From: Lama guanicoe
Taxonomy: Eukaryota
DNA: 42,369 bases
Direction: 5' to 3'
Assembly: GCA_013239625.1 (NCBI GenBank)
Contig: MU053758.1
Span: 3,473,854-3,516,222 of the forward strand
The position numbers and the translations under genes are program-made. Under the pieces are notes generated by a model that saw only the letters and a list, made by a program, of their open reading frames with translations, had not been told where the DNA came from and did no database searches. Of this stretch, positions 1 to 42,369 are shown piece by piece; position 1 is the stretch's first letter; every line of letters begins with the position of its first letter.

Positions 1-1190
1 GACATTTAAGTAATCGTTCCCATTCTCCTCCATCTCTAGCCTTTGACTCACCACTTTGATTTTATGACCAAAGATTTCATCCAGAATGGAAATTCCCTTA
101 TGTGTCTTTTGTTTAGTCCTTGCTTCATTCTAGAACTCTCTGTCTGGAGATCAGAAAAAGAATGAGGGTAGTGGATGCCAGCATCATGTTCATATAAAGC
201 CATCCCTGCAACGGACATTTTATTTTTTTGTTCACGATACATGAGAGAATTGTGTAGTGAATAAGTCAATAATAATATAAGAACATCAGCTGAAATTCTC
301 CTTCATCATTTTCCAAAGATTATTTTGAGGAAGAATAGTGTTAGTGGTTGACAGGATGTTACTTGGTATTAAGTGAGTAGAGAATTCCATGATTAAATCA
401 GATTGGGAGTGATAGTTCTAGATAGTCCCTTTATTACAAGACTTCTCAGTCCCTATATTCTGATACGCTGTATAAACCTTCTATATGGTAATAATACATG
501 CAACATTATTCAACCATTGAAAAATTTTCCCCTTTGGGAATCTGAAGGGTCTAATTGACAGTGTGTCACCTGTTTAGGAAATGATCTACTATCATATGCA
601 TGGAAGAGATATTGCAAGAATGAAATTCAATTCTCTCGCTTTTCAGATTAGAATCAGGTACCTGGCAGGTAAAGAGACTTGCTCAAGAGTTCATGGATTG
701 TTAGTTACAAAGTGAGGACTAGAGCTCAGGATGCCTTTAAATATTATGTTAATAACTATCTTTCCTATTTTGTATTACCCTTTTAATGCCCTTGATGATT
801 GAAAGAATTGTCCACAGAATTATGTATGAATGAAATGAATGGGGTTCGCAATACCTCAAGAAGCTAAATGACATAAAAGTCCTTTCTGTAAAATTGGTCC
901 TCTGGAACACCTAGCCCATCAGTTTGCATATGTGAGGACTTCAGGAAGTAGTTCCGAAATACTGATGCATTCTTTTAATCATATATTTTGGCTGCAGAAT
1001 ATTGGATCATTTAATGGCAAAACAAAGGAAAACCACCTTTTAAAGGCCATTATGAAAAGCGCAGTAATAAGGAAAAACCATACTGCCACATTTATTGAGA
1101 TTTTGAAAACTCCCAGTACCCCAATATCAATAGCAAATACCAAAGAAAAGATAGCTCCAACAATGACTTCATCACTGAAGAATGAAAAAT

Positions 1191-1196
1191 TTTATT
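1191..1196 (-). terminator. Polyadenylation signal AATAAA of KRTAP1 locus
   Basis: TTTATT on + strand, ~260 bp past the stop. Confidence 0.65.
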
Positions 1197-1458
1197 AAAT
1201 CCACAACCCAATGAGCTGTTGAAACATTTCAGATGATATCTATAGAGAAGTATTACACATCCCTTTTCACATTGTAGGACTTCTGTTGCTATCCAGGTTT
1301 ATGAAATATTTTATAAATTTCCATCTTAGGGAATTTACATAGCCATGTGACATGAGGTTGCAAGCTGGGTTATGGGTATTAGAGCTCAGAAGTTTGTTGG
1401 GACTCTACATTGGCTAATTTTTCAGTGCCACTTTCTCAGAATTCCCATCAGAAGGTTT

Positions 1459-2349
1459 TCAACAGGTGGGCTCACAGCTGGTGGGCTCACAGCATGTGGG
1501 CCCACAGCAGCGGCAACAGCAGGCTGGGCGGCAGCAGGACTGTCCACAGTAGGATGGGCGGCAGCAGGAGGCCTGGGCGAAGTACAGCTGGCAGCAGGTT
1601 GGTGGGGTGCAGCTCACCACACAGCAGGGAGGCAGGCAGGTGCCCTCCATGTGGCAGTCAGGGTGGCACCACCTGGTGCGGCAGCTCAGAGCTCTGCTGT
1701 CACCTTCCTGGACACAGCCTGTGGTACCACTGATGCCACAGCCTTTCTCGCAGCCACTGGTCTGGCAGCAGCTGGTCTGGCAGCAAGTTGGCTGGGAGCA
1801 GCTGGTCTGGCAGCAGCTGGTCTGGGAGCAGGTTGGCTGGGAGCAGGTTGGCTGGCAGCAGCTGGTCTGGCAGCAGGTTGTCTGGGAGCAGCTAGTCTGG
1901 CAGCAGGTTGTCTGGGAGCAGCTTGTCTGGCAGCAGGTTGGCTAGGAGCAGCTGGTCAGGCAGCAGCTGGTCCTGGAGCAGGTTGGCTGGGAGCAGCTGG
2001 TCTGGCAGCAGGTTGGCTAGGAGCAGCTGGTCTGGCAGCAGGTTGGCTAGGAGCAGCTGGTCAGGCAGCAGCTGGTCCTGGAGCAGGTTGGCTGGGAGCA
2101 GCTGGTCTGGCAGCAGCTGGTCCAGGAGCAGGTTGGCTGGGAGCAGCTGGTCTAGGAGCAGGTTAGCTGGAAGCAGCTGGTCTGGCAGCAGGTTGGCTGG
2201 GAGCAGGTTGGCTGGCAGCAGCTGGTCTGGCAGCAGGTTGGCTGGGAGCAGCTAGTCTGGGAGCAGGTTGGCTGGCAGCAGCTGGAGCCACAGGTCCCAC
2301 CAGTGGAACAAGTGGGAAATCCACAGAAGCTGGTAGAGCAACAGGCCAT
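1459..2349 (-). pseudogene. KRTAP1: Keratin-associated protein 1 family (high-sulfur KAP1) pseudogene with expanded pentapeptide repeat and four in-frame TAG stops
   Basis: N-terminus MACCSTSFCGFPTCSTGGTCGSS and in-frame C-terminus ...SCRTRWCHPDCHMEGTCLPPCCVVSCTPPTCCQLYFAQASCCRPSYCGQSCCRPAC...EPTC* are typical of KAP1. The frame is continuous over 891 nt but has TAG at 2152-2154, 2047-2049, 2017-2019 and 1942-1944. The family member cannot be assigned. Confidence 0.9.
1756..2280 (-). repeat. Coding minisatellite: 35 x 15-bp units TGC T(G/C)C CAG (CCA ACC / ACC AGC)
   Basis: Units counted directly; they encode C(C/S)Q(PT/TS) pentapeptides. Confidence 0.95.
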
Positions 2350-2424
2350 GATGTCAGAAGCTGGGCTGAGAATTTGGGTGCTTGGAAAAGTTTCTGAGTT
2401 AGGTCTGCTTGTTCCCCCTGGACC

Positions 2425-2431
2425 TTTTATA
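2425..2431 (-). promoter_or_regulatory. TATA box (TATAAAA) of KRTAP1 locus
   Basis: About 80 bp upstream of the ATG at 2349, similar spacing to the other KRTAP loci here. Confidence 0.8.
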
Positions 2432-5195
2432 GGCCTTGGCCAGTTCCTGTGTTTGTGAGGGACAGCATTTTTATCTTATTACTCTTTAAACAAGCTTTTC
2501 TGGGGCCCTCAATTGTTCAAATACTAAGTTATTTCAAATATATCTCCAAATTGGTTTTTCCTTTTGCTCAGCTAATACTCATCAAATGTGTTTGTCCTTT
2601 GTAGAAATATTGACATTTCATTTTTAAACAATGCCTTGGCCTTTGTTTTCCACTTACGATCACATCACTTATCACTCATAAGACAGTGTGACCTTGGGGT
2701 CATATTTACCAAACCTTCAGTCTCCAGAATAAAATTATGAACCATTGATAGTCCTTCATGTAAGGAGTCTCTCATTTTGGGGGATTATTACAATTATAGT
2801 TTCTACAATCAACTATATAGAGACTCTGATAAAATCCACTTTCATAGGAATTCATAGAACTTTCCAGAAATTGGATCTCTCTAATTTCTATGCTCTCTCT
2901 TGGACTTCACACATTCAGACTTGAGGAAATATTTATCACTGAGGAGGGTATATGGAACAAAATCTGCTCCATTCCAACTTACTGTGGATATTTTGTTAGC
3001 ACAAATTTAAAATTTAAAAGGGCTAAAATTCATATCCAGTAATTAGTAAAAAAAACACAAAAAATTTTAAGTGTAAAGTGTAATTGACATTTCTCTGTGA
3101 TGGATAAAAATCACTACTGTATGGATTATCTAGATAGAATTTCTCAAAGGAAGGATTCATTTTCAATTTACATCATTTTATGTAGCTAACCTTGTTTCCT
3201 ATGAAAGGATAGTATCAGACAGAAGAGCAAGACAGTTGAATTTCTGAAGGGGAACCAATAAAAGAAAGAGTAGGATTTGGGAACTACTTTTTCTGGACCA
3301 CATCATAAGGCAGGTTAGGGAATAGATGATCAAATATCATTCAGTAGGTATAAGTGCAAAGAGATTAAGATAAATTTCAGCAAAATAAAAATCGAAACCA
3401 CCAGGAGGTGGTTGCTCAACAAAAGAACGTGATTTTCCATTAGAAGTTTAGGGTTACGTAGGAGGAAATGAAAAAAGTGGTAACCAAAAAATACATGATT
3501 ACTACTTGTGGTAGGTTTATTCTTGCCTTCCAACCATGAGTAGAAGCACATAGTTAGCTTTTATGAGGTGGAGGTGTTGGTTTGGACAGTGATAAAATTA
3601 CCTTAGAGTGTGAATCATGCCCCTGTCAATAAAGATGGTCATGTCCTACGGTAACCATGATGGCAGATATGAAGTTCAAAGATGGTCGAAGGAATCACCG
3701 AATGTTGGAGATCAAAAACTTAATAACTCATCTTGTCCAACCATTTAATTTTATAGGTGTAGAAACTGACATCATTCTTTTTAAAAGTAGTACATTTATT
3801 AAATTACATTATGCATGGGGTACTAAAGGATTATGTAGAAGGCAGGACCCAATCTGCTTGCTTCGTATCTTGCTCTAGTGCACAAGTCAGCATAGGCCAG
3901 ATTAATCAAGGAAAAGAGTTGAACATAGAACCAGTCAGCCTCAAAGTTCTAAACTGGAACATTGATATTGTAGTATGGACTACTTTTAACTTTCTGTCAA
4001 CATCAGTTGCTGTTAGAATAATATTGAGCTGAGACTGGCTGCACTTTGGAGAGGTTAGTGACTTGCTCCGTTCAAATACATCCAGAACATAGCCAGAAGA
4101 GCTGGGTATAAAACTCTTATCCCTTATTCCTAAATCAGCTCATTTTATTTTATACTGTGCTACTTTTCAGGATCAATTAAAGCTAGTGAAACTCTTTGTC
4201 TTCTGAGTTTTTTCCTAATATTCTATAATAGCTTAAGAATAGAAATATTAGTGGTAGGCAGAATACACTACAGAGTTGTGGTTTTAAACATGTAGTAAAT
4301 GAGCATAAATATTTTAAAATTCTTTTAAGTGTCTTCTGACTAGAAGAGTTTCTCATAAGGCTGACATTCCCAATTATTTTATTGCTGGTTGTTTCTTGTT
4401 TCCCACATTCAGATTAGCCAATACTCCTTCTTGGGTTTCTATGTCTGCCATACTCTTTGTGTCCTCTTTATTCCATGATCATCATCTTAGTTAGCTCTAT
4501 GGTGTGTCACTTGGACCAGTGTAGGGGCCTCTTGATTTGTTTCTGTGTAGTCATTTTATGTCTAGCCTTTGGCCCTTAGTTTTTATAAGCAGCTACCATA
4601 GGAATTATCCCTATGCCCAACTCCTGTCATGACATTCCCCTGTCCTAAGGATTTCAACATTTCCTTGGTGCTTATATTGCCTAAACTACATACTCTTTTG
4701 GCTAGTATTCAAAGCACACACATTTTCCAAATTTATCTTCTGTTATTACTCTACACATATCCAGGGCTCCCAGTTAAAATATCTCTGAACAGTCTCTCTA
4801 TATATACTGTTATGCATACTGTTTACATTATTGAAAATGTGGTCTTCCCTCAGATCTGCACACCTAAATCTTAACCCATATAAAATGTTAGGTTCTTTTT
4901 CAGTCTTTCTTGTTCTCCCTAGTTAATAGTAACTTCTTGGTTGACACCATCCAGTATGTTGTACCCTTTTCATATTCTAATTTTTAGTTGAGCTATTGTA
5001 AATTTGATTCATCTCCCTAGAAGTTTCTTGGACAGGGCAACATTTTAAACTCAACTTTAGTTTCTATTGTATACCATATAGTCTGCGGCTTGCAGAGGGT
5101 AGACAATCAGTGCATTTTTGTTACATTTACATTTAATGGAAAAAATTAGAATGAATAAGTAAAACCAAAGCTGTATTTGCTAGGCCAAAAAAGAG

Positions 5196-5201
5196 TTTAT
5201 T
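5196..5201 (-). terminator. Polyadenylation signal AATAAA of KRTAP2 copy A
   Basis: TTTATT ~225 bp past the stop; context AGTTTATTAGAAAAC is shared with copy B. Confidence 0.7.
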
Positions 5202-5426
5202 AGAAAACAAACATACTGCAAGACTTAAGATCTCAGAAGGGAAGTAGGAAGCTGTTACTGTTACTTGAGAACAACCCAAACTTTAATAGATAAGTCTGGA
5301 TCTCCATTCAACTCTTAGTTGATTTGGGGCCTTGATGGCTCAGGGCAGGAGGTGTGTTAGGTAGAGAAAGGCTGGTAGAATTTTTTCAGAAGGTTGATTG
5401 CCTGCTCTTGGCAGTCAGCACACTGC

Positions 5427-5816
5427 TCAGCAGCTGGGGAAGGTCCTGCAGATGGTCTGGCAGGGGGCAGGTTGGCAGCAGGAGGGGCGGCAGCACGGGG
5501 ACTGCACAGAGATGGGCTGGCTGCAGGTGGTCGCCCAGCAGCAGGGGCGGCAGACCACAGACTGGCAGGACGTGGAGCAGCAGGTGATGGGGCGACAGCA
5601 GCCCTCCTGCAGGCTGCACGGGTCACAGCACACTGGGCGGCGGCAGGGCTCGCAGATGGTGCGCGTGCAGCGGGGCACGCAGGTCACGGGGCGGCACACG
5701 GTGGTCTGGCAGGACACGGGGCGGCAGCAGCAGGGGTCGCGGCAGCAGCAGGGCTGGAAGCAGCCTCCCCCACAGCCCCGGGAGGTGGAGGTGGAGCCAC
5801 AGCAGGAGCCGGTCAT
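5427..5816 (-). CDS. KRTAP2: Keratin-associated protein 2 family (KAP2), copy A, 129 aa
   Basis: MTGSCCGS...[30 protein letters not shown]...[14 protein letters not shown]...CCWATTC is the KAP2 signature; intact single-exon ORF with ACCATG start. Confidence 0.95.
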
Positions 5817-5899
5817 GGTGTCTGGGGCTGAGTTGGGTTGAGCTGGTGAGAGGACTTGAGTGTTCTCAGGTGTGAATGTCTTGCTCCTGCTCTGGGCCC

Positions 5900-5907
5900 T
5901 TTATATA
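5900..5907 (-). promoter_or_regulatory. TATA box (TATATAAA) of KRTAP2 copy A
   Basis: 84-91 bp upstream of ATG; same position in all three copies. Confidence 0.85.
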
Positions 5908-6603
5908 CCCTGACCAGGTGCTGATGACCCCCTCTTGTTTATCTTTTGGCCAATTAAGTAGAAATTTGTGTTGACTAATGGATTGCATTGCTGGTGACAT
6001 ACTCATGATCTCATTAAAGAACATTGGTTGCATCCCTAAGTATGGATATATTCATGGTGTTCATCACCAATATCTAAGCACTCTGGGCCATTTGAGGTGA
6101 CAGCAGCTCTTGATGCTTATTTTGAGTAGACAGAACCTGAAAAATCCTGGGCAAAATGGTCTTAAAGGGGCTGGAATTTTTAAAGAAATTGAATGTAGAA
6201 AGGTTTCTAGAGCACTGACTAGATCCTACCCTTGACCCCTAAGAAATCCCCTGAAAAGCCTACATGCGAATCAGACAGGTGTTAGACACAATCTCTGGTG
6301 CAGATTCCTTGAGAAAACATTTACATATCACTTGATATATAATGAAATATACATGCCTTGAATAGTGCTGCCCCTCACATGCTCAGATTAGAAAGGCAAA
6401 AGTTTATTTTTACAAACCAAGTGAGTATTAGAATAAAACATTCAAGACTGCTATCCATTTCTTTTTCTTTTTTCCAGCTCAGGTTGTGGCAACCCTGGTC
6501 TTTCTGGTCACAAAGTGCTGATTTTCTCTGAGGCATGACATTTTTTAATACTTGCTGTTCTTGTATAAGTGATAAAGAATCATGTAATGAGAAGTTTTTT
6601 CTT

Positions 6604-6954
6604 TTTAAATTAAAAAAATTTTTAAATTGTTTTTTGTTGAAGTATAAGTCAGTTTACAATGTTTCTGGTGTACAGCATAATGTTTCAGTCATATATATAC
6701 ATACACATATTCGTTTTCATATTCTTTTTCATTATAGGTTACTGTATGATATTGAATGGAGTTTCCTGGGCTGTACAGTATAAGCTTGTGTTTTATCTGG
6801 GTTTGTGAAGATTCTCCTTGTATTTCCAATGTAGGAGATATTCTGCCAAAGTTCAGCAGGTATTTTGTGTGCATTGTTCCATATGTAGGTGTAGTTTTTG
6901 TTGTATTCATAGGAGAGGGTGAGCACCGTGTCCTACTCCGCCATCTTGGCCTCC
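6604..6954 (-). mobile_element. Mini-L1: ~158 bp of L1 5' end fused to ~190 bp of L1 3' end with A-rich tail and TSD
   Basis: Minus strand starts GGAGGCCAAGATGGCGGAGTAGG...CTCACCCTCTCC, like the L1 5' end at 38661-38700. After the junction at 6797/6796 it matches L1 3'UTR (cf. 9773-9930). Candidate TSD: GAGAAGTTTTTTCTT 6589-6603 / GAGATTTTTTCTT 6955-6967. Confidence 0.8.
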
Positions 6955-7524
6955 GAGATTTTTTCTTAACATACCTTGACAGGAGTGCTACAGCTATGAA
7001 GTGATAAGATGGGGTTTTATTCATCAACCACTGTAGACATATACAATACACTGTTCAAAGGAGGTAGGTTGGGAGACCACGCAGCTGTTCTGTGATGGCG
7101 CTGCTAGAAGGTGATTGGTGAACGTGCTTCTTTGGGAACCGTTGCCACAGGCAGTTGAGAAATTTTATGGGGGAAACAGTCTCGTTACTTTCCAGCTTTA
7201 CTCCTCCTATTATTCACCAGACAGGGTTTTGGATCACTTTTAGTATCATCTCCATCATTCAAGAGAATGTGCCTCAGGACCAGGAGCCAAATGGAATTTC
7301 AAACATGACTTCAAAACTTCAAAAGGGATGTAAATTGACTGAACATATAGTCACAGTTGGGGAAACAAAGGAGGGAGAAATCAAGCATAGTCTCATCGAT
7401 GTAGACCCTCAACTCTCTCTCTCACATTCTGTTGTGCATGGACACTTGTGATTTTTCTCAAAGCAGTAACCACAGCTGAGGTAAAAACTTGAGTATTCTG
7501 CTTCTTTACCCCTTTTCCCCCCAG

Positions 7525-7722
7525 AGCTTTGTTGAGATGTAATTGACATAGAACATTGTGTAATTTTAACGTGTAAATAGTGATATTTGATAAACGTGTA
7601 TATTGCAAAATGTTTACCACAATAAGGTTAGTTAACACCTCCTTCACCTTACGTAATTATCATTTTGCTGTTGCTGTGGTGAGACCATTAAAGTTCTATT
7701 CTCATAGCAACTTTCAAGTATA
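7525..7722 (-). mobile_element. Old L1 (L1MA-like) 3' end fragment
   Basis: TTGAGATGTAATTGACATAGAACATTGTGTAA...TTCTCATAGCAACTTTCAAGTATA resembles the reverse complement of eutherian L1MA 3'UTRs. Boundaries approximate. Confidence 0.7.
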
Positions 7723-7729
7723 TGGTATA

Positions 7730-7982
7730 CAGTTGACCCTGAAACAAAACAGGTTTGAACCACATGGGTCAACTTATAAGCAGATTTTTTTTTCCAGCAG
7801 TAAATACTACAGTACTATACAATATGTGGTTGATTGAATCATGGATATAGAGAAAATGCAAGTACAGAGGAACCACAGATATGGAGCCTCAGATTCGGAG
7901 GACAGACTGTAAGTTATACTCAGATGTTTGACTGCGCAGAGGGTTGGTGCCCCTCACTCCAGAGTAGTTCAAGGGTCAGCTG
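7730..7982. mobile_element. Tigger2-derived MITE (MER8-like), Tc1/mariner superfamily
   Basis: Terminal inverted repeats CAGTTGACCCTGAAAC / GTTCAAGGGTCAGCTG; TA target duplication at 7728-7729 and 7983-7984; 253 bp. Confidence 0.9.
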
Positions 7983-7999
7983 TAGTAATGTTATGTATA

Positions 8000-8898
8000 T
8001 ACAGTAGGAATTTGTTGTTTATCTATTTTATATATAGTAGTTTGTATCTGCTTATCTCAAACTCCTAATTCATCCCTCCCTCCACCCTTTCCCCTTTGGT
8101 AGCCTTAAGTTTGTTTTCCATGTCTGTTCTGCTTTATGCATAAGTTTATTTGTATTATACTATAGATTTCACATATGAGTAATATCATATGATATTTGCC
8201 TTTCTCTTTCTGACTTACTTCACTTAGTATGATAATCTGTAGGTCCACCCACATTGCTGCAAATGGCATTATTTAATTCTTTTTTATAGTTGAATAGTAT
8301 TCCATTGCATATATATACCGCAGCTTCTTTATCCATTCATCTATTGATGGACACTTAGGTTGCTTCCATGTCTTGGCTATTGTAATAGTGCTGCTATGAA
8401 CATTAGAATGCATGTATATTTTTGAATTAGAGTCCCCTCCAGCTGGACTATAATTCAAGCTATGTGGCCAGGAGTGGGATTGCTGGATCATATGGTAAGT
8501 CTATTCTTAGTTTTTTAATGAATCTCCATACTGTTTTCCATAGTGACTGCACCAGTTTACATTCCCACCAACAATGTAGGAAGGCTCCCTTTTCTCCATA
8601 CCCTCTCCAGTATTTATTATTTGTAGTCTTTTTAATGATAACCATTCTGACCCACATGAGGTGATATCTCACTGTAGTTTTGATTTGCATTTCTCTAATA
8701 ATTAATGAAGTTGAGCATCTTTTCATGTGCTTATTGACCCATTTCTAAAGTGGATTGGTTTTTCACTTCGTATTGTCTTTTTTTTTTTTTTGCTGTGAGT
8801 TGTAGAAGTTCCTTATAGTTTTTGCATGTGAACCTCTTATCAGATATATGGTTTGCAAATGTTTTCTTACATTTGATAGGTTGACTTTTTCTTCCTTC

Positions 8899-8929
<31 letters not shown>

Positions 8930-9020
8930 TTCTTTCTTTCATTGTTTCTTTTGCTGTGTGGAAGCTTTTTAGTCTAATGTAGTCTCACTTGTTGATTTTA
9001 ACTTTTGTTGCTTGTGTTTT
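8000..9020 (-). mobile_element. L1 ORF2 C-terminal region plus 3'UTR (degenerate, probably composite)
   Basis: ORFs 8460-8726 and 8273-8491 translate to L1 ORF2 C-terminal motifs ([53 protein letters not shown]). Confidence 0.9.
8890..8940. repeat. (TTTC)n/(TTCC)n microsatellite
   Basis: Seen directly. Confidence 0.9.
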
Positions 9021-9394
9021 GCACTTTTCAAGGAACATTTTCTCATAATAAGTTTTTTATGTTGCTGTGGCCAGGTTAGGGGTGGCGGTCTTCAAGATGA
9101 TCACATTTTGTGCAAAGGGGTCCCCTTTGGAAGATAACCTCAAGTTGACAAGACAAATTTCTCTACTCCAAACACCTTGATCCAAAAGAGATTGGTGCTA
9201 TCCAGTCTTAAGACAGTCCTCCTACCCCATAGCCAACCTTCATTTCCGGCAGAGAAAATATGAGTAATTCATGCCACGAAGCTCTGTGACTTGACACTGT
9301 GGCAAGTCATGTGATGTTTTCTGATGCCACTTATCCTAAAATCAGACAACACTCATTGAAAACTTTGCCATTTACTATTCATTCTTGTGCCATG

Positions 9395-9505
9395 GAGGGT
9401 AATAATGGATATGTAATCAAGGTTGTTGTGAAGATTAAGTGAACTAGTATGTGTCAAGCACTAAGAACAGTGCCTGACACTTAATAAGGGTCTTATATTT
9501 GTTAA
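9395..9505 (+). mobile_element. MIR SINE 3' portion
   Basis: GGTTGTTGTGAAGATTAAGTGA...AAGCACTAAGAACAGTGCCTGACAC matches the MIR tail. Confidence 0.75.
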
Positions 9506-9671
9506 GTAAATAAATATATTTTAAAAGGTCATGTCACATTGTAAACTTATAAACTCTAAATTTTGAATTTAGAACAAAGATGAATGTATTTCATATAGCA
9601 AAGGGCCAGTTCTCTGTTCAGTTACCACAGAATACCTATTAAATAAGATTATTCAATGGGGAGTTTCATTA

Positions 9672-9950
9672 ATAGCATAACAAAATTGTGGTTACCAGGG
9701 GGGAAGTGGTGGGATGGAGGGATAAACTGGAAGTTTGTGACTTGCTGATACTAACTACTATATATAAAATAGATAAACAGCAAGGTCTTACTGTATAGCA
9801 CAGGGAACTATATTCAATACCTTGTAATAGCCTATAATGAAAAAGCATATGAAAAGGATTATATGTATGTATAACTGAATTACTGTGCTATACACCAAAA
9901 TTAACACAACATTGTAAACCACCTATACGTCAATCAATCAAACAAACAAA
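9672..9950 (+). mobile_element. 5'-truncated L1 3'UTR (cetartiodactyl type) with (TCAA/ACAA) tail
   Basis: GTGGTTACCAGGGGGG...ACTGTATAGCACAGGGAACTATATTCAATA...ACACAACATTGTAAA. Confidence 0.85.
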
Positions 9951-10979
9951 TACCTTAAAGGAAGATGAAGAGCTCCCTCTATATCAACACTAATCTCTGT
10001 AAAGGGGATTCAAGTTCTTGTTGTAGAACCAACAAGAAGAATATGTCAGAATTGTGGATAGTGGCACAAACACTCCTGAGAATCCCACAGCTCATGCAAC
10101 ATAGAGTGAGATCTTAGAAAAACATCCTTAAAAGACTTAGAACTAAGTTAGAAAGATTCCTAGTGGTGATGGACAATACACTTTGCATAATGAATACTAG
10201 GGCTTTATGTAACAACATCATTCAACAGTCACATTATGAATGCACTTTAATATGAAAAATATTGTCTTGTGTTCTCAGTTCTCAATTGCCTGCACAAATG
10301 GAGAAAAACAATTGCACAGGTAATCTGAAACAGTACCAACTTTCTAAATTCTTAATTTGGAACATATCAAAATCATACTTTATGCAATCGAGATGATCCT
10401 AAAATGTTAAAATATGAATTCGATCTTATTTAAATGTAATAATTTATCACATTTTAATGATCTCAGAGAACTCCACTATTTATAACCCAGTGACACACTC
10501 TTCTATATATAATAAAAGACTTCTTTAGGTGTACAAACAGGTGCTCTCTACCTTATCTGTCTTAAATTCATTTAGACTTTGATAAATACGTTTTTAGAAG
10601 CACAGCATAATCATGAGAAAGTTTTAAATAATTTTCCCCAAACTGATTTAGATTTTAGACTGTCCACTTTATTAAAAATCAAGTTAATTTTAAAAAGTGT
10701 GTACTTGAGAAAATATAAAGAAGAAAATGAGTATTATCCTCAGTTACTGTTAGATTTTGTGGCATAATGTTCCAGAATTTTTTACACAGAAACACACATA
10801 GACACACACACACAGAATACATTTTTCCTCACAAACTAGTTTAATATTTTATAGCTTCCTTATTTTTTACTTAAATATATGGACAGGGCAATTGCATGAG
10901 GTTTACTATTTTCAACTATTTTGGGGTATTTCCTTTATATTTATAATGCTTATATTATATGCTGTTTGAGTTTTTTCTC

Positions 10980-11090
10980 ATTTATATCTCATCTCCCCAA
11001 GTAGATTATAACCTCTTTGAAGCAGGAACCCTCTTTTATTCCTTTATATCCCCTCAGGGTAGTCAACTCATGCATGAGGTCCTCCATTCA
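10980..11090 (+). mobile_element. L2 3' end remnant
   Basis: TCTCCCCAAGTAGATTATAACCTCTTTGAAGCAGGAACC resembles the L2 tail. Confidence 0.55.
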
Positions 11091-11518
11091 ATCCCCAGTA
11101 CCTCCATTAAATATATATATATAGAGAGAGAGATTAGTGATTAATTTGCTTGGAAATGCCATAAATACCCAATTACTGAGCACAAAGATAAGAAGCCCTT
11201 GAGACCAGCTAGCATGGATTTAATATCCACAAGCTTCGACATTGTAAATAACATTCTGAATAACAATCGATCTGTAACACATACAAGGGAGCACAGTCGT
11301 ACTTGGTCACAAAACACAAAACGGTTCCTTTGGGCAGAGTATTGTGTCTCCTGTCATACTAAGGGAACATGGTTGGCTTAAAGGTTCATGTCAGGGGGCT
11401 TGCATTCTCCTGGGTCTTTTCTGAACATCAGTGGTTATAATTACATTATAATTATATTAGTAAGAAACTTCTTGATCTTTCATTACTCATTGCTCTTTAG
11501 CTCCAAAAACAGATGGCT

Positions 11519-11769
11519 GGAATCCCATTCTGCCCTTTCCCACCCCCGCCCCGTTGACAATACTGACAGGCATATGCAGAACAGATAAACAAGATTATAC
11601 TGTATAGCACAGGGAAATATACACAAGATCTTGTGGTACCTCACAGTGAAAAAAATGTGATAATGAATATATGTATGTTCATGTATAACTGAAAAGTTGT
11701 GCTCTACACTGGAATTTGACACAACATTCTAAAACGACTATAACTCAATAAAAAAATGTTAAAAAAAAC
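11519..11769 (+). mobile_element. Short L1 3'-end insertion with poly(A), TSD and 5' inversion
   Basis: L1 3'UTR at 11553-11750, AATAAA and A tail; TSD AAACAGATG(G/A)CT at 11507-11518 and 11770-11781; 11519-11552 is the G-rich L1 3'UTR tract in reverse orientation. Confidence 0.8.
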
Positions 11770-12228
11770 AAACAGATGACTAGCCAGATGCCACCCAGAG
11801 TTCCTTCCACCTCTACCGTCCTGGGCTTTCTATGTATGCAGTGCTGATAGGCATCGGTTCAGTGAACCGACACTCAGACTGTGAAAATAAACAGTAGCCT
11901 GGATGTAGACTCCTTACTGGTCATTGTTGAATGACATGTCTCAGGTGTTTCTCAGGTGTTTCATGTTTGTGTCTGGACCTGGGGGCACCGGTGACTCTGT
12001 ATATGTGATGGAAGATATAGCTGTGCCCGCCTTCCTTACTCAGCTATTGTGCCCTATAAATGCCATTTACAGTGATAGTAAGGAAACCACCCAGACTTAG
12101 ATTATTTTAGTGAACCATTTAAGCAGATTATTCTGTATCTTGCTTTGACTATCTCAGTGGAAAAAGAGACAGAAATTACCAAAAGGAAATACCACAAAGA
12201 CCATGATTTCTATGCTGGGAGTGCTAAG

Positions 12229-12234
12229 TTTATT
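12229..12234 (-). terminator. Polyadenylation signal AATAAA of KRTAP2 copy B
   Basis: TTTATT ~235 bp past the stop. Confidence 0.7.
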
Positions 12235-12467
12235 AGAAAACCAACAACATGATATAGGAGTGAGCTGGGGTCTTGTGAAGACAGGGTATTCTTCATCAGT
12301 AATTAGTCTGAAAGGTGTTTTCCATGTCCCCTATGGGTAGTTTGAAGAGAGGAGGAATGGGCTTCTCAGGAAAAGACATGTTCTGCTGTGAAGCTATGGG
12401 ACAGTAGGATGGACCAGACCATATGCTGGGGGACCCTTAGTAATGATGCGATCCTAGGATGCACTGC

Positions 12468-12857
12468 TCAGCAGCTGGGGAAGGTCCTGCAGATGGTCTG
12501 GCAGGGGGCGGGCTGGCAGCAGGAGGGGCGGCAGCACGGGGACTGCACAGAGATGGGCTGGCTGCAGGTGGTCGCCCAGCAGCAGGGGCGGCAGACCACA
12601 GACTGGCAGGACGTGGAGCAGCAGGTGATGGGGCGACAGCAGCCCTCCTGCAGGCTGCACGGGTCACAGCACACTGGGCGGCGGCAGGGCTCGCAGATGG
12701 TGCGCGTGCAGCGGGGCACGCAGGTCACGGGGCGGCACACGGTGGTCTGGCAGGACACGGGGCGGCAGCAGCAGGGGTCGCGGCAGCAGCAGGGCTGGAA
12801 GCAGCCTCCCCCACAGCCCAGGGAGGTGGAGGTGGAGCCACAGCAGGAGCCGGTCAT
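12468..12857 (-). CDS. KRTAP2: Keratin-associated protein 2 family (KAP2), copy B, 129 aa
   Basis: Intact ORF; differs from copy A by R13L and two synonymous sites. Confidence 0.95.
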
Positions 12858-12940
12858 GGTGTCTGGGGCTGAGTTGGGTTGAGCTGGTGAGAGGACTTGA
12901 GTGTTCTCAAGTGTGAATGTCTTGCTCCTGCTCTGGGCCC

Positions 12941-12948
12941 TTTATATA
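12941..12948 (-). promoter_or_regulatory. TATA box (TATATAAA) of KRTAP2 copy B
   Basis: Same spacing from ATG as copy A. Confidence 0.85.
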
Positions 12949-13444
12949 CCTTGACCCCCGTGACACACGGTCATTTCCTTGTTTTTGTTTATTCTTTTTG
13001 TAATAGCCCTGGCAAGTTAATAAGTTCTCTAGACATTTTTTTTTTTTGGTGCTCAGATACTCATAAAAGACTATTTGTTGTCCTTATTTTATGAAGACTC
13101 ATTATATTTTGCTATTTATGGTTCAAATAGTAACTTAATGACCCTAACTTCAAAGTTTCCAATTACCTCTATAATTCAGCAATGCTTTTGCCACTTAATG
13201 TTTTGACAATGCAAAGTAGTTGTCATGCTCTTAAGGTTTCTTACTAATAGTGGAAGTGAATTCCCTGAGTTTGGGTGTCATTTTCCACTGCTAAACTTCT
13301 TGAGCAAAACAAGTTCAGAAAAATACTATAGAGAGATTTTAAAAGTCGTGATTTGCTGGTAAAAGAATTTTGCAGTCCACTTTTTGGAGCTACAGGAAAG
13401 CATCTCAGTAGAGCTCTGTCATCAGTAGGTCACCCCCTCCCCTG

Positions 13445-13650
13445 CTTTTTTGTGGTAGAATACACATAAAATTTGCTCTCTTAACTATTTTTGTGTGTTG
13501 AGTTCAGCAGTATCATGTACATTCATTTTGTTGTGCAACCATCATTGCCATTTGTCTCCAGAACTCTTTTCATCTTGCAAATCTGATATTCTGTACCCAT
13601 TAAACAGTAACTCCTCATGAAAGGCTCTCCCCAGCCCCTGGAAACCACCA
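13445..13650 (-). mobile_element. Old L1 (L1MB-like) 3' end, interrupted at ~13650
   Basis: ACATAAAATTTGC...TTGTGCAACCATCA...CTGTACCCATTAAACAGTAACTCC...CCCCAGCCCCTGGAAACCACCA; the expected continuation ACCATTCTATTCTCTGT appears at ~14618. Confidence 0.75.
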
Positions 13651-13674
13651 GTGTAAATTTTTTTTAAATCTCCC

Positions 13675-14480
13675 CTTCTTTTTTGAGGAAGACCTGTATC
13701 GCTATAAGCTTCCCTCTTAGCACTGCCTTTGCTGTGTCCCATAGGTTTTGAGTGGTTGTGCTTTCATTTTCATTTGTCTCAAGGTATTTTTTAATTTCAG
13801 CTTTGATTTCCTCATTGATCCATTGGTTTTTCAATAACATATTGTTTAATCTCCATGCTTTTCTTTTTTTCTCCTTTGTTTCTCTGTTGTTGATTTCCAG
13901 TTTCATGGCATTGTGGTCAGTGAAGATGCTTGAGATAATTTCTATCTTCTTAAAATTGTTGAGGTTTCTTTTGTGCCCAAGTACATGATCAATCCTAGAA
14001 AATGTTCCATGTGCACTTGAAAAGAATGTATATCCTATTTTTTGGGGTTGTAATACTCTGAAAATATCCACCAAATCTAGTTTTTCTATTGTAGTATTTA
14101 ATTTCTCTGTTGCCTTATTTATTTTCTGTCTGGAAGATCTGTCTAGTGATGTTAATGTGGTGTTAAAATCTCTAACTATGATTGTATTCCCATCAATATC
14201 CCCCTTTATCTCTGTTAGTAATTGTTTTATGTATTTAGGTGCTCCTATATTGGGTGCATATATATTAACGAGTGTAATATCCTCATCTTGTATCACTCCT
14301 TTAATCATTATAAAATGTCCTTCTTTATCTTTCTTTATGGCCTTTGTTTTAAAGTCTATTTTGTCTGAAATCAGTACTGCAACCCCTGCTTTTTTGGCTT
14401 TCCCATTTGCATGGAATATCCTTTTCCATCCTTTCACTCTCAATCTATATGTGTCCTTCTCCCTAAAGTGGGTCTCTTGT
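13675..14480 (-). mobile_element. Internal L1 ORF2 fragment (APE endonuclease domain plus downstream linker)
   Basis: Open frame 13664-14443 with NIYAPN, DFNT, SRIDH and TDHN motifs; closely similar to 41760-42369 in the opposite orientation; no 3'UTR. Confidence 0.95.
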
Positions 14481-14761
14481 TTATCCCCTCACTCCCACCC
14501 CCGCCCCATATCCTGTAAGTATTGGCTCCAGCACAACTAGGTGTATGACCCTAGGCAAGTCACTTATCTGATACCTAACGTGTAAAAATGTGAGTTTAAA
14601 CCCACTCACTGGTAAGGACCATTCTATTCTCTGTTACATGAGTTTGGCTTTTTTTTTTTTTTTGGTTTGTGATACAAAAAAGATACATGCTCATTAATTC
14701 CCACAGTCATATAGTTCCAAACCATGGTTAATTTTATTATTTATAATCTTCACGATAGCCA

Positions 14762-14932
14762 GAATCATTGAGTTCTGACTACATTCCAAGCATTATGCTA
14801 AAAGCAGTAAATGTATCAATTTATTCTCCATAAGAATCCTACGAGACAGGTCTTGCTGTAGTCCTCATCTTACACATAAGGCCGGATAAGTGATTTGCCT
14901 GAGGTCCAACACCTGCTAGTGTTTGAGCCAAT
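14762..14932 (-). mobile_element. MIR SINE remnant
   Basis: Reverse-orientation MIR pattern ending AAGTGATTTGCCTGAGGTCC...GAGCC. Confidence 0.6.
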
Positions 14933-15404
14933 ACTTTTTTCAGAAGCATCTGAGGGAACATTGTAAGCCCAAGGATCCGAAGAATGAAATTGTAGAAATC
15001 ACATTCCCTGTCAATAAGGAATGCCTGTTTTATTTAGGAGTTTTAACAATGAATTATTTTAAAAATAGTTGTTGTGTGAGAAATGGCTAGTTTCAAGAGT
15101 CATCTGACTCTTTGTCTTACAAGTATCCTCAGGAACTTGAGCAATTATCTCTCACAGAGCCTTCTCCAAATTCCAAAACATGCCCTAAGGAAAGAGCATC
15201 AAAGTCGGACATATCTGAGTGGTCCTGCGATCCTGTGAACAGAGCCATCATCTAAATGAAGGTTGCAATCTGCCAGCATGATGAAGCCCCCAGATAGTGG
15301 TCCCAGCCAAGGTGCCTCACCTTACCCCAGTGTCTCTTGCTCCAGTGTCTCCCCTTATTCCTGCTTATAGAACCAATTATGATTTTGGCGGGGGGGATTC
15401 AACA

Positions 15405-15605
15405 ATTTTTTTATTGGAGTATATAGTTGATTTAAAATGTTGGGTTACTTGCTGGTGTACAGCAAAGTGATTCAATTATACATACATACATTCTTTTTCA
15501 TATTCTTTTCCTTATAGGTCATTACAAGATACTGAATATAGTTCCCTGTACTATACAGTGGGACCTTGTTGTTTATTTTATATATAATAGCTCATACCTG
15601 CTGAT
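15405..15605 (-). mobile_element. 5'-truncated L1 3'UTR (cetartiodactyl type)
   Basis: TTTATTGGAGTATATAGTTGATTTA...GGTGTACAGCAAAGTGATTCA...GAATATAGTTCCCTGTACTATACAGT. Confidence 0.85.
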
Positions 15606-16287
15606 TTTCTGTTGTTTCAAGTTGTCAGGGTCTGTAGGAAAATCAGGTCACTCAGCCGTTTTGTTGCCTCTGTCTCTGGATGTGCTTGGTTCTGACTATT
15701 ACCATCAAGTCTGTTCTTGGTCTGTGATTGAAGACTGCAGTTGAAGCCTTCTATTTGATCATTCTGCTTGCATAGTCCCTTGCAAGCTTATCTAGAATCG
15801 CTCAGCCACTGTGGCTGACCAGGGCGTGGAGTTACTATGCAACAAACATGGTCCAGTAATATCGAAGAGCTGAGGATAAAACGAGGTATTCTACATCGGA
15901 GAAAATATTGTAAGATGAGCAAGCCTCTAGAAGGCTAAATTCTGACGGGAAAACAGACGTAGTGAGAGGATTCTTTTAAAATAATTTTTAAAAATTAAAA
16001 AAAAACAGTAATGAAGAATATGTAGAAAGAAATTGGACTTGTGAGCCTATCCATCAGTAGACTGTCAAACTCTTAATTAAGAGAAAAACTCTGTTCTGCA
16101 TAGACTGATCATTTAAAAGCTTTTTAATATAATGGGCTAGTTGTTGAGAAAACTTCACTATATTTCAAGACAAATACTTTTTTTTCACGAGATGACTTAT
16201 TGTTTTATTATACAAATGCATATGTCCAGCAAGAGGAGAGAGCTGGGGTGTGATGAAGTCTTTCTGTCTTCTGCCCCTTAGAACTTA

Positions 16288-16405
16288 GTCATTCAATCAT
16301 TCAACAAATAATTTCTGACTATATACTGTGTGTCAGATTTTGTGTAGGGCGTTGGGAATTCAGCAGTGAACAGAATCAATGAAGATCTGGGTCTTCACAA
16401 AGCTT
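16288..16405 (-). mobile_element. L2 3' end remnant
   Basis: CATTCAATCATTCAACAAATA...ACTGTGTGTCAG...CAGCAGTGAACAGA. Confidence 0.65.
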
Positions 16406-17152
16406 TCTTTGCTTGAATCCTCTAGCTGGGTACATAGATACTCCCAAGCAGACAAGAAGCACGTTCTAAACTCCCTTGGGGATCAGGTGCTGGGAAGTCA
16501 ATACTTATTTCTCAGGAAAACAATATTCAGACCAGGCTAAAATTATTTAACGACAAAAACATATCCATTGTGGATTAATGTTATCACAGTGTCAACTACA
16601 TTGGCATGGTTTTAATGGTAAAATTGTTTGGAGTTCAAAATCACAATGGTTCTAGCCAAGTGACATTTCTCCCTCCTTGGCTGGAGGGAGCCAGGAAAGG
16701 ATGGGATGGTGGTTCTTCCAGCACAGGCATTTCAGTGGTTAGGAATTCCAGGTACCAAATGGTATTAATCACTGCAGTTTTCTAAATCGGGGAACAAAGA
16801 GGGTTCTGCCTTAAGCTTCCTCCCCTTTATTATAGGTGTGTGGATGATTCATGAGTCAAGTTCAGGATCAGAGAGACTTGCTATAATCTCTCCATTTCCT
16901 AAGCATCACCATGAAAACTGTAGCTTGAAATATGAAGGTGCTTCACATAAGAGATTCTGAATTACTTGAATTGCTATTAAAATTATAGACCTTACACCGG
17001 AATTGTTCCTAAAGCTATTGTTTTTTAATGGCCCTTGGAAAATCCCACTTCCTTTGGTTCTTCTGATTCTGCTTATCGTAACTTAAGTTAAAAATCAGCT
17101 TTTGAAGATTAATAAACAATAAAGAGACATATTTGCTTCCCAGATATAAAAC

Positions 17153-17158
17153 TTTATT
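17153..17158 (-). terminator. Candidate polyadenylation signal AATAAA of KRTAP2 copy C (alternative at 17286-17291)
   Basis: Two TTTATT hexamers downstream of the stop; sequence alone cannot choose between them. Confidence 0.5.
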
Positions 17159-17525
17159 ATTTTACTGTGCAAAACCCTGGCATAAGTGTAATATTATCCT
17201 AGAAAAATATCCCATCTTGAAATAGTGCAGAAGGGATGATGAGTCAGTGGGATAGCACTCCATTCAAGAGGAACTTTGATTTTTGTTTATTCATTTTTTT
17301 CAAGCAAGGAATTCAAATGATGAAAGCTGGAATTTTTCTAAAGATTGTCAAAGAGGACCAGAATTAGCTGCATAATTATGTGGGAAAATGCATAGACAGT
17401 TACTTTTGAGTTCAGTTGTTGAAGGCAGGTAGATTGCAAAAGTGGTATCTCCCACTGGATCCATCGGGAGTGGGAAGAACTTGTACCTGTTTCTGAATAC
17501 CTTGGAGGATTTTGTTCTGCGCTGC

Positions 17526-17915
17526 TCAGCAGCTGGGGAAGGTCCTGCAGATGGTCTGGCAGGGGGCGGGCTGGCAGCAGGAGGGGCGGCAGCACGGGGA
17601 CTGCACAGAGATGGGCTGGCTGCAGGTGGTCGCCCAGCAGCAGGGGCGGCAGACCACAGACTGGCAGGACGTGGAGCAGCAGGTGATGGGGCGACAGCAG
17701 CCCTCCTGCAGGCTGCACGGGTCACAGCACACTGGGCGGCGGCAGGGCTCGCAGATGGTGCGCGTGCAGCGGGGCACGCAGGTCACGGGGCGGCACACGG
17801 TGGTCTGGCAGGACACGGGGCGGCAGCAGCAGGGGTCGCGGCAGCAGCAGGGCTGGAAGCAGCCTCCCCCACAGCCCAGGGAGGTGGAGGTGGAGCCACA
17901 GCAGGAGCCGGTCAT
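17526..17915 (-). CDS. KRTAP2: Keratin-associated protein 2 family (KAP2), copy C, 129 aa
   Basis: Intact ORF; protein identical to copy B and no nucleotide difference seen by eye. Confidence 0.95.
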
Positions 17916-17998
17916 GGTGTCTGGGGCTGAGTTGGGTTGAGCTGGTGAGAGGACTTGAGTGTTCTCAGGTGTGAATGTCTTGCTCCTGCTCTGGGCTA

Positions 17999-18004
17999 TT
18001 TATA
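17999..18004 (-). promoter_or_regulatory. TATA box (TATAAA) of KRTAP2 copy C
   Basis: Same position as copies A and B, variant context TGTATAAATAG. Confidence 0.8.
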
Positions 18005-19374
18005 CACCCTGGCCAGGTGCCGATGACCCGCACGACACACGGTCATTCCTTACTATTCTGGGCAATTAAGTGAAGATTTAGCTTTGACTAATAGTGATTT
18101 TGGTACCACCCCCCACCACCACATATAAATGGAAACACAACAGATATTTTCCATTTTCTTGTGTTGTTTATTTTCACCCAATCTAGACATTGGATTAGGG
18201 TCTAGAGAATTTTCCTTTGACATATTCCTAACTCATAGAAAAAGAATGTGTTTTGTAAGTTAGAGTAGTGTCTAATCACCCTGCACTTTGGCCCAGCTAG
18301 CGTTTTATTACTGGACTTCAAAGACTGGCATAATTGCCACCCAAACAGTGACTTGGTGTTTACATGAAGGTAACAGGCTGATAGCACTCTAGTGTAGCCC
18401 AGCAGTCACTTGCTTCCCAGATGTCTCCTTCCAGACTCACTGAAGGGCAGGTCTGTGGTTTTCCATGTGAGGAGGGGCCACATGGCACCCTGAATGGCCA
18501 CCACCCTGGTTTAGTCACCCCTCTCCAGGAGGGCCTGGGTGGTCCTGCCCTGGTTGTCAGTGTCTCCCTATTCCCCTGGAATGACCTCTTCACCTTCCAA
18601 ACAAAACTCTACTCCTACCTTGACTGTAAAACCCTCATCAAGGATCCATTGCTATTTTCATCTTTGTAATTTATTTGGGATTAGTCCTCGCATGTGAAGA
18701 TTCTGGGAAGGAACAGTAGAGGAGGGTTCATGTGGGTTCACCAAGGTCACACAGTGAGGTCCAGCTCTCTTTATCCCTCGGTAAGCAGCCTATACTATGA
18801 GTTTTATGTTTAGCAGACTCAGTAGACCATGGTCTTCAGATAGAAAGAAGACAGTCTCAAATCTTTTTCTTTCCCCAGTTTTATTGAGGTATGATTCACT
18901 ATATGAAGTCTTTAAGTAGCATCGCTAAAAGTGATACTGAAAGAGAATTGGGGAACGTCTTACTCCAACAACAGATAATCCAAAAGAGCCTTAGGGCTTG
19001 CATGCTGGGTCAGATCTGTGCACCAGCACGGAGGTTTCTCTCTGAAGAGTCACAGAGGTCAACTCATGGGAGCTGGGGTGGGGTGACTGCTTGTTTCCTG
19101 GATGTCAGTCTTAATGTGTAGTCTGGTTTCCCTTGGTAACACGTGGTACTGTCAGCTATGCACTTGTCTGATTCCTTTTATTGGTCATTTTATTTGTGCC
19201 TTTGCCCTATAACTTACCCTTTATGATGAGTTTCATAAATTTATTTCTTATGTATGAAGTAGATCTACGTTTTTCCTTTGGACTTGGAAAAAAAAAAGAC
19301 TGTCCAGTCAACTGCACACTAAATAAAAAAGAAGGGCCAAGAGCTTGCAAACCACCAATCAAATGCCTTTAAAA

Positions 19375-19452
19375 CGAAAAATTGTGCTGTACACTGGAAT
19401 TTGACACAACATTGTAAAATGACTATAATGCAATAAAAAAAAGAAAAAAAGA
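19375..19452 (+). mobile_element. Very short L1 3' terminus with poly(A)
   Basis: GAAAAATTGTGCTGTACACTGGAATTTGACACAACATTGTAAAATGACTATAA + AATAAA/A tail, near-identical to 11691-11755. Confidence 0.85.
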
Positions 19453-20067
19453 ATTTTTAAAAAAGTCATTTGTTCTAAAATTACTACCTAAAAGCTTCAA
19501 GGGGGAGATTTTTGTTGTTGTTGTTGTTGTTGTCATGGGGATATTAGTTTTATTATTTTCCAGTACCATGGGAGATATCACGAATGCAGATTATATCAAA
19601 TTCATTCACTGTATTCTTTATGCGAGATTTCCTCTTGGCTCCTTTTATGATATTAGTTGATTTTTACTGTACAGGCTAAATAATTCCCTGAGATAAATGC
19701 GACTAGAATTACATGGAATATTCTAGGCAAAATCATATTATAATTTGATATAAGGGTAATATTTTCTGAATTGTTCACAAATAGCCCTTTTATTTATGAC
19801 TAACATTCTGTGGACATTTTTGGCCTCAACAGTCCATTGAACCAATACATCACAGTTTTACAAGAAATCTTATTTTTCTTCCTAAGTAGGCTCTTATTGG
19901 AATCTCATACCCATTCTCCTCTAAGAACAGTTTAATGATAGTTCCCTGGATGTATTGTTGTGTTTGCTGATGCTGATACCAGGTCCCATTTTTCTTCCCA
20001 GTATGTGAGAATTTTCAGTTACCATTTACTGACTACTAGGGATGTTCCAAGGACTATAATAGATATC

Positions 20068-20225
20068 TGTACTTATCTTATTAATCATCATAACAATCAA
20101 CTGAGTTAGGTATCATTATCTCTACTTTATAGATGAAGAATCTGAAACTTAGAGAGGTTAACTAATTTGCCCAAGTTTACACAGCTCTTAAATAATAGAG
20201 TCTGGATTCAACCCAAGCATGTCCA
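20068..20225 (-). mobile_element. MIR SINE
   Basis: TTTATAGATGAAGAATCTGAAACTTAGAGAGGTTAACTAATTTGCCCAAG...GGATTCAACCCAAG is the MIR core. Confidence 0.85.
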
Positions 20226-20514
20226 ACCTTAATGCTGTGTTTTAACAAATATGCTTACAAAGTCCAGTGGGATTTTTATTCAATTTAAGATGAGTAAATT
20301 CACTTTGTACTATTTATAAGAGCTTAATTTTATCTGTAAACCTAGACATTGTTATCAGTCTGTTTCTTCTAGAAAGTTTATTGAAAAAAATCAACCCCTG
20401 CACAAATACTTGGACACTCTTCTATTTTTACTTTCTTTATAGAAAAGTATATGTTTTATTTTTTCATATTGATTAGTGTATTAAGCTAGTTTCTCATTGC
20501 TGCCGCAATTGAAT

Positions 20515-21066
20515 TAGTCAGCTATTGCTGCATAAAAAGTGACCGCAAACTTCCATAACAATAACAAGTGTTTATTTCTTGGTCACTTGCCTGCAGGTCA
20601 GTTGGGTTTGGCTGTTTAAGTCTGGCCTTGTCTTCTGGTTATGGGTTAGTTTTGGACTTCCTTCTAAATTAGAGTTGCCAGATTGACAAATACACATACA
20701 CATCCCTCAGTTAAATTTGAATTTCAAGTTAACAACAAATAAATTTTTAGTACAACTATACCTAAGTATGCATGGGGCATGCTTACATAAAAAATTATTT
20801 GTCATTTATCTGAGATTCCAGTTTAATGAAGTATGTTGTATTTTAGCTGGCAGCCCTACTTTTTGACAGCACAGCACAAAGGAACAATTCCAATCATGCA
20901 AACACATTTCAAGTCTTTGCTTGAGTCATGTCCTATAACATCCCATTGGCCAAAGCAAGTCATATGGTTGCAAACTGTGAAGTGGGAGAAGGGGAGATGA
21001 TACTTCTCTAGGAGGGGTAGGAGGGAGAAAGAGGAAATACTAGTGAATAATGATCTAATCTACCAG
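20515..21066. mobile_element. MaLR LTR (MLT1-like), interrupted by MER53
   Basis: TTAGTCAGCTATTGCTGCATAA...TTTATTTCT start and TAACATCCCATTGGCCAAAGCAAGTCATATGG...AATCTACCA end resemble old MLT1 LTRs. Confidence 0.65.
20670..20858. mobile_element. MER53-like palindromic hAT MITE
   Basis: TIRs TAGAGTTGCCAGAT / AGCTGGCAGCCCTA; internal CAGTTAAATTTGAATTTC...TTTATCTGAGATTCCAGTTTAA near-palindrome; 189 bp. Confidence 0.85.
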
Positions 21067-22489
21067 AGTGGCAAATCCATCATTTTGATACTCTTTGTTG
21101 TAAAACTTGGATAAAGACTTTTAGAAATTCCAGTTAGGTTACATCCGCTGAGTCTTCACTTAAGTGGGTAACTTTCGCTTCACTTACTCTTCTCTTCCTG
21201 GTCAATCAAGAAATGTCATTGATTAAACAGGGACTGCTTGATTTCTCTATAAGAAATTCATATTGCCTGCCGCATATTAGTTTATATTTGATTAGGGATT
21301 CAAACGAAAAAAAATCTCCGGGGACTATCACCGATTGTATGAAAAACAAATTCTCTATTCAGAACTGAAAGCTTATCATTTAAGTGAGTTTGGAATCCAA
21401 TTCTGGACTTCTCTGCAGAGTTGGAATCCCAAGCTGAGAATGTCGTTTGTCTCAGTCCAGAAAAACCCCTGGGACTCCCAGTAGTAGCAAACTCAAAACC
21501 ATCATGAGGGTGAACCAGTGGAGGTCCATTTCCTCATGTAATTTGTCATTATTAATCATGAGTTAATATTCTTCAGGAATTGTTTTTATCACAGGACCTT
21601 CATGTTCTTTGCATGTGGAAGTATCCTTGTGATTTTATTTTTGTTAACCAACTAGTTATTGCTCTCAGTTACATCTGAACAGTAGGGCTTCAACTCCTAT
21701 TAGTTTGGTATGATGACAAATATGACTTTGCTCCCCTCCTTCATCCATGAAACCACATGGTTCATCTTGTTGATGGTGAAAATGGCAGCTCCCAAAGCCT
21801 TGCAGAGATACTCCTTAGTGAAATCACTTTTTTGGCTCAGGAAGGGGATGGAGGGCACTGGAGAGTAATTATTCCATTCCATTAAAATATCAGATTTGGC
21901 AGCAGATGATTGGAGAATTTGTCCAATTTCAGCCCATCCTCCTAAATCAAAGAGATGTTCTGGGTCCTCTGTCTTTTGAGACCAAGCCAATCACGCTGAA
22001 GTCTTTTGCTCCAGAGTCTTTTTTAGTTTCTTCTGCAAAGTTTCACTAGTCTTAGTCTTTTGATTAATAAGAAGCAAAAAAGAGGGCACTTTCTGCCCCT
22101 CAACATTTTTACCTTTATTTTTTAGTTAAAAAACCTTTTCCCCCACCATATATAATCTCAGGTGTGTAGGGGTCATACATACAGTCTCTTTTGTTAATAA
22201 GTTCTTACTGTCCATGAGCAGCTGATGTTCACCTGGGGCCAGTCTGCAATCTGGAGGTTCTCATTTTCTTTATTTCTTGTCTCTTAAATAGAAAGAGCTG
22301 TCACTGTCTGCACCCCCACCTCTGCCAATAACTGTGGACAAAATTTGCTCATTGTCGTTCATAGAGGTGAGGATCCAGCTCACCTGTGTGCGTTAATGCT
22401 CTTACTTAGTATTCAGATAAGTGCAAGGCAGGAAGGAAGGGATCCTCAGGACTGACATTGGCTTAGCTGAGCTTCCTCACACTGGCCAG

Positions 22490-22968
22490 CAGTATGTTGT
22501 AGCTCTTTCCATCAAGAGGTAGATTCTGTTTCTCCACTCTTTGTGTCTGGTTTGGCCTTATGACTCGCTTTCACCAACAGAACATGGTGGAAATGGTGTT
22601 GTACAAGTTCTCAAATCTAAACCTCAAGAGGCCTTGAAGTGTCCCCTTTTCCCTCTTGGAACAGTTCTACTGTCATACAGAGAAACCAGTAGAGCCTGCC
22701 AGAGAATGAGAGGCCATGCAGAGAAGAACCAAGGTACCCCAGCTGACAAGCAACACCAGCTACCAGACATGTAAATGAGGCCATCTTGGACCAAATTTTA
22801 GCCTCAGTTGACCAAGGCCTGAGACCAAGGCAGTGGCTTTAGTGAGAACAGGAAAGATCATTAGATTGCCTGGTCAATGCCCAGAATTGTGAGAAACAAC
22901 TAGCTGTTATGTTTGAAACTATTAAGTTTTGCAGTGGTTCATTACTGCAACACTAGACAACTGAGACA
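22490..22968 (+). mobile_element. MaLR LTR (MLT1F/G-like)
   Basis: CCATCAAGAGGTAGATTCTGTTTCTCC...TGACTCGCTTTCACCAACAGAA...GAGGCCATCTTGGACC...AAGTTTTGCAGTGGTT...ACAACTGAGACA. Confidence 0.8.
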
Positions 22969-23171
22969 ATCTTTACGTATTCAGTTTATTCATACATGTG
23001 AACAATTGCCTTTGTGGAGAATGTAGTCTGAGTGTCCCCTTCACAAGAACTCCCGCTAGTTAAGCTCTTCACTCTGGAAGTAGCCAGTATAGAAAATATT
23101 TTCATGGTTGAGCATGTGTGATGCTATGATATTGCTTTAACTTTTAGTTAAATTTTTTGTTTGAATATTTT

Positions 23172-23879
23172 AAATTATTTATTTTTTAATTTTTATACAA
23201 TTTTAAAGGTTATTTTTCATTTACAGTTATTACAAAATATTGACTGTATTCCTCATCTTGTACAATACATCCTTGAGCCTATCTTACACCCAGTAGTTTG
23301 TACCTCCCATTTCTCCATCCCTTTATTACCCCTCCCCCCCTCCACTGGTAACCACTAGTTTGTTGTCTGTATCTGTGAGTCTGCTTCTTTTATGTTATAT
23401 TCACTAGTTTGCTGTATTTTTTAGATTCCACATATAAGCAATATCATGCAGTGTTTATCTTTCTCTGACATATTTCATTTAGCATAATGTCCTCCAAGTC
23501 CATCCATGTTGCTGCAAATGGCAACATTTCATTCTTTTTATGGCTGAATAGTATTCCACTGTGTATATATACTGCATTTTCTTTATCCATTCATTTATTG
23601 ATGGACACTTAGATTGTTTCCATGTCTTGGCAATTGTAAATAATGCTGCTATGAACATTGGGGTGCATGTATCTTTTCAAATTAAAGTTTTGGGTTTTTT
23701 TGGATATATACCCAGGAGTGGATTGCTGGGTCATACGGTAGTTCTATTTTTAGTTTTTTGGGAAACTTCCATCTGTTTTCCACAGTGGCTGCACCAATTT
23801 ACATTTCCACCAGCAGCACACAAGTGTTCCCTTTTCTCCACATCCTTGCCAACATTTGTTATTTGTAACTTTATGATAG
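23172..23879 (-). mobile_element. 5'-truncated L1 (ORF2 end plus 3'UTR) with TSD
   Basis: Typical L1 3' region in reverse orientation; candidate TSD TTTTG(T/C)TTGAATATTTT at 23155-23171 and 23880-23896. Confidence 0.85.
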
Positions 23880-24848
23880 TTTTGCTTGAATATTTTTATA
23901 GATAGTTATAAAAATTATCTTGAAAAATAATTTCTGATACTAACTAAAGCTGTTGCAAGTCCACAAGTCAGGGGTTAAGAAGTTTTGACATTGCTTGCTC
24001 ACCATGTAGATTTCAATCTCCTATGTAGAATTCAATATCAGTGTGCCACAGAGTCAGCATGCACCTCAGCTGAGAACTACTCAAAACTACAAATTAATTT
24101 AAATTTAAGAAATCTTTAAAAAGGAAAATAAGTTTTGAAATTCCAGCCTCCCAGCTTCCCTGGGTCAGTATATGTTAGAGTGGTAAGTAAGGAGTTGTTT
24201 GAATTATGAGGAAAATCCTGAGAGACCACACTCAAAGACATACCACGCCATCCAAATGAGGCATATTTCCTTAAAAATAGAGTGAAATATTAACTCATCG
24301 AGTTGTGTTCACTAAACATGTATAACTTTTTCCATGTCAGTCATACCTCAGTGCAGTTGTTTTTAAAAAAATTCTTTGAAATATGCATTTCTACTCAACA
24401 GAACTCAGTGAGCATACAACCCACCTTGTGATTCTGATTTGGAAACCTTGTTTATCGAGTAAAAAGAATTACGTACATTAAATTCTTGACAGTTTTTTCT
24501 TCTTTCTTTGACACACGTTCCACACTCAGAAATTTGGTTTTACCTTTTTTTCCAAAATGAAACCAGTGGTATTAAAGGGTGTAATGTGTTTTAATTAAGA
24601 GCTAAAGAAATGAATTAACTCTGTCCTAATTAACTCTATCGGATATTAAGTCACATGCACGTGTACATACACATACATGCTACTTTTGTTCTAGGCTCTT
24701 AAATTATCTATGTTTGATATAGTATTTCTTGTGAAACTGATTTCAACATGCGTTATTCTCCCTGTATCTTCATGTAAAATATAATTGCCTAGGTACCAAG
24801 TAAAATAATCATGAAAACAATGCCAATGAATTCTTATGTGCAGAAAAG

Positions 24849-24854
24849 TTTATT
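24849..24854 (-). terminator. Polyadenylation signal AATAAA of KRTAP4 copy A
   Basis: TTTATT ~430 bp past the stop. Confidence 0.65.
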
Positions 24855-25280
24855 GGAAAGCAGAGAAGCAACAAAACATAAGAAATTCACTCTAGGAGAA
24901 AATACAGGGTATAACTGGACCCCGGTCTGAGGGTGTCAAGTGAGTGCCACTCAGGGGCTGCAGATAATGACCATTAATCTAGAGCCCCAAAGTGATCAGG
25001 AAGAAGGAGAACGTTAGAGGATTGGGATGATTTCTTACCTGGTGGATTGCAAATTAACTTCTATTTGGTGCGGATATTGAAAGGAAAGGATAGCAAGGGA
25101 GAGAGTTTAAAGTGAACCAGAATGTGCTCCTAGAGTCAGTGGGATAGTAATGGACTCATTGGAATCATGGGTCCAAGCCACTGAATGTGTTAGCCAGGCT
25201 CCATGTATCCTAAGGGTCAGCACAGTAGGAGGGTCTACATCTGTGAGAACAGAGCAAACAGAGACGGTGGTCACGGGGCA

Positions 25281-25985
25281 TCAGCAGCAAGAGGAGGCAC
25301 AGCACGTGGGGCGGGGGCAGGTGGAGATGACACAGGTGGGGCGATAGCAAGTGGTGTGGCAGGAGACCTGGCCACAGACTGGGCGCAGGCAACAGCAGGT
25401 GTGGCAGCAGCTGGAGCCACAGGAGCTGGAACCACAGCAGGAGGGGCGGCAGCAGGTGGGCTGGCAGCACAAGGACTGGCAGCACTGGGGTCTGCAGCAA
25501 CTGGACTCACAGCAGCTGCGGCGGCAGCAGGTGGGCTGGCAGCACACAGACTGGCAGCACTGGGGTCTGCAGCAGCTGGACTCACAGCATCTGGTGCGGC
25601 AGCAGATGGGCTGGCAGCTGGAGATACAGCAAGCAGGTTGACAGCAGGTGGGCTGGCAGCACAAGGACTGGCAGCACTGGGGGCGGCAGCAGCTGGACTC
25701 ACAGCACCTGGGGCGGCAGCAGGTGGTCCTGCAGCAGGTGGTCTGGCAGCAGCTGGGGCGGCAGCAGCTGGAGATACAGCAAGCAGGTTGACAGCAGGTG
25801 GGCTGGCAGCACAAGGACTGGCAGCACTGGGGGCGGCAGCAGCTGGACTCACAGCACCTGGGGCGGTAGCAGGTGGTCCTGCAGCAGGTGGTCTGGCAGC
25901 AGCTGGGGCGGCAGCAGGTCTCCTGGCAGAGGCCTTGGCTACAGCCCTCCTCAGAACAGACGAAGCCACAGCAGGAGCTGACCAT
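25281..25985 (-). CDS. KRTAP4: Keratin-associated protein 4 family (ultra-high-sulfur KAP4), copy A, 234 aa
   Basis: [37 protein letters not shown]-terminus, CCxPx/CCxSx pentapeptides and [35 protein letters not shown]-terminus are KAP4 signatures. Confidence 0.95.
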
Positions 25986-26068
25986 GGTGTCAGAGGGTGG
26001 AGGTTCTGGGTGGGTTTCCAGGAGAGTGAGGTTCTTGAGTCTAGGAGTCTTCTTGGCCCACAGCTCCC

Positions 26069-26074
26069 TTTATA
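26069..26074 (-). promoter_or_regulatory. TATA box (TATAAA) of KRTAP4 copy A
   Basis: About 85 bp upstream of ATG. Confidence 0.8.
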
Positions 26075-27209
26075 TCCTGCTGAAGAGCTGCTGTCAGTGC
26101 GTCATTATTTCCTCATCATTATTTACCCTACTGGAAAACGTATTTAATTACATGATTGTGTGTTTCTAGTTAAGTACTCCAAAATGGAGAAAATAACACA
26201 TTTCCTTTTCCTGGTGTGTTTCTGGGTTTCCAATGGAAAGACTTGTCACATTTCTTCCTTAGTGGGTGTCACCATTGTTCCTGGTGGGTGCAGTGTCTTC
26301 CAAAGCGCTTGTCACATGACTCTGATATTTTGTTTTTGAATGTGACATTCTCTCCAATTACTGCTCCCTAAGTAGCATGGAGAACAGTTCATTCAATGCT
26401 CATGTGTCTTGCTGTCAAAGTGGAGGGGAACGTGCTGGTCAGGTGAGATGCTGGAAAGGAATTAGAAAGAAAGACCCATTTGGGAGGAGGGTTCCCACCT
26501 GTCATGAGGATGACTATGATCCTGTGTGGGCATCTGGGATGGTCAGGGAGGTAGCTGGACCCCAAGGAAGTTTCAAACTCTGTTTACTTAGCGGTGCTGC
26601 TTTTAAATAGTAAAAACACACGTTTGCTGTATGTCTTCCAGGGTGAGCATTGAGTGGGAAGTTTTGATTTATCTTTTAGTTGTCAAACTTGTACAATGGA
26701 TATTTCATTTCATAAGCATTCATTATATATAAACAATATTTAGAATTATCAAACCTTCAATAATACGTATTCAAGATACTCGGTTGGGTACTAAGAAAAC
26801 ATAATAGATAAATCCTCATCTTTTTCCTGTGGATACTTGAGTAAGACATATGCATAGGAAACAGTTTGACAACAATCAAAAGAATGACAATTATTTTAAT
26901 TGAATAACTAAAATAAAAAATTATAGTATGTGGAGAAGTTCCATACACCTTCAGTAAAAGTGAGGAAATAATAACGTCTACCATCTGTGAAGTATTCACT
27001 AGATACCAGGCATTGTGTTGAATATCTTATATTTGTTTTTAATCTTTAATGCAACTTATAAAGTAGTGTGTATTCTTATCACCCTTTTAGTGGAATAGGC
27101 AAAAGAAACAAGAGAAGTTACAAGGGGGAAAAAAGCTTGTGCAAGATGAAATAGTAGGTACACTTGTCTTTGTCTTAGGACAGCTGAGGAAGGAGTGAAG
27201 AATAAAACT

Positions 27210-27537
27210 TGCAAGTCCTTGCTGAAGTTATTTCATCTCCCTGGAATGTTTCTTCTTTCTTGGCGTCTCTGCAAACTCCTGTTCCTCTGTCAGAAACCCA
27301 GCTTTTCCCTCAATGCTTCCTCCTCAGTGATAAACTACCCCCTTCATATATAATTCTCCCCTGCAATGTGCTCCTAATTAAGCACACTCTGTGGCACCAC
27401 AGTTATTTTCTTCTGCCATGCGCCCAGTTGCAATGCTGATCCCCTGAAGGTATGAGCTATGAAGTTTAATTTTGTGACCAGGGTGTTCAGCACAGGGCTG
27501 GGATAGAACACGTTAGTGATAAATGTTGAATGAATGA
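27210..27537 (+). mobile_element. L2 3' region remnant
   Basis: TCTCCCTGGAATGTTTCTT...CAGCACAGGGCTGGG...ATAAATGTTGAATGAATGAA (L2 tail). Confidence 0.65.
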
Positions 27538-27919
27538 AGGCTTTTTGATGACGTAATGGCATGGAATGGTCCTCCAAGACTACGTATCTTTTGACTGATG
27601 GAGAAAAGATGGTGAAACATTCCAAACAAAGGGATCATGGTTACATTTGGGGAAAACCACATTTGTTTATGTGGCATGCAACGTGTCACCTGATAAAACA
27701 TATTTGTGGAAGTTAAGATTTGATATACAGAATAAGACTTGTTTACAGGTAATCACAGATGCCTATAATAACACAGAAACAAGAGAGAAGGAGGTAAATA
27801 CCAAATGGTAGCACTAGTTCTGCTTCACCTGAAGTCTTCCCAGTTCTGCTCTTGTTGTGAGAAATAACCACCATTACTGGTTTACTATCAATCAGCTAAA
27901 AATATTTGCTGAATATCTA

Positions 27920-28140
27920 TTGTCTTTCCTTGAATTTCACTCAAAGTAGACCCTGAGACAAAGACGTGAGTGCAAGTAGTTTACTTAGAGGGTAATTCTG
28001 GGAAGCAGAAGTGAAGAAGTGGGAAAGTAGTGCAGGAGAGAAAGAAAAAACCCAAGAGTTCATGTTAATGATGGGGTTACCAACCTGGTGACTGGGGAAT
28101 GAATCTGGGGGCATGCCTGAGGCTGGAGGCAGTTAGCTGG
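27920..28140. mobile_element. Old ERVL LTR fragment (LTR16-like); a similar fragment lies at ~28795-28990
   Basis: AGACCCTGAGACAAAGACGTGAGTGCAAGTAGTTTACTTAGAGGG...GGAAGCA motif recalled from LTR16-type elements; not verified. Confidence 0.45.
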
Positions 28141-29563
28141 CATTTTCTATGCCTAAAAAACCCCATAGACTCAGCTGAATTCTAGTGTTAATAGTGAAGT
28201 TGGACATAAGGCAGACTTAGAAAATCGATAGATTTCGTATACACTTACCAATATTCCTCCATAAAATGTAATGGAAGAATGTTTTCACAATTCTCAATAA
28301 TAAACATGAAAAATACCAAAAAAAATCTGTCAAACAGTGTACTTGCCGTATATTGGGGGGACATATTAACATTTCCTGAAGGACAAAAAATAATATTTGA
28401 ATAAATCAGAACAAAAAATGTACAACTAAAGCCGGGTTTGTGAATAAATACGTAAATGTGATTTAAATGCATTTAATAGGGATGTATCTCCATTTGTAAC
28501 AATGGGTCTTGAATGGGATTGGCTAAGACTAGTGAAGGGAAACTCACTTTTGATCACATTCTTTTCTGTTATTTAAATTTTTAAAAAGCATGTTTGTGTA
28601 GAGTGATATAAAAATCCTTAGAAAAGAGTAAATATAATTTATATAAATTCAACAGTTTTCTCTTTAGACTCAGTTACATGTGTTTTCTGCTATCATGTTT
28701 ATAGTCTTATTTATCATGCAAGATTAAAACTACATTTCACTCAATTCTTCCAGCTCTCACATTAGGTATTGTGAATTCCAGATTGCTTTTAGAGACAGTT
28801 TGAGTTCCTTAGGAAGCAAGTACAAAGATGGAGATTAGCATACAGGAGGTTTTTTGAGGAGTACTTTTGGGATTAACACTTCTGGAAGTGAAGGGTAGGG
28901 AGCAGGATTGGACACTGGGAGAAATCAAGCTGGAATGGAGTTTCAGTGGAAGTCACAACATGGCACTGGAAAGGGGGCATGGCCTTGGCCAAAAAAATCA
29001 GTCTCTACCAATACCTAGGAACTTTTACCAGGTCTGCATCATTCATTCACATCACCTACCAGGCCCTGAGGTGGTTCCTCTATAAGGCAGAATAAACCTT
29101 CTACTGAAGCTCTGGCCATCAGAATAAAGCAGAACTACTGTGTATATGGAGAAAAGATTCATTGCATATGACTCTAAGTAGAAAATACATAGACTTTGCT
29201 AAACTATCTATTGACTGCTATGTAGGTCGGGAAAAAAAAACAACCCTGAAGTACAGTGTTTTAAAACGTTACGAATTGTGTTCAATATTTCTAACACTTT
29301 ACCGCTGTTATTATATTCATGAATGATCTGTGACTTCATTTTCTACCGTTTTCCCCTAAAGATTAGAAAATGGTTAGTTAATTTGCATACTTTCCAGACA
29401 AAACTCGGCAGTGATCAATGTCATTTGACCTCTATTAGAGGTTGATTAATCTATGCTACTTGACAGGTGAAGGCAAAATACAATGAGTTTAGACCCAAAT
29501 ATGAAAGGTTTTTAAAGAAGAGAGTAACAATCACATTACATTTTTAATGCCAGTAGAGAGAAG

Positions 29564-29569
29564 TTTATT
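29564..29569 (-). terminator. Polyadenylation signal AATAAA of KRTAP4 copy B
   Basis: TTTATT ~375 bp past the stop; context alignable with copy C. Confidence 0.7.
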
Positions 29570-29941
29570 TGGTACATGAACATAATCAGATATAGGAAAA
29601 TCTTTGCAAAAGAGTACACCGAAAGACGTCATTGGAATTCCATGTGGAGGGGTTAAAATCTGTGGCCCTGTAAGTGATGGAGACCAATTCCTTAATCATG
29701 AAGAATGGATGTCCTGAAGACAAAGGGAGGGATGTTGAGGGAATTTAATTTACGAGGAGATTATGAATGAATTCATTTAGAAGGGAGAGAGTATAGACAG
29801 AAGTTAGAATATGGGACCAGTAGGGGTTTGTTTATGAGAGTCAAGAGATCAATTATCTTGAGCACTCCACATTTTTAGAGAGGAGGGTCTGCATTTGTAG
29901 GGAGAAGAGAAAGGAGGAAGTAGTGTGTCCAAAGCAGAGAT

Positions 29942-30523
29942 TCAGAAGCAAGAGGAGGCACAGCACGTGGGGCGGGGGCAGGTGGAGATGACACAGGTGG
30001 GGCGAAAGCAAGTGGTGTGGCAGGAGACCTGGCCACAGACTGGGCGCAGGCAACAGCAGGTGCGGCAGCAGCTGGAGCCACAGGAGCTGGAACCACAGCA
30101 GGAGGGGCGGCAGCAGGTGGGCTGGCAGCACAAGGACTGGCAGCACTGGGGTCTGCAGCAACTGGACTCACAGCAGCTGCGGCGGCAGAAGGTGGGCTGG
30201 CAGCACACAGACTGGCAGCACTGGGGTCTGCAGCAGCTGGACTCACAGCATCTGGGGCGGCAACAGGTGGGCTGGCAGCTGGAGATGCAGCATCTGGGGC
30301 GGCAGCAGCTGGACTCACAGCATCTGGCGCGGCAGCAGATGGGCTGGCAGCTGGAGATGCAGCATCTGGGGCGGCAGCAGCTGGACTCACAGCACCTTGG
30401 GCGGTAGCAGGTGGTCCTGCAGCAGGTTGTTTGGCAGCAGCTGGGGCGGCAGCAGGTCTCCTGGCAGAGTCCTTGGCCACAGCCCTCCTCAAAACAGACA
30501 GAGCCACAGCAGGAGCTGACCAT
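29942..30523 (-). CDS. KRTAP4: Keratin-associated protein 4 family (KAP4), copy B, 193 aa
   Basis: True start is ACCATGG at 30523; the ORF track extends it to a non-ATG codon. Intact ORF ending CCASSCF*. Confidence 0.95.
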
Positions 30524-30609
30524 GGTGTCAATGGAAGGATTGGGGTTCCACGAGTGGGTTTCCACGGAAGTGCTTTCTTGAGTCTGAATGTCTCCTAACA
30601 CCTGTCCCC

Positions 30610-30616
30610 TTTTATA
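30610..30616 (-). promoter_or_regulatory. TATA box (TATAAAA) of KRTAP4 copy B
   Basis: 87-93 bp upstream of ATG. Confidence 0.85.
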
Positions 30617-30985
30617 CTGTGAAGTTAGCTGACGTTACCATAAGCAACTCCGTTTCCTTGTTGTTTTTCCTACTGGGCTTCCATTAATATTACTAAGTTG
30701 ATAATTGTCTTTATCATGCTAATTACACCAATATCTAAGAAAAGCATCATTTCCTTTTTCTAGTGTTATGATTCACTGAATCTTCTAAAACCACGTGAAA
30801 CTATTTTAAAGTTTCTTCCTCTCTAGTGTGTCTTCTAAGTTGGAAATGTCATGTGATATATGTCAAAGAAAATGCATACTACTGACAGGTGGAATGTTGA
30901 TAAGGAAGTAGGAGGAAAGACTCATCATTGGGTTCTGTGTACAATGTGGGGAGACTGTGATTTGGATTGAGGCTTGTTTTGTTGA

Positions 30986-31174
30986 NNNNNNNNNNNNNNN
31001 NNNNNNNNNNNNNNNNNNNNNNNNNNNNNNNNNNNNNNNNNNNNNNNNNNNNNNNNNNNNNNNNNNNNNNNNNNNNNNNNNNNNNNNNNNNNNNNNNNNN
31101 NNNNNNNNNNNNNNNNNNNNNNNNNNNNNNNNNNNNNNNNNNNNNNNNNNNNNNNNNNNNNNNNNNNNNNNNNN
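30986..31174. other. Assembly gap (189 N)
   Basis: Run of N. Confidence 1.
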
Positions 31175-31300
31175 AGCCAACATATGGATTTTGCACTATA
31201 TAGAAGTTTTTATTCCAAGCATCTCTTTCTGGTACTGTTTCAGTAATTTTAATTAATTCATATCCAAAACGAGCATTATGTACTTAAGTCCTCTCCTCTG

Positions 31301-32291
31301 NNNNNNNNNNNNNNNNNNNNNNNNNNNNNNNNNNNNNNNNNNNNNNNNNNNNNNNNNNNNNNNNNNNNNNNNNNNNNNNNNNNNNNNNNNNNNNNNNNNN
31401 NNNNNNNNNNNNNNNNNNNNNNNNNNNNNNNNNNNNNNNNNNNNNNNNNNNNNNNNNNNNNNNNNNNNNNNNNNNNNNNNNNNNNNNNNNNNNNNNNNNN
31501 NNNNNNNNNNNNNNNNNNNNNNNNNNNNNNNNNNNNNNNNNNNNNNNNNNNNNNNNNNNNNNNNNNNNNNNNNNNNNNNNNNNNNNNNNNNNNNNNNNNN
31601 NNNNNNNNNNNNNNNNNNNNNNNNNNNNNNNNNNNNNNNNNNNNNNNNNNNNNNNNNNNNNNNNNNNNNNNNNNNNNNNNNNNNNNNNNNNNNNNNNNNN
31701 NNNNNNNNNNNNNNNNNNNNNNNNNNNNNNNNNNNNNNNNNNNNNNNNNNNNNNNNNNNNNNNNNNNNNNNNNNNNNNNNNNNNNNNNNNNNNNNNNNNN
31801 NNNNNNNNNNNNNNNNNNNNNNNNNNNNNNNNNNNNNNNNNNNNNNNNNNNNNNNNNNNNNNNNNNNNNNNNNNNNNNNNNNNNNNNNNNNNNNNNNNNN
31901 NNNNNNNNNNNNNNNNNNNNNNNNNNNNNNNNNNNNNNNNNNNNNNNNNNNNNNNNNNNNNNNNNNNNNNNNNNNNNNNNNNNNNNNNNNNNNNNNNNNN
32001 NNNNNNNNNNNNNNNNNNNNNNNNNNNNNNNNNNNNNNNNNNNNNNNNNNNNNNNNNNNNNNNNNNNNNNNNNNNNNNNNNNNNNNNNNNNNNNNNNNNN
32101 NNNNNNNNNNNNNNNNNNNNNNNNNNNNNNNNNNNNNNNNNNNNNNNNNNNNNNNNNNNNNNNNNNNNNNNNNNNNNNNNNNNNNNNNNNNNNNNNNNNN
32201 NNNNNNNNNNNNNNNNNNNNNNNNNNNNNNNNNNNNNNNNNNNNNNNNNNNNNNNNNNNNNNNNNNNNNNNNNNNNNNNNNNNNNNNNNNN
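31301..32291. other. Assembly gap (991 N)
   Basis: Run of N. Confidence 1.
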
Positions 32292-34755
32292 CGACGTGTC
32301 GACAGTACTTACTCCACACCTTTCATTGTGCTGTTGTAAGTCCTTAGAGAATCCTTTCACTCACATCAACTCTGCAACGTATTTTTCGTTTAAGTTCCAG
32401 CTCAGAAGCCTCCTCCTTTCCTATGGTTTTCCCTGACATACTTCAAAAACAGACAAACAAACTTCATCTTCTCCTCCTTTCTGCCTGATATCAATCACAT
32501 CTGGAACACTCCGACCTTCACATCCGACTACAACCTGTCTCGTTCCAACTGTAAACCCCTGAGATGAACACTTGAACGCTGTCAGTTTTTCTTTTTATGT
32601 CTAGGAATCAACTTTTGAATTTAGATTTTGTTTTGTGGTTATGCAAAGTACTTATGGTTCCAAGAGAAGTTCTACAAAGTCAGATTCCTACTCAAGGAAG
32701 TCATGTTCCTATTCCTGTTCCTTTCATGCATTTCCTTGCTCCCTCATGCAGCCTTCTTCTTGTACTTTAGTGTTTTCCTCCTCATTGCTATTTTAAATAT
32801 AATTTTTTTGCATATTTGTGTCTATGTTTCTTAAATAGTTGTCTACCATACACACTTGGCTCCAACTTCCTTGTTCTCGCTCAACAAGTTATCCCAGAGA
32901 TTCCTTCACCATAGTGTGTTTGATATTCTTGATTCCATCCTCAGCCACAAAGTAGTCCATCTGTGGACAGAATGTAATTTCTTTAGCGTATTACATGTAT
33001 TAGTGTGGGCAATTGATCAATATGCTTGACTTGAGTTATCTAGTGTTTATTGTATACAATAGAGAGAGTGATATCTATAACATAATGTATAGTTATGGAT
33101 GTAATATCATGAATAGTGATATATACATATGGTGAATTATGTATTTTATATTATGTATATATTAAATATATACATCTCTATTTCTATGTCTTCATCTAAT
33201 CTTTTACTATTTGTTAAATTTTCTTTCTTTCTCACTCTCTTAATGTGTCTCCCTATTTAAGAAGGCTTGTATTTTGTACTAATTGTTACCATTGTATAAA
33301 TATGTTTGTATAATACCCTAGGAGCCCAACTGTTTGGCTACTCAGTTATTTCTCTACTTTCAAAAATACTAAAATTACCTAATTATTTCTTCATCCAGCA
33401 CTGCCTTAGAATCAAACTTGGAACTCTTAGTCAATCCCCATTGGCAACTGGCAAAATTTTTCTACCTTACATAATCTGTCTCTTTTCCCTCCATTTTTTG
33501 GTAATTTTACTATGTCTACATATAAATGGAATTGCCTTTATTTAAATTTAATTATGTAATTATTGGCAGCTAGTATATAAAATACAATTAGTTTATGTAC
33601 ACTGACCTTATGTCTTGTGCAACTTCACTTCTTAGTGTCAGGAATTTCTGGTAGTGGGGAAGCCCAACTATAGTTTAGTTCTCCCCCCAAGTAAATAACT
33701 GATGATGTATCTCCATTCTACTCCTTATCACTGAGCCTGCCCCTCTAGCTGCCTCTCCAAACTAGGCAGCTTTAGTGGGACACTGGGGTTAAAGGGTAAA
33801 ACTGTCATCATTAGTAAAACTGTCCTTTTGATTACTGTGTCCCCATTTGTATCACAGCTACCTGTCTCTGAACGGGGTTCCTAAAGCTAATCTTATTCAT
33901 ATAAAAAGCACAGAGAAAAATACTGTGCACAAGCCAGGGGGACAAATGTATAGAAAAATATTTAAGACATCAAAGGGTGATTTTTCTAGAGAAACGCCAT
34001 AGAGAATCAGCTCCGTTACTGCCCAGCGTCCTTGTGTGTTGTTTCCCCCAGTCACCCTTGTGCCTTTTGCAGTGTTTCCCACACAATAAATGCTCAAAAA
34101 ATACTTTTTAAATGCGTGAACGAAATGATTGGCATCTGGAAAGATCAATGAAAGCAGACTCAACTTTTCAGTGACAAGGCATTGGCTCACATTTCCCCAT
34201 AGAAACAATTGACAGGAGCACAGTTCTACTCACAGATGTGGTCAGGCTGTCTGCAGTTTGCTAACTTCCACCAAACCTTGCCTTATCAGGACCTGCTTCA
34301 CTCATCTAGGTCACCTGTGTGTCCTTTGAGTATATATGTTTTTGAAACTTTCCTATCAGAAGGGGCAGCAGTGGGCTCACTTGGTTTGCAAGTCTGAATA
34401 TAAACTTGCAGACTGTGATTAACAGCACATTGCCACCTATGGTAGCTGCCGTGATGCATGAACCATACACTGGGTTCTTTTTCCTTTTATGTACATGGAG
34501 TCCACCAAATTTCTACTTTTCCCTTTTTTGTTCTTCTCTTAGGTCACATAGGTAGTGTTGGATGGTCTGCCCATGGAATTGGGAGGCACCTAGGAAAGAA
34601 TCAGGCAGTGAATAATGAAATCTTGCATTGAGAAGTGACAAGACCATGTTGTGTGTCCTGCAGGTGTAGGTCACATACACTTGTCTAGGACCTGAAGACA
34701 AAATCTTAAAGGAATGCAAATCACACTGAATTTCTTTAATGCAGGGAAAGATGAC

Positions 34756-34761
34756 TTTATT
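34756..34761 (-). terminator. Polyadenylation signal AATAAA of KRTAP4 copy C
   Basis: TTTATT in a context homologous to the copy B signal. Confidence 0.65.
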
Positions 34762-35040
34762 TTAGCACAGAAATAGACTAGGTTACAGAAAAGTCCTATA
34801 AAAAGGAAGTTAGCAGGATGATTTACGATGGTCAGGTGGGAGGGTAAAATCTGTTACTATAGAAGTGCTCCCGGCCATACCCATCTTCTTCAGTAGCATG
34901 GCCGGCTTCCTCACTGGCATCACACGAAGCCCAATTCATATGGCAACATCAACCCCATTCCATGTGTCCTAAGAGTCAGCACAGTAGGTGGGTCTATATC
35001 TGTGGAGTCGGAGGGTAACAGAGACGATGGCCACAGGGCA

Positions 35041-35824
35041 TTAGCAGCAAGAGGAGGCACAGCACATGGGGCGGGGGCAGGTGGAGATGACACAGGTGGG
35101 GCGATAGCAAGTGGTGTGGCAGGAGACCTGGCCACAGACTTGGGCGCAGGCAGCAGCAGCAGCGCCAGCAGCTGGAGATGCAGCAAGAGGGTTGGTAGCA
35201 GCTGGAACTAGAGCTGCTGGAGCATCAGCAAGCTTGGGGCTGGCAGCTGGAGATGCAACATCTGGGGCGGCAGCAGCTGGACTCACAGCACCTGGGGCGG
35301 CAGCAGATGGGCTGGCAGCACACAGACTGGCAGCACTGGGGTCTGCAGCAGCTGGACTCACAGCACCTGGGGCGGCAGCAGGTGGGCTGGCAGCACACAG
35401 ACTGGCAGCACTGGGGTCTGCAGCAGCTGGACTCACAGCACCTGGGGCGGCAGCAGGTGGGCTGGCAGCACACAGACTGGCAGCACTGGGGGCGGCAGCA
35501 GCTGGACTCAAAGCACCTTGGGCGGTAGCAGGTGGTCCTGCAGCAGGTGGTCTGGCAGCAGCTGGGGCGGCAGCAGGTGGGCTGGCAGCACTCAGACTGG
35601 CAGCAGCTGGACTCACAGCACCTGGGGCGGCAGCAGATGGGCTCGCAGCACACAGACTGGCAGCACTGGGGGCGGCAGCAGCTGGACTCAAAGCACCTTG
35701 GGCGGTAGCAGGTGGTCCTGCAGCAGGTGGTCTGGCAGCAGCTGGGGCGGCAGCAGGTCTCCTGGCAGAGGCCTTGGCCACAGCCCTCCTCAGAACAGAC
35801 AGAGCCACAGCAGGAGCTGACCAT
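35041..35824 (-). pseudogene. KRTAP4: KRTAP4 copy C: premature TGA plus +1 frameshift; residual ORF 35225-35824 (199 aa, lacks the KAP4 C-terminal domain)
   Basis: ATG at 35824; in-frame TGA at 35225-35227; extra T at 35140-35141 (CAGACTTGGGCG versus CAGACTGGGCG in paralogues); the original C-terminus [32 protein letters not shown] ends at 35041 in another frame. Confidence 0.85.
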
Positions 35825-38645
35825 GGTGTTAATGCAAGGATTGGGGTTCCACGAGTGGGTTTCCACAGGGGTGGTTTCTTGAGTCTGAATGTCTCCTTAC
35901 ACCTGTCCCCTTTTATTCTGTGAGGTTCTCTGACGTTACCATGATCAACCCCGTTTCCTTGTTGTTTTTCCTACTTGGCAATCAATTAATATTACTAAGT
36001 TGATAATTGTCTTTATCATGTTAATTACACCGACATCTAAGAATAGCATCATTTCCTTTTTCTAGTGTTACGATTCACTGAATCTTCTTAAACTATGTGA
36101 AAACATTTTCATGTTTCTTCCTCCTAATATGTCTTCCAAGTTGGAAATATCATGTGATATTCCATTATTCAGGTTTTAAACGTGTCATTTTTTTCCTTCT
36201 TTGTGTATGACTCCATGACAATCCTTTGAGAGTGGCTATCACCATGCCAAATCTCTTTTTATGTCAAAGTGGGGAAAATGCATACTACTGACAGGTGGAA
36301 TGTTGATAAGGAAGTAGGAGGAAAGACTCATCATTGGGTTCTGTGTACAATGTGGGGAGACTGTGATTTGGATTGAGGCTTGTTGACAGTGTGCTTTTGT
36401 ACAATGAGGGGAGACTGGATGTGTTTCCTGGATGATTAGAGAATCAGGGGTTACAAGAGATGTTCCAATCTCACTGTGATGCCAACCCCAAGAGTTAGAT
36501 TATAGTTTCCTTTAGGATGGTAAGAACCATGTACACAGATGAACTTATACCCCCAGGAATCTTCTCCACACAGTATATGCTAAAGGTGAGTGTGTTGGAC
36601 CTGTCTTTTGATAAGCCGACAGATCAATGGATTTTATACTATATAGAAGTTTTTATTCCAAGCATCTCTTTCTGGTACTGTTTCAGTAATTTTAATTAAT
36701 TCATATCCAAAACGAGCATTATGTACTTAAGTCCTCTGTGCTCTCAGTGGAAAATGAGATAATGTAGATGGCTACTATGTGTGAGTGCTGGCCACGTGCC
36801 CGATACTCTGCTGAATGATCTCTAGTCGCTGTCTTGATTGTCTTCTGATGGAAGCCATGAGGTCCTTGCTGTGCTCCAACAGCTCACATGGAAGTTAATT
36901 ATGGTTGTTAAATCCTATAACAGTCTACGACGTGTCGACAGTACTTACTCCACACCTTTCATTGTGCTGTTGTAAGTCCTTAGAGAATCCTTTCACTCAC
37001 ATCAACTCTGCAACGTATTTTTCGTTTAAGTTCCAGCTCAGAAGCCTCCTCCTTTCCTATGGTTTTCCCTGACATACTTCAAAAACAGACAAACAAACTT
37101 CATCTTCTCCTCCTTTCTGCCTGATATCAATCACATCTGGAACACTCCGACCTTCACATCCGACTACAACCTGTCTCGTTCCAACTGTAAACCCCTGAGA
37201 TGAACACTTGAACGCTGTCAGTTTTTCTTTTTATGTCTAGGAATCAACTTTTGAATTTAGATTTTGTTTTGTGGTTATGCAAAGTACTTATGGTTCCAAG
37301 AGAAGTTCTACAAAGTCAGATTCCTACTCAAGGAAGTCATGTTCCTATTCCTGTTCCTTTCATGCATTTCCTTGCTCCCTCATGCAGCCTTCTTCTTGTA
37401 CTTTAGTGTTTTCCTCCTCATTGCTATTTTAAATATAATTTTTTTGCATATTTGTGTCTATGTTTCTTAAATAGTTGTCTACCATACACACTTGGCTCCA
37501 ACTTCCTTGTTCTCGCTCAACAAGTTATCCCAGAGATTCCTTCACCATAGTGTGTTTGATATTCTTGATTCCATCCTCAGCCACAAAGTAGTCCATCTGT
37601 GGACAGAATGTAATTTCTTTAGCGTATTACATGTATTAGTGTGGGCAATTGATCAATATGCTTGACTTGAGTTATCTAGTGTTTATTGTATACAATAGAG
37701 AGAGTTATATATAATATAATGTATAGTTACAGATGTAATATAATGAATAGTGATATATACATATTGTGAATGATATATATAATGCATATATTAAGTATAT
37801 ACATCTCTATTTCTATGGCTTCACCTAACCTTCTACTATTTGCTAATTTTTCTTTCCTTCCCACTCTTAATCTGTCTTTTGATATTTAAGAAGGCTTATA
37901 TTTTGTACTAATTGTTACCATTGTATAAATACGTTTGTATAATACCCTAGGAGCCCAATTATTTGGCTACTGTCATTTGATTCTGTACTTTCAGAAATAC
38001 TGAAATTACCTGATTACGTTTTCATCCCACACCGCCTTAGAATCAAACTTGAACTCTTAGTCAATCCTCATAGGTAATTGGGAAAATTTTTCTACCTTAC
38101 ATATTCTGTCTCCTTTCCCTCCATTTTTTTGATAATTTTACTATGTCTACATAAATGGAATTGCTCTTATTTAAATTTATTATGTAATTATTTGTGGCCA
38201 GTATATAAAATACAATTAATTAATGTATGACCTAATGTCTCGTGTAACTTCACTTCTTTGTGTCAGGAATTTCTGGTAGTTGGGGAGCCCAACTATAGTT
38301 TAGTTCTCCCCCAAAGTAAATAACTGATAATTCAACTCCATTCTATTCCTCATCAGTGAGCCTGCCCCATTAGCTGCTCTCCCAACGAGGCGGCTTTAGT
38401 GGGGCTCTGGGCTTGAAGGGTAAAACTGTCATCATTAGTAAAACTGTCCTTTTGGTTACTGTGTCCCCATTTGAATCACAGCCACCTGTCTTGGAACATG
38501 GCTCCTAAAGTTAATCTTATTCATATAAAAAGCACAGAGAAAAATATTTTGTAGAAGCCTGTGGGGAGAAATGTATAGGAAAATATTTGTATGTAAACAC
38601 ATCAAAAATTGATTTTTGTTGAGAAACTCCATTAGAATATCAGCA
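35825..38645 (+). repeat. Tandem segmental duplication: upstream flank of KRTAP4 copy C, homologous to 30524-34015
   Basis: See partner feature; homology ends at the L1 5' end. Confidence 0.9.
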
Positions 38646-40331
38646 TCATAAGGAGAGAGAGGATGGCGGAGTAGAAGGACGCTCACAGCTCACCCTCTCC
38701 CACAAATGCACCAAGACCCACATCCACAGACCCACTCAGCCAACCAGAGCACCTGCAGAACTCCGAGAGAACATCACCCTCTTCAAAAGATAAAGATGCC
38801 AGAAATCTGGTAGGAGAAAAGGAAAAAAGAAAGAACAAAAGGCAAAGCAGAGCGGGACGGGTCCCGCAGGAAGGGAGCGGCAACGGAGGACTGGTGCTCA
38901 TTAGCTGGGTCTCCCCTCTCCAACTGAGAGGCCAGCAGGACAGAGGGGGAGCCTCTGAGGCTCGGATCTATATGGAGCAGCCTTTGACAGAACTAAGTTA
39001 AACGGGCTCAGAGGGTCCCCCCGACATCCAGCCTGAGACGCGGGCCGGCAGCAGCGGGCAGGCCCAGGCTGCACAAGACGGGCAGAGGACAGGGGTGGCT
39101 GCACTGAGGCAGCCCCGGGGGATCGCAAGGGGCTGCGCGCCATGGCTGTGGGTGTACAGGGCAGAACAATCTGGACCCTCCATAAAACAGCAAAGTTGAT
39201 GTGCCCTGGGGGGAAGGGTGCACACCCCCATCTCTGAAAACCCGCGGAAAGTTTTCAGGGGAAGAGAGGCGGGGCTCAGGCACAGCTGCCATATCCTCTG
39301 GCGCTTAGCACCCAGGTGGGGGCGGGGGCGAAACCTGCATCCGCACCCGAAGGGCTTAGCAGCCTCAAAGGACAGACTGAGACAGGCCTACAGCCCGGGG
39401 CAGATAGGATCCTTCCATCCTGGTCCCTCAGAGAACTTGCTCCACAAAGAAACAAGGAGCTGAGCTTTGGCCCGAGCAGTGACAAGGCTGTCCCTCGGTC
39501 TTCCTGGAACCCACCTGCGGAGCGCCGACCAGGGGGGAGCGCAGACCAGGGCAGAGCGCGCAGCCACACAGATCAGCGGAGCTACCGGGGCAGGTAGAGG
39601 GAGAGCGGCCCCCCGCCTTTTGGTCAGGAACACAGCCCCTGACCAAGGTGCTGGGAGGGGGCACGACCCGCCCTCCTACCCGGCCAGTCTGCAACATCTG
39701 ACTGCGGCATCTGGAGGGGCAGTGACCCGCCCGCCCACAGCAGAGGAGAGCTGCACCTGACCCAGTGTTAGGAGGAGGCGCGATTCGCTTGCGGACAGGC
39801 ACTGGGAGCAGCACAGAAGAGGGCGCCAACGAAGGGCCTCTGAAAACAGCAAGCTGAGTTTCCAAAACAGGACGAAGACAGAAAGACTTCACATTAAAAG
39901 CACACAGACTCCAGGAGAACACCAACAACACCCCCCCCCCTTTTTTTTTAAATCTGTTTTTACCTGTTCTATTTTCTATTACCCTCTTAATTTTTACTTC
40001 TTAATTCATTTCTATTTCTCTTGGGTTTTGATGTCCTGTTATTGATTAGACACAGGTTTCAAATACATCTATTCATCTTCCCTCCCTTTTTTTTAAAGGT
40101 TTTAAAAGGACGGCTCAACCCGATTGATACTCTGCTTCAACTTGCTCTTCTATTATTCATTATACGCTGTTTTCAAACCTTCTTTCTCCCTTCTTTTAAA
40201 ATTCTTTCTCTCTCTCTCTTATTTTTTTCTTTTTGTCCTAAGTTCTATTCCTAAATAGGCATTAGATAGATAAACTCCTTAAGGACCACAATAGATAATT
40301 GATACTCCATAAACCACAGTGCCAGAGAGGT

Positions 40332-41233
40332 ATGAGCAAGATGAAGAAGCAGAGAAACCATTCCCAATTAAAAGAACAAGAGAAATCCCCGAAAGAAAGA
40401 TCAGTGAAATAGATATCGATAGCCTACTAGATCAAGATTTCAAAAAAGGAGTGATCAAATTGTTGAAGGAATTAAAAGAGATAGAGTTTAGAGATATAAA
40501 ATATGTCAAAAATAAAATTGAAGCTATAAAGAAGAGCCAAGTAGAATGGGTAAACTCATTGACAGAGATGAGGAATGATCTAATAGCTGTGCAAAGCCGA
40601 CTACATAATGCAGAGGAACGAATTAGTGATCTAGAAGACAGGACAATAGAAAGCACCCATTCAGAAGAACTACAAGATAAGCAAATAAAAAATAATGAAA
40701 ACAGCATAAGGGACCTATGGGATAATATAAAGCGTCCCAATCTTCGCATAATAGGGGTCCCAGAAGGGGAAGAAAGATCAAAAGGGATTGAAAAGGTTTT
40801 TGAAGAAATCATGACTGAAAACTTCCCAAACTTAAAGAAGGAATCAGATATCCAAGTACAGGAAGCTCCAAGGGTCCCAAACAGGAAGAAACCAAATAGA
40901 CCCACACCAAGACATATCATAATTAAGATGGCCAGAGTCAAGGATAAAGAATTGATTCTAAATGCAGCAAGAGAAAAGCAAAAAGTAAGTTACAGGGGAA
41001 CCCCCATAAGGCTCTCAGCTGCTTTCTCTACACAAACACTACAGGCCAGAAGGGAGTGGCAAGATATATTCAAAGTCTTGAATGAAAAAAAGATGCAGCC
41101 TAGGATACTTTATCCAGCAAGGCTATTCTTAAGGATAGAAAGAGAAATAAAGAGTTTCACAGACAAAAAAAAGCTGCAGGAGTTTAGCAACACTAAACCC
41201 ATGCTAAAAGAAATATTGAAAGGTCTACTCTAA
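40332..41233 (+). pseudogene. L1 ORF1p (coiled coil, RRM, CTD) with a 1-bp deletion near the N-terminus
   Basis: Motifs LWDNIKRPNLRIIGVPEGEE, ENFPNL, PRHIIIK, AREK, ARREW, YPARL. The ATG at 40332/40341 (MSKMKKQRNHSQLKEQEKS) is out of frame with the body; the shift is at the C run 40387-40390. Confidence 0.9.
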
Positions 41234-41639
41234 ATAGAAAAGAAGCAGGATGCTACAGAAATTAGAAACTCACAACTAGAAAGGTGATAACTCATGAATT
41301 ACAAATAAAGAAAACACGAAATTATAAAAGAAGACATACAAATCACTGAGAGTGGGAGAGGGAGGCAGGGAAATACAGAATATAATTTTTTCTTTCTTTC
41401 TTAAATTTTTTTTAATGGTAGGATGGGTTTGAGATCATGTTACTATCAGTTTAACAAGAACAGTTATAGTAATGGGCTAATATATTTACAAAAAAGGGTA
41501 ACCACAAGCCAAAAACTTACAAGGGGTCACAAAAATTAAATAAAATCTATGATAATACAAAGGAAAATTACCAAATCACAAAAGGAAGAAGAAAGGAACA
41601 AAGAGGATATACCAATTAAACTGCAAACGTAAGTTCAAA

Positions 41640-42369
41640 ATGGCAATAAACACACATCTATCATTAATTACTGTAAATGTTAATGGACTAAATGCTCAAG
41701 TTAAAAGACACAGAGTGGCAGACTGGATAATAAAGCAAGAACCTTCAATATGCTGCATACAAGAGACCCATTTTGGGAGAAGGACACATATAGATTGAGA
41801 GTGAAAGGATGGGAAAGGATATTCCATGCAAATGGAAAAGCCAAAAAAGCAGGGGTAGCAGTACTGATTTCAGACAAAATAGACTTTAAAACAAAGGCAA
41901 GAAAGATAAAGAAGGACATTTTATAATGATTAAAGGAGTGATACAAGACGAGGATATTACACTCATTAATATATATGCACCCAATATAGGAGCACCTAAG
42001 GACATACAAGAATTACTAACAGAGATAAAGGGCGATATTGATGGGAATACAATCATAGTTGGAGATTTTAACACCACATTAACATCACTAGACAGATCTT
42101 CCAGGCAGAAAATAAACAAGGCAACAGAGAAATTAAATAATACAATAGAAAAACTAGATTTGGTGGATATTTTCAGAGCACTACACCCCACAAAAAAAGG
42201 ATATACATTCTTTTCAAGTGCACACAGAACATCTTCTAGGATTGATCATGTACCTGGGCACAAAAGAAACCTCAACAATTTTAAAAAGATAGAAATTATC
42301 TCAAGCATCTTTACTGACCACAATGCCATGAAATTGGAAATCAACAACAGAGAAACAAAGGAGAAAAAA
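41640..42369 (+). pseudogene. L1 ORF2p endonuclease domain, frameshifted
   Basis: MAINTHLSLITVNVNGLNA...CCIQETH; relative to the intact copy at 13675-14480 it has a 1-bp deletion at ~41774 and a 4-bp deletion (CATA) after 41898. Confidence 0.9.

Follow-up and report, generated by a model that had tools for sequence, protein, structure and literature searches.

Introduction

A familiar non-autonomous derivative of L1 is HAL1 (half-L1), which carries L1 ends, keeps ORF1 and is kilobases long. Human SpIREs, described for L1PA1 to L1PA6, are spliced L1 RNAs that were retrotransposed, in trans when ORF1p was lost (Larson et al. 2018, PMC5860796). According to that study, they make up 131 of 6,609 full-length copies (about 2%), their junctions (97/622, 97/790 and 97/976) end in the 5'UTR or in ORF1 with ORF2 kept, and they are interpreted as evolutionary dead ends. 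Bipartite LINE derivatives such as RIME, NARTc, Bov-A, RTESINE and WALLSI3 have no ORF and are made up of the two ends of a LINE alone (Kojima 2018, PMC5786205). That work gives them for RTE, Ingi, Vingi and R2 alone and not for L1, ascribes them to internal deletion and treats them as self-propagating families; the string 'splic' is absent from it.

The element considered here lies in a 42,369-nucleotide stretch of the Lama guanicoe genome (the whole stretch analysed, referred to as the window) and belongs to a set of short L1 copies, hereafter called minis, which are 330 to 350 nt long, have no ORF and retain nothing of L1 but its 5' and 3' ends. Minis resemble HAL1 in keeping L1 ends but differ from it in having no ORF and in being far from kilobase length. 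With human SpIREs (PMC5860796) they share a 5'UTR donor, GT-AG, the L1 hallmarks and a repeated origin across subfamilies, and the protein supply in trans which ORF1-less SpIREs need is proposed for minis as well. In contrast to those SpIREs, however, the acceptor of the minis lies in the 3'UTR, so that both ORFs are gone and 330 to 350 nt are left. Their shape, only 5' and 3' ends and no ORF, is that of the bipartite LINEs of PMC5786205, from which they differ by a repeated origin and by failing a one-clade test.

The mini element in the window

On the minus strand of the window, from 6954 to 6604, an L1 5' tip is fused directly to the end of an L1 3'UTR followed by a decayed A tail, as the initial annotation had described (Table 1). 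The insert comprises 351 bases and retains the first ~160 and the last ~170 bases of L1. From the G of GATGGCGGAG at 6945 to the end of the 5' piece at 6797 there are 149 nt, and the letters at the junction are ...AAACCCAG|ATAAAACAC. Of the retrotransposition hallmarks, the target site duplication (TSD) is imperfect: AAGAAAAAATCTC (6967-6955) and AAGAAAAAACTTCTC (6603-6589) differ by a 2-nt indel, with TT on the 5' side, in agreement with the imperfect TSD with a TT/ edge claimed before. An ungapped repeat search of the window did not report this gapped duplication, which is weak taken alone because it is A-rich. No tRNA was found in the window by ARAGORN.

Table 1 Features of the window mini and of the two L1 sequences used for comparison (window coordinates)
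Position	Strand	Feature
6955..6967	-	TSD, 5' copy; imperfect, TT before it (L1 endonuclease-like site)
6797..6954	-	L1 5' tip, 'exon 1', 158 nt; GTAGGA continues here in long parents
6637..6796	-	L1 3'UTR end, 'exon 2'; preceded by TACTAAC...AAAATAG in long parents
6604..6636	-	A/T-rich tail, decayed
6589..6603	-	TSD, 3' copy; longer by 2 nt
38662..38815	+	For comparison: long L1 5' tip, other subtype (apparently younger); homologous donor GT 38810-38811
9749..9778	+	Comparison only: related L1 3'UTR; TACTAAC 9749-9755, homologous acceptor TAG, exon starting at 9773

In the long L1 at 38.6 kb, 148 nt lead from the homologous G at 38662 to the donor GT. All distances, motifs and coordinates previously given for the mini and for both comparison L1s were rechecked and are correct. 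The accompanying caveat that the comparison L1s belong to other subfamilies was right too, the 5'UTR of the 38.6-kb L1 being only 66% identical to that of a true parent; the true parents, i.e. long L1s sharing the mini 5' tip, are located elsewhere in the genome. This L1 of another subtype (window 38650-42369, L082) has a GC-rich 5'UTR, retains the homologous donor and continues past the window edge into an assembly gap of 3.3 kb. An exon pattern of its younger type gave four genome matches, of which the two that were read are unspliced L1 ends, while a tail pattern gave one match, a mutated parent 3'UTR; both samples are small.

Mini copies in the genome

A junction search of the 2.05-Gb genome yielded 5128 candidates, of which the best 40 were scored. 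All 40, including the window's own, match across the junction, and the other 39 show 79-84% identity to the window mini; hence, the junction in the window is not a chance product. Successive genome searches gave 64, 5 and 8 copies after removal of duplicates, i.e. at least 77 minis with the same junction, window copy counted. Of 64 minis, 35 lie between TSD-like repeats with a minimum length of 12 nt; among 186 mismatched flank pairs used as control, 6 show such repeats. Thus, recurrence of one junction at many loci with different TSDs, for which the initial annotation had proposed to look, was found. A rough mark-recapture estimate (36 and 14 copies, overlap 3) puts the total at about 138-140, which is probably low because the patterns favour well-kept copies and few subtypes.

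A pattern lying wholly inside the 5' piece matched 23 loci, namely 14 minis and 9 long L1s. Minis therefore account for 14/23 of the sampled 5'-intact copies (95% CI 39-80%), whereas human SpIREs reach ~2% of full-length copies (PMC5860796). This high share is likely due to the much greater frequency with which an RNA of 330 nt, as opposed to one of 7 kb, is copied completely. Measured by exact genome matches (647 for a 30-nt parent-acceptor pattern versus 28-36 for the junction patterns), minis represent roughly a few percent of all L1 3' ends, the patterns being of unequal length. Among the individual copies, L063 is a 5'-truncated mini and L060 a short-tailed mini with TSD, both of which fit retrotransposition of an RNA already joined.

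Two loci carry further rearrangements. In L210 (G000:C8876, about 7266600-7266820) a tRNA-type SINE is inserted exactly at the mini junction, which is duplicated, and at G000:C5173:4823195-4823900 (L076/L096) a mini and an inverted L1 3' end adjoin tail-to-tail.

Putative splice-site letters in long parent L1s

Of the long L1s with the mini-type 5' tip, 45 were read out to 9-10 kb. Both mini ends occur, in order, inside one ~7-kb element in L067, L069, L070, L071 and others. At the donor position, 39 long copies have GT in 28 cases, AT in 7, another base in 2 and a deletion in 2, where three of the GT readings needed a 1-nt alignment shift and two of the copies, L113 and L114, are near-duplicates; when six long copies chosen by a GT pattern are left out, GT is found in 22/33. 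The acceptor, read manually, is AG in 20 of the 24 long copies with a readable site and the same tail type. It is situated ~170 nt from the L1 3' end and is the first AG past a TACTAAC-like branch motif, 19 nt downstream of the branch A, while a polypyrimidine tract is absent or almost so in the parent letters. In general, an acceptor can be specified by a strong branch point from which scanning proceeds to the first AG. The proposal that the parents have GT and AG at the exact breakpoints hence holds for the majority of these long copies.

The change from GT to AT at the donor (7/39, against a G-to-A background of ~6%; nominal p 0.006, the copies not being independent) is seen in L091, L094, L125, L128, L129, L138 and L140, several of which fall in one subtype clade. 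Possible reasons are that splicing was selected against or that these copies exchanged sequence with minis.

Most of the 5'-intact long copies (L067-L071, L154-L193) have at least one unique internal deletion with short homologies, and only a handful (L070, L156, L159, L177, L186, L187) run through for ~7 kb. In L164, L176, L191, L160, L170 and L181, a 5' part of the mini-parent lineage is accompanied by a nearest 3' tail of another L1 subtype, which suggests chimeras or L1-L1 recombination. L113, L114 and L118 (G000:C868:32000-40500) are three near-identical L1 5' ends within less than 9 kb, a local tandem duplication.

Junction register

The two breakpoints share an imperfect homology of ~10 nt (AAAA, AG, then TA), and microhomology-type internal deletions are present in many long copies. 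For these reasons a template-jump hot spot is a serious rival to splicing, albeit an unlikely one in our judgement: the cDNA end, after the 3'UTR, would re-anneal to the A-rich 5'UTR stretch of the same RNA, giving the mini junction without splicing or trans-mobilization. Against this speaks the register of the junction. In a search with a free gap of 1-6 nt, 28/28 matches had one length, and across 68 minis, some of them chosen by exact junction patterns, 62 are in register and 6 are short by 1-2 nt. The longest exact match of the breakpoints is the A run, and crossover inside it was found neither in the 28/28 nor among the 68 minis. Moreover, the register is kept whether exon 1 ends in CAG, TGG, CGG, CTG or CCA and is therefore independent of the shared AG; it is the same in subtypes with a single shared base, or no shared base at all, at the junction.

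Other internal deletions of the long copies served as control. Each of 30 such deletions (chosen by hand, gaps with inserts or rearrangements being left out) has its own place, which counts against template jumping. None of the 30 is GT-AG in most references, with the L155 junction anchored wrongly and three control junctions being GT-AG in one of 5-6 references. The same crude procedure was positive for 42/68 minis, a score lowered by the fact that one of the two references, L177, has no donor.

The first base past the junction is more ambiguous. G at +1 occurs in 6/36 and 6/28 pattern-picked minis versus 6/100 parent tails (Fisher p 0.08 and 0.02), an excess as expected from crossover inside homology; in the unbiased mini set it occurs in 4/40 versus 6/100 (p 0.47). 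As AG|G is the preferred acceptor context, the excess fits splicing, too.

Splicing is further favoured by L034 (G000:C8676, about 2834400-2835200, minus strand), a longer mini which keeps ~200 nt beyond the first donor. Here, the usual acceptor is joined to a second GT site further downstream, which reads GAGG|GTC in parents, and this use of the same AG by another GT counts against a template-jump hot spot. An exact pattern for second-donor copies had no matches, and among the best 40 of 221 candidates for a 71-nt junction query L034 was the sole one; a second-donor family was hence rejected, and L034 stays a single case. This mini also harbours a tRNA-type SINE, which is flanked by a TSD of its own. 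On the other side, the missing polypyrimidine tract at the acceptor, the breakpoint homology and the richness of the lineage in microhomology-type deletions all argue against splicing.

One founder or many

Minis have a uniform length and separate TSDs, as would also be expected of a SINE-like family in which one founder, arisen by splicing or deletion, was amplified from its own masters. In a tree built from the 5' pieces of 68 minis and 39 long L1s (the 5'-truncated L063 was left out), however, minis interleave with long L1s, with 20 label changes, at least 8 of which are forced by starred branches. Minis were united in 0/200 bootstrap trees, and a single mini clade was rejected by the AU test (p ~1e-79). 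They are thus no one-clade non-autonomous LINE family propagated via its own masters, and a single founder is refuted as sole origin. Several starred subtype clades contain minis beside long L1s, and the closest mini pair is 11.9% different while the closest mini-long pair differs by 13.0%. Given these results, we consider the one-founder family very improbable.

Some clustering of minis is nevertheless seen. Shuffled labels on the 5'-piece tree gave 32 changes versus 20 observed (0/500 as low), with sampling that differed between the mini and long groups, and small mini-only clades in this exon tree, for example L006/L008/L018/L025/L054/L072, are in line with amplification from a mini. The excess of clustering in the exon-only tree may reflect sampling or some re-amplification, and some secondary mini masters may have re-amplified. 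In the exon+tail tree (73 minis and 23 long L1s, without L184, L060, L089, L210 and long copies lacking the same-type tail), 19 changes compare with 21 in shuffles; the bootstraps of neither tree had settled. Exon-tail subtype linkage, compared between minis and long L1s, is weak (r 0.07, permutation p 0.007), and within minis alone it is not significant (p 0.12).

Since minis occur on several L1 5' subtypes, interleaved with long L1s, different L1 masters were most likely spliced repeatedly; to judge from these trees, the junction originated many times, in successive masters across several 5' subtypes. Regarding the splice-derived family that had been suggested for the window mini, the many loci and the GT/AG parents stand, whereas the 'one splice' founder falls with the rejection of the single clade.

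Age of the minis and of the window locus

Divergence from the commonest letter of each column, subtype and CpG sites included, amounts to ~14% for minis and ~16% for long L1s, and to 9% for the window mini; the L1 lineage of the minis is old. The window locus itself is present in DNA runs of five organisms, sequencing runs with small word shares having been left out of this comparison. DNA-run contigs of four organisms cross the window junction with zero differences, and two of them reach the unique 5' flank. An 896-nt RNA-run contig also crosses the junction with 27 differences, i.e. about 3% diverged. As contigs of other organisms, including this diverged one, carry the junction, the short form at the window locus is old. 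Contigs from four RNA runs cover both the window mini and its unique flanks, as read-through or DNA would, and so speak neither for nor against expression or splicing.

These contigs bear on the possibility that each copy arrived long and lost its middle later by DNA deletion. Although internal deletions are frequent in the long copies of the lineage, those are unique, while one nucleotide-exact junction is found at 77 loci, a recurrence which refutes post-insertion deletion. The junction is, furthermore, intact in the contigs of other organisms; a longer L1 at the orthologous site, named beforehand as a result that would speak against a spliced origin, was not seen there. Post-insertion deletion can hence be given next to no credence.

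Proposed origin and relation to known systems

Taken together, these genomic data make it highly probable that minis derive from L1 RNA that was spliced GT-AG with loss of ~6.7 kb including both ORFs and was retrotransposed in trans by the proteins of other L1s that were intact. According to this model, an L1 master would be transcribed from its internal promoter, and a share of its RNA would be spliced by the spliceosome from a 5'UTR donor ~160 nt in to a 3'UTR acceptor that precedes the polyA site by ~170 nt. The acceptor would be picked as the first AG past the near-perfect TACTAAC branch point, almost without a pyrimidine tract. The resulting 330-nt RNA would be capped and polyadenylated and encode no L1 protein, and it could be mobilized in trans by target-primed reverse transcription at TT/AAAA sites. 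Most mini copies would be dead on arrival.

Minis show the SpIRE features of parts lying in order in one parent, GT/AG, retrotransposition hallmarks and occurrence in several L1 subfamilies, but not that of the human SpIRE classes, an acceptor in the 5'UTR or ORF1 with ORF2 retained. Most likely, as far as splicing can be read from DNA, they work like a SpIRE while belonging to none of the three human classes.

A more far-reaching reading regards minis as defective-interfering elements. An L1 lineage would have been spliced from UTR to UTR for millions of years, and the ORF-less RNAs would have relied on L1 proteins supplied in trans, become more numerous than 5'-intact L1 insertions and driven donor loss (GT to AT) in the masters. 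Some would have retained the internal promoter and re-amplified, so that this would be the first splice-born, L1-derived bipartite non-autonomous family. We regard this extended scenario as rather doubtful.

The alpaca Repbase entries ALPINE1 and ALPINE2, which we take to be possibly short camelid repeats, might be the mini set. A literature search on the ALPINE name found no relevant paper, and a search for a 5'UTR-to-3'UTR spliced L1 family found no paper describing one. In the main text of PMC8605555, 'splic' and 'ALPINE' are absent; an entry for minis may exist in Repbase/Dfam or in the repeat libraries of its supplements.

Significance

No host function is suggested for minis. They matter for annotation, where a mini appears as two L1 fragments with no relation to each other. 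Beyond that, they would broaden what is understood as a SpIRE: the human products are rare and keep ORF2, whereas minis would represent a minimal, fully non-coding L1 RNA with dozens of insertions at least and probably more than 100. With only a 5' tip and a 3' tail, minis would constitute a natural minimal substrate for L1 trans-mobilization, and their subtypes a dated series for tracking gain and loss of splice sites in L1 masters. Splicing would then be a way in which bipartite LINE derivatives can arise in L1, for which Kojima (2018, PMC5786205) lists none.
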